Source: an uncultured Chloroflexia bacterium (GTDB taxonomy: Bacteria > Chloroflexota > Anaerolineae > Anaerolineales > UBA4823). From it: 64,000 nt of DNA. Positions within the stretch are counted from its first letter, which is position 1. Every line of letters starts with the position of its first letter. This document shows positions 1 through 64,000 of this stretch, one piece after another. A program made the position numbers and the translations under genes. Location: NCBI GenBank assembly GCA_963726315.1, contig CAVSBZ010000003.1, positions 38,978-102,977 on the forward strand, read 5' to 3'. A model generated the notes under the pieces. It searched no databases and was not told the DNA's origin. It saw only the letters and a list, made by a program, of their open reading frames with translations.

Positions 1-150
1 TGGGATGACGATTGTGGAAATATATTATCTTGATCATATATGAAGAGTAGAGAGGAGGTAAAACGGGTAATTTTCCAACTCGAGTTAGTAAAACAAAACC
101 AATATTTATCTCGACAATGTCAAATCATAAACTAGAGGAGAATTAAAGCA

Positions 151-1272
151 ATGAATAAGATAATAAATCTATTATTGTGCCTCACTATGGTGTTTGGCGT
201 AATTGCATGTACACAAGCTACGCCGACCCAGGTAGCCACCGAGGCAGCCCCTACCACTGCTCCTGCAGCCAATCCTTCAGGGTATCCGGATTTTACCGGC
301 AAGACAATCACCATTGGACTCTGGGGTGGTGCTTTCTCTGAGAATGTACAGAAAGCCTACATTGTCCCGTTTGAAGCAGATACCGGCGCAACAGTCATCG
401 TCGAAGAATACGGCAGTGATGTCACAGCCATGGTTAAGGGACAGGTTGAGCAGAACATACCCGGTTTTGACCTCATTTCTGGTGTGGGTATACTTGACCA
501 GGTTGCAGTTATGAGAGATGCAGGAGCAATACAGAAACTCGATTGGAGCAAGATACCCAATTCTGGTGATTTAACTGATAATGCAAAGTACGATTATGCG
601 ATGGGGCAGTATGTTATCTCCACAAACTTTGTCTGGAATACCAATGCCTACCCCAGTGGTGGACCGGATGACGCTAAGACGTGGTACGACGTCGCTACAT
701 ATCCCGGACCACGTGCACTCGTTAACTTTTCTCCAACCGGCATCCTTGAACAGGCACTGATTGCAGATGGTGTTGCTGTCAAAGATCTATATCCATTGGA
801 TGTGGACCGTGCCTTCGCGATGCTCGACAAAGTCAAACCATCGATTGTTAAGTGGTGGGGTTCTGGTGCTGAGATCTATCAAACACTAATCTCTGAAGAA
901 TCCACTTCAGGTGTTTTCTGGATTGCACATGCCTACAGAGCCCAAACTGCGGGTGCTCCAATTGTTGTCTCAATGAAAGATATGTTCCTCATCGTAGATT
1001 GTTGGGCAATCCCGACTAATGCTCAGAATTTAGATGTCGTCTACGCATTTCTTAACTATACCGTCGACGGTCAGCGTGCTGCCAACTACACTAGACTGAT
1101 GGGCTATGCTCCTGTAGTTAAAAGTGCATACGATTATTTAACTGAGGCAGAACAGGAGAAGTTAGCTACATACCCAGCGAATGAAGCACAAGGTTTTTGG
1201 GCAGATGTCGCTTACTGGCAGGAAAATTTTGCCGCGATCTCTGAGAGATACCTTGCATGGATTGGAGAGTAA
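151..1272 (+). CDS. ABC transporter solute-binding lipoprotein (PotD/PotF-like family)
   Basis: 373-aa ORF. N-terminal signal peptide ends in a lipobox-like VFGVIAC. GGAG-type RBS upstream. Two ABC permease genes follow directly. Confidence 0.8.
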   Translation: MNKIINLLLCLTMVFGVIACTQATPTQVATEAAPTTAPAANPSGYPDFTGKTITIGLWGGAFSENVQKAYIVPFEADTGATVIVEEYGSDVTAMVKGQVEQNIPGFDLISGVGILDQVAVMRDAGAIQKLDWSKIPNSGDLTDNAKYDYAMGQYVISTNFVWNTNAYPSGGPDDAKTWYDVATYPGPRALVNFSPTGILEQALIADGVAVKDLYPLDVDRAFAMLDKVKPSIVKWWGSGAEIYQTLISEESTSGVFWIAHAYRAQTAGAPIVVSMKDMFLIVDCWAIPTNAQNLDVVYAFLNYTVDGQRAANYTRLMGYAPVVKSAYDYLTEAEQEKLATYPANEAQGFWADVAYWQENFAAISERYLAWIGE

Positions 1273-1308
1273 TTCTGAAGTAGACCCTAACGATCTCAAT
1301 AATCAAAT

Positions 1309-1344
1309 GATCTCTTGGGGATTATCAATGATCCCCAAGAGATC
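1309..1344 (+). other. Perfect 14-bp stem / 8-nt loop hairpin between the binding-protein and permease genes; no U-tract
   Basis: gatctcttggggat (1309-1322) is the exact reverse complement of atccccaagagatc (1331-1344). Its position suggests an intra-operon mRNA stabiliser or attenuator. Confidence 0.55.
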
Positions 1345-1360
1345 GGTAATCAGATAATTA

Positions 1361-2281
1361 ATGTGGAGAGGTGAGACTTTGATAGCAGAAGCAACTGAAG
1401 CTGAAAGTAAAAATAGGCGAGTTCCAGCATGGTATATCAGGTTACGTTCGCCATGGACTTCTGCATTTCTGATGATATTACCTGCCCTGATTCTATATGC
1501 AATCTTTTATTTTTATCCCCTTTTTAGACTGCTCCCTGAAAGTATTTTTGAAAATGGGAGATTTACAGTACTATACTTTAAACGAATTTTTTCCGAACCC
1601 CTGTATCTCGGTACGCTTCTCAGAACTATTTGGATTTGTCTCGCTTGTACTGGAATCAATCTATTACTTGGGTATCCTGTCGCTTACACGCTTTCAAAAG
1701 TATCATCGAAGTGGGCGAATGTTATTCTTGCCGTGATATTGTTGTCTCTTTGGACAAGTATACTTGTTAGAACGTATTCCTGGATGGTTATTCTCCAGCG
1801 AACTGGAGTAATCAATCAGATACTTCTGAAATTAGGAATTATCGACAAATCCATACAAATCATGTATACCCCAACAGCAGTATTGATTGGTATGGTGCAC
1901 ATACTATTGCCTTTTATGATCATGCCAATATATAGTGTGCTTCGTGGGATTGACCCAAATCTTCCCCTGGCAGCCTCGTCATTAGGTGCATCCAAGACAA
2001 CAGCGTTTTTAAAAATTACCCTCCCCTTGAGCATCCCTGGTATCGCTGCTGGTGTTTTGTTGGTTTTCATTCAAGGACTTGGCTTTTATGTTACGCCGAT
2101 GCTACTTGGAGGTCCACCAACATTGATGATGTCCGGTTTGATTGATAGGCAAATGTTTAATTTCCTGAATTGGTCTTTCGGCTCTGCTATCGGGGTAGTC
2201 CTATTAATCATTACTACAATATTTTTAGTGATTTTCGATCGTTTCTTTGGTATGGATTCTCTACAAAAGAGACTTGTGTGA
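1361..2281 (+). CDS. ABC transporter permease (PotB-like)
   Basis: 306-aa multi-TM ORF with a typical binding-protein-dependent permease layout. The true start may be slightly downstream (TTG near 1378 after GGAGAGGTGAG). Confidence 0.8.
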   Translation: MWRGETLIAEATEAESKNRRVPAWYIRLRSPWTSAFLMILPALILYAIFYFYPLFRLLPESIFENGRFTVLYFKRIFSEPLYLGTLLRTIWICLACTGINLLLGYPVAYTLSKVSSKWANVILAVILLSLWTSILVRTYSWMVILQRTGVINQILLKLGIIDKSIQIMYTPTAVLIGMVHILLPFMIMPIYSVLRGIDPNLPLAASSLGASKTTAFLKITLPLSIPGIAAGVLLVFIQGLGFYVTPMLLGGPPTLMMSGLIDRQMFNFLNWSFGSAIGVVLLIITTIFLVIFDRFFGMDSLQKRLV

Positions 2282-2293
2282 GGACTAATATTT

Positions 2294-3124
2294 ATGTTTT
2301 TAAAATCGCGCCATCGTCGTTGGGATAGAAATCCAATATGGTTATACATCGTTTGTGCACTCGTACTGTTCTTCTTACTCGTGCCGGTATTGATCATTAT
2401 CCCAATGTCATTCGGTGGTTCGTCATTTCTTGAGTTTCCTCCCAGAAGTTTATCGATACAGTGGTATCAAAAATTCTTTACAGATTCACATTGGCTACGT
2501 GGGGCATGGAACAGCCTGAGGGTAGCAATAAGTACGACTATTTTCGCCAGCTTACTCGGAATCTCAGCAGCGATAGGTATAACAAGTAAAGCGATGCAGA
2601 AAAAAGGTGGCAGGTTTTTTAATATTATTTTACTTATTCCATTAATTTTACCAAGCATTATCGTTGCAGTTGCTATGTACATGATATATGGTCAATGGAA
2701 GCTTGTAGGTACATTTCCGGGTTTGATACTTGCCCATACTTGCCTGGCAATTCCTATGGTTGTTACCTTAATATCCGCTTCATTATATGGAGTGGATACT
2801 GACCTATATAATGCTGCGCGGAGTCTGGGTGCTAATCATTTAACTGCCCTTATCAAGATCGTATTGCCATTAATCAAACCAGCCATTTTCACCAGCATGT
2901 TATTTGCATTTATTACATCCTTTGATAAATCCGTTGTAACCATGTTTATTGCAAAACAACAAACGACCACTTTACCAAAGATGATATTTGACAGCTTGAA
3001 ATATGAGATCAGTCCTGCTGTCTCAGCCATTTCAGCTATCCTGATTTATCTAACCCTCATCCTTTTTATTCTGAGAGGTGTAACGGGTACGAAAAATGGA
3101 AATAAACCAGCTTCGGCTGAGTAG
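2294..3124 (+). CDS. ABC transporter permease (PotC-like)
   Basis: 276-aa multi-TM ORF, 12 nt after the previous permease. Contains an EAA-like loop (NAARSLGANHLTALIKIVLP). Confidence 0.8.
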   Translation: MFLKSRHRRWDRNPIWLYIVCALVLFFLLVPVLIIIPMSFGGSSFLEFPPRSLSIQWYQKFFTDSHWLRGAWNSLRVAISTTIFASLLGISAAIGITSKAMQKKGGRFFNIILLIPLILPSIIVAVAMYMIYGQWKLVGTFPGLILAHTCLAIPMVVTLISASLYGVDTDLYNAARSLGANHLTALIKIVLPLIKPAIFTSMLFAFITSFDKSVVTMFIAKQQTTTLPKMIFDSLKYEISPAVSAISAILIYLTLILFILRGVTGTKNGNKPASAE

Positions 3125-3275
3125 ATCTGAACCGTGATAATAATATTGATTACCGACAATGATATACGACGATGCCAAGCCACACCAAGTGACTGTTTAT
3201 AGATAATCAACAATTTTTTATAATTCCCGAAAAGGCGGGAAATACATTAAAACAATATGGTTAAGGAGTAATCAG

Positions 3276-4280
3276 GTGAAAAAGTTCATCAATAAACCCG
3301 AGGATTTTGTTGACGAAATGATCGAAGGGATTGTTGCAGCTCATCCAAAGCAATTAGAATATCTTGAAAACAACACTCGTTGCATCGTAAAAAAAGATCG
3401 AAGTAAAACTAAAGTAGGGATTGTCACTGGCGGAGGTTCCGGTCATCTTCCCCTGTTCCTTGGCTATGTCGGCGAAGGTTTGCTGGATGGCTGTGCTGTT
3501 GGCGGGGTTTTTCAATCTCCTGGTGCAGATAAAGTTTATGAGATCACAAAAGCAGTAAATAAGGGTAAGGGTGTCCTTTATATAATCGGAAATTACATGG
3601 GAGATAAAATGAATTTTGATATGGCGGCTGAAATGGCAGAGATGGAGGGAATTGAAACCAAAACGATTATTGGCATGGACGATGTCGCTTCGGCTCCAAA
3701 GTCAGAAACACATAAACGTAGAGGTGTCGCTGGTATTTTTTATGTGTATAAGACAGCAGGTGCAATGGCAGATTTAGGAAATTCACTTGATGAGGTCTAT
3801 CGCGTTGCAGAGAAAGCTGCAAAAAATGTTCGCACCATGGGAGTGGCTTTGTCACCTTGCATTATCCCAGAAGTTGGAAAACCATCTTTTATGCTTGAAG
3901 ATGATGAGATGGAGATCGGGATGGGCATCCATGGAGAGCCAGGTGTTCGTAGGGGTAAACTGCGTCCTGCTGATGAGGTTGTCACAGAGATGTTGTCAGC
4001 AATTCTAACTGACCTAGAGCTCGATACTGGTGATGAGGTTTCGGTATTGGTCAACGGTTTAGGAGCTACATGTAAGGAAGAGCTTTATATCATCAACAAG
4101 AAAATTTCTGAGATATTGAAAGAGAATGGAATCTCAATTTTTTCAACATACGTTGGTGAATTTGCAACATCTATGGAAATGGCGGGGTTTTCAATTTCAA
4201 TAATTAAGCTAGATAACGAGTTGAAATCCATGCTTGGTAAAAGTGCAAACACACCATTCTTCACACAATTTGCTTCTTAA
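3276..4280 (+). CDS. dhaK: Dihydroxyacetone/ketose kinase, DhaK (substrate-binding) subunit, copy 1
   Basis: GTG start after AAGGAG. Motifs GGGSGHLP (variant of GGGSGHEP) and GMGIHGEPG are present. 334 aa. Confidence 0.85.
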   Translation: MKKFINKPEDFVDEMIEGIVAAHPKQLEYLENNTRCIVKKDRSKTKVGIVTGGGSGHLPLFLGYVGEGLLDGCAVGGVFQSPGADKVYEITKAVNKGKGVLYIIGNYMGDKMNFDMAAEMAEMEGIETKTIIGMDDVASAPKSETHKRRGVAGIFYVYKTAGAMADLGNSLDEVYRVAEKAAKNVRTMGVALSPCIIPEVGKPSFMLEDDEMEIGMGIHGEPGVRRGKLRPADEVVTEMLSAILTDLELDTGDEVSVLVNGLGATCKEELYIINKKISEILKENGISIFSTYVGEFATSMEMAGFSISIIKLDNELKSMLGKSANTPFFTQFAS

Positions 4281-4299
4281 TTGACTGAGGGAGGTAATT

Positions 4300-4929
4300 G
4301 TGCAGTATTTTACGAAAGAAAATTTGGTAGATGCAATGGATCACATCTCTCGTTTAATGGAAACAAATCGCGACTACTTGTGTGAATTAGACAGCCATAT
4401 TGGCGACAGCGATCTTGGATTAACCATGACACGAGGATTTTCAGCAGCACACAATGCAGCGAAGACCAATAACAATAATGACATAGGTACCATGCTTAAA
4501 GTGATTGGATTCGCGATCAGTAAAGATGCACCCTCAACAATGGGAACCTTGATTGGATCAGCATTCATCGGTGCTGGGAAATCCTTGGCCGGTCGTGAGC
4601 AGCTTGATGCGGATGGGATTGCTTTTTGTTTTCGCAACATGGCAGAAGCAGTAGCAAAACGAGGCCAATCAGCTGAAGGCGAAAAGACAATGCTTGACGT
4701 GCTTTTTCCTGTTCCGCGTGCTTTAGAAGCAAGTGATAGCGAAGACATTACAGCCCGAATGCAAATCGCTCTCGACAATGCTAAGAAAAGTCTAGAGAAT
4801 ACAAAAAGCCTTCAAAGTCAGCACGGTCGAGCTTCTGTTTTTAGAGAAAAGACCATCGGATTGATCGATCCAGGCGCTGCTGCTGCTTGTTTGATGATAG
4901 AAGGATTTTCTAGGTCTTGTGGAGTATAA
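4300..4929 (+). CDS. dhaL: Dihydroxyacetone/ketose kinase, DhaL (nucleotide-binding) subunit, copy 1
   Basis: GTG start after GAGGGAGG. Contains LDSHIGDSDLG, a variant of the D-x3-GDGD-x-G DhaL motif. Lies 19 nt after dhaK. Confidence 0.8.
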   Translation: MQYFTKENLVDAMDHISRLMETNRDYLCELDSHIGDSDLGLTMTRGFSAAHNAAKTNNNNDIGTMLKVIGFAISKDAPSTMGTLIGSAFIGAGKSLAGREQLDADGIAFCFRNMAEAVAKRGQSAEGEKTMLDVLFPVPRALEASDSEDITARMQIALDNAKKSLENTKSLQSQHGRASVFREKTIGLIDPGAAAACLMIEGFSRSCGV

Positions 4930-4981
4930 CGAAAATATTCATAAAATCGTTTGGAGATACCTAATTTTGCAATAAGGAGAG

Positions 4982-5728
4982 ATGAAAATGGATAAAGTAC
5001 AACAAGAAAAGATTAAAAAAATATACCGCGAAGATGCTGCACTGGAAGCAAAAATTAGGGAAGAAAAGGCAAAAGCGTCTAAAGTAAAAGATATATACAT
5101 GGAAGAAGCCGCTCGTGGAACGAGAATGTTATACGAAAGGGGATTCTCCCCAGATGGTGATAACGGCGATGTAAGTGTGAGAGATCCAGAAACGGGTTAT
5201 ATTTACATATCCGCTTCCCCAGTCCCTGTCGATTACAGAAATCTAGGTGAATATCGTGCCTCCGATATGTGCGTGGTGGACATCGACGGTAATCGCATTA
5301 CAACGTGGTCCAGACCAACAATAGAAATGCCAATGCATATTGCTATATTAAAAGCACGCCCTGATGCAAATGCAGTCGTACACACCCACGGTGATTGGTC
5401 ATCAGTATTTGCGATATGTGGCAAAAATATTCCATTAACTTTGGCAGAGCATTACGCACATCTTGGACCAGGTGAAATCGTCTGTGCAGACTATGGTAAA
5501 GCAGGTTCATTTGAATTGGCTGAGGTCATCGTCAAAGCGATGGGTAAAAATAATGCGGCAATAATGCGTAACCATGGTGCTGTAATTGTCGGAAGAACTT
5601 TGGACGAAGCGTTTACCAACGCCCAGTTCCTCGAATCTATTGCTCAAAAGACACTATTCGGATTGCTTCTTGGTGGGCTTACACCGGTGAAACCAGAAGA
5701 TGTGCTTGATGATTGGATGTATCAATAG
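4982..5728 (+). CDS. Class II aldolase/adducin-family protein (fuculose-P aldolase / ribulose-5-P epimerase-like)
   Basis: Zn-ligand-type histidines sit in VVHTHGDW, HYAHLG and MRNHGAVIVG. There is a lysine/glutamate-rich N-terminal extension of about 45 aa. Confidence 0.8.
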   Translation: MKMDKVQQEKIKKIYREDAALEAKIREEKAKASKVKDIYMEEAARGTRMLYERGFSPDGDNGDVSVRDPETGYIYISASPVPVDYRNLGEYRASDMCVVDIDGNRITTWSRPTIEMPMHIAILKARPDANAVVHTHGDWSSVFAICGKNIPLTLAEHYAHLGPGEIVCADYGKAGSFELAEVIVKAMGKNNAAIMRNHGAVIVGRTLDEAFTNAQFLESIAQKTLFGLLLGGLTPVKPEDVLDDWMYQ

Positions 5729-5811
5729 CACCTACTTTATTTTAATCCAATAAACAGGGTATTTCATTCACCAGTGGGTATTGAATGATTATCGACAGGA
5801 GATAGTGACCA

Positions 5812-7329
5812 TTGAAATATCTTCTTGGTGTTGACCTAGGAACGACGGCAATCAAAATTGGTCTTTTTGATGAAAATATAAACAAAATTGGCACAAGTAT
5901 TCAGGAACATAAGCTAATTACTGACACAAAGTTTGCTGTTGAGCAAAAAGTTGCAGTATATTGGGAATCGTTTAAAACATGCCTCAAGAATGTGATACAC
6001 AAAACGGATATATCCCCAAGCGACATCCTGGCATTAAGTATTTCCGCTCAAGGCGAAACTATGGTTTTCTTGGGGGCAGATGGAGAGCCACTCTATAACG
6101 CAATCGTATGGATGGATAATCGTCCACAAGAAGAAGCAAAAATCCTTGAGGAGCGATTTGATCCAGATGAAATCCATAAAATTACGGGCCAGTCAGATGT
6201 AATCCCACTATCTCCTGGATGTAAGATTTTATGGTTTAAACGAAACCATCTAAAATTATTCGAAAAAACTAGAAAAATACTTCTCATTGAAGACTACTTC
6301 TTTTACCGAATGTGCGGTGAATTCTATGGAGAAGGATCTCTTTGGTGTTCGACCCATATGTGGAACATCAACACCAAGGAGTTTTGGCAACCAATGCTCG
6401 ATGAGCTTGGTCTTACCCCAAAGCAATTACCAATGGTAGTAGAGTCAGGTACTCCGTTAGGTAAAATCTCACCTTCCGTTGCGTTGGAATTAGGACTTAG
6501 TAGAGATACAGTTTTAGTAATGGGCGCTCTCGACCAGTCCTGTGGTGCGATTGGAGTTGGCAATGTTATCCCTGGGATCTTCTCCGAAAGTACAGGAGCT
6601 GCAATGGTCGTATGCACTATGACCGAAAAACCAGCGATAGATCCCAACCGGAAATTATCATGCTTCTATACCGGAATACCTAATATGTATATGATCCATG
6701 GTTTCAGCAGTGGCGGAATAGCCTTGAAATGGCTACGTGACGTACTGTGCAGTGAAGAGGTTGCCATTGGCGAGCGGACTGGAAAAAATGGGTATATATT
6801 CATGGACATGGAGGCGAGTTCCATACCTGCAGGTAGTGATGGGCTCGTTGTATTGCCTCATTTTCAAGGATCCGGCCCTCCTGACACCAATGCATCTGCG
6901 AAATGCGTCATATATGGATTGACACTACAGCACACTAAAGCACATATTATTAGGAGTTATTTGGAAGCTATTGCCATGTCGCTTTGCCGTATCGTAGAAG
7001 CGGTTGAGGAGATGGGAATAGAGGTTAAAGAGATCCGTTCTCTCAGTGGAGGAGCTAAAAGCGATCTTTGGTGCCAAATTAAAGCTGATGCCCTTGGAAA
7101 ACCCGTGGTCACAATGAAAAACACAGAAGATGCGGCATGCCTTGGAGCTGCAATAATCGCAGGAGTAGGGATTAAGTTATGGCCATCAGTACAGGAAGCT
7201 GCTTTAAGGATTGCAACAGAGGATAAACGGTATCTACCAAATATTAACAACCGTAAGGCATACGATGAGTTATTAGTGAAATACAAGATGCTTACGGAAA
7301 ACCTAAAACCCATAACTATAAAAATGTGA
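5812..7329 (+). CDS. FGGY-family carbohydrate kinase (xylulokinase-like)
   Basis: TTG start after AGGAGA. N-terminal LGVDLGTTAIK ATPase motif. C-terminal GGAKSDLWCQIKADALG motif. 505 aa. Confidence 0.85.
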   Translation: MKYLLGVDLGTTAIKIGLFDENINKIGTSIQEHKLITDTKFAVEQKVAVYWESFKTCLKNVIHKTDISPSDILALSISAQGETMVFLGADGEPLYNAIVWMDNRPQEEAKILEERFDPDEIHKITGQSDVIPLSPGCKILWFKRNHLKLFEKTRKILLIEDYFFYRMCGEFYGEGSLWCSTHMWNINTKEFWQPMLDELGLTPKQLPMVVESGTPLGKISPSVALELGLSRDTVLVMGALDQSCGAIGVGNVIPGIFSESTGAAMVVCTMTEKPAIDPNRKLSCFYTGIPNMYMIHGFSSGGIALKWLRDVLCSEEVAIGERTGKNGYIFMDMEASSIPAGSDGLVVLPHFQGSGPPDTNASAKCVIYGLTLQHTKAHIIRSYLEAIAMSLCRIVEAVEEMGIEVKEIRSLSGGAKSDLWCQIKADALGKPVVTMKNTEDAACLGAAIIAGVGIKLWPSVQEAALRIATEDKRYLPNINNRKAYDELLVKYKMLTENLKPITIKM

Positions 7330-7390
7330 TTTATATAGCATTCAAGCACATCAACAATTTTAGGAAATTAGATATGGTTTTGAAAGGAAT

Positions 7391-8056
7391 ATGATCATGC
7401 GCTATCCTCGATTAATCGTCATGCTGACACATCATGACCTCACCGTACAAGATTCCAAAAAAATATTTTTAGAAGCCAAGAATGCTCCGTGCGATTATTG
7501 GGGTTTTAAAGATGTTGGCTTGCCAGAGGAACAAATGCGCGATCTAGTTGCTTGCATGAAGGAAGCGGGCAAAACTACTTTCATAGAAAGCTTGGCGTAT
7601 ACAGAAGAAGAGGGGTTAAAAAGTGTGCAGCTTGCAGCTGACTGTAGATTTGACTTTGTCCTTGGAACACATTATTCCAAAAGCATCCTTGATCTCACGA
7701 ATGAGAATGGGATTAAGTATCTTCCATTTGTGGGCAAGCGGAAAGAACACAGATTATATGGAGAGATCGATGAGATTATTGCTGAAGCAAAACAAGTCCT
7801 TTCTTACGGTACCTACGGTGTAAATTTACCAGGTTTCCGTTATGTCGGCGATGCGATTACCTTAATCACCAAACTGGTTAAATCCGTTGATAAACCCGTA
7901 AGTGTCGTAGGAAGTATCAACAACTTTGAACGCCTTGATCTGATCAAGCAAACAAACCCTTGGATGTTTACCATCGGAAGTGCATTCTTTGAAAAGAATT
8001 TCGGAGATACTTTCACTAAACAGATTGAGGTTGTCACTGAATATATGAAAAGCTGA
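7391..8056 (+). CDS. Hypothetical protein, possibly a small TIM-barrel enzyme; function unknown
   Basis: 221-aa ORF in operon context with no competing ORF. I recognise no diagnostic motif. Confidence 0.5.
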   Translation: MIMRYPRLIVMLTHHDLTVQDSKKIFLEAKNAPCDYWGFKDVGLPEEQMRDLVACMKEAGKTTFIESLAYTEEEGLKSVQLAADCRFDFVLGTHYSKSILDLTNENGIKYLPFVGKRKEHRLYGEIDEIIAEAKQVLSYGTYGVNLPGFRYVGDAITLITKLVKSVDKPVSVVGSINNFERLDLIKQTNPWMFTIGSAFFEKNFGDTFTKQIEVVTEYMKS

Positions 8057-8228
8057 TAAAAGAACAGCTGCTAACCTGTGATTTGAAGAGAATTATCAAA
8101 GATGTTAATGATTTCACGATATACATGCTGCAATAGCAGAAAATTATGACCATAGGCCGAGATATACAAACAATAAGGTTATAAGTTCACATAAATATAA
8201 ATTTACTCTGTATCACTTGAGGTAACCA

Positions 8229-9047
8229 ATGAAAATTTCATTCCTGTCCGCCCTGTTTTGTAGATATCCATTGGAAAAGTCATTCGAAATTGCTAGCATA
8301 CAGGGCTATGATGGGGTTGAAGTCTGGGGGGCTCGTCCACATGCATACGCTTATGACATGAACGAAGCAAGGATAGAGCAGGTGTTAAAGCTGAAAGAGG
8401 AATATAAACTTGAAATACCTATGTACTGTCCTGAGATATTGATGTATCCCTATAACATCCCAACAACTGATCTCAAAGAACGCCAGGATACGATTGATTA
8501 CTTAAAGCGCTCTATCGAGGTCGCAAAGGCTATTGGTGCCCCACGCATTCAAATGACCAGTGGTCATGCAGGTTATGGCACAAATCGAAAGACAAATATT
8601 AAAAACATATCAAATGTAATGCGAATTTTGGTCGAGCACGCTGAAAAAATTGAAGTAGATATTGTTTTTGAAGTCCTCACAATAATGGAGAGTAATACTA
8701 TCTTTCTGCTTGATGACTTCATCGATTTGATGAACAAGATCGGTAGCCCTCGCTTGAAAGGAATGCTTGATACAGTCATGCCGATGACCAATTGGGAGAC
8801 ATTTTCTGAATATTTCGAAAAACTCGGTGACAAGCTGGCATATGTTCATTTTGAAGATACTAATGGAATAAATCAATTTCATCAGCCGATTGGCAAGGGG
8901 ATTTTAGATATGCCAGAACTGATTGCCATGTTTCGAAGATATGGTTATGATGGCTGGCTCAGCCTGGAATTGTTCTCAAGTTTCATCCGTGAACCTGAAA
9001 TGTACATTGGTCAAGAGATTCGTAAATTGCGATTGTTATTAAAATAA
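8229..9047 (+). CDS. Sugar phosphate isomerase/epimerase (xylose isomerase-like TIM barrel), tandem copy 1
   Basis: 272 aa. Shares YDGVEVWGARPHAY, the EVAKAIGAPR.Q block and the C-terminal YDGWLS.ELFSSFIREPEMY block with the next gene. Confidence 0.8.
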   Translation: MKISFLSALFCRYPLEKSFEIASIQGYDGVEVWGARPHAYAYDMNEARIEQVLKLKEEYKLEIPMYCPEILMYPYNIPTTDLKERQDTIDYLKRSIEVAKAIGAPRIQMTSGHAGYGTNRKTNIKNISNVMRILVEHAEKIEVDIVFEVLTIMESNTIFLLDDFIDLMNKIGSPRLKGMLDTVMPMTNWETFSEYFEKLGDKLAYVHFEDTNGINQFHQPIGKGILDMPELIAMFRRYGYDGWLSLELFSSFIREPEMYIGQEIRKLRLLLK

Positions 9048-9075
9048 TTATCAAATTTTACAAGGAGAAACATTT

Positions 9076-9900
9076 ATGAAAATAGCAACATTAACAGTCT
9101 TGTTCTGCAGGCATCCTTTAGAGAAAGTATTCCAAATTGTTTCTGCTCAAGGGTATGATGGAATTGAACTTTGGGGGGCGCGTCCACATGCGTATCCGTA
9201 TGATATGGATAAAAAAAGGATAGCCGATATACTGAGGATGAAAGAGCAGTATCACCTAGAGGTCCCGATGTATACTCCAGAGCTGCTCGCATATCCTTAT
9301 AATGTTGCCTCGCAAGATCCAAAAGAACGGCAGGAAACTATTGATTATCTTAAGCGTTCTGTTGAAGTGGCAAAGGCGATTGGCGCTCCTCGTATGCAAG
9401 TGACTTGCGGACATGCTGGATACGCAACAGAGCGACGTAAGAATTTAGAGAATGTTCGAACGGTGCTACGTCAAATCGTAGACCATGCCGAGAAGATCGG
9501 TGTTGATATCATCATCGAACCCGTCACAATGATGGAAAGTAACACAATCTATCTATTAGACGATTTAGTGGAATTGCTTGAATACCTGGATAGTGATCGT
9601 GCGAAGACTATGATGGATACAGTCACGCCTTTGGTTCATTGGGAACCATACTCTGATCATTTTGAGAGGCTAGGCAAGAAATTAGATTATATACACTTCG
9701 TTGACAGCAATGGTGTCAATCAAAGCCATATGTCCCTTGGTACAGGAATTATTGATTTACCGGGCTTAATTTCAATAATGCGCCGTCACGGCTATGACGG
9801 CTGGTTATGTATAGAGTTAATCTCATCATTTATTCGTGAACCTGAAATGTATGCTGGTAAAGATATCAGGACCTTGCGACAAATGCTTGCAGAAGGGTAA
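9076..9900 (+). CDS. Sugar phosphate isomerase/epimerase (xylose isomerase-like TIM barrel), tandem copy 2
   Basis: 274 aa. Collinear paralogue of 8229-9047, with roughly half or more identical residues by eye. Confidence 0.8.
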   Translation: MKIATLTVLFCRHPLEKVFQIVSAQGYDGIELWGARPHAYPYDMDKKRIADILRMKEQYHLEVPMYTPELLAYPYNVASQDPKERQETIDYLKRSVEVAKAIGAPRMQVTCGHAGYATERRKNLENVRTVLRQIVDHAEKIGVDIIIEPVTMMESNTIYLLDDLVELLEYLDSDRAKTMMDTVTPLVHWEPYSDHFERLGKKLDYIHFVDSNGVNQSHMSLGTGIIDLPGLISIMRRHGYDGWLCIELISSFIREPEMYAGKDIRTLRQMLAEG

Positions 9901-10068
9901 GGGCAGTTTTAGGCATTTGCTAGAATGGAATGACATTTAATGGTTGATGGAGTATTTTCGGAATAACAAAAACTCTGGTCTACGTTGGTGCAATTGATGC
10001 TACCACAAGCAATTGCCAACCTGTCGTACGATCGGAAGGTTACATAAAGTCGATTAAGGAATAAGATA

Positions 10069-10686
10069 ATGAAAAGAGATGTTGAATATATTGTCCGGGT
10101 CATCTCAGATGCTGTACTTAAAAACGAAGCATACTTTAGCGAGCTGGATGGTGTGGTTGGTGATGGTGATTTTGGTTATTCGATCGCACGTGGTTTTGAG
10201 AAAGTCTTAATGGAATGGGATAACTTGGATCACACCTCACCAGGAAATTTCCTTAAGAAAATTTCTTCGACCATTATTAGCACTGTTGGAGGTGTCTCTG
10301 GAACCATCTGGGGTACATCCTTCTTACGCGCCGGCATGACCATGGGGACCAAAACGGAAATTACTCGCCCAGAAGTCATCGACGTGTTCCGCTCAGTCAT
10401 CGAGGGAATTAAAAAACGGGGTAACTGTGATCTAGGCGATAAGACTTACCTCGATGCACTGGTACCGGCAATTAATACGCTTGAAAAAGCCTTCATTGAG
10501 GGTAAAGAAACAAAAGTAGCTTTAAATGACGCTGCGCTTGTTGCCCGGGAAAGTGCTGAAGCCACACGCGAGATGATAGCCAAACGTGGCCGGGCAGCAT
10601 ACACAGGAGAGCGAAGTATCGGAACCCTGGATGCTGGTGCTGTTGCGGTGGCTGTCTTATTCGAAGCTGTTAGTAAGTCTTGGTAA
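10069..10686 (+). CDS. dhaL: DhaL subunit, copy 2
   Basis: Canonical LDGVVGDGDFG motif. 205 aa. It precedes its dhaK partner, the reverse of the order in copy 1. Confidence 0.8.
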   Translation: MKRDVEYIVRVISDAVLKNEAYFSELDGVVGDGDFGYSIARGFEKVLMEWDNLDHTSPGNFLKKISSTIISTVGGVSGTIWGTSFLRAGMTMGTKTEITRPEVIDVFRSVIEGIKKRGNCDLGDKTYLDALVPAINTLEKAFIEGKETKVALNDAALVARESAEATREMIAKRGRAAYTGERSIGTLDAGAVAVAVLFEAVSKSW

Positions 10687-10724
10687 ATTTAAGTATATCC
10701 TAACGAGTTTACAAGGAGAAAATA

Positions 10725-11720
10725 ATGAAGAAGTTCGTGAATAACCCGAAGGATTTTGTTCCAGAAATGTTGAAGGGGATCGCGTTAGCTAATCCGAATA
10801 CACTGAAATATATTCCCGAATACAATTTAATCATGAGAAGTGATATCCCGAAGGCAGATAAGGTTTCAATCATGCAGGGTTCGGGATCTGGACATGAGCC
10901 TGCTCATGTTATGGTGGTTGGCAAAGGGATGCTAGATGCAGCTTGCCCAGGTAATGTCTTTGCAGCTCCCCCGGCAGATTTTGTTTATCAAACCACCAAA
11001 CTTATTGCGTCCCCGAAAGGCGTCTTGCATTTATTAAATAACTATACTGGTGACACTATGTCCTTCGATATGGGGCGCGAAATGGCTGAAGTGGACGGAA
11101 TTGAGGTTCGAACGGTGGTGATCAATGACGATGTGGCCGTGAAAGATTCGCTTTATACTGTAGGTCGACGCGGCGTGGCTGGTAATTTCTTTGTCATCAA
11201 AGCGGTAGGTGCCGCATCTGAAAAAGGCTTCGGACTAGAAGAGCTGGAAACGCTGGGTAACCGGGTTGTTTCTGTCACGCGAACAATGGGAATAGCATTG
11301 ACCGGCTGCACACCTCCTGCTAAGGGTTCGCCAATTTTCACACTAGCTGAAGATGAGATGGAAATGGGAATCGGTATACATGGAGAACCAGGACGCAAGC
11401 GTGTTACATTGACATCCGCGAACGAAATCGTTGATGGACTGTTAGATGCTGTATCCAGTGACCTACCTTATAAAGCCGGCGACGAAGTGGCGTTAATGAT
11501 CAATGGCATGGGTGGCACACCAATATCTGAATTATATTTACTCTACGGCTATGCTCATGAGCAAGTCGTAAAGCGAGGAATGAAAATAAAACGAAACTAT
11601 ATCGGTGAGTACTGTACCTCATTGGAGATGGCTGGTTTCTCACTGACTCTGGTCAGGCTTGATCCTGAGCTGGAGGATCTTTTAGCTGCTCCTGCTGAGG
11701 CTGCTGTCCAAATCTTCTGA
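10725..11720 (+). CDS. dhaK: DhaK subunit, copy 2
   Basis: Canonical GSGSGHEPAH and GIGIHGEPG motifs. 331 aa. Confidence 0.85.
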   Translation: MKKFVNNPKDFVPEMLKGIALANPNTLKYIPEYNLIMRSDIPKADKVSIMQGSGSGHEPAHVMVVGKGMLDAACPGNVFAAPPADFVYQTTKLIASPKGVLHLLNNYTGDTMSFDMGREMAEVDGIEVRTVVINDDVAVKDSLYTVGRRGVAGNFFVIKAVGAASEKGFGLEELETLGNRVVSVTRTMGIALTGCTPPAKGSPIFTLAEDEMEMGIGIHGEPGRKRVTLTSANEIVDGLLDAVSSDLPYKAGDEVALMINGMGGTPISELYLLYGYAHEQVVKRGMKIKRNYIGEYCTSLEMAGFSLTLVRLDPELEDLLAAPAEAAVQIF

Positions 11721-11756
11721 TTTGTTCAGTTAGTTTGATTTGTTCTTTTTTAATAG

Positions 11757-11779
11757 GGTGTGCATTGACAATGCACACC
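11757..11779 (+). terminator. Weak candidate terminator hairpin after dhaK copy 2
   Basis: ggtgtgcat / atgcacacc form a 9-bp stem with a 5-nt loop. The downstream T-tract is poor. Confidence 0.3.
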
Positions 11780-11936
11780 TCAAATATTTTAAATTCTTCT
11801 CCTAAAAGTGTAGGCGAAGAGTTGATTAAGATTATTGTTGATAAACAAGGAGTTGAAAGCTAAACCAATCTAGCGGATACTATCAAAGCATACTAAGATG
11901 TAAAACAACCCTTCATTTACTTTGTGAAATTGCACA

Positions 11937-13145
11937 ATGGTATTAGTAGACAAGATCACTAAACTATCGTTTGAACCCCAAATTCAGCGCACATTAGGCT
12001 ATTACTGGTTAATTTTGTGCATGGGCATGAATATGGGTGTACTAGGACCATTACTTCCATCGCTAGCTACTCAAACTCAATCGCACCTGGGTGATATGGG
12101 CAAGCTATTTCTATTCAGCTCTGGTGGAGCCATAATTGGCACGCTATTTGGTGGGCAGATCTTTGACCGGTTACGCGGCCATGTTGTTTTGGGTGCTTCG
12201 CAAATAATTTCGGGTTTGCTGTTTTTGTGCACACCGTTTATACCCACATTAGGTTTATTGCTGGGCGTGGTTGCATTAAAAGGTGTTATGGACGGTCTTA
12301 TCAACAATGGAGTCAACACGTTGCTGGTCTGGACACATCGTGAAAAAGTGTCACCTTATATGAATGGTTTACACTTTTGTTATGGACTGGGGGCATTTCT
12401 CGCGCCATTATTTGTGGCTCAGGTAGTGGATATCTCGGGTGCATATCGATGGGTTTTCGTGGGTCTGGCCGGATTTGCTATTCTGGCTGGCATATGCATG
12501 ATGCTGATTACAGGTAGCCCACATGCCTTACCCTTGATGGTGAGTTCATTCAACACTGTTCAGCCCCGAAATATTCCGTACAATGTCGTACTTGCAGCAG
12601 CGTTAGTTTTATTCTTCTGTGTTGGCGCAGAGATCGCTTTTGGTGATTGGGTATTCAGTTACGCTGTAGTGCTTAAATTAGTGTTGGGAGTGCAGGCTGC
12701 CTATATCACTTCGCTATATTGGTTATCTTTCACAATTGGACGTCTATTCTCAATTCCATTAGCCATTCGCTTCTCGCCGCGCCAAATTATTACTGTGGCA
12801 TTGCTTGGTTGTGTATTCTTTATGAGTTTGATGTTTGTATTCGCTGATTCAAAGGTGGTATTGTGGGTAACAGCACTGGGGGTGGGTTTTTGTATTGCCC
12901 CGGTTTATCCTTCCAGCTTTACATTAGCAGTGCAGGGGTTTAAGCTCACAGCTCAAGCGAGCAGCATTATTCTCTTGGGTGATACATTGGGTTGTATGAT
13001 TTTACCGTGGTTGGTGGGACAGATGTTCGACATGACGGGTCCACGAGCTCTGTTATATTTGGTGTCTGTTAGTTTAATATTTTGTTTATTGGCATTTGTT
13101 GTCTTACTACGTGCACGTTCCAAAATGATTATGACATTCATTTGA
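11937..13145 (+). CDS. MFS transporter
   Basis: 402-aa ORF with about 12 hydrophobic segments. An MFS-like loop (GGQIFDRLRG) follows TM2. Confidence 0.75.
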   Translation: MVLVDKITKLSFEPQIQRTLGYYWLILCMGMNMGVLGPLLPSLATQTQSHLGDMGKLFLFSSGGAIIGTLFGGQIFDRLRGHVVLGASQIISGLLFLCTPFIPTLGLLLGVVALKGVMDGLINNGVNTLLVWTHREKVSPYMNGLHFCYGLGAFLAPLFVAQVVDISGAYRWVFVGLAGFAILAGICMMLITGSPHALPLMVSSFNTVQPRNIPYNVVLAAALVLFFCVGAEIAFGDWVFSYAVVLKLVLGVQAAYITSLYWLSFTIGRLFSIPLAIRFSPRQIITVALLGCVFFMSLMFVFADSKVVLWVTALGVGFCIAPVYPSSFTLAVQGFKLTAQASSIILLGDTLGCMILPWLVGQMFDMTGPRALLYLVSVSLIFCLLAFVVLLRARSKMIMTFI

Positions 13146-14050
13146 TAGATCGAATAGTAAAATTGATAGTAGTTTTTGGCTTGCCCTACTAAACACTCCA
13201 TCGATCATGTCAGCCTTCACACTCTTGATAGCAGAAAAAGATCCTTAAAACTGAGATACTTACAAAAAACATATGACCCGAGGATATCCTCACAAAAACC
13301 ACTCTTATAATCTCCACTGTCCAGGTCATAGATTATATGCATACTATTATGACTGTTGTTTATACAGGTTTAGGGGGGACGCCACATAACCCTTTCTAAT
13401 AATATCATCTATTCAGGAGTTCTTGCTGAGGCTCAAGCGATTATTGAAACAAACAATGGTTCGAAATCAATTAAATCCTTGCTTGTAATACTTGGATTTT
13501 ACGCATGGTTATAAAAGTTGACCTACCGGAAGGAACCAGGTCCAAATATCGCCTACCTATTTGTATGAATCTTAATCAGCTGGCAGACGGTTTGTCAATA
13601 GATAAAGAGATTTATAATGATATTGAGGGACAAGCGCATTAGTTCTTGCTGAATGGATATCCGTTGGTTCAAACAAAATCACGCTTCGCTGCAACGGAAA
13701 GTATAACCATTATCCTGAGTGACGCTCAGATCAAATAAATCCGCAAAGAATAACGTAAAAATATCCCTATTCGGGTTATTAAATTTCATAGGGGTATTAT
13801 TTGGAAAAAAGTCTCAACCCTCCTGGCACCTTACCAACTAGGAATAGGACTTTTACTTGCTCTCCTTGCTTCATATCGTGATTACCAATATTTGTTGCAA
13901 CGTGCTGCAACCGGCTGCAACGCCAATAACACGGTATGGGAAATAAGGACTTCTTGGACATACATACCCCCATATATGGGGATAATAAGTATATCCAACC
14001 ACCATATGTAGGCTATGTATCCAGTGGACAACCTTCCAATAAAAATCGCA

Positions 14051-14086
14051 CTGAAGAGGCCGCGGGTTCGAATCCCGCCAGGTCCA
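14051..14086 (+). other. Orphan tRNA 3' half (variable region, T-arm, 3' acceptor strand); no 5' half
   Basis: T-stem/loop GCGGG-TTCGAAT-CCCGC (14062-14078), then CAGGTCC-A. No complementary GGAYYTG 5' acceptor strand and no D or anticodon arm within 100 nt upstream. Confidence 0.5.
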
Positions 14087-14418
14087 TATCAAAGGATGTA
14101 GCATCTATTATTGTGAATCGCGATCCAAACTGACACAACACTCCCAAAAGGTACTAATTTTTTTTTGAGTGTATAATAATATTTACGCTCCTTATAGATA
14201 TTTAATAATATTATTATTAACTCCAGACTAATTGAGCCATTATTTAGAATCCCCTGCTTGAGAAATTCCGATTTCCATAGGCGTATCCCTTAACGATTAA
14301 CTATCATATCGCCGAAATTGCATCAAGCAAAATATAACGGGAATAGATTCACGCTCCGTCTTTCTCTAGTGTCTACAAGAATGTTGTATCAACCATTTGT
14401 AAGGATCGCGGTCGACAT

Positions 14419-17211
14419 ATGGAAAAGGCTGACAATCTCATACGTACCAAGTTACACCCACCACTCACACGGCTGGAGTTAGTCTCCCGTCCGAGACTCG
14501 AGGTACGGATAGCGGAAGGATTACGTGGACCACTCACGCTCATTACCGCACCGGCAGGTTTTGGTAAAACCACTTTGGTGGCATCCTTCATCGCAAATTG
14601 TGGTTTTCCGATCGCCTGGCTGTCTCTTGATAAGGATGATAATCAGGTGGAGCGTTTTCTGAGCTATCTGGTCGCTGCCTTACAAGAAACTGATAATACG
14701 ATTGGGAACGGCGCTGCACAGCTACTGGCAGCTGCACGCCAGGCACCCCCTGAAGCTGTCATGACCAGCCTGATCAATGATCTGGATGCTTCCGGTGTGG
14801 AGATTGGTCTGGTGTTGGATGACTATCAGTTTATTACTAGCCAGTCAGTACATGATGAAGTGGCTTTTTTACTCGAGCACTGCCCGAAGGCATTCCATCT
14901 GGTAATCGCCAGCCGCTCTGACCCCCCACTCCCCTTAGTCCGTCTCCGAGCGCGTGGCAAAATGGTTGAACTACGGGCAGGTGATCTTCGCTTTTCTGAG
15001 TCTGAGGCGGCTCAGTTTCTAAACAACGTCATGGCTCTCAGTTTGAATGCAGGATCAATCGCCATGCTCGAAGAACGCACGGAAGGTTGGATTACAGGCC
15101 TGCAGATGGCGGCTCTCTCCATGCGCCATAGGGAAGATGTATCCGGTTTTATTAAAGGTTTTTCAGGCACGAATCGTTACATTCTGGACTACTTGCTAGA
15201 GGAGGTCATGGCAAGTCAGCCACAGGAAATTCAGCAATTTCTTCTATGTACCTCGATTTTGGAGCGTCTGACGGCTCCCCTGTGCGAAGCGGTTCTGGAA
15301 CCTGAAAAATTGGATGGTTGGATCATTGAAAAAATTTCTGAAAACTTTCAGCCTCCCAACCAGCTTAACTGCCAATCAATCCTCGAATACCTTGAACGGG
15401 CAAACCTCTTTCTAGTACCTCTGGATGATGAGCGAATCTGGTACCGCTACCACCATCTGTTTGCCGACTTACTGCATGCCCGCTTGCAACAAACCCTCAA
15501 AATCCAAGATATTGATGCATTACATACACGGGCAGCTCAATGGTACAAACAAAATGGATTTACCCTTGAGGCGATCCATCATGCTTCTTTGACTTCAAAC
15601 AATGAGTGGGTTGAGCAATTGATAGAACAAAATTATATGGAGATGTTCCACCGAGGAGAAGCTTCGTCCATGCGGTTTTGGACTGGCAAGTTGAGTAAAG
15701 AATTGATATATAGGAGGCCTTTGTTATGCATCTATGAAGCCCAGAGCCATGCTTTATTCGGACAACTTGATGAAGCGGATATACTATTGGCTAAAGTGGA
15801 GGAGCATCTTCAATCAGAGAATCAGTCTGCTGACACTAAATCCATGTTGGGTCACCTTTCTTATGTTAAAAGCAGGGTCACTGGCATGCGGGGTGATGTG
15901 CAACAGGCGATCGAGTTAAGTCTTACCGCCCGTGAAAATACTCCTGCCAGTAATCAGGCCTTGCAATCAGGTATTGGGGTTAACCTTGGTGTTGTATATT
16001 TCTTGAATGGTGATTTCACTGCCGCAGCACAGACCTTTAATGAGACGATACGATCAAGTAAAGCTGCCAACGCGATCAATGGTACTATGGCGGCATATTG
16101 CCACCTGGCGAGGTTGTATGCTATCCAGGGTCAGTTACATAAATCATACAATTTATACCAAGAAGCAAGGAAATTTGCCCTTGACGCTGGTGGACGGAAT
16201 CTGGGCGCAATGAGCCTGGTTGATTTGGGGATTGCGAATGTATTATATGAGTTGAACGATCTTGAGAATGCTCTTGCTCACATTAAGAAAGCATTGGAGT
16301 TCATCCCCTTATGGGGCAATGCGGACGATATGGCACTGGCATACACAACCAATGCCCAAATTCTACAAGCACAAGGGGACAAAACTGGTGCTATAGATGC
16401 TTTAGAGAAAGGGATCCACTTGATCGAGACTAACGGCGTTTTTACAGAAGCACGTGATGCTGTGAGGACTGCTGAGGTAAAAATTTGGCTGATAAAAGGA
16501 GATTTACAATCAGCTGAACGCTGGGCGGCAGACCAGGAGCAGCGATTGACCTCAGATAGGGGATTCAGGTTTGAAAATGAGCTGACTCGCATCACACTTT
16601 CACGGGTTTATATTACTCAGAAAAAACCGGATGATACCTTAAAATTATTGAATCGCCTTGAGGAAAGTGCAAAATCAGGTGGAAGGACGGGCAGTCTCAT
16701 TGAAATCTTGATCCTCAAGGCACTGACACTAAAGATATTGGGTGCTGATACTCAAGCGTTTTCAGCATTAGAGAAAAGCCTATCATACGCTGAACCAGAG
16801 GGATATATTCGGATTTTTATAAATGAAGGTCCACCCATGAAGCGGCTGCTTACTCTATGGACGGCCCATGCCAGCGACGGTTCATTGCGAGACTACTCGA
16901 TCAATTTGCTCTCCCAATTCAATGCCGAACCGCACCAAATCATGGCAACGCACGAAGGCGTCTCTCTGATCGGAGACCCGCCGAAGATCCCGGCAGGTGG
17001 CCTGGTCGAGCCATTAACGGTCCGCGAGCTGGAAGTGCTGCAGCTTATTTGCGCAGGTGATTCTAATCAGGTAATCGCGAACAAGCTCGTAATATCGATA
17101 AAAACAGTAAAGAAACACACCAGCAACATTCTTGGCAAGCTGGGAGTTACAAGCCGGGCACAGGCGATGGTTAAGGCACGTCAATTAGGATTGGTTACAA
17201 TAGACAATTAG
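14419..17211 (+). CDS. MalT-like LuxR-family transcriptional regulator (STAND NTPase + TPR-like region + C-terminal LuxR HTH)
   Basis: 930 aa. Walker A APAGFGKTTL lies near the N-terminus. The C-terminal LTVRELEVLQLICAGDSNQVIANKL...TVKKHTSNILGKLGV is a LuxR/GerE HTH. Confidence 0.85.
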   Translation: MEKADNLIRTKLHPPLTRLELVSRPRLEVRIAEGLRGPLTLITAPAGFGKTTLVASFIANCGFPIAWLSLDKDDNQVERFLSYLVAALQETDNTIGNGAAQLLAAARQAPPEAVMTSLINDLDASGVEIGLVLDDYQFITSQSVHDEVAFLLEHCPKAFHLVIASRSDPPLPLVRLRARGKMVELRAGDLRFSESEAAQFLNNVMALSLNAGSIAMLEERTEGWITGLQMAALSMRHREDVSGFIKGFSGTNRYILDYLLEEVMASQPQEIQQFLLCTSILERLTAPLCEAVLEPEKLDGWIIEKISENFQPPNQLNCQSILEYLERANLFLVPLDDERIWYRYHHLFADLLHARLQQTLKIQDIDALHTRAAQWYKQNGFTLEAIHHASLTSNNEWVEQLIEQNYMEMFHRGEASSMRFWTGKLSKELIYRRPLLCIYEAQSHALFGQLDEADILLAKVEEHLQSENQSADTKSMLGHLSYVKSRVTGMRGDVQQAIELSLTARENTPASNQALQSGIGVNLGVVYFLNGDFTAAAQTFNETIRSSKAANAINGTMAAYCHLARLYAIQGQLHKSYNLYQEARKFALDAGGRNLGAMSLVDLGIANVLYELNDLENALAHIKKALEFIPLWGNADDMALAYTTNAQILQAQGDKTGAIDALEKGIHLIETNGVFTEARDAVRTAEVKIWLIKGDLQSAERWAADQEQRLTSDRGFRFENELTRITLSRVYITQKKPDDTLKLLNRLEESAKSGGRTGSLIEILILKALTLKILGADTQAFSALEKSLSYAEPEGYIRIFINEGPPMKRLLTLWTAHASDGSLRDYSINLLSQFNAEPHQIMATHEGVSLIGDPPKIPAGGLVEPLTVRELEVLQLICAGDSNQVIANKLVISIKTVKKHTSNILGKLGVTSRAQAMVKARQLGLVTIDN

Positions 17212-17237
17212 CTGACTGCATTATTTGCTGTTCAGCT

Positions 17238-17281
17238 GAGAGGGAAGGTAGACCAAAGTCTACCTTCCCTCTCTCTTTTTC
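17238..17281 (+). terminator. Rho-independent terminator of the LuxR-family gene
   Basis: 16-bp perfect stem gagagggaaggtagac / gtctaccttccctctc with loop caaa, followed by tcttttt. Confidence 0.75.
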
Positions 17282-17305
17282 AATAGAAGTTACTACTTCC
17301 GCTCA

Positions 17306-17334
17306 CTGACATTCGGGTTTTTAACATGTATAGT
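17306..17334 (+). promoter_or_regulatory. Candidate sigma70-type promoter (CTGACA-N17-TATAGT) inside a conserved block repeated at 18676-18716
   Basis: Hexamers and the 17-nt spacer were read directly from the sequence. It lies about 150 nt upstream of the 17487 ORF. Confidence 0.4.
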
Positions 17335-17486
17335 GTAATCGTAAATTGATCCCAAAAGATCCGGCAGAAATTTCTTCCGGGGTTGAAATAGAAAATCATT
17401 GCAGAAGATTAAATCTTGGCTTTAAAAGCAATGATTGATTATGCAAGAAACCTTCATAGGAGTAGAAACGATACAAGAGAACCCAT

Positions 17487-17726
17487 ATGCCAGAATATTA
17501 TGAAATCAAAATCAAGGGTCAATTAGATCCACACTGGTCAGATTGGTTTACAGGTATGAATCTGACACATCTAGAAGGGGATGGTACCCTACTCTCTGGG
17601 GTCCTGCCTGACCAGGCGGCACTGTATGGACTGATCGAGAGAATCCGAGATCTGAATCTGACCTTGGTCTCGGTTACCAGTGGCAGTCCATCCACGGAGC
17701 ATCTCGATCAGGAAGACAAGCCTTGA
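17487..17726 (+). CDS. Small conserved hypothetical protein (79 aa)
   Basis: ATG preceded by an AGGAG-like site. The pattern YEIKIKGQLDPHWSDWF...DQAALYGLIERIRDLNLTLVSV resembles a small uncharacterised family I recall from Actinobacteria and Chloroflexi. That recollection is unverified. Confidence 0.5.
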   Translation: MPEYYEIKIKGQLDPHWSDWFTGMNLTHLEGDGTLLSGVLPDQAALYGLIERIRDLNLTLVSVTSGSPSTEHLDQEDKP

Positions 17727-17760
17727 GAATGAATTCCTGAAACCAAAATATTCGTGAAAG

Positions 17761-18654
17761 GTGATGAAAATGAAAACTCTAATTGCAGGAGCAAGTGGCA
17801 TGATCGGTTCAGCTGTTGCCCCTTACTTGGAAAGCCAGGGGCATGAGATTATCCGGCTGGTTCGCCGTGAGGCAGGTGCTGGGGAGGTATTTTGGGATCC
17901 AGATGGTGGGAAAATCGATTCTGCAGGTCTGGAAGGATTTGACGGGGTCTTAAACCTGGCAACGATGCAGTGGCCGGCCAGGTGGACGACATCAGCCAAG
18001 CAAAAAATCCGTGCCAACCGCCTGGCTACGAATGGCCTTTTGGCAGAAAACCTGGCGAAATGCAATAATAAACCCAAAGTCCTGATATGCTCATCCGGAA
18101 TGGGCATTTATCCCTCCTGCGGAGAGCAGATCATCACAGAGGACAGCGTGATTGGTACTGATTTTTTGGCTACACTTCAACGGGATGGAGAAGCTGCTGC
18201 AATGAAAGCTTCCGCAGCAGGGATACGGGTAGTAAATCTGCGCACGCCTGCAGTCCTGGGAACGGAGGCAATTCAGCGCAATATTGGACGAATAGGTGAT
18301 GGAAGGCAGTGGTCGCCATGGATCAGCCGGGATGAACTGGCTATGATTATCGATTATATACTCAAGAACGATGCGATTATTGGCCCAGTAAATCCGGTTG
18401 GCCCAAATGCGGTGCGTAATTCTGAATTTATTGAGACAGTGAGCAGTGTGCTCGGTCGCAAGCCCGGCTCACCTATACCGGCTTTTATGATACAACTCAT
18501 GGTCGGTGAGATGGCTGATGCGTTGATATTAGCCAGCCGGCGTATAGAACCGAAGAAGCTGCTGGAGAATGGCTATCAATTCCGCTTCCCTAAACTTGAA
18601 GATGCGTTGAATCACGAGCTGGCAGGAGTGAGCGAACTTATTAATTCGAAGTGA
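17761..18654 (+). CDS. YfcH-like (TIGR01777-type) NAD-binding epimerase-family protein
   Basis: N-terminal Rossmann motif IAGASGMIGSAV. About 295 aa with a DUF1731-like C-terminus. Start is ambiguous among GTG 17761, ATG 17764 and ATG 17770. Confidence 0.75.
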   Translation: MMKMKTLIAGASGMIGSAVAPYLESQGHEIIRLVRREAGAGEVFWDPDGGKIDSAGLEGFDGVLNLATMQWPARWTTSAKQKIRANRLATNGLLAENLAKCNNKPKVLICSSGMGIYPSCGEQIITEDSVIGTDFLATLQRDGEAAAMKASAAGIRVVNLRTPAVLGTEAIQRNIGRIGDGRQWSPWISRDELAMIIDYILKNDAIIGPVNPVGPNAVRNSEFIETVSSVLGRKPGSPIPAFMIQLMVGEMADALILASRRIEPKKLLENGYQFRFPKLEDALNHELAGVSELINSK

Positions 18655-18808
18655 GTCATCGGAAATCAACCCATTCTTCCGCTTCACACTGACGGGGTTT
18701 ACCTTTCATATAGATACGACCATAGAATGTCTGAGTATAGAATAAGAATCAAATATACCGAAGCAAGAACTGAAATGTCCTTCATGCAAGGAAAATAAGG
18801 ATAATAAC

Positions 18809-20014
18809 ATGAACACTCTAATCGCAAGTTCAAATAAGACAGCCAGTGTCGTGCCCACTAGTGGCAGAGGGGTGCGCGACTGGCAGCGTTGGACGCCTTA
18901 CATGGCAGTGACATGGTCGATAATCTACGCTGCTATAGGGGTCTATTGGGCGGTGAGCGGGCGCGGGTTCCCTTACGCCCCCGAAACCGGGTCTAACGTT
19001 ATGGGGCCGGTGGTTGGACGGTTTGGATCGTTCGTTGCCTGGATTGTGGTGATACTGGCAGGGATCCCTGCGGCGGTGGTAGGCGTAGCGATGCTGCGCG
19101 GGGTGCGGAGCAGGGTGCTGCGACCTCTCTTCATTGCATGCGGTGCAATGCTGGCTGGAGTTCTACTGCTGTTCATGGCTGATCTCACTTTGCTGGAAAT
19201 GCTCGGTTACATTCCTTATTCCATCTTCGGGCTGCTCACAGGTGGCAAGATGGGTCAGATCTTCCTGGACACCCTGGCTCAAATCAAGTGGATTATCGTG
19301 TACCAATTATTTTGTATCATCGGTGGATTCCTCTGGCTAGCGGCCACAATTAGCTATGCCCGCCTTAGTGGAGATGCCTGCCTGTATTGCGGTCGCCGAG
19401 ATGGCCTAGAAGGTTGGAATAGCCCACACAACGCCGCGCGTTGGGGTCGGATCGCAGTGTACGTAGCGCTGGTGGCGCCAGTTTTCTATACCCTTACCCG
19501 TTACGCCTGGGCGCTGGGGATCCCGCTGGGGATGACTATGGAGCACCTGCGTAGCGGACAGGAGCGTGGGTTGTGGATTTCGGGACTCTTCCTAGCGACC
19601 TTTGGCCTTGTGGGGGCCATCCTGATGCTCGGATTGTACCAGCGTTGGGGTCAGGTTTTCCCGCACTGGATGATTGGCCTGGCTGGACGGCGTGTTCCAA
19701 TTGCATTAGCCCTAATCCCGGCTTCGATAATCTCGGTGGTGCTAATTGTGGGGGGCATCGCGATTTGGTCCGGCTTACACCAGATGATCGTTAATTATTC
19801 AGCCACAGGAGCGTCGGATGGAGAAATCATCGGGGCAGTAATCTTCGAGGTCGGCCCTACCTTGTTGTTTCCACTTTGGGGTGTAGCGCTAGCGGTGGCG
19901 ACGCTGGGTTACTATTTCCGGCGGCGTGGATCGTGTAGCGTGTGTGGCCGTGGCACCTCCGAAGAACCTGGGGAGTCGTCTGTGACCAACAGCTCAACCG
20001 CTCAGGAGCTTTGA
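18809..20014 (+). CDS. Integral membrane protein of unknown function with two CxxC pairs
   Basis: 401 aa with many hydrophobic segments. CLYCGRRDG sits mid-protein and CSVCGRG near the C-terminus. Confidence 0.6.
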   Translation: MNTLIASSNKTASVVPTSGRGVRDWQRWTPYMAVTWSIIYAAIGVYWAVSGRGFPYAPETGSNVMGPVVGRFGSFVAWIVVILAGIPAAVVGVAMLRGVRSRVLRPLFIACGAMLAGVLLLFMADLTLLEMLGYIPYSIFGLLTGGKMGQIFLDTLAQIKWIIVYQLFCIIGGFLWLAATISYARLSGDACLYCGRRDGLEGWNSPHNAARWGRIAVYVALVAPVFYTLTRYAWALGIPLGMTMEHLRSGQERGLWISGLFLATFGLVGAILMLGLYQRWGQVFPHWMIGLAGRRVPIALALIPASIISVVLIVGGIAIWSGLHQMIVNYSATGASDGEIIGAVIFEVGPTLLFPLWGVALAVATLGYYFRRRGSCSVCGRGTSEEPGESSVTNSSTAQEL

Positions 20015-20137
20015 GAAATGCTTATACGCCATTTTCTCGCTGTTTGTGTGCATTTCTAACAATTAGAGCTGGTACAAGGAAAACCCCAATACTTAGGCAT
20101 ATGAGACTCCAATAACTGGTAAATCCTTGAGTGCAGT

Positions 20138-20182
20138 AAAAAAAAACGGTGCGGTTTGCCTCAATCGGGAAACCGCACCGTT
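20138..20182 (-). terminator. Strong intrinsic terminator oriented for the minus strand, with no annotated minus-strand gene feeding it
   Basis: 13-bp perfect stem aacggtgcggttt / aaaccgcaccgtt. Nine A residues precede it on the plus strand, which gives a 9-U tail on the minus strand. There is no T-run on the plus-strand side. Confidence 0.6.
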
Positions 20183-20414
20183 GGAATCCCTGCTAATATG
20201 CGACCAGCTACAGTTCCAAGGGTATGTTGCTTGAAAATTGAAACAGATAAATCGGGTGGACCCTTGTGGATAGACTCTTGTGAATTTTCTTGCATTCATA
20301 TGATATTCTTCCAAGTATAATGATTCCGTGAACCTGATTGCGGATATTGTGGTCAAGAAGATGTAAATTTAACAGCTACTAATAACCTGATGTCTCCCAT
20401 CATTATTGCTGTAA

Positions 20415-21374
20415 TTGGGCTTGCCCTTATCGCCAGTTTCATTACTGGCATCCATGATTTCGAGCAACATTGCCACGACTATCTCCTCGCGAGCATTCTC
20501 ACCCCATACTGCCTTACTCATTACAGCCATCGCAGAGTTTTTCGGTCCCATGATTTTTGGAGTGGCGGTTGCATATACAATTGGTATCGACGTGGTCTCG
20601 CCAGAGGCGATAAACATCCACGTCATCTTGGCAGCGTTACTTAGTGCCATCCTGTGGATCCTGCTTACTTGGTTTTTACGCATCCCCAGCAGCTACTCAC
20701 ATGCCCTGGTGGGAGGATTTATCGGCTCGGTTCTGGTTGAGGCGGGCTGGCAGGCTATACAGATGCACGGCTTTGTGACTATTCTGGTCGGTTTGTTTAT
20801 CTCGCCCCTGCTAGGATTCGCCTTAGGCTGGCTACTCCTCAGTCTGATCCTCATACTCAGCTGGAATGCCAGCCCACGAATCAATAATTTTTATAAACGA
20901 AGCCAGCTAGTCAGTGTGGTTGCTATGGCCATGGGTCAAGGCGCCAATGACAGCGCCAAATCGATGGGAATGATCACCCTGGCCCTCGTTATTGAAGGGT
21001 ATTTACAATCCTTTGTGGTTCCTGTATGGGTGCTAGTAATTTGCTCAGCGGCACTGGCGCTGGGAACAGGACTGGGTGGGATGCGCTTGATCCGTACGGT
21101 TGGCGGGAAGTTCTTCAAAATTCACCCAGTGGATGGATTTGCGACTCAATTTGCCTCTGCAATCGTCATCATCAGTGCCAGCTTGCTCGGAGGTCCGGTG
21201 AGCACAACCCAGGTGGTAATCTCCTCTGTTATGGGTGTAGGTGCTGGTGAGCGACTAAATAAAGTGCGCTGGAATCTCGGGCGAGACATTGCTATTTCAT
21301 GGGTGATCACCATTCCAGCGAGCGCCTTGTTATCAGCAGGCTTATATTGGTTGATCATCCGGTTCCTAGCATAA
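20415..21374 (+). CDS. PiT-family inorganic phosphate transporter; N-terminus split by an apparent +1 frameshift near 20459
   Basis: The body shows PiT features (SNIATTISSRA, GQGANDSAKSMG). The expected N-terminal TM plus GIHD motif is encoded in another frame (ORF 20390-20644: MSPIIIAVIGLALIASFITGIHD). Confidence 0.8.
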   Translation: MGLPLSPVSLLASMISSNIATTISSRAFSPHTALLITAIAEFFGPMIFGVAVAYTIGIDVVSPEAINIHVILAALLSAILWILLTWFLRIPSSYSHALVGGFIGSVLVEAGWQAIQMHGFVTILVGLFISPLLGFALGWLLLSLILILSWNASPRINNFYKRSQLVSVVAMAMGQGANDSAKSMGMITLALVIEGYLQSFVVPVWVLVICSAALALGTGLGGMRLIRTVGGKFFKIHPVDGFATQFASAIVIISASLLGGPVSTTQVVISSVMGVGAGERLNKVRWNLGRDIAISWVITIPASALLSAGLYWLIIRFLA

Positions 21375-21410
21375 TCTGATTTCCCCTTGACGTTGGACTT
21401 TTCATCTCGT

Positions 21411-21974
21411 CTAAGCGCTTGGGATCAGCAAGCGTTTTGGTTGATAAATCCTTAGAACCTGCATCATGGATGGCTTACCCAGGTACCAGAATAATAGCTG
21501 GATGAACCAGCCGCTGAAAGCTATTTCACCACGTTCGATGAACGTCTCAAGCTCTGCCAACTGGTAACTCTCTACCCGCTCCACTTCCTTGGGATCAAAA
21601 TGGACCAAGGTGGGGTTCACACTGCCTTCATAAAGTATGCATATCTCAAAATCATTGGGACCATAGACCATCCTAAATTTGACCAAAGGATTGATTCGCA
21701 TACCCTTAAGACCAAGTTCCTCTTCTAAACCACGGTGGGCTGCCTGCAGGTAATTTTCGTCGGATTTAACATGCTCCGAAACTGAACAATCAAGTGCAAG
21801 TGGGAAAGTCTCCCGTAGCTTGCCGCGTTGCTGCACAAGCAACAGTCCCTCCGATGTAACCAGGAAAACGTGAATACCTCGGTGTTGGAGGCCAAGCTGG
21901 TGGACAACAGATCTCATCTCCTGGGAGACTACCACATCATCGTCATTGACAACATCAAGCAGCTCGTCGGGCAT
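21411..21974 (-). CDS. NUDIX hydrolase
   Basis: Nudix-box-like SEHVKSDENYLQAAHRGLEEELGL. I moved the start to ATG 21974 because the ORF-track start at 22010 lies inside the upstream terminator hairpin. Confidence 0.7.
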   Translation of the reverse strand: MPDELLDVVNDDDVVVSQEMRSVVHQLGLQHRGIHVFLVTSEGLLLVQQRGKLRETFPLALDCSVSEHVKSDENYLQAAHRGLEEELGLKGMRINPLVKFRMVYGPNDFEICILYEGSVNPTLVHFDPKEVERVESYQLAELETFIERGEIAFSGWFIQLLFWYLGKPSMMQVLRIYQPKRLLIPSA

Positions 21975-21998
21975 ACGATTTATTATAGTATTGGATGT

Positions 21999-22032
21999 AA
22001 AAAGACGCAAAGATAATTCTTTGCGTCTTTTT
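21999..22032 (-). terminator. Rho-independent terminator ending the minus-strand operon (after the HAD gene)
   Basis: aaaaagacgcaaag / ctttgcgtcttttt with a 6-nt loop. A-run and T-run flank it, so it is potentially bidirectional. Confidence 0.7.
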
Positions 22033-22052
22033 GGTCTTTATAGGTAATATGA

Positions 22053-22817
22053 TTAACTCGAGAAGATATCAACCACCTGTTTAATATGCAGAACGCCGTC
22101 AAATTCCAGCTTTTTATCACCTTTGAGTAAGCGGCCTTTCTCACCGTCAGGGTCGCCCAGACAGGTGACAATGATATCTCCGCTGTTGACATCTTCATTC
22201 TCCGTATAATAATTGGTGGTCACTACCACAAACGTTCCGGCGGCTTTTCCGGCTAACACACCGTTCTTGGAATCCTCAACCACAATGACCTCTTCCGGTT
22301 TTAGTCCGGTGCGGCTAAGCGCCAAATTGTATATTTCGGGATCGGGTTTTTTCTTACTGACCACATCCCCTGCCAGCACAATGTCAAACTTGATGTCTGA
22401 TAGGATTTTTTCGGTTATGGCTTTGGCAGCCTGTTCATTGGAAGTGGTGCAAACACCGATCATTAACCCCGCATCCATGGCTTCTTTCATAAAGCGGTGG
22501 ATGCCCGGGCGTAAGGGTAACTTACCCGTCTCGATCAGATCAACAAAGATTGCAGTTTTACGTTTGTGCATATCCTTGATGAGATCATCCACCTGTTCGG
22601 GCGGTACAGGTCTGCTGAAACCCTGGGTCTGCAGGTGATGCTTCATGCGTTCTTTACCCCCAGCAATTTGAAGCAGCTCATGATAATAATCAACAGACCA
22701 TTCGTCAGTGAAACCGAACTCCTTAAAGGTTAGATTAAAGGATACACGGTGACCATCCCGCTCGGTATCGATGATCACACCGTCCTGATCGAAGAACACA
22801 GCTTTAATTTTTCCCAT
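22053..22817 (-). CDS. HAD-superfamily phosphatase (subfamily IA, CbbY-like)
   Basis: N-terminal FFDQDGVIIDTE (DxDG) motif and a later VVEDSKNG motif. 254 aa. Confidence 0.8.
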   Translation of the reverse strand: MGKIKAVFFDQDGVIIDTERDGHRVSFNLTFKEFGFTDEWSVDYYHELLQIAGGKERMKHHLQTQGFSRPVPPEQVDDLIKDMHKRKTAIFVDLIETGKLPLRPGIHRFMKEAMDAGLMIGVCTTSNEQAAKAITEKILSDIKFDIVLAGDVVSKKKPDPEIYNLALSRTGLKPEEVIVVEDSKNGVLAGKAAGTFVVVTTNYYTENEDVNSGDIIVTCLGDPDGEKGRLLKGDKKLEFDGVLHIKQVVDIFSS

Positions 22818-22871
22818 TCTAGCCTCCTCATTGGGACCCCACCGGTCGACTTGACCTAGGTGGTTAGGTTC

Positions 22872-23975
22872 TCAGCTCTTGGTTAAAAATTCGCGCACCG
22901 TATCGACGGCCATACGGTTCTCTTCCTTGGTACCGATGGTGATGCGGAACCAGCCATCGGAGCCATATTTCTCGGTCTCTGGGCGGAAAATTAAGCCTTT
23001 CGATTCAGCATAAGCTACCACGTCTTTACCCTTTTTGCCTGTTGCACCACAATCAAACAGGATGTAGTTGGCCTTTGAAAGGAATACTACCAGGTTGGGA
23101 ACCTCGCTGAGCGCTTCTGTGATGAAATCCACCTCAGCATTGTTGAACTTCACTCGATAGTTTAGGGCTTCGGTATCCTCGAGTGACGCTAATGCCGCCC
23201 ACATCGGGATGGTACCCACATTCCAGGGCAATAACGCAGCGGATATTTGACTGATCACATCTTTATCACCCATGGCGTAGCCGAAGCGTAAACCAGCCAA
23301 ACCATAAGCTTTGGAAAGCGTACGTGTGATTAGCACGTTTTTATAGGTCTTGGTCAGCTCTACTTGCGACAGCTTTAATCCAGAGTACTCTACATATGCC
23401 TCATCAATCACAAAGGGGATACCTGTCTCAGCGATACGGACGAAATCCCCTGCATCCATGAAATTACCGGTTGGGTTGTTGGGATTAGCCACTGCAATGA
23501 TCTTGGTCTTTTCGGTAATGGCATTCAAGATTCCAGTCGCGTCGTAATGGAGGTACTTATCTTTATAAATCATCGGAACAGACACCATCTTGCCACCCAG
23601 GATGGTGCCACGCAGTTTATAAATGCCGAAGCAAGGTGTGTGCTGGATGACTTCTTCCCCAGGTGCCAGGAAGCAGCGGAAGATGTTATCGAACACCTCG
23701 CTGGAGCCATTTCCGAGCATAACATTCTCAGGACCATTTAAATGATTGATCTCAGCGATCTTACTGCGCACGATCAGTCCCTGATCTGGGTAACGATTAG
23801 CCATCTTGGCATATTTGATTAGCGCTTCCAACACCTTCTCGGAAGGCGGGTTAGGGTTCTCATTAGACATCATACGGTGGAGCTCAGGTTTTCGCCAGGC
23901 TAACTCAATGTGTCCCGAGACGTACATCGGAATCCCTTTTACCCAGGGTACAAAATAATCCTCTATCTTTTTCAT
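22872..23975 (-). CDS. Class I/II PLP aminotransferase, HisC/CobD-like
   Basis: 367 aa. Contains the TLSKAYGLAGLRFGY PLP-lysine motif typical of histidinol-phosphate aminotransferase-family enzymes. Confidence 0.85.
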   Translation of the reverse strand: MKKIEDYFVPWVKGIPMYVSGHIELAWRKPELHRMMSNENPNPPSEKVLEALIKYAKMANRYPDQGLIVRSKIAEINHLNGPENVMLGNGSSEVFDNIFRCFLAPGEEVIQHTPCFGIYKLRGTILGGKMVSVPMIYKDKYLHYDATGILNAITEKTKIIAVANPNNPTGNFMDAGDFVRIAETGIPFVIDEAYVEYSGLKLSQVELTKTYKNVLITRTLSKAYGLAGLRFGYAMGDKDVISQISAALLPWNVGTIPMWAALASLEDTEALNYRVKFNNAEVDFITEALSEVPNLVVFLSKANYILFDCGATGKKGKDVVAYAESKGLIFRPETEKYGSDGWFRITIGTKEENRMAVDTVREFLTKS

Positions 23976-24017
23976 ATCAATACTTAACTCCTCTGCAGTG
24001 AATGGTTATTCAAGTTA

Positions 24018-24048
24018 AAGAGTGATGGGGTTGTTACCCATCACTCTT
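24018..24048 (-). other. Perfect 12-bp hairpin between the aldolase and aminotransferase genes
   Basis: aagagtgatggg / cccatcactctt with a 7-nt loop. The U-tract on the minus strand is poor, so it may be an intercistronic processing or stability element rather than a full terminator. Confidence 0.4.
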
Positions 24049-24064
24049 GAATTCTTTCTCAGGC

Positions 24065-24940
24065 TCACACCTTGTCAGCGCTGCCGAGCATATCGATCCA
24101 ATGTCCTACCGCCTCACGAATGGCTTTCCTCACGGCTTCGTCGACTTTTCCAGGATCATATTCTTCACGGTGGGTGTTGATATAATCGTATTGGGCGTCG
24201 ATCATGGTGCGTTTAAGCTCGGTGGAAACGTTGAATTTCGCTCCGCCCATCTCGATCAACTTCTTGATGTAATCTTCTGGCAGACCTGTGCCACCATGGA
24301 CTACCAGGGGTGTTTTAATGGTCTTGCCGTTCAGTAATTGGTTGATCTTGCCCAGTCGCTCAAAATCTACCTTTGGGTTTTTCGTTTTGTAAACCCCATG
24401 AGCAGTACCAATGGCAGGCGCAAAGATATCCAGACCGGTCCGCTCGACAAACTCAACTGCTTGAACCGGATTTGCCAGCTGAGTTTCATCCTCAGCCACT
24501 TTTATCTGATCCTCCACCCCGCTTACCGTACCCAGCTCGCCCTCTACAGAAATCTTACCGAGCTTATGACAGTAATCGACAATTTCCTTTGTTTGACGGA
24601 TATTCTCCTCATACGCTTGCTTGGAGGCGTCAACCATGATATTCGTATAGCCAGCGTCAGCACACTTCTTACAGTGTTCGATATCCGTACAATGATCCAG
24701 GTGTAAACAAATCGGGATTGGTGCTGCAGCAGCGAGGGTGCGGTAAATTGCTACCAACACGTCGACGCCTAGAAACTTGGATGGTTTCACCGAGGTCTGA
24801 ATGATTAAGGGTGATTTCTTGGCGACTGCCGCTTCGATCACACCTTCCATTTGGTTTACGTCAGTGATATTAAAAGCACCAATGGCATATTTACCCTTGG
24901 CAGCTTCCACCATGATTTCTTTTGCGTTGACAATCGACAT
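24065..24940 (-). CDS. Class II ketose-bisphosphate aldolase (fructose/tagatose-1,6-bisphosphate aldolase family)
   Basis: 291 aa with the motifs LHLDHC, EGELG and VVHGGTG. Confidence 0.85.
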   Translation of the reverse strand: MSIVNAKEIMVEAAKGKYAIGAFNITDVNQMEGVIEAAVAKKSPLIIQTSVKPSKFLGVDVLVAIYRTLAAAAPIPICLHLDHCTDIEHCKKCADAGYTNIMVDASKQAYEENIRQTKEIVDYCHKLGKISVEGELGTVSGVEDQIKVAEDETQLANPVQAVEFVERTGLDIFAPAIGTAHGVYKTKNPKVDFERLGKINQLLNGKTIKTPLVVHGGTGLPEDYIKKLIEMGGAKFNVSTELKRTMIDAQYDYINTHREEYDPGKVDEAVRKAIREAVGHWIDMLGSADKV

Positions 24941-25085
24941 ATTAGCCTCCTTAGTTGATTTAAATTGGTTTTATGAGCTAGTTGCCTCAGAATCTATGAA
25001 TGGACTACCGTCATTCTATCATGAATGAATCCCTTCCCTGGCTTCAAGCGCGTTGTAGCCTGGTGTTGAGCCCACCAGAAATTGG

Positions 25086-27521
25086 TTATGCCTTAATTCT
25101 CTCTCCTTTTGGATCCCACAACGGTGATTGAACGACCACAGCACCGACCTGTTCTCCAAAGAATTCTACCTCAAATTCTGTCCCTGCTTTAGCATATTCG
25201 ATCGGCAGGTATGCATAGATGATACTCTTTTCTACAGAGTAGCCGTACCCGCCCGCAGCAACCCAACTGATGACATTGCCTTCCTTGGTCCGTATGGGTT
25301 CCTTGCCCAATGCAATGGTTCGGTTATCGGAGAGGGTGAGGCAACATAGCTTCCGCTTCAGACCGGAGCTCTTTTGCTCCAACAAGGCTTCCTTACCGAT
25401 AAATTCGGCTTTTTCGAGCCTGACTGCAAACCCCAGACCAGCTTCGAGGGGAGAATAGTCAGGGCTGATCTCGCTGCTCCAGTAACGATAGCCTTTTTCG
25501 AGTCGCAGCGTATCGATAGCTTTATATCCAGCGGCGACCATCCCTTCAGGTTGTCCGGCTTCCCATAATGTATCCCACAAGCGCAAGCCATATTCCATTG
25601 GGCAATAAAACTCCCAGCCTAATTCACCAACATAGGTTACTCTACTGGCAATTACAGGAACATCGCCCACCATAATCCGTCGAGCTGTCATGTATGGGAA
25701 ACCCTCATTGGATACATCAGCCAGGGTAACTTTTTCCAGGATCTTGCGAGCTTTAGGTCCCCACAAACCCAGACAGGCAAATGAAGAGCTAACATCTTCA
25801 ATGGCAACTGAGCCATCTTCAGGCATGTTCAAGGAGAGCCACGATAGGTCATGCTGCCCAAAGGCAGTACCGGTAATGATGAAGAACCGGTCTTCTGCCA
25901 AACGGGTGACCGTAAAGTCGCACTCGATTCCACCGTGCTTGTTCAAGCATTGAGTGTAAATAATTGTTCCAACCGACTGATCTATATTATTGGCGCAAAC
26001 ATAGTTGAGGAAGGCCAGCGCTCCAGGGCCGCGCACTTCGAACTTATTGAAGGATGTTTCATCAAAGAGACCAGCGTTGAGGCGGGTCATTAAGTGTTCG
26101 TAGCCAATGGCGCGTGACCAGTTATGGTGTGACCATCCTTTTGGTTCATGTCCATGGCGTGCCTTCTCTTCGTAAGGTTTGAACCAGTTGGGACGCTCCC
26201 AGCCAGTCTTCTCACCAAAATAGCAGCCCAACGCCTGCAGACGGTTGTAAGTAGGGGAGAGACGTAAGCCTCGGCGGGAAAGACGTTCTTCACCAGGATA
26301 ATGGATATCGTAGTATTGAGTATAAGTTTCGATCGTTCGGGCGACTGTATAATCCTGGCTGTTGTAATTGGATCCGAACCGACGCACATCCAATCGCCAA
26401 ACATCCCATTCAGGATGCCCATCGATGATCCATTCTGCCATGGTCTTCCCAATCCCACCTGCTCCAGCCAACCCATGGGCACAGAAAGCGCAAGCTACCC
26501 AAAATCCTTTCACCGAAGTAGGTCCTAATAAAAATTCACCGTCTGGGGTAAAGCCTTCAGGTCCGTTGAGAAGTTGAATCACCTCAGCAGTTTCAACTGC
26601 AGGCACCCGTTTAATGGAATTTTCCATCAGCGGAGTGAAGCGGTCCCAATCAGGAGGCAAAAGCTTGTATTTAAAATCGCGTGGGATGCCAGTCAATCCG
26701 AATGGCAGTGGGTTGCGCTCGTAACCGCCGGTGACCAGACCCCCAACTTCCTCCCGCCAGTAAACCAGCAAGTCGGGGTCGCGCAAGGTGGGGAAATCAT
26801 GTCCAACACCCTCGATGGGTCTGGTGATAATGTAAAGATGTGCCATGGGGACAACGGGCAAGCTGAGCCCAACCATCTTACCAACCTCGTTTCCCCACTG
26901 ACCGGCAGCGTTCACCACGATTTCGGTTTCGATCGTACCCAGGTTGGTGACCACATCATGGACGCGTCCGTTCTTCAGGTTAATCTTCTCCACATTCGTG
27001 TCAACGAAAATCTGCGCCCCACGTAGTTTGGCTCCTTTCGCGAGGGCATTCGTCAGACCGGTCGGATCAATCACACCATCATTAGGGGTGTAGGCTGCCC
27101 CAACAATTCCGTCCATGTTCATGAGTGGGAAAAGGTCGAAGGCTTCCTTGGGCGATATGAGGTCCATGGGTACGCCGAAAGATTTTGCCATTCCCACCAG
27201 TCGCTTGATGTCTTCCATCCGTTCTGGAGAAGAAGCCAGACGAAGACCGCCTACCTCACGCCAACCTGGGTCTTGTTCGGTCTCTTGTTTTAGCTTACGG
27301 TAAAGGTCCGTGCTGTAATGCATCATCCGGGTGAGATTTGCATCGGAGCGCATCTGTCCTATCAGACCAGCAGAGTGCCAGGTTGAACCGCTGGTCAGCT
27401 CATGACGTTCGAGGATGATGATGTCTTTCCAACCCATGAGAGTTAAATGATAAGCAATACTACATCCACCGACGCCACCGCCAATGATGACCACCTGAGC
27501 ATGAGCAGGAAGATCAGCCAT
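25086..27521 (-). CDS. FAD-dependent oxidoreductase fused to a GcvT/aminomethyltransferase folate-binding domain (dimethylglycine/sarcosine dehydrogenase-like), copy A
   Basis: 811 aa. Has the VVIIGGGVGGCS dinucleotide fold and STWHSAGL, which matches the covalent-FAD histidine motif of DMGDH/SARDH. The C-terminal half is GcvT-like (RLEKGYRYW). Confidence 0.85.
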   Translation of the reverse strand: MADLPAHAQVVIIGGGVGGCSIAYHLTLMGWKDIIILERHELTSGSTWHSAGLIGQMRSDANLTRMMHYSTDLYRKLKQETEQDPGWREVGGLRLASSPERMEDIKRLVGMAKSFGVPMDLISPKEAFDLFPLMNMDGIVGAAYTPNDGVIDPTGLTNALAKGAKLRGAQIFVDTNVEKINLKNGRVHDVVTNLGTIETEIVVNAAGQWGNEVGKMVGLSLPVVPMAHLYIITRPIEGVGHDFPTLRDPDLLVYWREEVGGLVTGGYERNPLPFGLTGIPRDFKYKLLPPDWDRFTPLMENSIKRVPAVETAEVIQLLNGPEGFTPDGEFLLGPTSVKGFWVACAFCAHGLAGAGGIGKTMAEWIIDGHPEWDVWRLDVRRFGSNYNSQDYTVARTIETYTQYYDIHYPGEERLSRRGLRLSPTYNRLQALGCYFGEKTGWERPNWFKPYEEKARHGHEPKGWSHHNWSRAIGYEHLMTRLNAGLFDETSFNKFEVRGPGALAFLNYVCANNIDQSVGTIIYTQCLNKHGGIECDFTVTRLAEDRFFIITGTAFGQHDLSWLSLNMPEDGSVAIEDVSSSFACLGLWGPKARKILEKVTLADVSNEGFPYMTARRIMVGDVPVIASRVTYVGELGWEFYCPMEYGLRLWDTLWEAGQPEGMVAAGYKAIDTLRLEKGYRYWSSEISPDYSPLEAGLGFAVRLEKAEFIGKEALLEQKSSGLKRKLCCLTLSDNRTIALGKEPIRTKEGNVISWVAAGGYGYSVEKSIIYAYLPIEYAKAGTEFEVEFFGEQVGAVVVQSPLWDPKGERIKA

Positions 27522-28431
27522 TTTTACTTACCTCCTTAAGATATTCATTCCAATATGGGTTATAGATATTATCCATGGCACGACCGAAGAACTTTTCGGA
27601 ATATTCATGGAAGTCGAAATCGAGCTTCGAAATCCCAATTTGTACAAGCCCCCAGGTGGCTTCACGCAGATCGGAGATGACTTTCATGATTTTTAGATGA
27701 GCCCAGTGTAAAGGGTTTATCTGTCCATCAAAATAGCAAATCAGCATCCAGCGATCTTGTTCGTCTGAGAAATTATGGTGGTCGGAGAAATTTGCCAGAT
27801 CGAAAAAAGCATCACCCATGCCAGCATATTCCCAATCGAGAATGTAGAGTTGACCATTGGTGAGGAAATTTGCATTGAGAAGATCATTGTGGCATGCACA
27901 AGGCTGATATGGATGAACAGATAGCGCTTTCTCGGCTCCTTGCAGGCGCTCGTTCAGCCAATCAAAGTCTTTTGGGAAGCCAACATTATTACGCTGGGCA
28001 ATTTCGGTATAATCCCGGACAACGTGAAAGGGGTCGAATATTCCAGGAATCGTTGGCATGGCGTGGATTTGATGGACTTTGTCCATTACCCGACGAATGT
28101 TCTCCGGTTCTGAAATCTCATCAGGAGAGATGGGTCGTCCATCAATAAAGCGTGTCACCAGGTAACCTTCAGGTCGGATGAAGTAATACACTTCGGGGGC
28201 GATACCTAGCTTTCCCGCGGCCAGATTTGCCGCATACTCATGCTCGCGGTTGATTCCCAAGAGCTCGGTATTCGCGCCAACGATCCGAAGGACATAAGAC
28301 TGTCCGCCTGTATCGATGCGGAAATTGTTGTTGGTAATTCCTCCGCCCAGAGGCGTAGCTTTCAAGTCACTGGCACCTACCCATTGAGGCACGCGGGCTA
28401 TCGCCTCCTCCAGAGTTAATTCCATATACAA
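27514..28431 (-). CDS. Choline/ethanolamine-kinase-like phosphotransferase (APH fold), copy A
   Basis: Contains GGITNNNF, CHNDLLNANFL (Brenner motif) and ILDWEYAGMGD. Its stop overlaps the downstream FAD enzyme start by 8 nt. Confidence 0.8.
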   Translation of the reverse strand: MYMELTLEEAIARVPQWVGASDLKATPLGGGITNNNFRIDTGGQSYVLRIVGANTELLGINREHEYAANLAAGKLGIAPEVYYFIRPEGYLVTRFIDGRPISPDEISEPENIRRVMDKVHQIHAMPTIPGIFDPFHVVRDYTEIAQRNNVGFPKDFDWLNERLQGAEKALSVHPYQPCACHNDLLNANFLTNGQLYILDWEYAGMGDAFFDLANFSDHHNFSDEQDRWMLICYFDGQINPLHWAHLKIMKVISDLREATWGLVQIGISKLDFDFHEYSEKFFGRAMDNIYNPYWNEYLKEVSKNG

Positions 28432-28505
28432 AAATCCCCAGCCAATAATAAATAAGTATCACAAGTGCGAGGTTGTGATAGTTTATTGATCAACTCGGAA
28501 GGTTC

Positions 28506-29315
28506 CTATTTCTGCCAGATTGAATCAGGTTTGGCCATCTCTGCCACGATATCATTCGAAGAGATAATACCCAGCGGAAAAGCTTGCGGGTGTTCATGGT
28601 CGATTACCACCAGGCGGTGATGGTGTTTTTGGATCATCAAGTCAGCGGCTTCACGCAGATGGACGTGAATGTCAATGGTCAGTGCAGGATGCATAATATC
28701 GCTGACAGTCAGATTTTCATCCACTCCATTAGTCACATAGGGTAGAAAATCCTTACCGCTAACCACACCTACAGGCGTGCCGTTCGCATTGACCACCAGC
28801 ACTGACCGCCATCCTGCCTGGGTCATGGTGCGGGCAGCGGAGGTGAGCGGGGTTTTATCTCTGCAAACCAGGATGGAATCTGACATCACATCTGCAACTG
28901 TCTCACGTAGGGGTTTTTCTTCGCGAGCCAGGCTGGCAACAAAATCAGAAATCGAAATAATACCCGCTGGTACGGAATTTTCGGTAACCAACAGGCGTTG
29001 GATGTCCTTTTCGATCAGCACGTGGGCAGCAATTTTGAGGGAGACTTCAGCTTCAACCGATTCGATCGGAGTGGACATAAGTTCACCAGCCGTCAGCTTG
29101 CGCATCGTCTTAAGGTCATGCGTATCAGCTGCCAGCCATTCGCCCGCCAGTAGATCATAATCGGAGATGATCCCCTGGGGATGACCTTGCTGGTCGACCA
29201 CCACCAATGCATGGATGTGGTTTTGGGTGAGTAAAACAGCCACCTGGCCTAAAGTAGCATGTAAATCACAGGTGTGGATCCCTGTATGCATCAAATCGCG
29301 GACAATATTTTTCAT
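28506..29315 (-). CDS. CBS-domain protein (four CBS repeats)
   Basis: 269 aa built from repeated CBS-type segments (e.g. HALVVVDQQGHPQGIISDYDL, RLLVTENSVPAGIISISDF). Confidence 0.8.
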   Translation of the reverse strand: MKNIVRDLMHTGIHTCDLHATLGQVAVLLTQNHIHALVVVDQQGHPQGIISDYDLLAGEWLAADTHDLKTMRKLTAGELMSTPIESVEAEVSLKIAAHVLIEKDIQRLLVTENSVPAGIISISDFVASLAREEKPLRETVADVMSDSILVCRDKTPLTSAARTMTQAGWRSVLVVNANGTPVGVVSGKDFLPYVTNGVDENLTVSDIMHPALTIDIHVHLREAADLMIQKHHHRLVVIDHEHPQAFPLGIISSNDIVAEMAKPDSIWQK

Positions 29316-29327
29316 CTCAGCCTCCTG

Positions 29328-30155
29328 CTATCCCACTTCATCCACATCCCGGTACCATTTCACCCGGTCGCCCACCCGAGCACGTAAGCGCCATGCCATT
29401 GATTTCGGCTCATGTTCGATGCGTGACTTGGCAGTTTTTACCTGCTGGTTGACTTTTTCCTTTTGTTCAACGCTGAGCTGTGAATATCCCTGGGCGAGGC
29501 GATCCACCTTGTCGAGATTCATGGTTGTTGTCCTCCACAACCCCCAATCATTACTGCAGAGATTAGCGACGTACTTGATATTGATGGTTTCATGATCGAT
29601 ATCACCAAGTGGATGTTCGAGCAGTAACATGATCGTGTCGATGACATCTTTTTCGTTGATCTTCACAATTTGCATTTTTTCCAGCAGCATCTCTGCCAGT
29701 GGAATGCTTGGGTTATCCACCTCAAGCCGGTTATTCCAATAGATGATGTGACTAAAGGCAAGCTTTTCGTAGAACACGTCGATATGGATGCCAATTTCCG
29801 ACCTCTCGAAGATGGCGCGATCGCCTTCAGAAACGATGAAGACTTCACGGTTTTCACGGTAGCCAAGTCCAGCCATTAATACCTGGATTTCCTTCGTCTG
29901 CCGGTGGTAAGCGGCAAAGTCGATATCGGTATATGCGCGGCCCATAGCGGCTTGTAAATATCCAAATTGTGGGCAATGTAGCTGAAAAGCCAATGAGCCG
30001 ATGACCCGCATAATAATGCCAGCATTACTGCTGGCTGTAAGAATGCGCTTTAATTCATTTTCAAACTTGTCACGTTCCGCTCGATCTTGCTCACCCATCC
30101 CGATTGAACTGCTTAACATACCCTGCTCCTGTGCTGATACTTCAGCAATCGGCAT
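29328..30155 (-). CDS. Hypothetical protein with a possible Pol-beta-type nucleotidyltransferase fold
   Basis: 275 aa. G-S...D-x-D-like pattern (VIGSLAF...YTDIDF). The assignment is tentative. Confidence 0.5.
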   Translation of the reverse strand: MPIAEVSAQEQGMLSSSIGMGEQDRAERDKFENELKRILTASSNAGIIMRVIGSLAFQLHCPQFGYLQAAMGRAYTDIDFAAYHRQTKEIQVLMAGLGYRENREVFIVSEGDRAIFERSEIGIHIDVFYEKLAFSHIIYWNNRLEVDNPSIPLAEMLLEKMQIVKINEKDVIDTIMLLLEHPLGDIDHETINIKYVANLCSNDWGLWRTTTMNLDKVDRLAQGYSQLSVEQKEKVNQQVKTAKSRIEHEPKSMAWRLRARVGDRVKWYRDVDEVG

Positions 30156-30229
30156 AATGTTGACTGAATGTCATTAAATAGTAGACTACGGGAATATTTT
30201 CAAGCAATTATAATAAAAAAGGCAAAATC

Positions 30230-30258
30230 TTGCAAATTTCTTCATATTCTTTTATAAT
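30230..30258 (+). promoter_or_regulatory. Candidate sigma70 promoter of the DeoR gene (TTGCAA-N17-TATAAT)
   Basis: Hexamers and the 17-nt spacer were read directly. It sits in the 160-bp divergent intergenic region, which also holds three TTATAAT(A/T)AA-like repeats. Confidence 0.45.
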
Positions 30259-30315
30259 TAATCTTGATAATAAACAAATCCCTTACCTAACCGACCGATA
30301 ATTATATGTAAATTA

Positions 30316-31110
30316 ATGAGTAAATCTCTCATTCCAGCTCAACGGCGAGAGCGAATCCAGGAATATCTGGCAATCCATAAAATCGTCCGGATGGACGAAT
30401 TGTATAAGATGCTGGATACCTCTGAAGCGACTGTGAGACGGGATTTGGAATGGTTGGAACGCGAAGGAGTTTTAGAACGAACTCATGGGGGGGCAATTCT
30501 TAATCAACGGATGACTCTCGAGCCCGAATATGTCCAAAGAGCATCCTTAAACCCTGAAGAAAAACATCTAATTGGAGAACTGGCGGCCTCACTAATCGGT
30601 GATGGTGAAGTTGTATTCATCAATAGCGGCACGACGACTGCTCAGGTGATTCACCACATCCGAGGGAATGTTGGCATCATTGTGTTCACCAATAATCTGG
30701 CTGCAGTGCTGGAGGTCGGCGATACCGGGTTCAAATCCTATGTACTGGGTGGTGAGTTCCAGCCTCATTCCAACTCGGTTGCCGGTCGCTTTGGTCTTGA
30801 AAATCTGCGCCAGGTATATGCCAACAAGGCGATCCTGGGCGTCGACGGCATCAGTTTGATCCACGGCTGTACCGTGCCTTCGAATGCCGAAGCTGAAATG
30901 ATGAAATTGATGATTGAGCGCACGAAAGGGGAAATAATGATTGTGGCTGATCACACCAAATGGGGTGTGGTTTCAAATTTTCAAATCGCAAGCATCGATG
31001 AGCTCGACAAGCTGATCACGGATGCTCAAATAGATCCCACCACCCTTGATACTTTGGCTGAACATTCCGTGCAGATACATATTGCCTCAGCAAGCCAGGT
31101 AAAAGTTTAG
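30316..31110 (+). CDS. DeoR-family transcriptional regulator
   Basis: 264 aa. N-terminal wHTH (RRERIQEYL...SEATVRRDLEWLEREG) and a C-terminal DeoR sugar-phosphate-sensor domain. Confidence 0.85.
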   Translation: MSKSLIPAQRRERIQEYLAIHKIVRMDELYKMLDTSEATVRRDLEWLEREGVLERTHGGAILNQRMTLEPEYVQRASLNPEEKHLIGELAASLIGDGEVVFINSGTTTAQVIHHIRGNVGIIVFTNNLAAVLEVGDTGFKSYVLGGEFQPHSNSVAGRFGLENLRQVYANKAILGVDGISLIHGCTVPSNAEAEMMKLMIERTKGEIMIVADHTKWGVVSNFQIASIDELDKLITDAQIDPTTLDTLAEHSVQIHIASASQVKV

Positions 31111-31153
31111 CCTTGTTTGTGTAAATTACGGAATTATTTTCAAGGAGATCCGT

Positions 31154-32149
31154 ATGCCATTATTTTCCAAGAAGGAAAAAAAGAGGGCAACCCGGCTTTT
31201 TTTTGCTACTGATTTGCACGGCTCTGAGCGAACTTACCGGAAATTCATCAACGCGGGAAAATTTTATGACGTTGATATCCTGGTGATGGGAGGAGATATC
31301 ACCGGCAAACTCCTTATCCCGATCATCAAAGAAAGCAACGACCATTACCGCGCTACCTTGCAAGGCAGAGTTGAAGAGATCACCACGCAATCAGAGCTTG
31401 AAAACCTGGTTAATCGTTTGGGAACACTGGGGTTCTATCACAAGATTATGGATGAAGACGAGTTTCGTTCACTCTCAACAAACGAGAAGGCGGTTAACGA
31501 GCTGTTTCACCAGGTAGCCCATGAACGTTTAAACGCCTGGGTGGATCTGGCGGAAGAACGCCTGGCGGGAACTGGCAAGAAATGTTTTGTGACCGGTGGA
31601 AACGATGATGACCCCATGGTGTTAACAGCCATTAAGAAAGAAGGTACACAAAGTTTTTTTGCTTGTGAAAATGAAGTGGTTCAAGTTGATGCGGATCACA
31701 CCATGATATCTGTCGGTTACAGCACACCAACCCCGTGGAAGACCCCTCGGGAAATTTCAGATGAACAATTGGGCGAAATGATCGAAGAAATGATTGGGCA
31801 TGTAACCGATTCAAGTCATGCAATTTTTAACTTCCATGACCCTCCTGTTGATTCATCACTGGATACCTGCCCAATGCTGGACTGGAGCAAAGATCCACCC
31901 GAACCCATCATCCAAAGTGGACAAGTGGTCATGTATGGTGCTGGGAGTAAATCGGTCCGTAAAGCCATCGAGAAATACCAACCCATGTTAGGCTTGCATG
32001 GCCATATCCATGAATCACAATCTGTAGCTAGGATCGGACGAACCACCTGCATTAACCCTGGGAGTGAATATGGGGAAGGAATATTACGCGGATGTCTGGT
32101 GACTTTTGTGGATGGTAAGGTGGAAGGTTACCAGATGACCAGCGGGTGA
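31154..32149 (+). CDS. Calcineurin-like metallophosphoesterase, copy 1 (cytoplasmic; no signal peptide)
   Basis: Motifs ATDLHGSE, GGDITGK, TGGNDD and LHGHIHES are present. 331 aa. Confidence 0.75.
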   Translation: MPLFSKKEKKRATRLFFATDLHGSERTYRKFINAGKFYDVDILVMGGDITGKLLIPIIKESNDHYRATLQGRVEEITTQSELENLVNRLGTLGFYHKIMDEDEFRSLSTNEKAVNELFHQVAHERLNAWVDLAEERLAGTGKKCFVTGGNDDDPMVLTAIKKEGTQSFFACENEVVQVDADHTMISVGYSTPTPWKTPREISDEQLGEMIEEMIGHVTDSSHAIFNFHDPPVDSSLDTCPMLDWSKDPPEPIIQSGQVVMYGAGSKSVRKAIEKYQPMLGLHGHIHESQSVARIGRTTCINPGSEYGEGILRGCLVTFVDGKVEGYQMTSG

Positions 32150-32297
32150 CAGACCACTTTTAGAAAGGAGACTCATCAAGAATAAGGTAATCAGATCGTA
32201 ATGGTTGCGAAATTGTGTGAATGATAGGTTGAGCTTTAATTATCTGAGCAAATAAAAGCCAATCTGTTCGGATTGGCTCTACCAAAGGAGGAACACA

Positions 32298-34157
32298 ATG
32301 TCTGAAATTGCAGCAGCCAAACCAGAAGTCTTCACCAGGAAGGCCTCTGGACTCGTGCGTGTCATGTCTCCGTATTCAGCGTTTATCTATAATATATTAA
32401 CCATGGGCTTGATCTTTCCATGGACTTACCTGTGGGCACCCGGTTCACTGCCTGGCGGTCAGCTCGTTTGGGGGATCCTCCTGGCAATGATCATCGAGAT
32501 ACCGATTGCCTTCGTCTATGTTTGGCTTTCAACTGCCCTTCCACGGTCAGGTGGTGATTATGTATTTCAAAGCCGTGTTTTCGGTGGTGGCTTAGCATTT
32601 ACCGTGGTGATGTCGGGTTTTGTGATCTGGATCCTACAGTGGGTGGCGCTCTCAGGCTGGCTGGTTTCATACCTGGGGTTTGCACCGCTCTTCCTCGGTC
32701 TAGGGGCGACGATGCACGTTGCTTCCTTATCCAGCCTGGGGATCTGGTTCACGACGCCAACAGGTATCATCATAGTCAGCCTCTTAAATGCCTTGGTTGC
32801 ACTTATCCTGCTGGCAACAGGGTTTAAGAACTATGTTCGTTTCCAGCACGTCATATTTTGGGGCACAATTTTGTGCTTTGCAACTGTATTCGGTGTCCTA
32901 TTTCTCACACCGGCTTCGCAATTCGTAGATCGGTTAAACGCTTTTGCGTTATCCACGAGCGGGGTAGAAAATTTCTACCAAACCGCGGTTGCTGCTGTAA
33001 CGGCCGCTGGTATCGATCTCCACCCGCCGTTCAGCTTAATGGCTACCCTGTTAATCGCACCAATTGCATGGACCAGCTTGCAGTGGGCTACATACTCCGC
33101 TGAGCAGAACGGGGAGATCAAAGATGCCCGCAGTTTTAAGTCGCAGACGTTCATCATGGTTGGCTCGCTGATTGTCACCGGCTTACTACTGGCGCTATTG
33201 GCTTTTGGCATCCAACGTGTGGCTGGATCTGAATTTCTCTACGTTGCAGGAGCAGGTTATTGGTCGCTGATAGCTGAAGCCAATATCAGCGGATTTAACC
33301 TTTGGCCACCTATCCTGGCGGTTGCTCTCACTGCCAGTCCAATTATTGTGTTGATCATTGGACTTGGCTATTTACTCAATGGCTTCCAGATTGTGTGCAA
33401 CTGCTACATCGGTATGACGCGTGTGATGGTCGCCATGGCGCTCGACCGACTCCTGCCAGAGTGGTTTAGCAAGGTTAATGAGAAATTTCACACCCCGGTC
33501 AACGCCCACCTGGGTTACTTCCTCGCCAGTATTCCAATAATCTTTGGCTATAGTCTGGTGACCAAACCATTCACATGGACGAGTCTCACTCTGGGTGTGA
33601 CATTCGGTTGTGGTTATGTATTCATCATCACTTGCCTGGCTGGAGCTCTCCTCCCTTACCGCGCCAAGGAGGTATATGAAGCTTCCCCCGGAGCTAAGTA
33701 TAAAGTAAGCGGTATTGTTGGCTTGCTGTTCACCCTGCTCGGAGCAGGCGCTTTCGTTGGGTTAACCTGGGAGCTGGCGCCACAAGCCTTTGCGAACTAT
33801 CCGACTCTTTCCTGGTTGGTAAGGTTGGGTTCCATCGTGGCGGTGATCATCTTCCTTTACCCGATGCGTCGATACCTGGCAGAGTGGATAAACGGAAAGC
33901 CGATGCCCTGGCTCTCTGCCCTGGGCATGTTAGGTGGTGGGTTTGGTATGGCCATGGTAGTGGCGTTCCTGCTTTCACCGGCACTGGGCGTGCTCGGGAA
34001 TTGGAACTTCACCGACTTTCCTAAGAACATGCTGGCGCAGATCATCGCAATTGGAATCATCGTAATATCTGCGATATGGTATGTGTTAGTCAAGTCACGC
34101 CAGAAATCCAAGGGTATCAACGTGGATTACGCTTTCAAGGAGATTCCGCCAGAATAA
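32298..34157 (+). CDS. APC-superfamily permease, copy 1
   Basis: 619 aa with at least 12 hydrophobic segments. Contains PRSGGDYVFQSR, an APC signature-like segment. Confidence 0.8.
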   Translation: MSEIAAAKPEVFTRKASGLVRVMSPYSAFIYNILTMGLIFPWTYLWAPGSLPGGQLVWGILLAMIIEIPIAFVYVWLSTALPRSGGDYVFQSRVFGGGLAFTVVMSGFVIWILQWVALSGWLVSYLGFAPLFLGLGATMHVASLSSLGIWFTTPTGIIIVSLLNALVALILLATGFKNYVRFQHVIFWGTILCFATVFGVLFLTPASQFVDRLNAFALSTSGVENFYQTAVAAVTAAGIDLHPPFSLMATLLIAPIAWTSLQWATYSAEQNGEIKDARSFKSQTFIMVGSLIVTGLLLALLAFGIQRVAGSEFLYVAGAGYWSLIAEANISGFNLWPPILAVALTASPIIVLIIGLGYLLNGFQIVCNCYIGMTRVMVAMALDRLLPEWFSKVNEKFHTPVNAHLGYFLASIPIIFGYSLVTKPFTWTSLTLGVTFGCGYVFIITCLAGALLPYRAKEVYEASPGAKYKVSGIVGLLFTLLGAGAFVGLTWELAPQAFANYPTLSWLVRLGSIVAVIIFLYPMRRYLAEWINGKPMPWLSALGMLGGGFGMAMVVAFLLSPALGVLGNWNFTDFPKNMLAQIIAIGIIVISAIWYVLVKSRQKSKGINVDYAFKEIPPE

Positions 34158-34243
34158 AGAAGTTTCTCCCCTTCATAAAAGTGGTCAGCGCACAGGCGCT
34201 GACCACCATTTTCCTGAGCTTATAGTAGAATTTAAAATACCTC

Positions 34244-35143
34244 ATGCAGAGCATCGAAGAGATCATCGCCAGAATAGAAGATTGGAAAGGAAGCAATATT
34301 TCGATTCAGCCGATGACGGGAGGCCTGACCAACTCGAATTATAAGGTGACCGTGGATGGGGCACCTTTCTTTGTCCGCGTGCCTGGTGAGGGCACTGAAT
34401 TATTGGCAATAGACCGGAACAACGAATATTTTAATACCGATACGGCTGCAGCGACTGGGGTAGGTCCGAAAGTTCTTTATTATTTACCTGATTTACAGGT
34501 CATGGTTCTGGAATATCTCGAGGGCACAACCATGTCAAACGCTCTACTTAATGCAACAGGCATGCCTGCGAATATTGCCACGGCGATCAGGCGCCTGCAT
34601 GGCGGCTCTCGTTTTCTTACTGATTTCAATATGTTTCGATTGACCGAGTATTACCTTGAGATCTGTAAAAAGTACACTATTACCATCCCGGAAGGCTATC
34701 CAGTGAGACTTCATACGGTCAAGCAGATCGAGCAGGCAATGGCGGTCCATCCACTGCCTGCTGTGCCCTGTAATAATGATTTGCTGGCTGAGAATTATAT
34801 CTACGATGGAAATTCCATGCGCATCATTGATTATGAATATAGTGGGAACAATGATCCATGTTTTGAGCTGGGAAACACCTGCCAGGAATTACAATATAAC
34901 GAAGAAAGCATCGCTGAGGTGTGTGAAGCCTATTTTGACTACCGCAGGGTGGACATGATCTCTCGCATGAAGCTCTATATGATCATGTCTGATGTTGGCT
35001 GGGCGCTTTGGGCAGCGATCCAGGCGAAGATATCCAAGATTAATTATAATTTTTGGGGATGGGCGGTGGAACGCTGGGGAAGAGCAATTGAAAAAATGGA
35101 TTCGCCTGCATTCCCGCAATGGCTTGAAGATGTTCAAAATTGA
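34244..35143 (+). CDS. Choline/ethanolamine-kinase-like phosphotransferase, copy B
   Basis: Contains GGLTNSNY, CNNDLLAENYI and IIDYEYSGNND. 299 aa. Confidence 0.8.
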   Translation: MQSIEEIIARIEDWKGSNISIQPMTGGLTNSNYKVTVDGAPFFVRVPGEGTELLAIDRNNEYFNTDTAAATGVGPKVLYYLPDLQVMVLEYLEGTTMSNALLNATGMPANIATAIRRLHGGSRFLTDFNMFRLTEYYLEICKKYTITIPEGYPVRLHTVKQIEQAMAVHPLPAVPCNNDLLAENYIYDGNSMRIIDYEYSGNNDPCFELGNTCQELQYNEESIAEVCEAYFDYRRVDMISRMKLYMIMSDVGWALWAAIQAKISKINYNFWGWAVERWGRAIEKMDSPAFPQWLEDVQN

Positions 35144-35165
35144 ATTGGAAAGGCGGAATGGATAG

Positions 35166-37592
35166 ATGAAAGATCAAGCACGCGTCGTAATTGTGGGCGG
35201 AGGAATTGTCGGAGCAAATGTTGCTTATCATCTAGCACTGCTGGGTTGGACGGATGTGGTTCTGTGTGAAAAAGGTGAGATTGCAAGTGGCGAGTCATCG
35301 CATGCCGCCGGGCTGGTGACCCAGTTTGCCACTTCGCAAACCTTAATGCAATTCCGCAAATACAGCATTGAGTTGTACAGTGGGCTACGCCTTTTTGATT
35401 ACGTGGGTAGTTTGCGCGTGGCTTCATCGAAGGACCAGCTTACTGAGATGCACCGCAGCGTAAGCCGTGCTAAAGGGATTGGAATGGATGCGGAGGTCAT
35501 CTCGCCCGAGGAAGCGATCTCGATCATGCCCCAGCTGAGCAAAAAAGACCTATATGGGGCAATTTACCTGCCCCGAGATGGACAGCTGGACCCGTATACC
35601 ACCACAACCACGATGGTTCGCCTGGCCAAGGAGATGGGCGTAGAGGTGAAAACCTGTGTACGCGTGACCGGGTTCGAGCTCTCTTCCAAGGGTGAGATAA
35701 AGCGAGTGCTCACTAACCAGGGGGACATCCATACAGAAATCGTGGTCAATGCAGCCGGTATGTGGGCACCCCAGGTGGCTGCCATGGCTGGGGTGCACAT
35801 CCCGACCACACCGGTGGACCATCAGCACATTGCATTGAAAGCTGTGACCGGAAATGAGTTCCCGCCCTCCACCCCCTGCCTGCGTGACCCGGATAACCTG
35901 GTATATATGCGCCAGGAAGCAGGCGGACTGGTGATCGGTGGCTATGAGCCCAACCCACTGGCACGCTGGATTGATGGGGTACCCTGGGAGCACGGGGATA
36001 CCACCTTACCGGCTGATTATGACCGTTTCGAACAACTTCTGGAAGGTGCTATCCGGCGCATCCCATTCCTTGACCATGCGGGCATCATCACCCTGGTCTG
36101 TCACCCAGGTGCTTATACCCCCGACAGCCAACCCATGCTAGGGCCGGTGGCAGGAGTACGCGGTATGTGGATTGCGGCGGGAATGTCATTGAATGGCTAT
36201 GGCGGAGCAGGTGGGATTGGCAAGCTGATGGCAGAGTGGATTGTTGAAGGCGAACCTTCACTGGATGTGTATGCCTATAAAGCGACGCGGTTCGGGAATT
36301 ATTATGCCAACCCGGAATACGCCGCGGAGCGCACCCGCGAGGGGGTCAAGTACTATTACCGCTTACGCTTCCCCAATGATGAGAATGAGTGGGCCCGCCC
36401 CCACCGGGTAAGCCCGGTGCACTACCGCTTGCAGGAAATGGGTGCGGTGTTTGGTGAGAAGTTTGGCTGGGAGCGGGTCAATTACTTTGAGCCTGATAAA
36501 CCCTGGCGCAGGATGGGCGCCGACCAGCGTGCCTGGGGTTGGAAAAAGCCCCCCTATTTTGAGCGGCTTGGACAGGAACACCAGGCTACACGTGAGCGCG
36601 TGACATTGTTTGATATGACCTCATTTGGAAAGATCGAGGTGAGCGGTGCGGGAGCCCTGGCGCTATTGCAGCGGGTGGCAGATAATAATATCGATAAACC
36701 GGTGGGTTCGACAATTTACACTCAATTCTTAAATACCAACGGTGGTGTAGAAGCGGACGTGACTGTCGCCCGCCTCGGAACAGAGCGGTTCTGGGTGATC
36801 ACCGGTTCGGCTTTCATCGGGAATGAGCTGGCATGGCTGCGGATGAGTCAACAGGAGCAGGATGACTCGGTGAGCATTCGCGATATCACCCAGGAACTTG
36901 GTTGCCTGGCACTATGGGGACCCAAAGCGCGTTTCGTCTTGCAGAAGCTGACAACGGACGATATCTCGAATGAAGGTCTGCCCTACTTGCACGCCGGAAT
37001 AATCCACATTAATGGAGTTTCCATTTGGGCGCAGCGTGTCAGCTACGTAGGAGAATTAGGATGGGAATTATACATACCAAATGAACGCTGCGAGCTGGTT
37101 TGGGATGCCATTCTGAATGCGGGTGCGGAATTTGGTATCGAGGTGGGCGGTTATAAGGTGCTGGACTCCCTGCGCCTGGAAAAGGGTTACCGCTACTACA
37201 CCGCCGATGTCACCCAGCTTGAGACTCCTTATGAGGCGGGTCTTGGTTTCTGCGTGGATCTCAACAAGGAAGATTTTATCGGAAAACAAGCTTTGCTGAA
37301 ACAGAAGCAGGACGGAGTAAATCGCAAGCTGTGCACCCTGGTGCTTGATGAGGCGTCTTACACTCAAATCTATGGCGGCGAGGCAGTCTATTACCAGGGG
37401 AAGGTCATCGCCCGGGTACGCAGTGGGGGGTATGGATTTACAGTGCAGAAAAATATTCTGTATGCCTATTTGCCGATTGAGCTGGCGAAGACAGGCACAG
37501 ACCTCGAGATTGACTTGATCGAAGGTAAATTCCCAGCAAAGGTCACCCAGGCAGTATTATATGACCCGAAGGGTGAGAACTTGCGGATTTAA
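35166..37592 (+). CDS. FAD-dependent oxidoreductase + GcvT domain (DMGDH/SARDH-like), copy B
   Basis: 808 aa with VVIVGGGIVGANV, ESSHAAGL and RLEKGYRYY. It is collinear with copy A. Confidence 0.85.
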   Translation: MKDQARVVIVGGGIVGANVAYHLALLGWTDVVLCEKGEIASGESSHAAGLVTQFATSQTLMQFRKYSIELYSGLRLFDYVGSLRVASSKDQLTEMHRSVSRAKGIGMDAEVISPEEAISIMPQLSKKDLYGAIYLPRDGQLDPYTTTTTMVRLAKEMGVEVKTCVRVTGFELSSKGEIKRVLTNQGDIHTEIVVNAAGMWAPQVAAMAGVHIPTTPVDHQHIALKAVTGNEFPPSTPCLRDPDNLVYMRQEAGGLVIGGYEPNPLARWIDGVPWEHGDTTLPADYDRFEQLLEGAIRRIPFLDHAGIITLVCHPGAYTPDSQPMLGPVAGVRGMWIAAGMSLNGYGGAGGIGKLMAEWIVEGEPSLDVYAYKATRFGNYYANPEYAAERTREGVKYYYRLRFPNDENEWARPHRVSPVHYRLQEMGAVFGEKFGWERVNYFEPDKPWRRMGADQRAWGWKKPPYFERLGQEHQATRERVTLFDMTSFGKIEVSGAGALALLQRVADNNIDKPVGSTIYTQFLNTNGGVEADVTVARLGTERFWVITGSAFIGNELAWLRMSQQEQDDSVSIRDITQELGCLALWGPKARFVLQKLTTDDISNEGLPYLHAGIIHINGVSIWAQRVSYVGELGWELYIPNERCELVWDAILNAGAEFGIEVGGYKVLDSLRLEKGYRYYTADVTQLETPYEAGLGFCVDLNKEDFIGKQALLKQKQDGVNRKLCTLVLDEASYTQIYGGEAVYYQGKVIARVRSGGYGFTVQKNILYAYLPIELAKTGTDLEIDLIEGKFPAKVTQAVLYDPKGENLRI

Positions 37593-37609
37593 TTGAGCCC
37601 AGAGAGGAT

Positions 37610-38890
37610 TTGTGCGTGAAGAAGAGTCATCAGGTGCGTATGGACAAGCATGAAATAACAAGCATAAAAAATTTATTAAATTCTCGTGAACCGAACCACG
37701 ACTTGCCGAGACCGTTTTATCACAATGAAATCCTGTATCAAGCAGAGATGGAAGCCATCTGGAGGCAGGGATGGCTATTTGCCGGTCACTCATGCCAGAT
37801 CCCCAACCCGGGCGATTACTTTGTTTATGCCGTGGAAGATGATTCGGTGATCGTGGTGCGCGCTGATGACGGTCAGATCAACGCCCTTTACAACGTCTGC
37901 CGGCACCGGGGAATGGTGATCTGCCAGGTACCTGAAGGAAATATCAAGCGCTTTATTTGCCCTTATCACCAATGGACCTATGACCGCAGTGGGCACTTGC
38001 TGCTCCAGCATGGCATGCAGGAAGGTCTGGATAAGACCCAGCTCGGAATGCATCCTCTCCATGCCCGTGAGGTTGAGGGGCTGATCTTCATCAGCCTTGC
38101 CCAAGAACCGCTCGATTTCGATCCGGTTAAGTCGGCGATCGCCCTGGTTGCGAAACCTCAAAGACTGAGCCGAGGCAGGGTAGCTAAGATTATGGATTTT
38201 AATATCGAATCTAATTGGAAGCTGGTGTGGGAAAATAACCGTGAATGTATGCATTGTAACGTAAACCACCCGCAATATATCAAAGCTAACTTCGACCATT
38301 ACAACGCGGATGACACAACACCTCGAGTCGCGGAGAGGTTGGAAAGGGTCACAGCTCGTCTTGAAGCGAAACTGGCCGCCCAAGGCATGTCTCTGCGCGC
38401 AGAAACAGGCATGACCGAATTTCCTGACCCAGATCACGGGCTCTGGTATGCTGCCAACCGCACTCCTAATGAGCAGGGTTATGTTAGCGAAACCATGGAT
38501 GGCAAGCAGGTGGCACCCCTGATGGGTGATTACACCGACCCTGAAGTGGGCACGTTGCGTATCCGCAGCCTGCCAAACTTTTGGATTCATGCCAGCTGTG
38601 ACCATAGTGTGGCGGTGCGTCTCACCCCGAACGGACTCACCCACACCCACATCCGCATGATCTGGTTGGTGGCTGGGGAAGCGCAGGAAGGTCGGGATTA
38701 CGATTTGACTGAACTGCTTCCGTTCTGGCAATTAACCGCGGAGCAGGATTGGAAAATTTGCACCAACCAACAAAAGGGTGTCAGCTCACACGCATACACA
38801 CCGGGACCATTATCGACTTATAAGGAGTACAACCTTGACCGGTTCCTTCGTTGGTACCTGCAGGAAATGAAAGCGTACATCGAGGCATGA
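37610..38890 (+). CDS. Rieske [2Fe-2S] non-heme-iron oxygenase alpha subunit, GbcA/Stc2-like (N-demethylase-type)
   Basis: Rieske motif CRHRG...CPYHQW. Catalytic-domain motif NWKLVWENNRECMHCNVNHPQY. Start is uncertain among TTG 37610, GTG 37616 (better RBS spacing) and ATG 37640. Confidence 0.8.
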   Translation: MCVKKSHQVRMDKHEITSIKNLLNSREPNHDLPRPFYHNEILYQAEMEAIWRQGWLFAGHSCQIPNPGDYFVYAVEDDSVIVVRADDGQINALYNVCRHRGMVICQVPEGNIKRFICPYHQWTYDRSGHLLLQHGMQEGLDKTQLGMHPLHAREVEGLIFISLAQEPLDFDPVKSAIALVAKPQRLSRGRVAKIMDFNIESNWKLVWENNRECMHCNVNHPQYIKANFDHYNADDTTPRVAERLERVTARLEAKLAAQGMSLRAETGMTEFPDPDHGLWYAANRTPNEQGYVSETMDGKQVAPLMGDYTDPEVGTLRIRSLPNFWIHASCDHSVAVRLTPNGLTHTHIRMIWLVAGEAQEGRDYDLTELLPFWQLTAEQDWKICTNQQKGVSSHAYTPGPLSTYKEYNLDRFLRWYLQEMKAYIEA

Positions 38891-39807
38891 GCCAGCCTCA
38901 ACCGGTCTACGTTGGTTTTGGCATGCTCACCCCTGTGGCAATCATGGTGGTTGATCAGTTGCCACAACATAATTGCGGGGCATTGGTTAAGGAGGTAAGT
39001 GAATTCGTCTTTGACGATGCAGCCATCATCGCCTGCTTGCTACGCCAATGGGATATGCCGACTGCCATGATCGGTACTACTTTGGGGGACGACCCGCGCG
39101 GCCACCTGTTGGCCGAGCAGCTGGGAGAATGGGGGGTGGATGGAGAGGTACGTTTTTCAAAGGAAATAAAAACCCCCTGGGAAGTGGACGTCTCTGATGA
39201 AACCGGGGCACGCACTTATTTCTGGCAGAGGGAACCGAAAGTGTTAGCCACCCTCGATACAGCTGACTTATCGCTGGTTCGAGAGGCGCGGATGTTATAC
39301 GTGGATTGGTATGATGGTGACCACATCCTGCGCGCCATGGATGAGGCACTTAGGTACAACGTGCCGGTATTCCTGAATTTTGAACATGGACATGCAGACC
39401 CTGAACTATTGAAGCGTTATGCGAGTCGGGCACTGATCTGCCAGGCGACCACAGATGCCGCTCAACACGGGAAGGTATCCCCGTTGGAGGTGACGAGGAA
39501 ACTGTTGGATAATGGTGTGCAGACAGCTTTAATTACAATGGCGGAAGAAGGCAGCCTGGTTGCACAGGGCGAGCAAGTCATCCGTGTCAAAGCTCCCCAT
39601 GTTCATGTCGTGGATGGATGTGGAGCGGGTGCTACTTTTTCAGCTGGTTTCATCTATGGGCACCTGAGGGGTTGGATGCTTGAAGAATCGGTCCGCTTTG
39701 CGACCGCTGCAGCATCCTTAAAAGTGACCCACCCTGGACTGAAAATGTCCACCATTCCAGAGATCCAGGAACTAGCTGGTCGTCTCGCCGTTGAGCATTT
39801 GGGTTAG
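38886..39807 (+). CDS. PfkB (ribokinase-fold) family protein with an atypical active-site motif
   Basis: ATG overlaps the Rieske stop (ATGA). The C-terminal motif reads DGCGAGATF instead of the canonical DTxGAGDxF. Confidence 0.7.
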
Positions 39808-39835
39808 CTGATCATCATGTAACCAGGAGAGACCC

Positions 39836-41287
39836 TTGATCAATTTTGCCACCCTTCTATCGCAGGAACAGGTTGAACGCACACACGCAGCCTCGCTTGA
39901 AATCCTTGAAAGCGTGGGTCTGCTGGTGCGAAATGAGCAAGCACGTGCGATCTTCAAACATGCGGGCTGCCGTGTAGATTCAGAGACACACAATGTAAAA
40001 TTGCCAACCGCGGTGGTCGATGAGTTCCGCCAGATGCTACCAACGACCTTCACCTTTTGTGGTCGCGATCCACAGTTTGACCGGACAATTCCGCAAGATG
40101 GTCCGGTGATTGTCACTGGCAGCTCGGCTCCGGATGTAATCGACTTGGTGACCGGTCGCCCAAGACGCGCCCGATCAGACGATATCGCCCGTATTGCCCA
40201 CCTGATCCAGGAGCTGCCGGCTTATGACATCTTTTCGATCTCAACCCTGGCAGATGACGCGCCGCCTGGGCAGTTCACCCTGGCTCGCCTGTATCCATCG
40301 CTGAAGTATTGCCTTAAGCCGGTGCGCAGTACCACCAAGGACATGGCGGACATACAGGCGATCCTGCATTTTCTATACACCATTGCAGGAAGTGAAGCCG
40401 CCTATCGCGATCACCCTTTTGTGACCCATCACTATTGTCCGGTCGTCTCTCCTCTAACGATGGATCAGCTCTCCACTGAAGCGGTCATTTTTTTCTGCCA
40501 GATGGGGCTGCCAGTCTATCCGAGTATCGTTCCTAATGCTGGTCTGACATCACCCATGTCCATGGCAGGTACCCTTGCGCAGGGCAATGCTGAATTCCTT
40601 GCCATAGCAGTGTTGATGCAGATGGTGCGTGAAGGCACACCCACGATCTACTCCACCTTGCCAACCGTCGCCGATATGCGCACGGGCGCGTATGCCTCGG
40701 GTGGCATTGAGTGCGGCATGCTGCACATGGCTTTTGCTCAAATGGCGCGCTTCTACAACGTGCCTTGTGGCGGATATATCGGATTATCCAATGCCAAGGT
40801 CAACGACGCCCAGTCTGGATACGAGACCGGAATGTCCACTGTGGCCAGCGTCTTGGGGGGTGCGGACATGCTTAATATGGGCGGTCTGCTGGATGCCCTC
40901 AAAGCTTTTGATTTTGCCAAAGCGGTAATTGACGATGAGATAGCCCAAATGCTCAAGCGTATGAAACGCGGTATTCTCTTTGGAGAAGAGGAACTTGCGC
41001 TGGAAGTGATTTCACAAGTAAAACCAGGGGGAAACTTCATGCTCAGCCCGCATACCAAAAAACGAATGAAGACCGAAGCTGTGCTCACCCGGATATCTGA
41101 ACGCGAAGCTCGCGAATCATGGGAAAAGCGCGGCTCCCTGGATACAAACGCCCGCGCTATGCAGCGAGTGCGTGAGATACTGGCGCGTGAAAGTATGTCG
41201 ATATTCGACGAAGAGGTTGAAGGTCGCATCCGCAAGCAGTTCAGAGATTTAATCCCTGGAAAATTGGAAATACCTCCAGGTTTATAG
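39836..41287 (+). CDS. MttB-superfamily methyltransferase, non-pyrrolysine type
   Basis: 483 aa. The N-terminus (LSQEQVERTHAASLEILESVGLLVRNEQARAIFKHAGCRVD) is typical of the family. There is no in-frame TAG. Confidence 0.8.
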   Translation: MINFATLLSQEQVERTHAASLEILESVGLLVRNEQARAIFKHAGCRVDSETHNVKLPTAVVDEFRQMLPTTFTFCGRDPQFDRTIPQDGPVIVTGSSAPDVIDLVTGRPRRARSDDIARIAHLIQELPAYDIFSISTLADDAPPGQFTLARLYPSLKYCLKPVRSTTKDMADIQAILHFLYTIAGSEAAYRDHPFVTHHYCPVVSPLTMDQLSTEAVIFFCQMGLPVYPSIVPNAGLTSPMSMAGTLAQGNAEFLAIAVLMQMVREGTPTIYSTLPTVADMRTGAYASGGIECGMLHMAFAQMARFYNVPCGGYIGLSNAKVNDAQSGYETGMSTVASVLGGADMLNMGGLLDALKAFDFAKAVIDDEIAQMLKRMKRGILFGEEELALEVISQVKPGGNFMLSPHTKKRMKTEAVLTRISEREARESWEKRGSLDTNARAMQRVREILARESMSIFDEEVEGRIRKQFRDLIPGKLEIPPGL

Positions 41288-41338
41288 GATCATTATAGAA
41301 GGAGCAGGATTGAAATCCTGACAGGAGAGAGGTATTCA

Positions 41339-42277
41339 ATGAAGTTATATTTCGCGACGGATGTGCACGGGTCGGAGATTTGTTGGAAGAAGTTCCTGGC
41401 GGCAAGCAAGTTTTACGAGGTGGATACCCTCGTCCTGGGGGGTGATATGACCGGTAAAGCCATCGTCCCAATCATTGCCCAGGGTGATGACGAATATAAG
41501 GTGACCCTGTTGGAGCAAGTGAGCATGCTGCACGGCAAAGAGGAAGTTGACAAGATGGTGCAGACCATCCAGAACCGCGGATATTATCCGTATTTGACAA
41601 ATCCAGACGAAGTTCAAGAGATTGTTTCCTCTCCAGGCAAGATGGACGAGCTATTTATGGACGAAGTGCTTACAACCGTTCAACGCTGGATGGAATACGC
41701 AGATGCGAAGTTGGAGGGGACCGGTATTCGCTGCATCGTCTGCCCGGGCAACGATGATGTCTTCGAGATTGACGCCGTGATCGCAGCCTCCAAGTGCGTG
41801 CGCAGCCTGGAAGGTCAGGTTATTGAGCTGGATGAATACCACGAGATGGCAAATTCAGGCTGGTCCAACCCGACCCCTTGGAACACTCATCGCGAGGAAC
41901 CAGAGGAGGCATTGCTCAAGCGCCTGGAATCAGTGATCAGCCAGGTCAAAAATCCCTCCCAGGCAGTCTTCAACTTTCACCCCCCGCCATACGGGAGTGG
42001 TCTGGATGAAGCCCCTGAGCTGACCAAAGACCTTCGCCAAGCGTATGCTGGCCGGTCCATGATACCGGTTGGTAGCAAAGCCGTCATGGCTATGATTGAT
42101 AAGTATCAGCCTTTGCTTGGGCTCCACGGTCATATCCATGAAGGTAAGGGTACGCGCAAGTATAAGAAGACGTTGTGCGTCAACCCGGGCAGTATGTACG
42201 AACAAGGGATGTTGTCCGGTGCGGTCATCGAACTAAAACCCCAAAAGGTGGGCAATTATCTGCTCACAACGGGGTAA
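41339..42277 (+). CDS. Calcineurin-like metallophosphoesterase, copy 2
   Basis: Motifs ATDVHGSE, GGDMTGK, CPGNDD and LHGHIHEG. It is collinear with copy 1. Confidence 0.75.
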   Translation: MKLYFATDVHGSEICWKKFLAASKFYEVDTLVLGGDMTGKAIVPIIAQGDDEYKVTLLEQVSMLHGKEEVDKMVQTIQNRGYYPYLTNPDEVQEIVSSPGKMDELFMDEVLTTVQRWMEYADAKLEGTGIRCIVCPGNDDVFEIDAVIAASKCVRSLEGQVIELDEYHEMANSGWSNPTPWNTHREEPEEALLKRLESVISQVKNPSQAVFNFHPPPYGSGLDEAPELTKDLRQAYAGRSMIPVGSKAVMAMIDKYQPLLGLHGHIHEGKGTRKYKKTLCVNPGSMYEQGMLSGAVIELKPQKVGNYLLTTG

Positions 42278-42433
42278 GGTTAGGTGATTAGCAGGGATTT
42301 GCGAAAGGAGGCGTGTGACTGAGATTGAAATTCCGGGTGAGAAGTAGCGGGTTTAGTCCGAAGATTATTTTAAACCAAGGCTTCCCAGGAGCTCTTCAGG
42401 AAGCTGCAAATTGAATACAATAAGGAGATTGCA

Positions 42434-44320
42434 ATGAGTGACGTTTCTTTATTCGTTCGCAAAGCAAGTGGCTTGGTGAGAGCCTGGTCAGTGTTCGATG
42501 CGTTCATCTACGCCACTTTCTCGATCAACTTGATCACCCTCGGGCTTTTTATCTTCTCATATTGTTATTACCTCCAGGGCAGTCTGATCAGCGGGGTTGT
42601 AATTGGAGCTATCTTCACCATCTTTGAAGTGATTGTATACGCCAGTCTGATTTCCGCCATGCCGCGTGCAGGGGGTGACTACGTCTGGCAAAGCCGCATA
42701 TTAGGTCGAATGATCGGTTTTGTGCTGGCGGTAACTGGCTGGTGGTTCATCCTATGGCTGTGGACTCCACTTTATGGTCAGATGCTGACTTATGAGGTTT
42801 ACACGCCTCTTCTGGCGATCGCAGGATTCAAAGATGCTGCTTTATGGTTTACGACAACATCGCAGGGACAGTTCGTTGGTATGCTGTCGGTGTGCCTGAT
42901 CGTATTCATTTATATTACCGTTGGAATGAAATGGTACGCCCGAGTGCAGAAATTCTGTTTTTGGGGTGGGTTAGTAGGCTTGGCGATTGTTTTCGGGCTG
43001 CTGCTATTTGGCAACCATGATACATTCGTGACTAATTACAATGCCATGGCTCCCACCTTTGGCGCTACCGGCGGGGATGTGTATTCAGCGACTATGCAGG
43101 CAGGTGAAGACGCTGGCACTGTGGCAGGTCCGCTCTTCCCTCTGGCGATTGGTGCCAGCCTTTTGCTCGTTCCAATGTTGACTTTCTTCAATCTGTGGCC
43201 AAATTGGGGTTCCACCCTATATGGCGAGGTGCGTGGCGCATCGGATTACAAGCGCAACTTCCTGGGCATGTTCATGGCAATTATCATAACCATGGTGGGT
43301 GCTGTGGTTTTGTTCTTGCTGATTGCTAAAACGATCGGTTGGGATTTTTATAACCATTCCAATGGTGCCTTTTGGAACTGGGGCTTTGGCTATACTACCA
43401 CACCCCCACCACTGCCCATATGGCCTTACCCGGCTCTATTCGCCACCTTCATGGTGAAGAGCCCGGCGTTGATGTTCATCGTCGTGCTGCTGATGAGCCT
43501 GTGGTGGTTTGGCTGGTCGGGGACGCTCTTCCTGAGCTCAACACGCGTGATCTTTGCAGCCGCGATCGACCGCATGCTGCCAGAGTGGGTATCCAAGATT
43601 GAACCACGCACGAAGACACCTATATTCGCCCTCTTGCTTATGGTTATTCCGGCGGCAATCATCTCCTACCTTTATGCATTCAAGATATTTAATTTCAACA
43701 CCCTGGCTCTTGATGCAACAGTGGTGATTGCCATTACTTTCCTTGGTTCTACAATTGCAGGCATCATTATGCCGTGGAAAGCAAAAGATGTGTATGATGG
43801 TTCTCCGATTGCCAAGTATAAAGTTCCTTCCTGGTTGGGGTGGATCGTCACCATCATTTATGCTGGCTTTTCTTTATACCTCATTTATATCTCGCTGAGA
43901 TATGGCTATGATATCGTGAGCGGGATCGGAACTCTTGACCCAAACACAGCAACCTGGATTGTGGTGATCCTTCTGTCGATCCTGACGGTCGTCAATGCGG
44001 CGGTCTTGATCTGGATCTTTTTCCAGGTTGTCAAGGGTTTATTAAGCAGCAAAGCTATGCCACTCGTTACATTGGCGGGTTTGATCTTCCTGGGTTTCCT
44101 GGACTGGTTGCTGGTGAAGTGGTTTTGGGATCCGAATGTCCTCCCCGAGTCATTACCAACCGTCGGAACCTATGGCATCGGCTGGTCTAACGTGAACTCG
44201 ATGATCTTTATGCTGTTGAACTATATCGTGGCAGCTGTGATCTATTTCGGTTTCAGCGCTTACCGCCGCCGACAGGGCATCCAGATCGAAAAAGTCTATA
44301 AGGAGATCCCGGTCGAGTAA
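42434..44320 (+). CDS. APC-superfamily permease, copy 2
   Basis: 628 aa. Contains PRAGGDYVWQSR. Shares the N-terminal RKASGLVR motif with copy 1. Confidence 0.8.
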   Translation: MSDVSLFVRKASGLVRAWSVFDAFIYATFSINLITLGLFIFSYCYYLQGSLISGVVIGAIFTIFEVIVYASLISAMPRAGGDYVWQSRILGRMIGFVLAVTGWWFILWLWTPLYGQMLTYEVYTPLLAIAGFKDAALWFTTTSQGQFVGMLSVCLIVFIYITVGMKWYARVQKFCFWGGLVGLAIVFGLLLFGNHDTFVTNYNAMAPTFGATGGDVYSATMQAGEDAGTVAGPLFPLAIGASLLLVPMLTFFNLWPNWGSTLYGEVRGASDYKRNFLGMFMAIIITMVGAVVLFLLIAKTIGWDFYNHSNGAFWNWGFGYTTTPPPLPIWPYPALFATFMVKSPALMFIVVLLMSLWWFGWSGTLFLSSTRVIFAAAIDRMLPEWVSKIEPRTKTPIFALLLMVIPAAIISYLYAFKIFNFNTLALDATVVIAITFLGSTIAGIIMPWKAKDVYDGSPIAKYKVPSWLGWIVTIIYAGFSLYLIYISLRYGYDIVSGIGTLDPNTATWIVVILLSILTVVNAAVLIWIFFQVVKGLLSSKAMPLVTLAGLIFLGFLDWLLVKWFWDPNVLPESLPTVGTYGIGWSNVNSMIFMLLNYIVAAVIYFGFSAYRRRQGIQIEKVYKEIPVE

Positions 44321-44606
44321 GGGTTTGATAAGATCTGTGAGAGAGAATAATGAGACTTTATCGATTTATTCATAAAGTCCCTTCTCCATAAGATCTTAAT
44401 TGTGGTTTAATAATATAATTCACTAAAGAACCATGCACCTTAATCAAAAGCTAGTTAATATCTCTATCTCGTATCTATTTGAAAAAATGAGTAGATATCC
44501 AGCGGTTAGATGGGAGGTGAAATCACAAAAAATTTCATCATGTTCCTAGCAAACCATAGATTTCTGATCTATTCACAATAATATATTTCGAGGAGAGAAT
44601 AAGAAT

Positions 44607-45795
44607 ATGCTTACCAGCAAGAACGCGTTTCAAAATAATTACATTGATTTTGGTCATCACTTTCGTGCTTGCCGGCTTGCGGTGGCGCACCTACACCTAA
44701 TGTTGCTGAGGGTTACACGGGCACAGTCGTTAAAAGTGTGCCGCAGGATCTCGTTGACGCCTGTAAAAAAGAAGGCATGGTTACGATCATCGCCACCCCA
44801 CCAGACTGGGCGAATTATGGCGAGATTTTTGCCGATTTCCAGGCAACAACCGGAGTGGGGATCAATTCCCTGGATCCGAACGCCGGTTCAGCGGATGAGC
44901 TCGCTGCCATTGAAGCCAATAAGAACAATAAAGGTCCACAGGCTCCAGACATTGTGGATGTAGGTTACGCCTACGGAGCAACCGGTATTGCGGCTGGTGA
45001 CTACATGCCCTATAGAGTATCCACCTGGGATAAAATCCCTGACACTCTATTAGGTATTCCTGCCAAAGATCCGAACGGTTTTTGGACGGGTGGTTACTAC
45101 GGCGTCATGGCCTTTTTAGTGAATACCGCAGTAGTGCAGAATGTCCCCCAGAATTGGACTAGACCTGCTCAAACCCGAGTATAAAGGACAGGTTGCCTTG
45201 TCAGGGCCTGCTACCACTTCAAACCAGGCTATCCAGACAATTTATGCATCTGGTTTAGCTAACGGCGGCTCATTGGATAATGCCCAACCGGGCCTCGACT
45301 TCTTCAATGAATTGAATAAGGCAGGAAACTTCGTACCTGTAGTTGCCAAAGTGGGTACTGTTGCACAGGGTGCAACTCCCATCGTTCCATTCTGGGACTA
45401 TCTGGCTTTTGGTTATCGAGACTCATTTGCCGGGAATCCACCGGTCCAGGTTGATCTACCCCTCCCCGACCATTGCCAGCATGTATGTGCAGGCGATCAG
45501 CGCCTATGCACCTCATCCCAATTGTGCCAAAGTATGGATGGAAATCCTCCATTCAGACGAGGGTCAGATGGCATGGATGAAGGGTTATGCCCATGGCGTT
45601 CAGCAAGCCGACTTGGAATCACGCGGTGTCATTCCCGCCGACCTGGCAGCTAAATTACCTGCCTCAAGTTCCTATGCCTCCGCAGTTGCCCCCAGCCCTG
45701 CCCAATTAGATGCCGCACTGGCATTGATCAAAGCAGGCTGGATGACCACCGTTGGTGTGGCTCAATCCACCGCAACACCGGAACCGACACCATAA
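44607..45795 (+). pseudogene. ABC transporter solute-binding lipoprotein, interrupted by four apparent +1 frameshifts
   Basis: The coding signal moves through frames 0>1>2>0>1 at about 44622, 44677, 45161 and 45456. Stitching restores a lipoprotein signal (MLTSK-TRFKIITLILVITFVLAG-CGGAP) and a continuous binding-protein sequence. Confidence 0.7.
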
Positions 45796-45802
45796 ATTAG
45801 TT

Positions 45803-46706
45803 ATGGCCGTGATAGATAGTGAAACGCGGGACGCGCCTCAGGCGCGTCCCGCAAGAACCAAAATGTCGTGGGCATGGCTCGGGGTAGTGCCCTTCTTTAT
45901 ATTTACATTTGCTTTTCTTCTTTATCCATCTTCGACCATCGTCATTAAGCAGTTTTCAGGATTTGATCACAAAATCCTTTACTTTCCAAAATATAAATAC
46001 GCTGCTCCACTCTCAGTACCTGATGCAGTCTTATTGGATCAGCATCAAGCTCAGCTTGATTACTGCTATCGGCGGTGGGATATTCGGTTTCCTGTTAGCC
46101 TATTCCGCCATTCGCGGCAGCTTACCCAGGTTCATGGCTGCCAGTCTGATGACTTTCTCTGGAGTCGCTTCCAACTTTGCCGGGGTACCGCTGGCATTTG
46201 CTTTCATCGCTCTGCTGAGTCCCACCGGTTTATTAATTGGCTGGATGAGAACTCTGGGATATAACCCTTACTTCCATGGGTTTACGCTATACACCTTTAC
46301 CGGGTTAGCGATTGTTTATATGTATTTCCAATTTCCGTTGATGGTTTTGGTGATCGCGCCAGCGATTGAAGGTATGCGGCGTGAATGGCTGGAAGCATCC
46401 GAGAATTTGGGTGCCAGCTCTTTCCAATATTGGCGCTACGTTGCTTTACCCATCCTGGGTCCTGCCTTAGCAGGTACGATGATCCTGCTTTTTGGGAATG
46501 CCTTCGGTGCCTTTGCCACAGCTCAAGCTCTTACCGGTGGTCAGATAAACCTGGTTACGATCGTGATTGGCTCAGAACTGCGCGGAGATGTATTGGGTAA
46601 TCAGGGTGTCGGATATGCCTTGTCATTGGGGATGGTGGTGGTGATGGCTTTGGCAATTATTGGTTATACCGTCCTGCAACGGCGGACGGAGAGGTGGCTG
46701 CGATGA
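45803..46706 (+). pseudogene. ABC transporter permease, one apparent +1 frameshift (about 45950)
   Basis: The N-terminus (MAVIDSE...WLGVVPFFIFTFAFLLYPSSTIVIK) is in frame 2. The rest (SFQDLITKSF...EAA-loop...RRTERWLR) is in frame 0. Confidence 0.7.
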
Positions 46707-47487
46707 AGAACAGGGGTAAACTATGGGCATGGTTTATCATGTTCCTTGGCATTCTTTATTTCTTCCTTGCCGCTGGTAGCAACCTTTATTTTTTCATTCA
46801 AAGCCAGGCTTGGTGAGCTGAGTTTTCAAGCATATACAAATATCTTTCGAAGCCCCACATTTTTATATAATTTCGGTGCTTCGGTAGTTTGGGCAATCTT
46901 CACAATCATCGTTGGAATCTTGATATTTGTTCCGACCGCGTTTGTCATCCGCTTGAGAGTACCAAAAGCCCGCAGCCCAGTCGAGTTCATCACCTTGCTG
47001 CCATTTGTCATTCCACCGATTGTGTATGTCTTCGGTCTGGTACGCACTTACAGCCAGCCTCCGCTTTCTTATCGTCAATAGTCCTTTATTGCTCATTGCT
47101 GGATATACGATATTATCCATGCCTTATATGTACCGCTCGGTCGACACCGGATTACGCTCTATTGACGTACGCACATTAACCGAAGCAGCTCAAAGCCTTG
47201 GAGCCGGTTGGGGGACGATTTTATTCAGCGTCATCCTACCCAACATCCGTACCGCTATCTTGAGTGGTGCGTTTCTGAGTTTCGCCATCGTAATTGGCGA
47301 ATTAATTCTTGCCCAATATCTGGTCAAGCCAGCCTTTGCCCCTTATATGGCTTATGTGATGCAGCAAAAAGCGTATGAACCAGCTGCCATGGCCATCGTC
47401 AGTTTTGCTCTTACCTGGATTGCCATGGGGATCATTCAGATGGTCGGTCGCGGCAGAGGTGCAGCGCAGGTTGGTGGTGGACATTAA
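46703..47487 (+). pseudogene. ABC transporter permease, two apparent +1 frameshifts (about 46769 and about 47055)
   Basis: The start ATG overlaps the upstream stop (ATGA). The coding signal moves through frames 2>0>1. The last segment carries the EAA-like loop (TEAAQSLGAGWGTILFSVILP). Confidence 0.7.
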
Positions 47488-47508
47488 ATCGATGCAGAGT
47501 GAACAAGC

Positions 47509-48570
47509 ATGATACATTTATCCCTTAAAAACATCTCCAAGCAATTTGCAAATAACACCGTGGTAAAAGACTTTAACCTGGACGTGGATCGGGGCGAGTT
47601 CGTCTCGTTCCTTGGACCTTCGGGTTGTGGAAAAACAACCACCTTGCGCATGATCGCCGGTTTTGAAATCCCCACAACGGGTACGGTTACGCTGGAAGGC
47701 AACGATATAACCAACAAGGCTCCCAACCAACGTAACGTGGGCATGGTCTTCCAGGCATATGCCCTGTTCCCGAATATGACCGTGGCTGGGAATATTGGTT
47801 TCGGTCTAAAAATCCGCGGGGAGAAGAAGGAAATTATCCAGGAGACGGTGAAGGAAATGCTGGCGCTGATCCATCTTGAGCAAAGGGGAGACAGCTACCC
47901 TTACCAGCTTTCAGGTGGGCAACAGCAACGTGTGGCGCTGGCCCGTGCCCTGGCCATTCACCCCGAAGTTCTTTTGCTTGACGAGCCCCTTTCAGCATTG
48001 GATGCAAAAATCCGCGTTCAGCTGCGCGCGGAAATTCGCGCGATCCAGAAAAAACTGGGTATCACCGCCATCTATGTTACGCATGACCAGGAAGAAGCCC
48101 TCTCAATCTCTGACCGCATTGTGGTCATGTTCGATGGAAAGATCGAACAGGTGGGCTCTCCGTTTGAGATTTATAACTTCCCCACAACCACTTTTGTGGC
48201 TGGTTTTGTGGGCACATTGAACACCACCACCGCTGAAGTGGTCGATCCGGTCGCCCGCTTGCTCCGTATCGATGGTGTCACTCTGCAGGCTGCTGAGGGG
48301 TTGGATGACAAACAAAAAGGCGACAAGGTTACCATCGCCATCCGCCCAGAGCGCTTCAATTTTGTTGCCCAGGAAATGAAGGCTAATCTCCTGGATTGTA
48401 TCGTTGAAAATATCACCTTTCTCGGCTCTGTCGTCCGCATCCAGGTGTCGGTTGGCAGCAACCGTTTCTATATGGATACGTTCAACAATCCATTTCTTGA
48501 GCTGCCTAAGATTGGTGATAAAGACCAGGTGACCTGCTCACGTGAGGCAGTCCTGGTGCTCAGGCAGTAA
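47509..48570 (+). CDS. ABC transporter ATP-binding protein (PotA/MalK-like with a C-terminal TOBE-type domain), intact
   Basis: Walker A GPSGCGKTT, signature LSGGQQQRV and Walker B LLLDEPLS. The 353-aa ORF is uninterrupted. Confidence 0.9.
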   Translation: MIHLSLKNISKQFANNTVVKDFNLDVDRGEFVSFLGPSGCGKTTTLRMIAGFEIPTTGTVTLEGNDITNKAPNQRNVGMVFQAYALFPNMTVAGNIGFGLKIRGEKKEIIQETVKEMLALIHLEQRGDSYPYQLSGGQQQRVALARALAIHPEVLLLDEPLSALDAKIRVQLRAEIRAIQKKLGITAIYVTHDQEEALSISDRIVVMFDGKIEQVGSPFEIYNFPTTTFVAGFVGTLNTTTAEVVDPVARLLRIDGVTLQAAEGLDDKQKGDKVTIAIRPERFNFVAQEMKANLLDCIVENITFLGSVVRIQVSVGSNRFYMDTFNNPFLELPKIGDKDQVTCSREAVLVLRQ

Positions 48571-48610
48571 TTAGAGTCAACCACACAGAGATAGTTGAAG
48601 AGACGTACTT

Positions 48611-48645
48611 ATCCCCGACCGGTAAATGTGGTTGGGGATTTTTTA
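48611..48645 (+). terminator. Rho-independent terminator after the ABC ATPase gene
   Basis: atccccgacc / ggttggggat form a 10-bp stem with one G-U pair and a 9-nt loop, followed by tttttt. It sits between convergent genes. Confidence 0.7.
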
Positions 48646-48651
48646 TCCGAT

Positions 48652-49506
48652 TTACCCGAACACCGCGATCATGACGATCCCAGCGAAGATCACCACTGCG
48701 CCGAAAATGCGGATTTTTCCCATCTGTTCCCCCAGGAAATACCACCCAGCAAATGCGCCCATCACCACGCTTACCTCACGGATGGCTTCCGAATAATTCA
48801 CAGGGGCGATCGAGTAAGCAAAGAGAGCAGACAGATAAGCAACCACGGCCAGGATACCGACCAGGATAAGACGAGCTGGCTGCTTCTTAAATGTGTTGAG
48901 GCTTTGCTCCCAACCATAATGCCGGACGATCAGGGGTGTGGTAAATACCGGCATCAGCATGAACAGGCTCAAGCCATACGATAACGCTGGACCATGTTTG
49001 ACTGCGTATCCATCCACCAGGGTATATATCGAGATGACCAATGCAACCGATAGCGCAATCGCAATCCCGCGCAAATGTGGTTTACCGGTGGGATTCTGGA
49101 GCAAACTGGTGGCACCGATAATTGCTAAACCGCACACGATTAGGAAAATGCCCAGCAAGCCACCGATGCTGGGGATCTCGTTAAGGAATAATGCGCTCCA
49201 AATTACAACCAGAGCAGGCGCAGCTCCACGCGCCACCGGGTAGACGAGGGAAAAATCATTGTCATGATAGGCGTAAGTAAGGATGCCGAAATAAATGGCC
49301 TCCAGAATCGTGCTGATTAACACCAAAAGCCACATGCTACGGGGTGGTAAACCGATAAATAAAAGGGCAAAAATCGAAACGATACTGCCAATGATGACCT
49401 GCCAACCCATGGCAAGATATTTTTCGTTGGATTTTTTAAGCAGCAGGTTCCATAGGGCATGCAGGGCAGCGGAGGAAAGCAGCAATGCGATGGCAAGGCC
49501 GGACAT
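48652..49506 (-). CDS. EamA/DMT-family transporter
   Basis: 284 aa with about 10 hydrophobic segments arranged as two similar halves. Confidence 0.75.
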   Translation of the reverse strand: MSGLAIALLLSSAALHALWNLLLKKSNEKYLAMGWQVIIGSIVSIFALLFIGLPPRSMWLLVLISTILEAIYFGILTYAYHDNDFSLVYPVARGAAPALVVIWSALFLNEIPSIGGLLGIFLIVCGLAIIGATSLLQNPTGKPHLRGIAIALSVALVISIYTLVDGYAVKHGPALSYGLSLFMLMPVFTTPLIVRHYGWEQSLNTFKKQPARLILVGILAVVAYLSALFAYSIAPVNYSEAIREVSVVMGAFAGWYFLGEQMGKIRIFGAVVIFAGIVMIAVFG

Positions 49507-49636
49507 AGCCTGTATTAAATCATAAACTGCCCGCCCTTGCTAGTAATTCATCGTTATGAGGAGAGCATTCACCCTATATACTTCATGTCTGGGGTAATTC
49601 TCAATCACGCCGTTATGAAAATTGACAATTTTGCTG

Positions 49637-50572
49637 TCAACTTCCACCGATCACCGCACGAATAAGTTTATAACCTTCCTTATCGAAAGCTGAGGCGACC
49701 GTATCCTGGAGTTTTTCTCCGGGGGTTAAAGCTACCATATAGCCTCCTCTGCCTCCTCCAGTGACCTTTGCTCCCCACGCCCCTTTTTCTAGGGCTAACT
49801 TGCATAGATAGTCCAGTGTTTCGTGGGAGAATTGCATATCGATCAGGATTTTGTGATTATTCGACATGATCTCTCCCACGTGTTCCAATTCGCCAGCGGA
49901 GAGTGCTTGTTTCATGTCATAAGCCTGGTCGGTGATCATTTTAAGACGCGATAAAAATAGCTCGGGATTTTCTTTCTTTTGCTTCTCGCTAACTTCATCC
50001 AATAAGGCAGTGTTCGCTGTGATCCCGCTGTTGGCTAATACGATTTCAAATGGTTTTGGAGTTTTAATTCTCTCGAAATGTTGTTGACCATTTATTAATT
50101 GGAAAAGAAGCAGTCCGCCATAGGTCGATGCGGTATTGTCAACGCCACTGGCAATCCCATGGTACGGAAATTCACCCTGCCACGCCACCCGGTTGATCTC
50201 TTCAATTGGATAGCCCAAATTGAATTCGGCGTTCAAGGCTCGCGCCAACGACACGCAGCTGGCTGCACTGGCACCCACCCCGCTGCCAGCAAGCAAGGTT
50301 CCTTCAAAGGTAATCTTTATCGCTTGCTTTTTGACGTCAATATTCATGACTTCTAGAATTCTATCTATTGAGCGCCTCTGCTGTTCCTTTTTCTTTTCTT
50401 TGTAACCGGGGACTTCGATACGATTATCTACCAGTGTCCAACCTTCTCCCGCGGTTCTTTCCACAATCGCCACAGTTTCATAGGAAATTGCTGAAACAAT
50501 CGCAGGTACCGCTTCCAGGACAAATTGATCACCGATTAAGATTGTTTTTCCAAAACCAGTTCCTTTAGCCAT
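49637..50572 (-). CDS. GHMP-family kinase (mevalonate-kinase-like)
   Basis: Contains GKTILIGDQFVL, the GHMP motif AGSGVGASAAS and a C-terminal KVTGGGRGG. I moved the start to ATG 50572 (MAKGTGFGK), which overlaps the upstream stop by 8 nt. Confidence 0.65.
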   Translation of the reverse strand: MAKGTGFGKTILIGDQFVLEAVPAIVSAISYETVAIVERTAGEGWTLVDNRIEVPGYKEKKKEQQRRSIDRILEVMNIDVKKQAIKITFEGTLLAGSGVGASAASCVSLARALNAEFNLGYPIEEINRVAWQGEFPYHGIASGVDNTASTYGGLLLFQLINGQQHFERIKTPKPFEIVLANSGITANTALLDEVSEKQKKENPELFLSRLKMITDQAYDMKQALSAGELEHVGEIMSNNHKILIDMQFSHETLDYLCKLALEKGAWGAKVTGGGRGGYMVALTPGEKLQDTVASAFDKEGYKLIRAVIGGS

Positions 50573-51779
50573 TAGATTTCCTTTCGATGATATGTTCCAT
50601 TTCCTCAATCAGTTTTTCTTCTTTGCCAATAGCTACCGTGGTTGCCGCCGTCAAGCTGTGGCATGCATCAGAAAATCCACCTAGTTTGTCGGTCGCTTCG
50701 GGGAGCATAATGTTGAGTCCTATAGCTCTGGCCGCCCTGATTTCTCCTTCCATGTATGGAGAGACTCTCATGGAGACCTTCACATCATTAAACTTAATTG
50801 CTCCAAACCCAGGGATTTCATCGGGGATAATTTGAAATCCTGCAATATATTTCCGGGGATCAATCAGGTTGGTATCCTTGATCGCATCACAAAATGCACC
50901 GATCATTTTTACCCCCATCGGGAAAAAGCGCTTTTCGACATTAAACCACTGGATGTGAGCTGATTGTTTCATATCGCCAGATCGAAGTCTTGAAATCTCA
51001 TCAGTAAAAATTTTCGTACGGATCGTTTTTAATTCTTCTACCATCCGATCTGCCTGGGGTGAAAATCCCTCGAGGCATACCCTGACCCCCATGTCTGGTC
51101 CATTCTGATAATAGCCCACCCCTCCCAATAGATCGAGATAATCACCCACTTCAATACAGGATATTTTGCCTTTGGAGCTGATTAATAGATACTCCTCCCC
51201 ATGAGCCTGTTTTCTGATCTCGAGCTGCCCTTGCTGAACGGCTTCTAAAGCTACATCGCGGTTCTGACTCACCAGCTTGCCATCCACAAAAAAACCATCA
51301 CCCACCGCTCCAATCGCTGCGATATGAGCCATATCACGGTTGAGTGCATTCATCGCCAGTGCGAAGAGATAGCACGTTGTCGACCCTGAAATATCTCGGT
51401 CCCCCTTCAATCCAAACAAATCTGGGTCAAGATTAAGCACACGTTCATCGGTAGAGGCTTCAGCCACATGGTGGTCAAGGATCAGGGTTAAATTTCTGCC
51501 CTTGTTCAACTCGGAAAGCAGGGGTGCGATCCTTCCGGCAAAATCAGCAAAAATAAGGATTTGGCCCTCCTGCTCGTAAACCTTTCTCAGTACAGCGGGA
51601 TAAGGTTTTTCCAAACAGAAACGATGGACCTTAAATCCTTGCCTTTCGAATGCGCGGTTGAGGATGGCACCCGAAGTAAGCCCATCCGAATCGTTATGGT
51701 GAAAGATCTGGACAGTCTTTTCAGGCCAATGCATGATTTCTTGTACGGCTCGTTCCATCGCATCAGTTAGGGTAGTCAA
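50565..51779 (-). CDS. DHH/DHHA1-family phosphoesterase (RecJ/NrnA-like)
   Basis: Contains HHNDSDGLTSGAIL (DHH motifs I/II), ILDHH and GGFSDACH near the C-terminus. 404 aa. Confidence 0.75.
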   Translation of the reverse strand: MTTLTDAMERAVQEIMHWPEKTVQIFHHNDSDGLTSGAILNRAFERQGFKVHRFCLEKPYPAVLRKVYEQEGQILIFADFAGRIAPLLSELNKGRNLTLILDHHVAEASTDERVLNLDPDLFGLKGDRDISGSTTCYLFALAMNALNRDMAHIAAIGAVGDGFFVDGKLVSQNRDVALEAVQQGQLEIRKQAHGEEYLLISSKGKISCIEVGDYLDLLGGVGYYQNGPDMGVRVCLEGFSPQADRMVEELKTIRTKIFTDEISRLRSGDMKQSAHIQWFNVEKRFFPMGVKMIGAFCDAIKDTNLIDPRKYIAGFQIIPDEIPGFGAIKFNDVKVSMRVSPYMEGEIRAARAIGLNIMLPEATDKLGGFSDACHSLTAATTVAIGKEEKLIEEMEHIIERKSNG

Positions 51780-52192
51780 TATTAATCTCCTTTACCTCAT
51801 TTTTAGCCCCCAAATCATAACACAACAGAAATATATTTCAAGACGACTAAAATAAGCTAGCTTATCCGCGAAAATCCAGCGCATATTATGAAATAGGCAT
51901 GGATCGGTGTGGGTGAGTCGTGGGAAGCAATTTTATAAGCTAAACTGTGCCTGGATAACGGTCAAAGCTCGGAAATAAAAAGATCAACTCAGCTGTTATA
52001 GGCCAATCGCATTTGTGCCTCCACAATAAGTTACTGGAATGTTTTCACCATCTTCTCCATCGGGATTAATTAAGGAAGTGGTACAATCCTGGCTGTTAAG
52101 TTAGTCCTTTTTGTCGATTTGTTTCTTCTCTTGTTCGTCGTCACTCAAAGCGCAATCGTAATAAGTATGATCATTCTTAGAAAAGGGTCTAT

Positions 52193-52999
52193 ATGATCGA
52201 TGGCATTGAGAAATTGAGCACGGTTCGTGGCTTCCTGCTGGATATGGATGGCACTTTCTACCTGGGTGATCACTTACTCGAGGGTGCATTGCGATTTATT
52301 GATCTCTTGCATGCTCAAAAGAAAGAGTTCCTCTTCCTGACGAATAATTCTTCCAAGCATCGTCGCCAATATGCGGAAAAGATCAATCGGCTCGGACTTC
52401 CGATTAGCGAAGAAGCGGTGTTGACCTCTGGAGAGGCGACAGCATTATATTTGAGGGAACAGCATCCTGGGGCTAATCTCTTTTTGGTCGGTACCCCATC
52501 CCTTGAGGCAGAATTCCGTCAATACGGTTTTCAACTTGTTCAGCAGGACCCACAATTCCTGGTGCTCGGATTCGACACAACCCTGACCTATCAAAAGCTG
52601 TGGGCGTTATGTGATTTTGTGAGGGCAGGTATTCCTTACATCGCCACGCATCCAGATTTCAACTGTCCCACGGAAAAGGGTTTTATGCCAGATGTCGGCG
52701 CGATGATCGCCTTCGTCGAAGCTGCCACAGGCCGGCAGCCCGACTTGGTGGTAGGTAAGCCGAATCGACTGATCGTAGATTCTGCAGCAGTCAAGATGGG
52801 CTTGCAGGTAGGCCAGTTGGCTATGATAGGCGACCGGTTATATACGGATATCGCCCTCGGTCAGACGAGTGGGATTGTCACCGTTTTGGTCTTGAGCGGC
52901 GAAACGAAATTCGAAGACCTGAAAGACTCGCCTTTTCAACCGGATTACACATTCGAGAACCTGGCCGGAGTGGCTGATTGGCTGGAACAGAACTGTTAG
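52193..52999 (+). CDS. HAD-IIA phosphatase (NagD-like)
   Basis: Contains FLLDMDGTFYLG, FLTNNSS and IGDRLYTDI. 268 aa. Confidence 0.8.
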   Translation: MIDGIEKLSTVRGFLLDMDGTFYLGDHLLEGALRFIDLLHAQKKEFLFLTNNSSKHRRQYAEKINRLGLPISEEAVLTSGEATALYLREQHPGANLFLVGTPSLEAEFRQYGFQLVQQDPQFLVLGFDTTLTYQKLWALCDFVRAGIPYIATHPDFNCPTEKGFMPDVGAMIAFVEAATGRQPDLVVGKPNRLIVDSAAVKMGLQVGQLAMIGDRLYTDIALGQTSGIVTVLVLSGETKFEDLKDSPFQPDYTFENLAGVADWLEQNC

Positions 53000-53068
53000 C
53001 CTGATCTACCCGGATGTTACCATTGGATCCAATCCTAAAAGGTCTTGCTGCTGCTGATGGGGGTTTGG

Positions 53069-53097
53069 TTGACGGATTACCTGAATGGGATTACAAT
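53069..53097 (+). promoter_or_regulatory. Candidate sigma70 promoter (TTGACG-N17-TACAAT) upstream of tRNA-Ala
   Basis: Hexamers and the 17-nt spacer were read directly. The -10 element ends 15 nt before the tRNA 5' end. Confidence 0.5.
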
Positions 53098-53112
53098 TCT
53101 GGCTACATTTTT

Positions 53113-53185
53113 GGGCCCATAGCGCAGTTGGGAGCGCGTCTCAATGGCATTGAGAAGGCCGAGGGTTCGAATCCCTCTGGGTCCA
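53113..53185 (+). tRNA. tRNA-Ala: tRNA-Ala (anticodon GGC)
   Basis: A 73-nt cloverleaf folded by hand. Acceptor GGGCCCA/TGGGTCC with G3:U70. D-arm GCGC-AGTTGGGA-GCGC. Anticodon arm TCTCA-ATGGCAT-TGAGA with U33 and A37. T-arm GAGGG-TTCGAAT-CCCTC. Discriminator A. CCA is not encoded. Confidence 0.9.
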
Positions 53186-53197
53186 CTAAAAAGTCAT

Positions 53198-53478
53198 GGC
53201 AGGAGTAATAAGCCATCCTTCAGCGAGCCGGGAGAGCGAGGTGTGAGCCCGGCATGGTGCCCAAGGAGCACAATCAATAGGGTTGAACTCGCCTGCCGTC
53301 CTGAGTGATCAGGACAGACTTCAACAGTGAAAACCGTTCATGTGGAATGTAGCTGTTGGCAGGTTTCGCCTGTTATTGCGAATCTGAGTGGCTGAATAAT
53401 CCATAAGTTGATGGATTATGCTGCAACCAGGGTGGTACCGCGGAGATAACCTTCGTCCCTGAATGGACGAAGGTTTTT
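53198..53478 (+). promoter_or_regulatory. T-box riboswitch leader (probable Leu, CUC specifier) with terminator/antiterminator
   Basis: Exact T-box core AGGGTGGTACCGCGG (53429-53443). The antiterminator folds as CAGGG-[UGGUACC bulge]-GCG...CGU-CCCUG. The terminator is ccttcgtcc/ggacgaagg plus TTTTT (53450-53478). The Stem I base is GGCAGG/CCUGCC with 5' AGUA and 3' GAA-CUC-G in the specifier loop. Confidence 0.8.
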
Positions 53479-53511
53479 GTTCTTTAACAAGCGTTATGAT
53501 AGATATGTGGA

Positions 53512-54099
53512 TCAGAAAACGGCATCTGTATTGACGACGTTCAAAAATACATCCACGACTTCCGGATCGAATTGCGTACCTCTGACCCTTTGCAGCTCAG
53601 CGACGGCTTCCTCGTGGGTATACGCCGGTCGATAGTAGCGCTCTTCGACCATCGCCTGATAAGCGTCAGCGATACCAAGGATACGGGCACCGAGAGGAAT
53701 ATTCTTACCGCTTAGACCTTTGGGGTAACCTGTTCCATCAAATTTTTCCTGATGGGCTGAAATGGTTGGGGCGAGCGATGGATAGGCATCGATCGAGCTA
53801 ACGATATTCGAGCCGATCGTGGGATGCATTTTGATGAGCACCCAATCTTGATCGGAGAGGATTGACTTCTTCCGTAAAACGCGATCGGAAATGCCGATTT
53901 TACCGATATCGTGAAGGATGGATGCCCAATACACATTTTCAATTTCGTCATCGCTCATTTTGAGCTCACGCGCTGTGGTGCTTGCCCATTTAGCCACCTT
54001 TGCGCTGTGTTCACCGCTTCTTGAGACACGACGATCGACGAATTTGGCGATGCTGATCAATAATTGAAGCCAAAGTGCCTGTTTTTGCGAGTTGGTCAT
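53512..54099 (-). CDS. Stand-alone HD-GYP domain protein (putative c-di-GMP phosphodiesterase)
   Basis: Contains the HDIGK and FDGTGYPKGL motifs. I moved the start to ATG 54099 (MTNSQKQ...) because the 43 codons upstream in the ORF track look non-coding. Confidence 0.8.
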   Translation of the reverse strand: MTNSQKQALWLQLLISIAKFVDRRVSRSGEHSAKVAKWASTTARELKMSDDEIENVYWASILHDIGKIGISDRVLRKKSILSDQDWVLIKMHPTIGSNIVSSIDAYPSLAPTISAHQEKFDGTGYPKGLSGKNIPLGARILGIADAYQAMVEERYYRPAYTHEEAVAELQRVRGTQFDPEVVDVFLNVVNTDAVF

Positions 54100-54219
54100 A
54101 TTGTCTCTTCTCTGGATGAGTTGGTTTCTGGTTTCACTGATGCAAAATCTGTACCAGCTTATAAAACAAAAATGAGGAGTTATCAAGGATTTAGCGAGTA
54201 ATTTGAAGGAGCATGAAAA

Positions 54220-57200
54220 ATGAAACAAATAATCCAGGCTGACCCCGAAATTATTCGGACCGAACAGACTGAGGCGCGAAAAATAATCGCTTCGCCCATA
54301 GAGTTTGATTTTAAAGCTGTGTTCGACGTGGATGATTATATGTATTTTTACAGCGAGCAGCTAACTGACGAGCGTACTGAAATTGAAGTAAGTACGCTGG
54401 TCAGCTTGCTTGAGTTGGACGCTCCAAAAACCATCCTCGACCTGGCTTGCGGGTATGGCAGGCATACCAACCGCCTGGCAGCCCTGGGTCACACGATGAC
54501 GGGCATCGATTTGATGCCGGGCTTCCTGGAGATTGCCTGGTTGAACGCATTCCAGCAAAAGGTTGATGTAAACTATCAGCAGGGTGATATGCGATCAATC
54601 AGTTTTGAGGATGAATATGACTTCGTCCTGTTGCTCTTCACTGCGTTTGGTTATTTTAGTGATGAGGAGAACCTCAAGGTGTTGGTCAATGCGAAGCGAG
54701 CTTTGAAACCAGGCGGTAAATTGATCTTTGATACGCTTAACCGGGATACATTCTTACGCGAGATGCGCCCATATCTCGTGGTTGAGAAGCAAGGAAACCT
54801 GATGATCGATCGCATTTCTTTCGATAGCGCACAGGGGAGGTTATATAATAAACGGATTGTAATCCGGGATGGAATCCGAAAGGATAAACCGTATTTTACC
54901 CGGTTATATAATCCGAGTGAAATCAGCGCATTGGTCACGCAGGCTGGGTTCGAGATGTCACAAATTTATGGAGGCTGGGAGGCGAGCGAATTAACCGCAG
55001 CATCACGTAGAATGGTGATAATCGCCCAAAAGCCAGAACGAGCTAATAATTTGACAATTAATACTATTGATAAAACGGAGATCCGAATGTCTGAATTACC
55101 AGTTTATAACCCAACAAAAATTGAACCCAAATGGCAGAAAAAATGGGAAAATGACGGTCTTTACCATGCGGTGATTGATCATTCCATTCCAAAGTACTAT
55201 GCCTTGACTATGCTACCGTATACTTCGGGAGACCTACACATTGGGCATTGGTACGCCATGACCCCTCCTGATGCCAGGGCACGTTTTAAACGCATGCAGG
55301 GATTCAACGTAGTGTTCCCAATCGGGTTTGATGCCTTTGGATTGCCTGCTGAAAATGCGGCGATAAGTAAAAGTATCCACCCAAAAATCTGGACCTACGC
55401 CAATATTGACCATATGCGCAAGCAGCTGAAAAGCATGGGTGCGATGTGGGATTGGCAGCGGGAAATGGTATCGTGTGACCCTGAGTATTACCGCTGGACA
55501 CAATGGTTTTTTATTCAGCTGTATAAACAGGGGTTAGCTTACCGAAAATATTCACCTGTTGATTGGTGTCCGAAGGACCAGACCACATTGGCGCGCGAGC
55601 AGGTAATTGGCGATGACCGCCGTTGTGATCGATGCGGTACACCAGTAATTAAAAAAGATCTGGATCAATGGTTTTTCAAGATCACCGATTACGCCGACGA
55701 ATTATTGGATTATTCCACCATCGATTGGCCGGACCGCGTTCGAACTCTTCAGACGAACTGGATTGGCCGATCAGAAGGCGCATCGGTTACCTTCCATACA
55801 GAGCAGGGTGACCCAATCGAAGTCTTTACCACCCGACCGGATACCCTGTGGGGCGTTACTTTCATGGTCCTGGCACCGGAGCATCCTTTGGTCAAGAAAA
55901 TAACTGCTCCAGGCATGAGCTGGGGTATCGAATCGTACATCCAGCAGGCTGGTCGGCAATCAGATAGAGACCGTGAAGCCACTGACAAAGAAAAAACCGG
56001 TGTATTTACAGGCGGATATGCGATCAATCCAATAAACAATGAGAAGATCCCAATCTGGATTGCAGACTACGTGCTGATGACGTATGGCACGGGTGCCATT
56101 ATGGCGGTGCCTGCCCACGACCAGCGAGATTTTGAGTTTGCGCGTAAGTACGGTCTGGAAGTGCGTATAGTCATCCAACCTCCGGATTCTGAGCCACTGG
56201 ATGGCGCCACGATGGAAGCATCTGTCCCTGCGAGTGGTGTAATGGTTAATTCAGGCTCACTGACCGGGACACCTGCTGATAAGGCATTTAATACTGCTAT
56301 TGCCTATATCAAGGAAAGAGGAATTGGTGAAGCGACGGTGAATTATAAGCTACGTGACTGGTTGATATCGCGCCAGCGTTATTGGGGAGCACCTATCCCG
56401 ATGGTCTTTTGTGAAGATTGCGGTTGGAATCCTGTTCCTGACGATCAGCTGCCAGTGTTGCTACCCGATGATGTCGAATGGCAACCCACCGGTGTAAATC
56501 CATTAACCATCCATCCTACCTGGAAGAATACCACGTGTCCAGTCTGTAACAAGCCTGCAATCCGTGAGACAGACACGATGGATACATTCATGTGCTCCTC
56601 CTGGTACCACTTGCGTTATACAAGTCCACATAACAAACAGGCACCATTTGATCGTGCTGATTATGATTATTGGATGCCTGTGGATACCTATACCGGTGGA
56701 ATTGAGCATGCTACGATGCACTTGATGTACACCCGTTTCTTCCATAAGGCGCTGAGGGATATGGGTATTACGAAAGGACCCGAACCCATGATGCAGCTGC
56801 GCAACCAGGGAATTGTCCTCGGTGAGGACAACGATAAAATGTCAAAAAGCAAAGGTAACGTCATTGCGCCCGATGAGCTGGTAGCTCGTTATGGAGCAGA
56901 TACAGTCAGGGCGTATCTGATGTTCTTCGCCCGATGGGATATGGGTGCACCCTGGAGTAGCAGTGGAATGGAGGGTGTTTTCCGCTGGCTACGACGGGCA
57001 TGGACGTTGTTCACCGACCCGGTGGAAAAAGGAAACCCTGAACCCGAGGTGCTGCGTCAATTAAGGCGTAAGCTGCACCAAACATTGAAGCAAGTAACAC
57101 ATGATTTTGAGGTGTTTGAGTTCAACACGATCGTCTCCGGCTTGATGGAGCTGCTCAACGATATGTACAAGGCGCGCGAGAAAGGCGCTGTCGGATCTGC

Positions 57201-57537
57201 CGAATGGGATGAAGCAGTGAATATTTATATCCGCATGATGGCTCCAGTAACCCCTCATATCGCAGAAGAGTTATGGGAGTTCTTAGGCAAACCGTACTCC
57301 ATCCACCAGCAATCCTGGCCGGAAGCTGACCTGGCGGCTGCAGCAGAAGAGATGGTCACCTTGATCGTCCAGGTGGATGGTAAGCTGCGTGACCGTATCA
57401 TGGTACCGGTTGGAATCAGTGAAGATGATGCCAAACGGGCTGCACTGGAAAGTGAGGTCATCACGAAATTCCTCGAAGGTTCAACTCCCCGGAAAGTAAT
57501 CGTGGTCCCGGGAAGATTGGTAAATATAGTAAGGTAA
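54220..57537 (+). CDS. leuS: Single ORF fusing a class I SAM-dependent methyltransferase (about aa 1-280) to leucyl-tRNA synthetase (from the internal ATG at 55087)
   Basis: Methyltransferase motif I ILDLACGYGRH. The LeuRS part starts MSELPVYNPTKIEPKWQKKW and carries HIGH (LHIGH) and KMSKS. There is no stop codon between the two parts. GGAG lies 8 nt upstream of the internal ATG 55087. Confidence 0.85.
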   Translation: MKQIIQADPEIIRTEQTEARKIIASPIEFDFKAVFDVDDYMYFYSEQLTDERTEIEVSTLVSLLELDAPKTILDLACGYGRHTNRLAALGHTMTGIDLMPGFLEIAWLNAFQQKVDVNYQQGDMRSISFEDEYDFVLLLFTAFGYFSDEENLKVLVNAKRALKPGGKLIFDTLNRDTFLREMRPYLVVEKQGNLMIDRISFDSAQGRLYNKRIVIRDGIRKDKPYFTRLYNPSEISALVTQAGFEMSQIYGGWEASELTAASRRMVIIAQKPERANNLTINTIDKTEIRMSELPVYNPTKIEPKWQKKWENDGLYHAVIDHSIPKYYALTMLPYTSGDLHIGHWYAMTPPDARARFKRMQGFNVVFPIGFDAFGLPAENAAISKSIHPKIWTYANIDHMRKQLKSMGAMWDWQREMVSCDPEYYRWTQWFFIQLYKQGLAYRKYSPVDWCPKDQTTLAREQVIGDDRRCDRCGTPVIKKDLDQWFFKITDYADELLDYSTIDWPDRVRTLQTNWIGRSEGASVTFHTEQGDPIEVFTTRPDTLWGVTFMVLAPEHPLVKKITAPGMSWGIESYIQQAGRQSDRDREATDKEKTGVFTGGYAINPINNEKIPIWIADYVLMTYGTGAIMAVPAHDQRDFEFARKYGLEVRIVIQPPDSEPLDGATMEASVPASGVMVNSGSLTGTPADKAFNTAIAYIKERGIGEATVNYKLRDWLISRQRYWGAPIPMVFCEDCGWNPVPDDQLPVLLPDDVEWQPTGVNPLTIHPTWKNTTCPVCNKPAIRETDTMDTFMCSSWYHLRYTSPHNKQAPFDRADYDYWMPVDTYTGGIEHATMHLMYTRFFHKALRDMGITKGPEPMMQLRNQGIVLGEDNDKMSKSKGNVIAPDELVARYGADTVRAYLMFFARWDMGAPWSSSGMEGVFRWLRRAWTLFTDPVEKGNPEPEVLRQLRRKLHQTLKQVTHDFEVFEFNTIVSGLMELLNDMYKAREKGAVGSAEWDEAVNIYIRMMAPVTPHIAEELWEFLGKPYSIHQQSWPEADLAAAAEEMVTLIVQVDGKLRDRIMVPVGISEDDAKRAALESEVITKFLEGSTPRKVIVVPGRLVNIVR

Positions 57538-57785
57538 GTTGTAGGTGCTGCCTATAAACCAGGAGCGCGACCTGTCCGGTCTGATTTTTGACCGGAGGGT
57601 GGGATATTCAAACACAGAAATCCTCCCATGCGCTCCTGACGTATATATTAGCAAACAAGAACAATGCGATTCTGTCGGTGATTTGTTATATAACCCCAAC
57701 GTGATGATCAAATTAGTGAACCATAATCTTTCATTAAGGGTAGTTTGATAGAATAAAGGTAGATGGCTTCAAAAGCGATCGATTT

Positions 57786-60224
57786 ATGAACAAACTATTT
57801 TTCGATAAAACTGCCAAACGTAATTGGGATTGGCTTTCCGTGATTTTATTGGTTCTCATCATGGAAATTGCCGCCGCGCGGTTGGTGGCAACGTTATGGA
57901 CTTTAGACCTGAACCTGGTTTTGCTGGTCACTTTCTTGGGGACGGTATTAGGTCTGGCACTGGGGAAAAGCGTTTATCGTCGTGGATGGGTGGTAATTAT
58001 TGCGGTTGCTTATGGCGCAATATTGATCCCCTGGCAGCTGGGATTAACCCTCGATGCTGATCTCAGGTGGCGTGACCGGTTAGTCGATTTATGGGGGAGG
58101 CTGGGGATAGTCATCGAGGAGCTATTAACCAAAAAACCGGTAACCGATAGCATCCTGTTTCTCCTTCTGATGGCAATGCTGTTCTGGGCGTTGGCAATAT
58201 ATGCCGGGGTTGTTTTAATCCGAGAAGCAAACCCATGGAAGGTGGTCATACCCGCGGGGATTGCCGCATTTGTGATCAACTCTTTTGATCAGCTATTGCT
58301 GGTCCGCTCGCTGTACCTGGCAGTTTACCTGTTGTTTGCTCTTTTTTTGGTTGCCCGGTTGGAATATATTAAAAATACGGCAAAATGGAATGAGCGACGT
58401 ACCCATACACCCCCGGATATGGGTTTCGAATTATCACGGGTTGCCCTTGCGTTATCGATCATATTAGTGTTCTTCGCCTGGAATATTCCGGTAATCGCAG
58501 ACACATTCAGACCAGCCGCAGATCTATGGCAGACAACCTCCAAACCCTGGCTCTCACTTAAAGACCGGTTTAGTTACATGTTTGCATCATTATCAGCCTC
58601 GGCTACTTCAGTGCAGAACTATTATGGTTCGACATTGCCACTTGGGTTGGGCAACCCGCTGAGTGACCAGGTAGTCATGGAAGTGCAAGCCCCTGCCAAT
58701 CCACCTGAAGGAAGCAGGTACTATTGGGAAGCCCGTTCATATGATACCTACACCAATTTTGTCTGGTCTTCATCGATACAGACGCCAACCAATCTCAACG
58801 CCAGCAGCAAGGATTTAAGTCAGCCGGGAGTGGATTTACGCACAACGCTTCCCTTCACATTTTTCCCATACCAGCCAATATCAAATATTTATACAGTATC
58901 TGAACCTCTGTGGACCAGTGTTCCGACTCAGGCGTTTATGAAAAGTAATCCTGATGGAACGGTTAACCTGAGCGCACTGATGAGTAAGACTTATATCCGT
59001 CCCGGAGAACAATACACCGTGCGCTCTGCTCTTGATTCAGTGACGGTAAAACAGCTCAAGGACGCCGGGAATGAGTATCCTGTGTGGGTTACCGCTGAAT
59101 ACCTGCAGCTACCAGACAATATCACCACCAGAACAAAGGATTTGGCGAAGAGTATTGCTAAAGGCTTAAATAATCCTTACGATATCACCAATGCGATCAC
59201 AAACTATCTACGGGCAAATATTCAGTACACTTTAGCGATCGACCAACCTCCTGGTAGGCAAGAACGGATCGATTGGTTCTTATTTGACTATCAGAAAGGT
59301 TTCTGTAATTATTATGCCTCTGCTGAAGTCGTTTTATTACGCTCACTAGGGATCCCTGCGCGCATGGCGGTTGGTTTTGCCCAAGGGCAGCGCGAAGAAA
59401 ATGCTGCTGTGCAAACACCCGTTGGAGCAAGCAGCAATATCACCCAAGCAGATGTCGGTGCCACATCCACGTATGTCGTGCGCCAAAATAACGCCCATGC
59501 CTGGCCGGAAGTATATTTTCCAAAGATCGGATGGGTGATCTTCGAGCCGACTGCATCACAATCGGCATTATCACGACCATCTGGCGAGGATGCTGCTAGC
59601 TATGACTTGATCGAGTCAGGCAGAGGTCGTCCGGATCCGATAACCCGTGAAGAATTAGGTTCAGGACCCGAGCGACCTGCAGTCAACTCAAGCTCCAACG
59701 AACCGAAGAGCTTCTGGACTACCGGGAATATCATATTATTTATTTTTGCTCAAATCCTGATCGGTACGTCGATCATCCTTCTCGTGCAATTTCTGCGTGG
59801 GTTTAGAATTTATCCATTCCTGGAAAGGATTTCGGTCCAGGTACCTCAAACGATCGAAAAAAGCCTGCGTCGATTGGGTATCCAACCACCGGGTTTCCTC
59901 ACCAATTGGATTTATTACATGAAACTGCCTGCAACTTCCCGCTCCTATTTGGAGATTAATCATGCCCTTGACCGCGTAGGTAAAAAACCTGAAGTATACA
60001 GCACGCCTATGGAGCGAACCAACCTGCTCATATCCGCGATCCCTGCCGCAGCAGAGCCCGCAGCAGAGTTGTTGACCGAGTACCAAAGATCAGCCTATAG
60101 CCCCCGGCCAGGTAACGCCGAGATTGCCAGGATTTCTGCCACAGAAATCCGTAAACTCTCCTGGCGTGAGTGGATAAAGAAATATCTCTCCCGGTTTAGA
60201 ATTAAAAGTCGACACAATAACTAA
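57786..60224 (+). CDS. Transglutaminase-like domain membrane protein
   Basis: 812 aa. The N-terminal region is multi-TM. The core motifs are GFCNYYASAEVVLLRSLGIPARMAVGF (Cys) and NAHAWPEVYF (His). There is one late TM segment. Confidence 0.8.
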   Translation: MNKLFFDKTAKRNWDWLSVILLVLIMEIAAARLVATLWTLDLNLVLLVTFLGTVLGLALGKSVYRRGWVVIIAVAYGAILIPWQLGLTLDADLRWRDRLVDLWGRLGIVIEELLTKKPVTDSILFLLLMAMLFWALAIYAGVVLIREANPWKVVIPAGIAAFVINSFDQLLLVRSLYLAVYLLFALFLVARLEYIKNTAKWNERRTHTPPDMGFELSRVALALSIILVFFAWNIPVIADTFRPAADLWQTTSKPWLSLKDRFSYMFASLSASATSVQNYYGSTLPLGLGNPLSDQVVMEVQAPANPPEGSRYYWEARSYDTYTNFVWSSSIQTPTNLNASSKDLSQPGVDLRTTLPFTFFPYQPISNIYTVSEPLWTSVPTQAFMKSNPDGTVNLSALMSKTYIRPGEQYTVRSALDSVTVKQLKDAGNEYPVWVTAEYLQLPDNITTRTKDLAKSIAKGLNNPYDITNAITNYLRANIQYTLAIDQPPGRQERIDWFLFDYQKGFCNYYASAEVVLLRSLGIPARMAVGFAQGQREENAAVQTPVGASSNITQADVGATSTYVVRQNNAHAWPEVYFPKIGWVIFEPTASQSALSRPSGEDAASYDLIESGRGRPDPITREELGSGPERPAVNSSSNEPKSFWTTGNIILFIFAQILIGTSIILLVQFLRGFRIYPFLERISVQVPQTIEKSLRRLGIQPPGFLTNWIYYMKLPATSRSYLEINHALDRVGKKPEVYSTPMERTNLLISAIPAAAEPAAELLTEYQRSAYSPRPGNAEIARISATEIRKLSWREWIKKYLSRFRIKSRHNN

Positions 60225-60238
60225 ATTCGATAATTTAG

Positions 60239-60274
60239 AAAAAAACCGGTGGGCTTCCCAACTCACCGGTTTTT
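60239..60274. terminator. Bidirectional terminator between convergent genes
   Basis: An A-run, the stem accggtg/caccggt and a T-run (aaaaaaaccggtg...caccggtttt). Confidence 0.6.
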
Positions 60275-60341
60275 CGATTGATATACATTAAGATTTAAAA
60301 TTATCTCTCACTCCAAACGGAGGAACCTTCTTTCAACGTCA

Positions 60342-61316
60342 TTACGATATGCCTTCGGCAAGATGAGTATATTTTTCGGAAAATAATGCAGGTGTCCCAC
60401 CGGTATGCCAGAAGAGCACATTTTCATCCGCTTTGAAATAGTCCTTGCGGATAAGGTCCAGCAATCCTCCCGCGGCTCGACCGGTATAGACCGGGTCTAA
60501 TAAAAGTCCTTCTTCACGCGCAAATAACCGGATGGCTTCAATCTCAGCTGCGCCCATCACCCCATAACCACCGCCAAGGTAATCAGCGCACACCAGGATC
60601 TCTTGTGGCGTGAAATCAACTTTTTCACCAAGGAAATCTATCGTCGCGCTTGCCAGTGAAGCTACGTGCGCCTGAAGATCCGCTTCGGTCTCATCCACAC
60701 TGATACCAAGCACCTTGCCTTTGAAGTTGAAAAGTCGCGCTCCAGCCACCAACCCAGCCTGGGTGCCCGCAGAAGAAGAGGCAAAAACGATCCAGTCAGG
60801 CTGAAAACCTTGATCGAGCAGCTCCTTTATTGCGTAAACATACGCACTGGCACCGGTGGTATTTGAGCCTCCATAGGGGATCAGATAAGGACGTTTCCCG
60901 GCGCTCCAGGCATCTTTAAGAGTTCGGTCGAGAATATGATCACGTTCCTCGAGGGATGTCCACACGATTTCAGCACCGAACAACTGGTCTAACATCAGGT
61001 TTCCCGTGGCAACCAGCGGCTTTTCACCCGATAGCACCAGGATGCAGTCAAAGTTGAGCCGTGCACACGCTGCGGCAGTCTGGCGGCAGTGATTTGATTG
61101 TACCGCGCCGGCCGTAATGATTGTCCGCGCGCCATTTGCTTGAGCTTCGGCTAATAAATATTCCAGCTTGCGGGTCTTATTCCCTCCAAACCCAAGACCG
61201 GTGAGATCATCCCGTTTTACAAATAATTTTATTCCGCCTAATTTAGAGGTAAGGCGGGGTAGCGCTTCGATTGGAGTGGGGAGCTGAGCGAATTTAATCC
61301 GAGGAATTGTTCTCAT
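60342..61316 (-). CDS. PLP-dependent enzyme of the D-cysteine desulfhydrase / ACC deaminase family
   Basis: Contains KRDDLTGLGFGGNKTRKLEYLLAEA and QSNHCRQTAAA. I moved the start to ATG 61316, which overlaps the upstream stop (ATGA). Confidence 0.8.
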   Translation of the reverse strand: MRTIPRIKFAQLPTPIEALPRLTSKLGGIKLFVKRDDLTGLGFGGNKTRKLEYLLAEAQANGARTIITAGAVQSNHCRQTAAACARLNFDCILVLSGEKPLVATGNLMLDQLFGAEIVWTSLEERDHILDRTLKDAWSAGKRPYLIPYGGSNTTGASAYVYAIKELLDQGFQPDWIVFASSSAGTQAGLVAGARLFNFKGKVLGISVDETEADLQAHVASLASATIDFLGEKVDFTPQEILVCADYLGGGYGVMGAAEIEAIRLFAREEGLLLDPVYTGRAAGGLLDLIRKDYFKADENVLFWHTGGTPALFSEKYTHLAEGIS

Positions 61317-62533
61317 TTTGATTGTCCTATACTCTGTTTCGTGCTGGCTTGTCCATGTTGACGCATGATATCCAAAAGACCTGGCAGTGTTCGCGTATAC
61401 AACCGGTATAGCATTCGGTTTGTGGGTAAATCCCATGCGCCAAGGTAGCGGTGAACCGTGCCTCCGAGCCCCTCCTTAAACCTGAATACGCCCCACAATG
61501 GATCGGTTTCAACGAATTCGTCAGGTGCGCCCCATAAATCATACACAGTGCAGCCAGCAGCCCTGGCCCGCTTCATCGCCTCCCATTGGAGCAGGTAATT
61601 GGGCATCTTATCCCTGTGGGCTGTTCGAGACATGCCATATAAATACCAGGCTTTTTTTGCAAACCGAAAAATGATTACAGCTGCAATCGCTTCGCCATCC
61701 ACCTCAGCAATTAATGCCTCAGCCACCGGTTGGTCAAGGCGTAAGGATCCTTGCTGAAACATAAACGAATTCCAAACTTCGCGGTAATAGCCGTCACTCC
61801 GGATTACGAAACCATCGCGGACGGATGTTTCAGCATACATTTGGATAAGCTGGTCAAGATCTGCGGGTTTTGCTGTCCGGATTACCACTCCTTTACGCAG
61901 TGCCAGGTTTACGTTGTAGCGAGTTTTTTGTTTCATGCCGGCTAGAAGCTCATTTTCAACGGGCTCAAGATTGATTACCACTGTATTTCGGAATTGAACC
62001 TGTTCCTGTGAATACTGCCAACCAGCTTGTTTAAGGTCATTGATTACACTTTCAGCAAGCAAATTTTCATTTGAGCCAGGATTACCAGGTATTCCTACGC
62101 CAAGCTCAAAATCAGGGTCGATTTTTATGAATATGGCATTATATTTGTGGGCAAATTCCTTTAGGTCCTTCAATACTTGGTGGCGTAAGGGGACATCTTC
62201 CCAATCAAGTAACGGTCCTTTCGGCACGTAAATTACCCCCATCTTATGTGAAAATCCACCGATGCTGATATTGCGTTGCAGGATCAGCGCCGCGGCTACT
62301 AATTGTGCCTGGTTTCGTTCATCAGGATATTGATTAATTGAAATTGAATACCCACCGACCTGTTTAGACCATAGGACGTGAGTAGGCTGCCAACCGAATT
62401 GTGATTTTACTTTGCCCCATTCCCAGGTTTGAAGAATATGCGTCCCAGGCAGCTGTGATATAGCCGCGTTCCACTGGAGTGGATTTATCGGGGGTGGGGT
62501 AGTAGGCAGCATCTGATTGCCATCGATCATCAA
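61313..62533 (-). CDS. FemAB-family aminoacyl-tRNA-dependent peptidyltransferase (FemX-like), copy 2
   Basis: 406 aa. Contains ILQTWEWGKVKSQFGW, TRYNVNLALRKGV and MPNYLLQWEAMKRARAAGCTVYDLWG. Confidence 0.8.
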   Translation of the reverse strand: MMIDGNQMLPTTPPPINPLQWNAAISQLPGTHILQTWEWGKVKSQFGWQPTHVLWSKQVGGYSISINQYPDERNQAQLVAAALILQRNISIGGFSHKMGVIYVPKGPLLDWEDVPLRHQVLKDLKEFAHKYNAIFIKIDPDFELGVGIPGNPGSNENLLAESVINDLKQAGWQYSQEQVQFRNTVVINLEPVENELLAGMKQKTRYNVNLALRKGVVIRTAKPADLDQLIQMYAETSVRDGFVIRSDGYYREVWNSFMFQQGSLRLDQPVAEALIAEVDGEAIAAVIIFRFAKKAWYLYGMSRTAHRDKMPNYLLQWEAMKRARAAGCTVYDLWGAPDEFVETDPLWGVFRFKEGLGGTVHRYLGAWDLPTNRMLYRLYTRTLPGLLDIMRQHGQASTKQSIGQSK

Positions 62534-63534
62534 GCTTCAACTTTACGATACTTAAGCCACAATGTATACGCACGATATAGAATAGGATTATAGACCCGAT
62601 CCCATGAGCCAATCGACCGTTTTAATTGACCACCGAACCCGCGCTTGAAACGATACACTCCCCATAAGCCAACGTCGCGGGAGGAAAAATTCGCTTCTAA
62701 GGTGTCCAGGTTCTCGTCTGGAACACCCCACAGGTCATATTCCGTGCACCCCTGCGATTTTGCCCACCGCATTGCTTCCCATTGAAGAAGGTAGTTGGGC
62801 ATTCTATCACGGTGCAAATCAGACGAAGCCCCATAAAAATACCAGGCGCGATTCCCAACTCTGAAAACAATTAAGGCTGAGATAGGTGCACTCTCGAATT
62901 CTGCCAGGAGCAGCTGGCATTGATCACTGGCATGGAAGAGATCAAATGCACGCTGGTAGTACGCCAGGCTGTGAATACCAAACTGGTCTCGTTGACCCGT
63001 GGCTTTCATTAGTTCATAGAATGCAGATAAATCGGTGTGGGCCCGGGCGATTACATTTTTCTTAAGTGCCAGGTTGATATTGTAACGTGTCTTTTGTTTC
63101 ATGCGACCGAGGATTTGGGCTTCCTCCCCGGTTAAGTCAACCACCAGGGTGCGTTGGGGCTGGATAATATGGTTGGTTTGAATAAACCCGGAAGGAAAAC
63201 CTCCAGATATATTCGCATCATTCTCCTCTTCTGCTTCCCAAAAATCTGGCTCAACCTTTAAAAAAACACAATGCATTTTCCGGCAAATGGAATCAGTTTC
63301 TGGCCACAATTGATCCCATCCCGATCCAAGCGGTCCTTTGGGTATGTAAGCGAAATTTATCCCGGGGAAAATTCGTTTTACCAGGATTTGAGCCCCACAA
63401 TTTTGCTGAGCCTGATGTGCTAATTGCCACCCAAAATCAGCTTTTAGCTTTCCCCACGCAGATGTTTGGAGGATATGAGGATTGGGAAATTGAGTAATAA
63501 ATGCATCCCACTCGATTGGGCTCATCGATACCAT
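62530..63534 (-). CDS. FemAB-family aminoacyl-tRNA-dependent peptidyltransferase (FemX-like), copy 1
   Basis: 334 aa with the same motif set (ILQTSAWGKLKADFGW, TRYNINLALKKNV, MPNYLLQWEAMRWAKSQGCTEYDLWG). It overlaps the next gene by 4 nt. Confidence 0.8.
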   Translation of the reverse strand: MVSMSPIEWDAFITQFPNPHILQTSAWGKLKADFGWQLAHQAQQNCGAQILVKRIFPGINFAYIPKGPLGSGWDQLWPETDSICRKMHCVFLKVEPDFWEAEEENDANISGGFPSGFIQTNHIIQPQRTLVVDLTGEEAQILGRMKQKTRYNINLALKKNVIARAHTDLSAFYELMKATGQRDQFGIHSLAYYQRAFDLFHASDQCQLLLAEFESAPISALIVFRVGNRAWYFYGASSDLHRDRMPNYLLQWEAMRWAKSQGCTEYDLWGVPDENLDTLEANFSSRDVGLWGVYRFKRGFGGQLKRSIGSWDRVYNPILYRAYTLWLKYRKVEA

Positions 63535-63540
63535 ACCTGC

Positions 63541-64000
63541 TTATATCATTGATGTTATATCTGGGGCTGGAGTGCTGCTCACAACCGCTCCAGGGACGGT
63601 TTTATTTAGCATATTGACAATCTGTTCAGGATCGCCGTTTATTCCTAGCATGATAAGATTATTAATTGCTTCATCCAGAGCATTGCTCGCTAACATTCCA
63701 TTTTCATCCAGGCGAAGGATATCTGGATGGATTGTCGATAGATAATCAGCACCTTCGTCCCACAATGCTTCACTTAACTTTTCACCCGGTCGGATACCGG
63801 TGAACACGATTTCTATATCTTTATCCGGCTCTAGACCAGACAGGCGGATCAAATCATGGGCGAGGTCAAGGATCTTGATCTGTTCGCCCATATTTAGCAC
63901 GAATACTTCCCCACCTTTTCCCATGGCTGAGGCTTGCAGTACCAGGTGAACTGCCTCCGGAATCGTCATAAAATAGCGTTCCATATCCGGGTGAGTTATC
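63541..64000 (-). CDS. CapD/PglF-like polysaccharide biosynthesis protein (nucleotide-sugar dehydratase/epimerase), C-terminal part only; the gene runs off the window
   Basis: Contains [16 protein letters not shown]...[19 protein letters not shown], typical of the Polysacc_synt_2 C-terminus. The reading frame is open to position 64000. Confidence 0.75.

What the first reader, a model, noticed from the sequence alone, without database searches (positions are those of the whole stretch)
53198..55087. T-box leader (probable Leu specifier) is separated from leuS by a convergent HD-GYP gene, so read-through would be antisense to it
Seen: the T-box terminator ends at 53478. The next plus-strand ORF starts at 54220 and the LeuRS start is at 55087. 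The interval 53512-54099 holds a real-looking HD-GYP gene on the opposite strand (HDIGK and GYP motifs intact). The specifier loop reads AGUA...GAA-CUC-G. The antiterminator bulge UGGU fits an A73 tRNA. Both fit tRNA-Leu and therefore leuS.

Inference: when uncharged tRNA-Leu accumulates, antitermination would send RNA polymerase about 600 nt antisense through the HD-GYP gene before it reaches the methyltransferase-leuS ORF. That could couple amino-acid starvation sensing to repression of a c-di-GMP phosphodiesterase, through transcriptional interference or antisense RNA. Alternatively the leader is an orphan relic.
Basis: partly seen in the sequence, partly recalled or inferred. Interest (0 to 1): 0.65.

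Follow-up and report, generated by a model that had tools for sequence, protein, structure and literature searches.

The report
leuS T-box leader crossing antisense gene
A leucine-sensing RNA switch that normally sits directly in front of the leucyl-tRNA synthetase gene is here separated from it by a backwards-facing signalling-enzyme gene, an arrangement kept in at least 14 related species, so switching the synthetase on probably means transcribing straight through that gene.

Summary
Positions 53198-53485 (+) hold a complete transcription-terminating T-box leader. Its specifier CUC (Leu) is invariant in 80 Anaerolineae leuS leaders and its structure is supported by covariation. In 63 of 80 related species the T-box motif lies within 500 nt of leuS. 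In others it heads plus-strand operons (ilvE, a leuS paralogue, an unknown domain, a methyltransferase, then leuS). It is therefore the ancestral leuS leader, not an orphan.

In the window and 14 species-level relatives, a stand-alone HD-GYP gene (53512-54099, minus strand; dN/dS about 0.05) sits convergently just behind the T-box terminator. It always carries a conserved sigma-54-type -24/-12 motif (54141-54156, minus strand).

The leader has no promoter of its own. It starts 11 nt after tRNA-Ala(GGC) and shares that gene's conserved promoter. No conserved promoter, plus-strand terminator or plus-strand ORF lies between the terminator and the methyltransferase-leuS ORF.

Most likely, read-through induced by uncharged tRNA-Leu runs about 734 nt antisense across HD-GYP and its promoter to express methyltransferase-leuS. 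Repression of HD-GYP would be a plausible consequence, but it is unproven because no usable RNA data exist. This is a new, unusually conserved member of the predicted "antisense-acting riboswitch"/excludon kind.

The parts
53069..53097 (+). Sigma-70-type promoter (TTGACG-17-TACAAT) of the tRNA-Ala / T-box transcription unit
   Evidence: The promoter scan scores it 10/12. The same gGTTGACG-N17-TACAAT block lies about 16 nt before the tRNA in 10 of 11 close-clade relatives (L085's contig ends there), and a similar one in L014 and L087.
53113..53186 (+). tRNA-Ala(GGC), with a G3:U70 pair, A73 and no encoded CCA. It ends 11 nt before Stem I.
   Evidence: ARAGORN and Rfam tRNA at 66.3 bits. tRNA-Ala(GGC) lies upstream of the T-box in 27 of 28 relatives scanned, immediately so in most (L087 about 2.1 kb, L053 about 3.8 kb away). 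Metatranscriptome contigs span 53112-53243 and 53132-53251.
53198..53297 (+). T-box Stem I. Base helix 53198-53203 / 53292-53297. Specifier loop with AGUA on the 5' side and GAA-CUC-G on the 3' side. AG bulge CAGCGA 53221-53226. Distal stem-loop 53227-53253.
   Evidence: Alignment A1 of 80 leaders. Covariation: 92.6% paired, 21 of 24 pairs with compensatory changes, 0 of 500 shuffles reach this.
53288..53290 (+). Specifier codon CUC (Leu), followed by G53291
   Evidence: AACUCG is invariant in 80 of 80 leaders. The next bases, CCUGCC, are paired in the base helix.
53430..53459 (+). T-box sequence and antiterminator. The 7-nt bulge UGGUACC is at 53433-53439; UGGU pairs with the tRNA 3' end ACCA (A73).
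   Evidence: Rfam alignment. 100% paired in 76 of 76 leaders. Folds at -12.4 kcal/mol.
53448..53485 (+). Intrinsic terminator: an 11-bp hairpin at 53448-53475 plus UUUGUUCUUU. It is mutually exclusive with the antiterminator.
   Evidence: Terminator scan. Folds at -17.7 kcal/mol, z -5.1. Conserved in all relatives.
53486..54219 (+). About 734 nt that a read-through transcript must cross. It is non-coding on this strand and antisense to the whole HD-GYP gene, its 5' UTR and its promoter.
   Evidence: No plus-strand terminator. No plus-strand frame stays open across orthologues. No conserved sigma-70-like promoter before the methyltransferase.
53512..54099 (-). Stand-alone HD-GYP domain protein of 195 aa, a probable cyclic-dinucleotide phosphodiesterase. 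Its stop codon lies 26 nt beyond the T-box terminator's T-run.
   Evidence: Pfam HD_5 1.1e-38. Best solved relatives are V-cGAP3 5Z7C (6e-40) and PmGH 4MCW. dN/dS is 0.045-0.064. Orthologues of 49% identity or more occur only in this position.
54141..54156 (-). Sigma-54-type -24/-12 promoter motif TGGTAC-AGATT-TTGCA, 41 nt upstream of the HD-GYP start codon
   Evidence: It is the only match in the window and the only conserved block of the intergenic region. It is present in all 15 loci with this layout. 16 of 18 matches in 1.11 Mb of related loci are at this gene, against 3.5 +/- 1.6 in shuffles.
54220..55086 (+). Class I SAM-dependent methyltransferase with no specific family assignment. Here it runs in frame, without a stop codon, into LeuRS.
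   Evidence: Pfam Methyltransf_25/11. NCBIfam hits are all below cut-off. The junction was compared across relatives.
55087..57537 (+). Leucyl-tRNA synthetase (leuS), with its own GGAG ribosome-binding site upstream of ATG 55087
   Evidence: TIGR00396 1007.6 bits against a cut-off of 548. Pfam editing and anticodon-binding domains. The GGAG is conserved in relatives.

Best explanation
This is the ancestral leucine-specific (CUC) transcription-attenuation T-box leader of leuS in Anaerolineae.

**Proposed mechanism**
1. Transcription starts at the conserved sigma-70-type promoter of tRNA-Ala(GGC). It runs through the tRNA and, 11 nt later, into the T-box.
2. When tRNA-Leu is charged, the 53448-53485 terminator ends the transcript.
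3. When uncharged tRNA-Leu(GAG) pairs with the CUC specifier and with the UGGU bulge, the antiterminator forms.
4. RNA polymerase then reads on for about 734 nt of non-coding RNA. This RNA is antisense to a convergently inserted stand-alone HD-GYP phosphodiesterase gene and to its sigma-54-type promoter.
5. Polymerase then reaches the methyltransferase-leuS reading frame.

The HD-GYP gene is thus embedded in the leader-to-gene spacer of a T-box operon, an excludon-like layout. Read-through and HD-GYP transcription must physically interfere. Possible routes are polymerase collision, dislodging a sigma-54 closed complex, or double-stranded RNA. Whether that interference is strong or selected for is not known.

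**Shown by sequence and comparison:** all the parts, their order, their conservation and the specifier.

**Inferred:** the tRNA-dependent read-through, its reaching leuS, tRNA processing by RNase P/Z, and any effect on HD-GYP.
For: **The T-box and its target**
- T-box anatomy and covariation are established.
- The specifier CUC is invariant in 80 leaders.
- The T-box motif lies within 500 nt upstream of leuS in 63 of 80 species.
- It heads plus-strand operons in others: T-box-ilvE-leuS, T-box-methyltransferase-leuS in L010, and T-box-(ilvE)-LeuRS2-X-methyltransferase-LeuRS in L162 and L163. The genes downstream in the window therefore belong historically to the T-box unit.

**The leader is still under selection**
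- In the HD-GYP clade the leader is 75-86% identical to the window's, although dS is at least 1.

**One transcription unit**
- Only 11 nt separate tRNA-Ala from Stem I, and the only conserved promoter lies upstream of the tRNA.
- Metatranscriptome contigs join the tRNA to Stem I.
- No plus-strand terminator lies between the T-box terminator and 54220.
- No conserved sigma-70-like promoter is found there.
- No conserved plus-strand ORF is found there.

**The embedded gene**
- HD-GYP is a constrained gene (dN/dS about 0.05).
- It has a conserved -24/-12 motif.
Against: - No transcript data exist. No RNA run holds the HD-GYP or methyltransferase region of the window or of two relatives.
- A 734-nt untranslated antisense stretch could be cut short by Rho or by a roadblock. 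Its G/C skew gives no clear signal either way.
- A non-consensus or weak promoter for methyltransferase-leuS, in 54100-54219 or inside HD-GYP, cannot be excluded by pattern scans.
- HD-GYP-bearing species are not monophyletic in a rough LeuRS tree, and close relatives lack the gene. The embedded gene is therefore dispensable, and its retention may be mere inheritance.
- Whether the organism encodes RpoN and an enhancer-binding protein was not testable. None lies in the window or the fetched loci.
Confidence: 0.6

Rival explanations
1. Adaptive coupling. The arrangement is kept because leucine starvation, sensed by the T-box, is meant to silence the HD-GYP phosphodiesterase. Convergent transcription or antisense RNA would link aminoacylation status to cyclic-dinucleotide signalling while also inducing leuS.
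For: - The convergent pair, with 20-50 nt between terminator and stop codon, persists in 15 loci. Over the same span the upstream neighbours differ and the downstream genes were reshuffled: LeuRS2 lost, X domain gained, fused or decayed, methyltransferase fused.
- All orthologues of this HD-GYP (49% identity or more) are found only in this position.
- A sigma-54 promoter forms a long-lived closed complex. From established knowledge of transcriptional interference, such a promoter is the type most sensitive to 'sitting-duck' interference.
Against: - There is no expression data.
- The gene is absent from relatives interleaved with the carriers in the LeuRS tree, so it is dispensable.
- A published survey found 107 of 15,851 T-boxes in an antisense configuration. 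This was not more than chance, and several were attributed to fortuitous insertions (PMC9943018).
- Synteny can persist by descent alone.
Confidence: 0.3
2. Decoupled leader. Methyltransferase-leuS now has its own unrecognised promoter. The T-box only terminates the tRNA-Ala unit and gates an antisense RNA against HD-GYP, making it a pure antisense-acting riboswitch.
For: - The read-through path to leuS is long: 734 nt untranslated to the methyltransferase and 1.6 kb to the LeuRS start.
- Weak sigma-70-like matches occur in several relatives, though at non-homologous positions.
- Two validated precedents exist of riboswitches that control only an antisense RNA (PMC2566862; Mellin 2013, cited in PMC9943018).
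Against: - No conserved promoter is seen. In the window, only 63 nt lie between the sigma-54 motif and the methyltransferase ATG, with no acceptable -35/-10 pair.
- All other Anaerolineae examined keep leuS under this T-box, including long multi-gene operons. Loss of that control here would be the less parsimonious history.
Confidence: 0.15
3. Orphan relic. The leader is a decaying remnant with no present function.
For: The Rfam score is below the gathering threshold, and the leader does not abut a plus-strand gene.
Against: - The sub-threshold score is a property of the whole Anaerolineae family: 0 of 11 leaders reach the gathering score, including those that abut leuS.
- The specifier, AG bulge, distal loop, T-box bulge, antiterminator and terminator are all intact.
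- The leader is 75-86% identical across species whose synonymous sites are saturated.
Confidence: 0.02

Closest known systems
Canonical transcription-attenuation T-box leaders of aminoacyl-tRNA synthetase genes (Bacillus-type; Rfam RF00230), including leuS, ileS and valS leaders. T-boxes are already reported in Chloroflexi (PMC2494555, PMC3766115).
   Same: - Stem I with a specifier loop (AGUA / GAA-codon-purine), an AG bulge and a distal loop.
- The T-box sequence with a UGGN bulge.
- Mutually exclusive antiterminator and terminator.
- A specifier that matches the regulated synthetase.
   Different: - About 734 nt and a complete convergent gene lie between the terminator and the first regulated ORF, instead of tens of nucleotides.
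- The leader has no promoter of its own and follows a tRNA-Ala gene.
- There is an extra hairpin after Stem I and an extra covarying hairpin within Stem I.
- The whole Anaerolineae family scores below Rfam's gathering threshold.
Predicted 'antisense-acting riboswitches' (Serrano-Gutierrez & Merino 2023, PMC9943018). These include 107 T-boxes, and cases where a transposase landed between a T-box and its canonical gene.
   Same: A riboswitch whose read-through is antisense to the adjacent convergent gene. The inserted gene sits between a T-box and the gene it ancestrally controlled.
   Different: - Here the configuration is conserved in at least 14 further species, with a constrained, non-mobile gene that carries its own conserved promoter motif. 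It is not a one-off insertion.
- HD-GYP is not mentioned in the main text of that paper (its supplements were not searched).
The S-box (SAM) riboswitch driving antisense RNAs against the ubiG-mccBA operon of Clostridium acetobutylicum, which also carries a Cys T-box on the sense side (Andre 2008, PMC2566862).
   Same: Convergent promoters, each followed by an antitermination element. Riboswitch-gated antisense transcription across a coding region.
   Different: - There the T-box is the sense regulator and the S-box gives the antisense RNA.
- Here one T-box would give both the sense output (leuS) and the antisense output (HD-GYP).
- The present case has no experimental support.
The B12-riboswitch-regulated antisense RNA AspocR of Listeria monocytogenes (Mellin 2013; cited in PMC9943018), and the Listeria 'excludon' concept (review PMC7154746).
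   Same: A ligand-gated terminator decides whether a long antisense transcript covers a neighbouring regulatory gene. In excludons, a long 5' UTR of one operon overlaps an oppositely oriented gene and represses it while expressing its own operon.
   Different: - The sensor here is a tRNA-binding T-box.
- The overlapped gene is a sigma-54-type-promoted HD-GYP enzyme.
- The organism is a Chloroflexota member.
- No transcript evidence is available yet.

Membership tests
T-box leader (tRNA-sensing transcription attenuator) | Stem I with a specifier loop that presents a codon followed by a purine, next to the base helix, with an AGUA/S-turn motif on the 5' side | tested here: met
   GGCAGG / CCUGCC base helix, AGUAAUAA on the 5' side and GAA-CUC-G on the 3' side. 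The base helix is 93.8% paired, with compensatory changes in 5 of 6 pairs.
T-box leader (tRNA-sensing transcription attenuator) | Stem I distal platform: AG bulge and distal loop motifs | tested here: met
   CAG(C/A)GA is invariant or nearly so, and the distal loop ..GGUG..A.. is conserved. The distal stem is 97.5% paired and covaries.
T-box leader (tRNA-sensing transcription attenuator) | Conserved T-box sequence forming the antiterminator, with a 7-nt bulge UGGNACC | tested here: met
   AGGGUGGUACCGCG at 53429-53442. The antiterminator helices are 100% paired in 76 leaders.
T-box leader (tRNA-sensing transcription attenuator) | An intrinsic terminator that competes with the antiterminator | tested here: met
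   An 11-bp hairpin at 53448-53475 shares CGUCC with the antiterminator and is followed by a T-run. It is conserved in all relatives.
T-box leader (tRNA-sensing transcription attenuator) | The specifier matches the amino acid of the downstream gene(s) | tested here: met
   CUC = Leu. The downstream plus-strand genes end in leuS here. In 80 relatives they are leuS, ilvE-leuS or a leuS paralogue.
T-box leader (tRNA-sensing transcription attenuator) | Rfam RF00230 covariance model at the gathering score (an operational criterion, not a mechanistic one) | tested here: not met
   56.4 bits against 93 (E = 2.6e-11 in a local scan), with Stem I mis-aligned. 0 of 10 related leuS leaders reach it either. 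The shortfall is family-wide, so it is not a sign of decay.
T-box leader (tRNA-sensing transcription attenuator) | Binding of uncharged cognate tRNA and tRNA-dependent antitermination | not testable with these tools
   This needs in vitro transcription or binding assays. tRNA-Leu(GAG) is not in the window.
HD-GYP cyclic-dinucleotide phosphodiesterase | HD-GYP domain (Pfam HD_5) with the HD and GYP motifs | tested here: met
   HD_5 1.1e-38 over 6-170 of 170 profile positions. LHDIGK and FDGTGYP are present. Homologous to 5Z7C, 4MCW and 4R8Z.
HD-GYP cyclic-dinucleotide phosphodiesterase | Full set of metal ligands (the HHE pair) and activity on c-di-GMP | tested here: inconclusive
   The motif is AHQE rather than HHE in the four orthologues that could be read (window, L085, L014, L087). 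The best solved match is a 3'3'-cGAMP-specific enzyme. Substrate and activity need an assay.
Sigma-54 (RpoN)-dependent promoter | -24 GG and -12 GC elements with the TGGCAC-N5-TTGCA spacing, upstream of a gene | tested here: met
   TGGTAC-AGATT-TTGCA lies 41 nt before the ATG. TGG..A..N5..TTGCA is invariant in 15 loci while the spacer varies. L087 has the perfect consensus.
Sigma-54 (RpoN)-dependent promoter | The organism encodes RpoN and an enhancer-binding protein | not testable with these tools
   No GAFTGA or RpoN-box protein is found in the window or in 1.1 Mb of related loci. The literature says only that 'some Chloroflexi' have sigma-54 (PMC3162934).
Antisense-acting riboswitch / excludon | The riboswitch-controlled transcript overlaps an oppositely oriented gene | tested here: met
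   The geometry is met. The HD-GYP stop codon lies 26 nt after the T-run, and the whole gene and its promoter lie between the terminator and the next plus-strand ORF.
Antisense-acting riboswitch / excludon | The long read-through transcript exists and lowers expression of the overlapped gene | not testable with these tools
   No RNA run covers the region.

The most novel reading that the evidence does not exclude
A T-box riboswitch used as a two-output device. On leucine starvation, the same tRNA-gated read-through would both induce leuS and silence a sigma-54-dependent cyclic-dinucleotide phosphodiesterase, by driving polymerase through the gene and over its poised promoter. This would wire tRNA charging status directly into second-messenger signalling in a lineage of Anaerolineae. 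Conversely, sigma-54 activation of HD-GYP would damp leuS induction.
Probability: 0.3. Interest if true: 0.7.

Novelty: new member of a known kind. Interest (0 to 1): 0.45.

Why it matters
- **A conserved example.** If the read-through is real, this would be an evolutionarily conserved case of a T-box acting across a convergent gene. Only two antisense-acting riboswitches have been validated so far (SAM and B12). The many predicted T-box cases have been read as accidents.
- **A possible new link.** It would connect amino-acid/tRNA charging status to cyclic-dinucleotide turnover, in a phylum (Chloroflexota) where gene regulation is almost unstudied.
- **An annotation gap.** Standard annotation with Rfam at gathering score misses the leuS T-box in all 11 Anaerolineae leaders tested.
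- **An unusual transcription unit.** An essential synthetase gene appears to be transcribed from a tRNA-gene promoter.

Tried and rejected
1. **RNA evidence.** Runs holding the window region are almost all DNA metagenomes. The two metatranscriptomes with some signal cover only tRNA-Ala and the T-box. No RNA runs hold the HD-GYP/methyltransferase region of L008 or L005.
2. **Rfam at gathering score.** There is no T-box hit in the window or in 10 relatives. This reflects a threshold and alignment problem, not absence.
3. **An alanine specifier (GCC).** I considered this because tRNA-Ala(GGC) lies directly upstream and CUC-GCC is contiguous. I rejected it because GCC lies in the covarying base helix and the purine rule fits CUC-G.
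4. **An independent promoter for methyltransferase-leuS.** Sigma-70 pattern scans of 14 loci gave only weak matches at non-homologous positions. This is negative evidence only.
5. **A conserved plus-strand ORF opposite HD-GYP.** None was found.
6. **A Rho-avoidance signature.** HD-GYP's coding-strand GC skew is -0.017, second lowest of 47 genes, with z about -1.6. This is not significant.
7. **RpoN or enhancer-binding proteins.** None was found in the window or the loci by motif search or Pfam. A literature search for rpoN in Anaerolinea was uninformative.
8. **Slower synonymous change in HD-GYP than in LeuRS.** Such a difference could point to a constraint on the antisense RNA. It is small: pS 0.55-0.70 against 0.62-0.81. 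I did not pursue it.
9. **A single-origin test.** A rough NJ tree of LeuRS does not place all HD-GYP-bearing species together. The tree has no support values, so the history stays unresolved.

Full report
**What is at the locus.** The window comes from a member of the Anaerolineae (Chloroflexota). Its LeuRS is 80-87% identical to those of uncultured MAGs. On the plus strand lie, in order:
- a sigma-70-type promoter, TTGACG-17-TACAAT, at 53069-53097;
- tRNA-Ala(GGC) at 53113-53186;
- 11 nt later, a T-box leader at 53198-53485;
- a single 1105-aa ORF at 54220-57537.

The N-terminal 289 residues of that ORF are a generic class I SAM methyltransferase. The remainder, from ATG 55087, is bacterial LeuRS (TIGR00396, 1007 bits). 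Between the leader and this ORF, on the minus strand, lies a 195-aa stand-alone HD-GYP protein at 53512-54099 (Pfam HD_5, 1e-38).

**The T-box is real and leucine-specific.**
- Rfam's T-box model matches 53274-53463 with E = 2.6e-11. The score is only 56.4 bits against a gathering score of 93, because the model mis-places Stem I.
- Read directly, Stem I is 53198-53297. It has a GGCAGG/CCUGCC base helix, AGUA on the 5' side of the specifier loop, GAA-CUC-G on the 3' side, an AG bulge (CAGCGA) and a distal stem-loop.
- I collected leuS loci from 80 species-level genomes. The T-box motif GGGUGGUACC(G/A)CG lies upstream of leuS, on the same strand, in all loci whose contig reaches far enough.
- In an alignment of 80 Stem I regions, AACUCG is invariant.
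- The proposed helices are 92.6% paired, and 21 of 24 pairs carry compensatory changes. No shuffle out of 500 and no slid register comes close.
- The antiterminator is paired in 76 of 76 leaders.
- The terminator folds at -17.7 kcal/mol and the antiterminator at -12.4 kcal/mol.
- The bulge UGGU fits an A73 tRNA.
- An alanine reading (GCC, suggested by the tRNA-Ala next door) is excluded, because GCC lies inside the covarying base helix.
- None of 10 related leaders reaches Rfam's gathering score. The low score is a family trait, not decay.

**Whose leader is it?**
- In 63 of 80 species the T-box motif lies within 500 nt upstream of the leuS start.
- In four species a branched-chain aminotransferase gene (Aminotran_4) lies between, on the same strand.
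- In L010 the order is T-box, methyltransferase, leuS.
- In a further group the T-box heads long plus-strand operons. These are T-box-(ilvE)-LeuRS2-X-methyltransferase-LeuRS. LeuRS2 is a 45-50% identical paralogue. X is a roughly 260-aa domain with no Pfam match.

Relatives do not show the leader abutting some other, lost gene. They show it abutting leuS or operons that end in leuS. The methyltransferase in the window is a historical member of that operon.

**The embedded gene.** The layout T-box terminator, convergent HD-GYP, then plus-strand genes is found in the window and in 14 species-level genomes.
- Eleven are close relatives: L001-L005, L008, L017, L081, L083-L085. Their HD-GYP is 79-92% identical to the window's.
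- Three are deeper: L014, L087/L009 and L165, at 49-53% identity. There the next gene is LeuRS2.
- Every HD-GYP homologue at 49% identity or more sits in this position. None of those at or below 48% in the HD-GYP search has a T-box within 4 kb.
- The HD-GYP stop codon always lies 20-50 nt beyond the terminator's T-run.
- The gene is under strong purifying selection (dN/dS 0.045-0.064), while synonymous sites are saturated (dS of 1 or more).
- Against that background, the leader is 75-86% identical within the close clade. The T-box is therefore still selected, and 'orphan relic' is rejected.
- The closest solved structures are V-cGAP3, a 3'3'-cGAMP phosphodiesterase (6e-40), and PmGH.
- The orthologues that could be read share AHQE in place of HHE. 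The substrate is therefore open.

**A new element: the HD-GYP promoter.**
- The only conserved block between the HD-GYP start and the next plus-strand gene reads, on the minus strand, CTGGTAC-AGATT-TTGCATC at 54141-54156. This is the sigma-54 -24/-12 consensus TGGCAC-N5-TTGCA, placed 41 nt before the ATG.
- TGG, the A, and TTGCA are invariant in all 15 loci, while the 5-nt spacer varies. L087 has the perfect consensus.
- In 1.11 Mb of related DNA, 16 of 18 matches to the motif are at this gene. Shuffles give 3.5 +/- 1.6.
- I could not establish that these organisms encode RpoN or an enhancer-binding protein. None is in the window or the loci. The literature reports sigma-54 in 'some Chloroflexi' only (PMC3162934).
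- I hold the sigma-54 reading at about 0.6.

**One transcription unit.**
- In the close clade only 9-12 nt separate tRNA-Ala(GGC) from Stem I in the loci checked, which leaves no room for a promoter.
- The conserved promoter, gGTTGACG-N17-TACAAT, lies upstream of the tRNA.
- Two metatranscriptome contigs join the tRNA to Stem I. One spans 53112-53243 without a mismatch. DNA carry-over cannot be excluded.
- Downstream of the terminator I found no plus-strand terminator before 54220.
- No plus-strand reading frame stays open across the orthologues.
- No sigma-70-like promoter is conserved in position.
- In the window, only 63 nt lie between the sigma-54 motif and the methyltransferase ATG.

**Most likely mechanism (inferred).**
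1. Transcription from the tRNA-Ala promoter normally ends at 53485.
2. Uncharged tRNA-Leu(GAG) stabilises the antiterminator.
3. Polymerase then runs about 734 nt antisense through HD-GYP, its 5' UTR and its -24/-12 promoter, and on into methyltransferase-leuS.
4. Interference with HD-GYP expression follows physically. It could act by collision, by displacing a poised sigma-54 holoenzyme, or by duplex RNA.

The strength of this interference, and whether it is selected for, are unknown.

**What limits the claim.**
- No RNA data cover the region.
- The long untranslated stretch could be terminated by Rho. Base skew gives no significant signal either way.
- Carriers of the embedded gene are not monophyletic in a rough LeuRS tree, so the gene has been lost or moved and is dispensable.

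**Comparison with what is known.**
- T-boxes in Chloroflexi and leuS T-boxes are known (PMC2494555, PMC3766115).
- Riboswitch-gated antisense transcription has two validated cases: the SAM riboswitch at ubiG-mccBA (PMC2566862) and the B12 riboswitch with AspocR.
- A 2023 survey predicted 107 antisense-configured T-boxes. This was no more than chance, and some were explained by insertions between a T-box and its gene (PMC9943018).
- The present case has that architecture and resembles an excludon (PMC7154746).
- What sets it apart is conservation across at least 14 further species, a constrained non-mobile embedded gene with its own conserved promoter motif, and retention of the sense target.
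- I therefore file it as a new, unusually well-conserved member of a known (mostly predicted) kind, of moderate interest. The adaptive-coupling reading is held at about 0.3.

Noticed in passing
window 53069-53203; L001-L087 equivalents: The leuS T-box has no promoter of its own in the close clade. It starts 9-12 nt after tRNA-Ala(GGC) and shares that gene's conserved TTGACG-17-TACAAT promoter. Most other Anaerolineae have tRNA-Ala(CGC)-tRNA-Ala(GGC)-T-box-leuS. A few (for example L024) have an extended -10 promoter between tRNA and leader. Two metatranscriptome contigs span tRNA to Stem I.
   Followed up: partly
window 54220-57537 (junction 55030-55087); L081: The methyltransferase and LeuRS form one in-frame ORF (1105 aa) because the methyltransferase stop codon is missing. 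The closest relative, L081, shares this (1110 aa; the same ...AAACC(A/T) GAA CG...). Ten other relatives keep a stop codon. It is therefore a derived fusion and not a sequencing error. The GGAG ribosome-binding site before the LeuRS ATG is retained.
   Followed up: partly
window 53217-53220, 53257-53271 (Stem I); alignment A1: The 3' strand of a covarying Stem I helix (53263-53266, pairing with 53217-53220) lies in the 7-nt loop of a second covarying hairpin (53257-53260 / 53268-53271). Both are supported in 80 leaders. With only one linker nucleotide a simultaneous pseudoknot looks strained, so they may be alternative conformers.
   Followed up: partly
window 53198-53485; L001, L003, L010, L014, L024, L035, L047, L053, L077, L081: Rfam RF00230 at gathering score finds none of the 11 Anaerolineae leuS T-boxes tested, although all are structurally complete. 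Standard annotation would miss this whole family.
   Followed up: yes
window 53298-53315: An extra hairpin (GUCCUGA-GUGA-UCAGGAC) lies between Stem I and Stem II. A hairpin of variable sequence appears at this place in the related leaders read by eye. The Rfam model mistook it for Stem I.
   Followed up: no
L014 3338-5927, L009 3-1232, L162-L183, L220, L226, L230: A subgroup of Anaerolineae carries a second, 45-50% identical leuS paralogue (LeuRS2) directly behind the T-box and upstream of the ordinary leuS. A roughly 260-aa domain without any Pfam match (MS.IL.TTWYPRGELPRF...) often lies between them, with or without the methyltransferase. In L002, L004, L005, L017 and L084 that domain is fused to the methyltransferase. 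In L001 it looks decayed.
   Followed up: partly
L162, L163, L165, L169, L170, L183, L226, L230 (ordinary LeuRS): In genomes that also have LeuRS2, the tblastn match of the ordinary LeuRS to the window's LeuRS breaks into two pieces, with a gap of about 120 residues in the middle. This may reflect a divergent or missing segment.
   Followed up: no
L039, L052, L064, L066 (leuS 5' end): Some Anaerolineae LeuRS proteins carry a lysine- and alanine-rich N-terminal extension (MATTKKKTAKKTTVKKK...) of about 70-90 residues.
   Followed up: no
window 53476-53500; close-clade relatives: The sequence just after the terminator T-run (GTTCTTTAACAACC) is conserved within the close clade beyond what a T-run needs. 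On the minus strand it is the HD-GYP 3' UTR. The minus-strand copy of the terminator hairpin (-20.1 kcal/mol for the 75-nt minus-strand stretch 53440-53514 that contains it) is followed by AUCUCC rather than a U-run. Where HD-GYP transcripts end is therefore unclear.
   Followed up: partly
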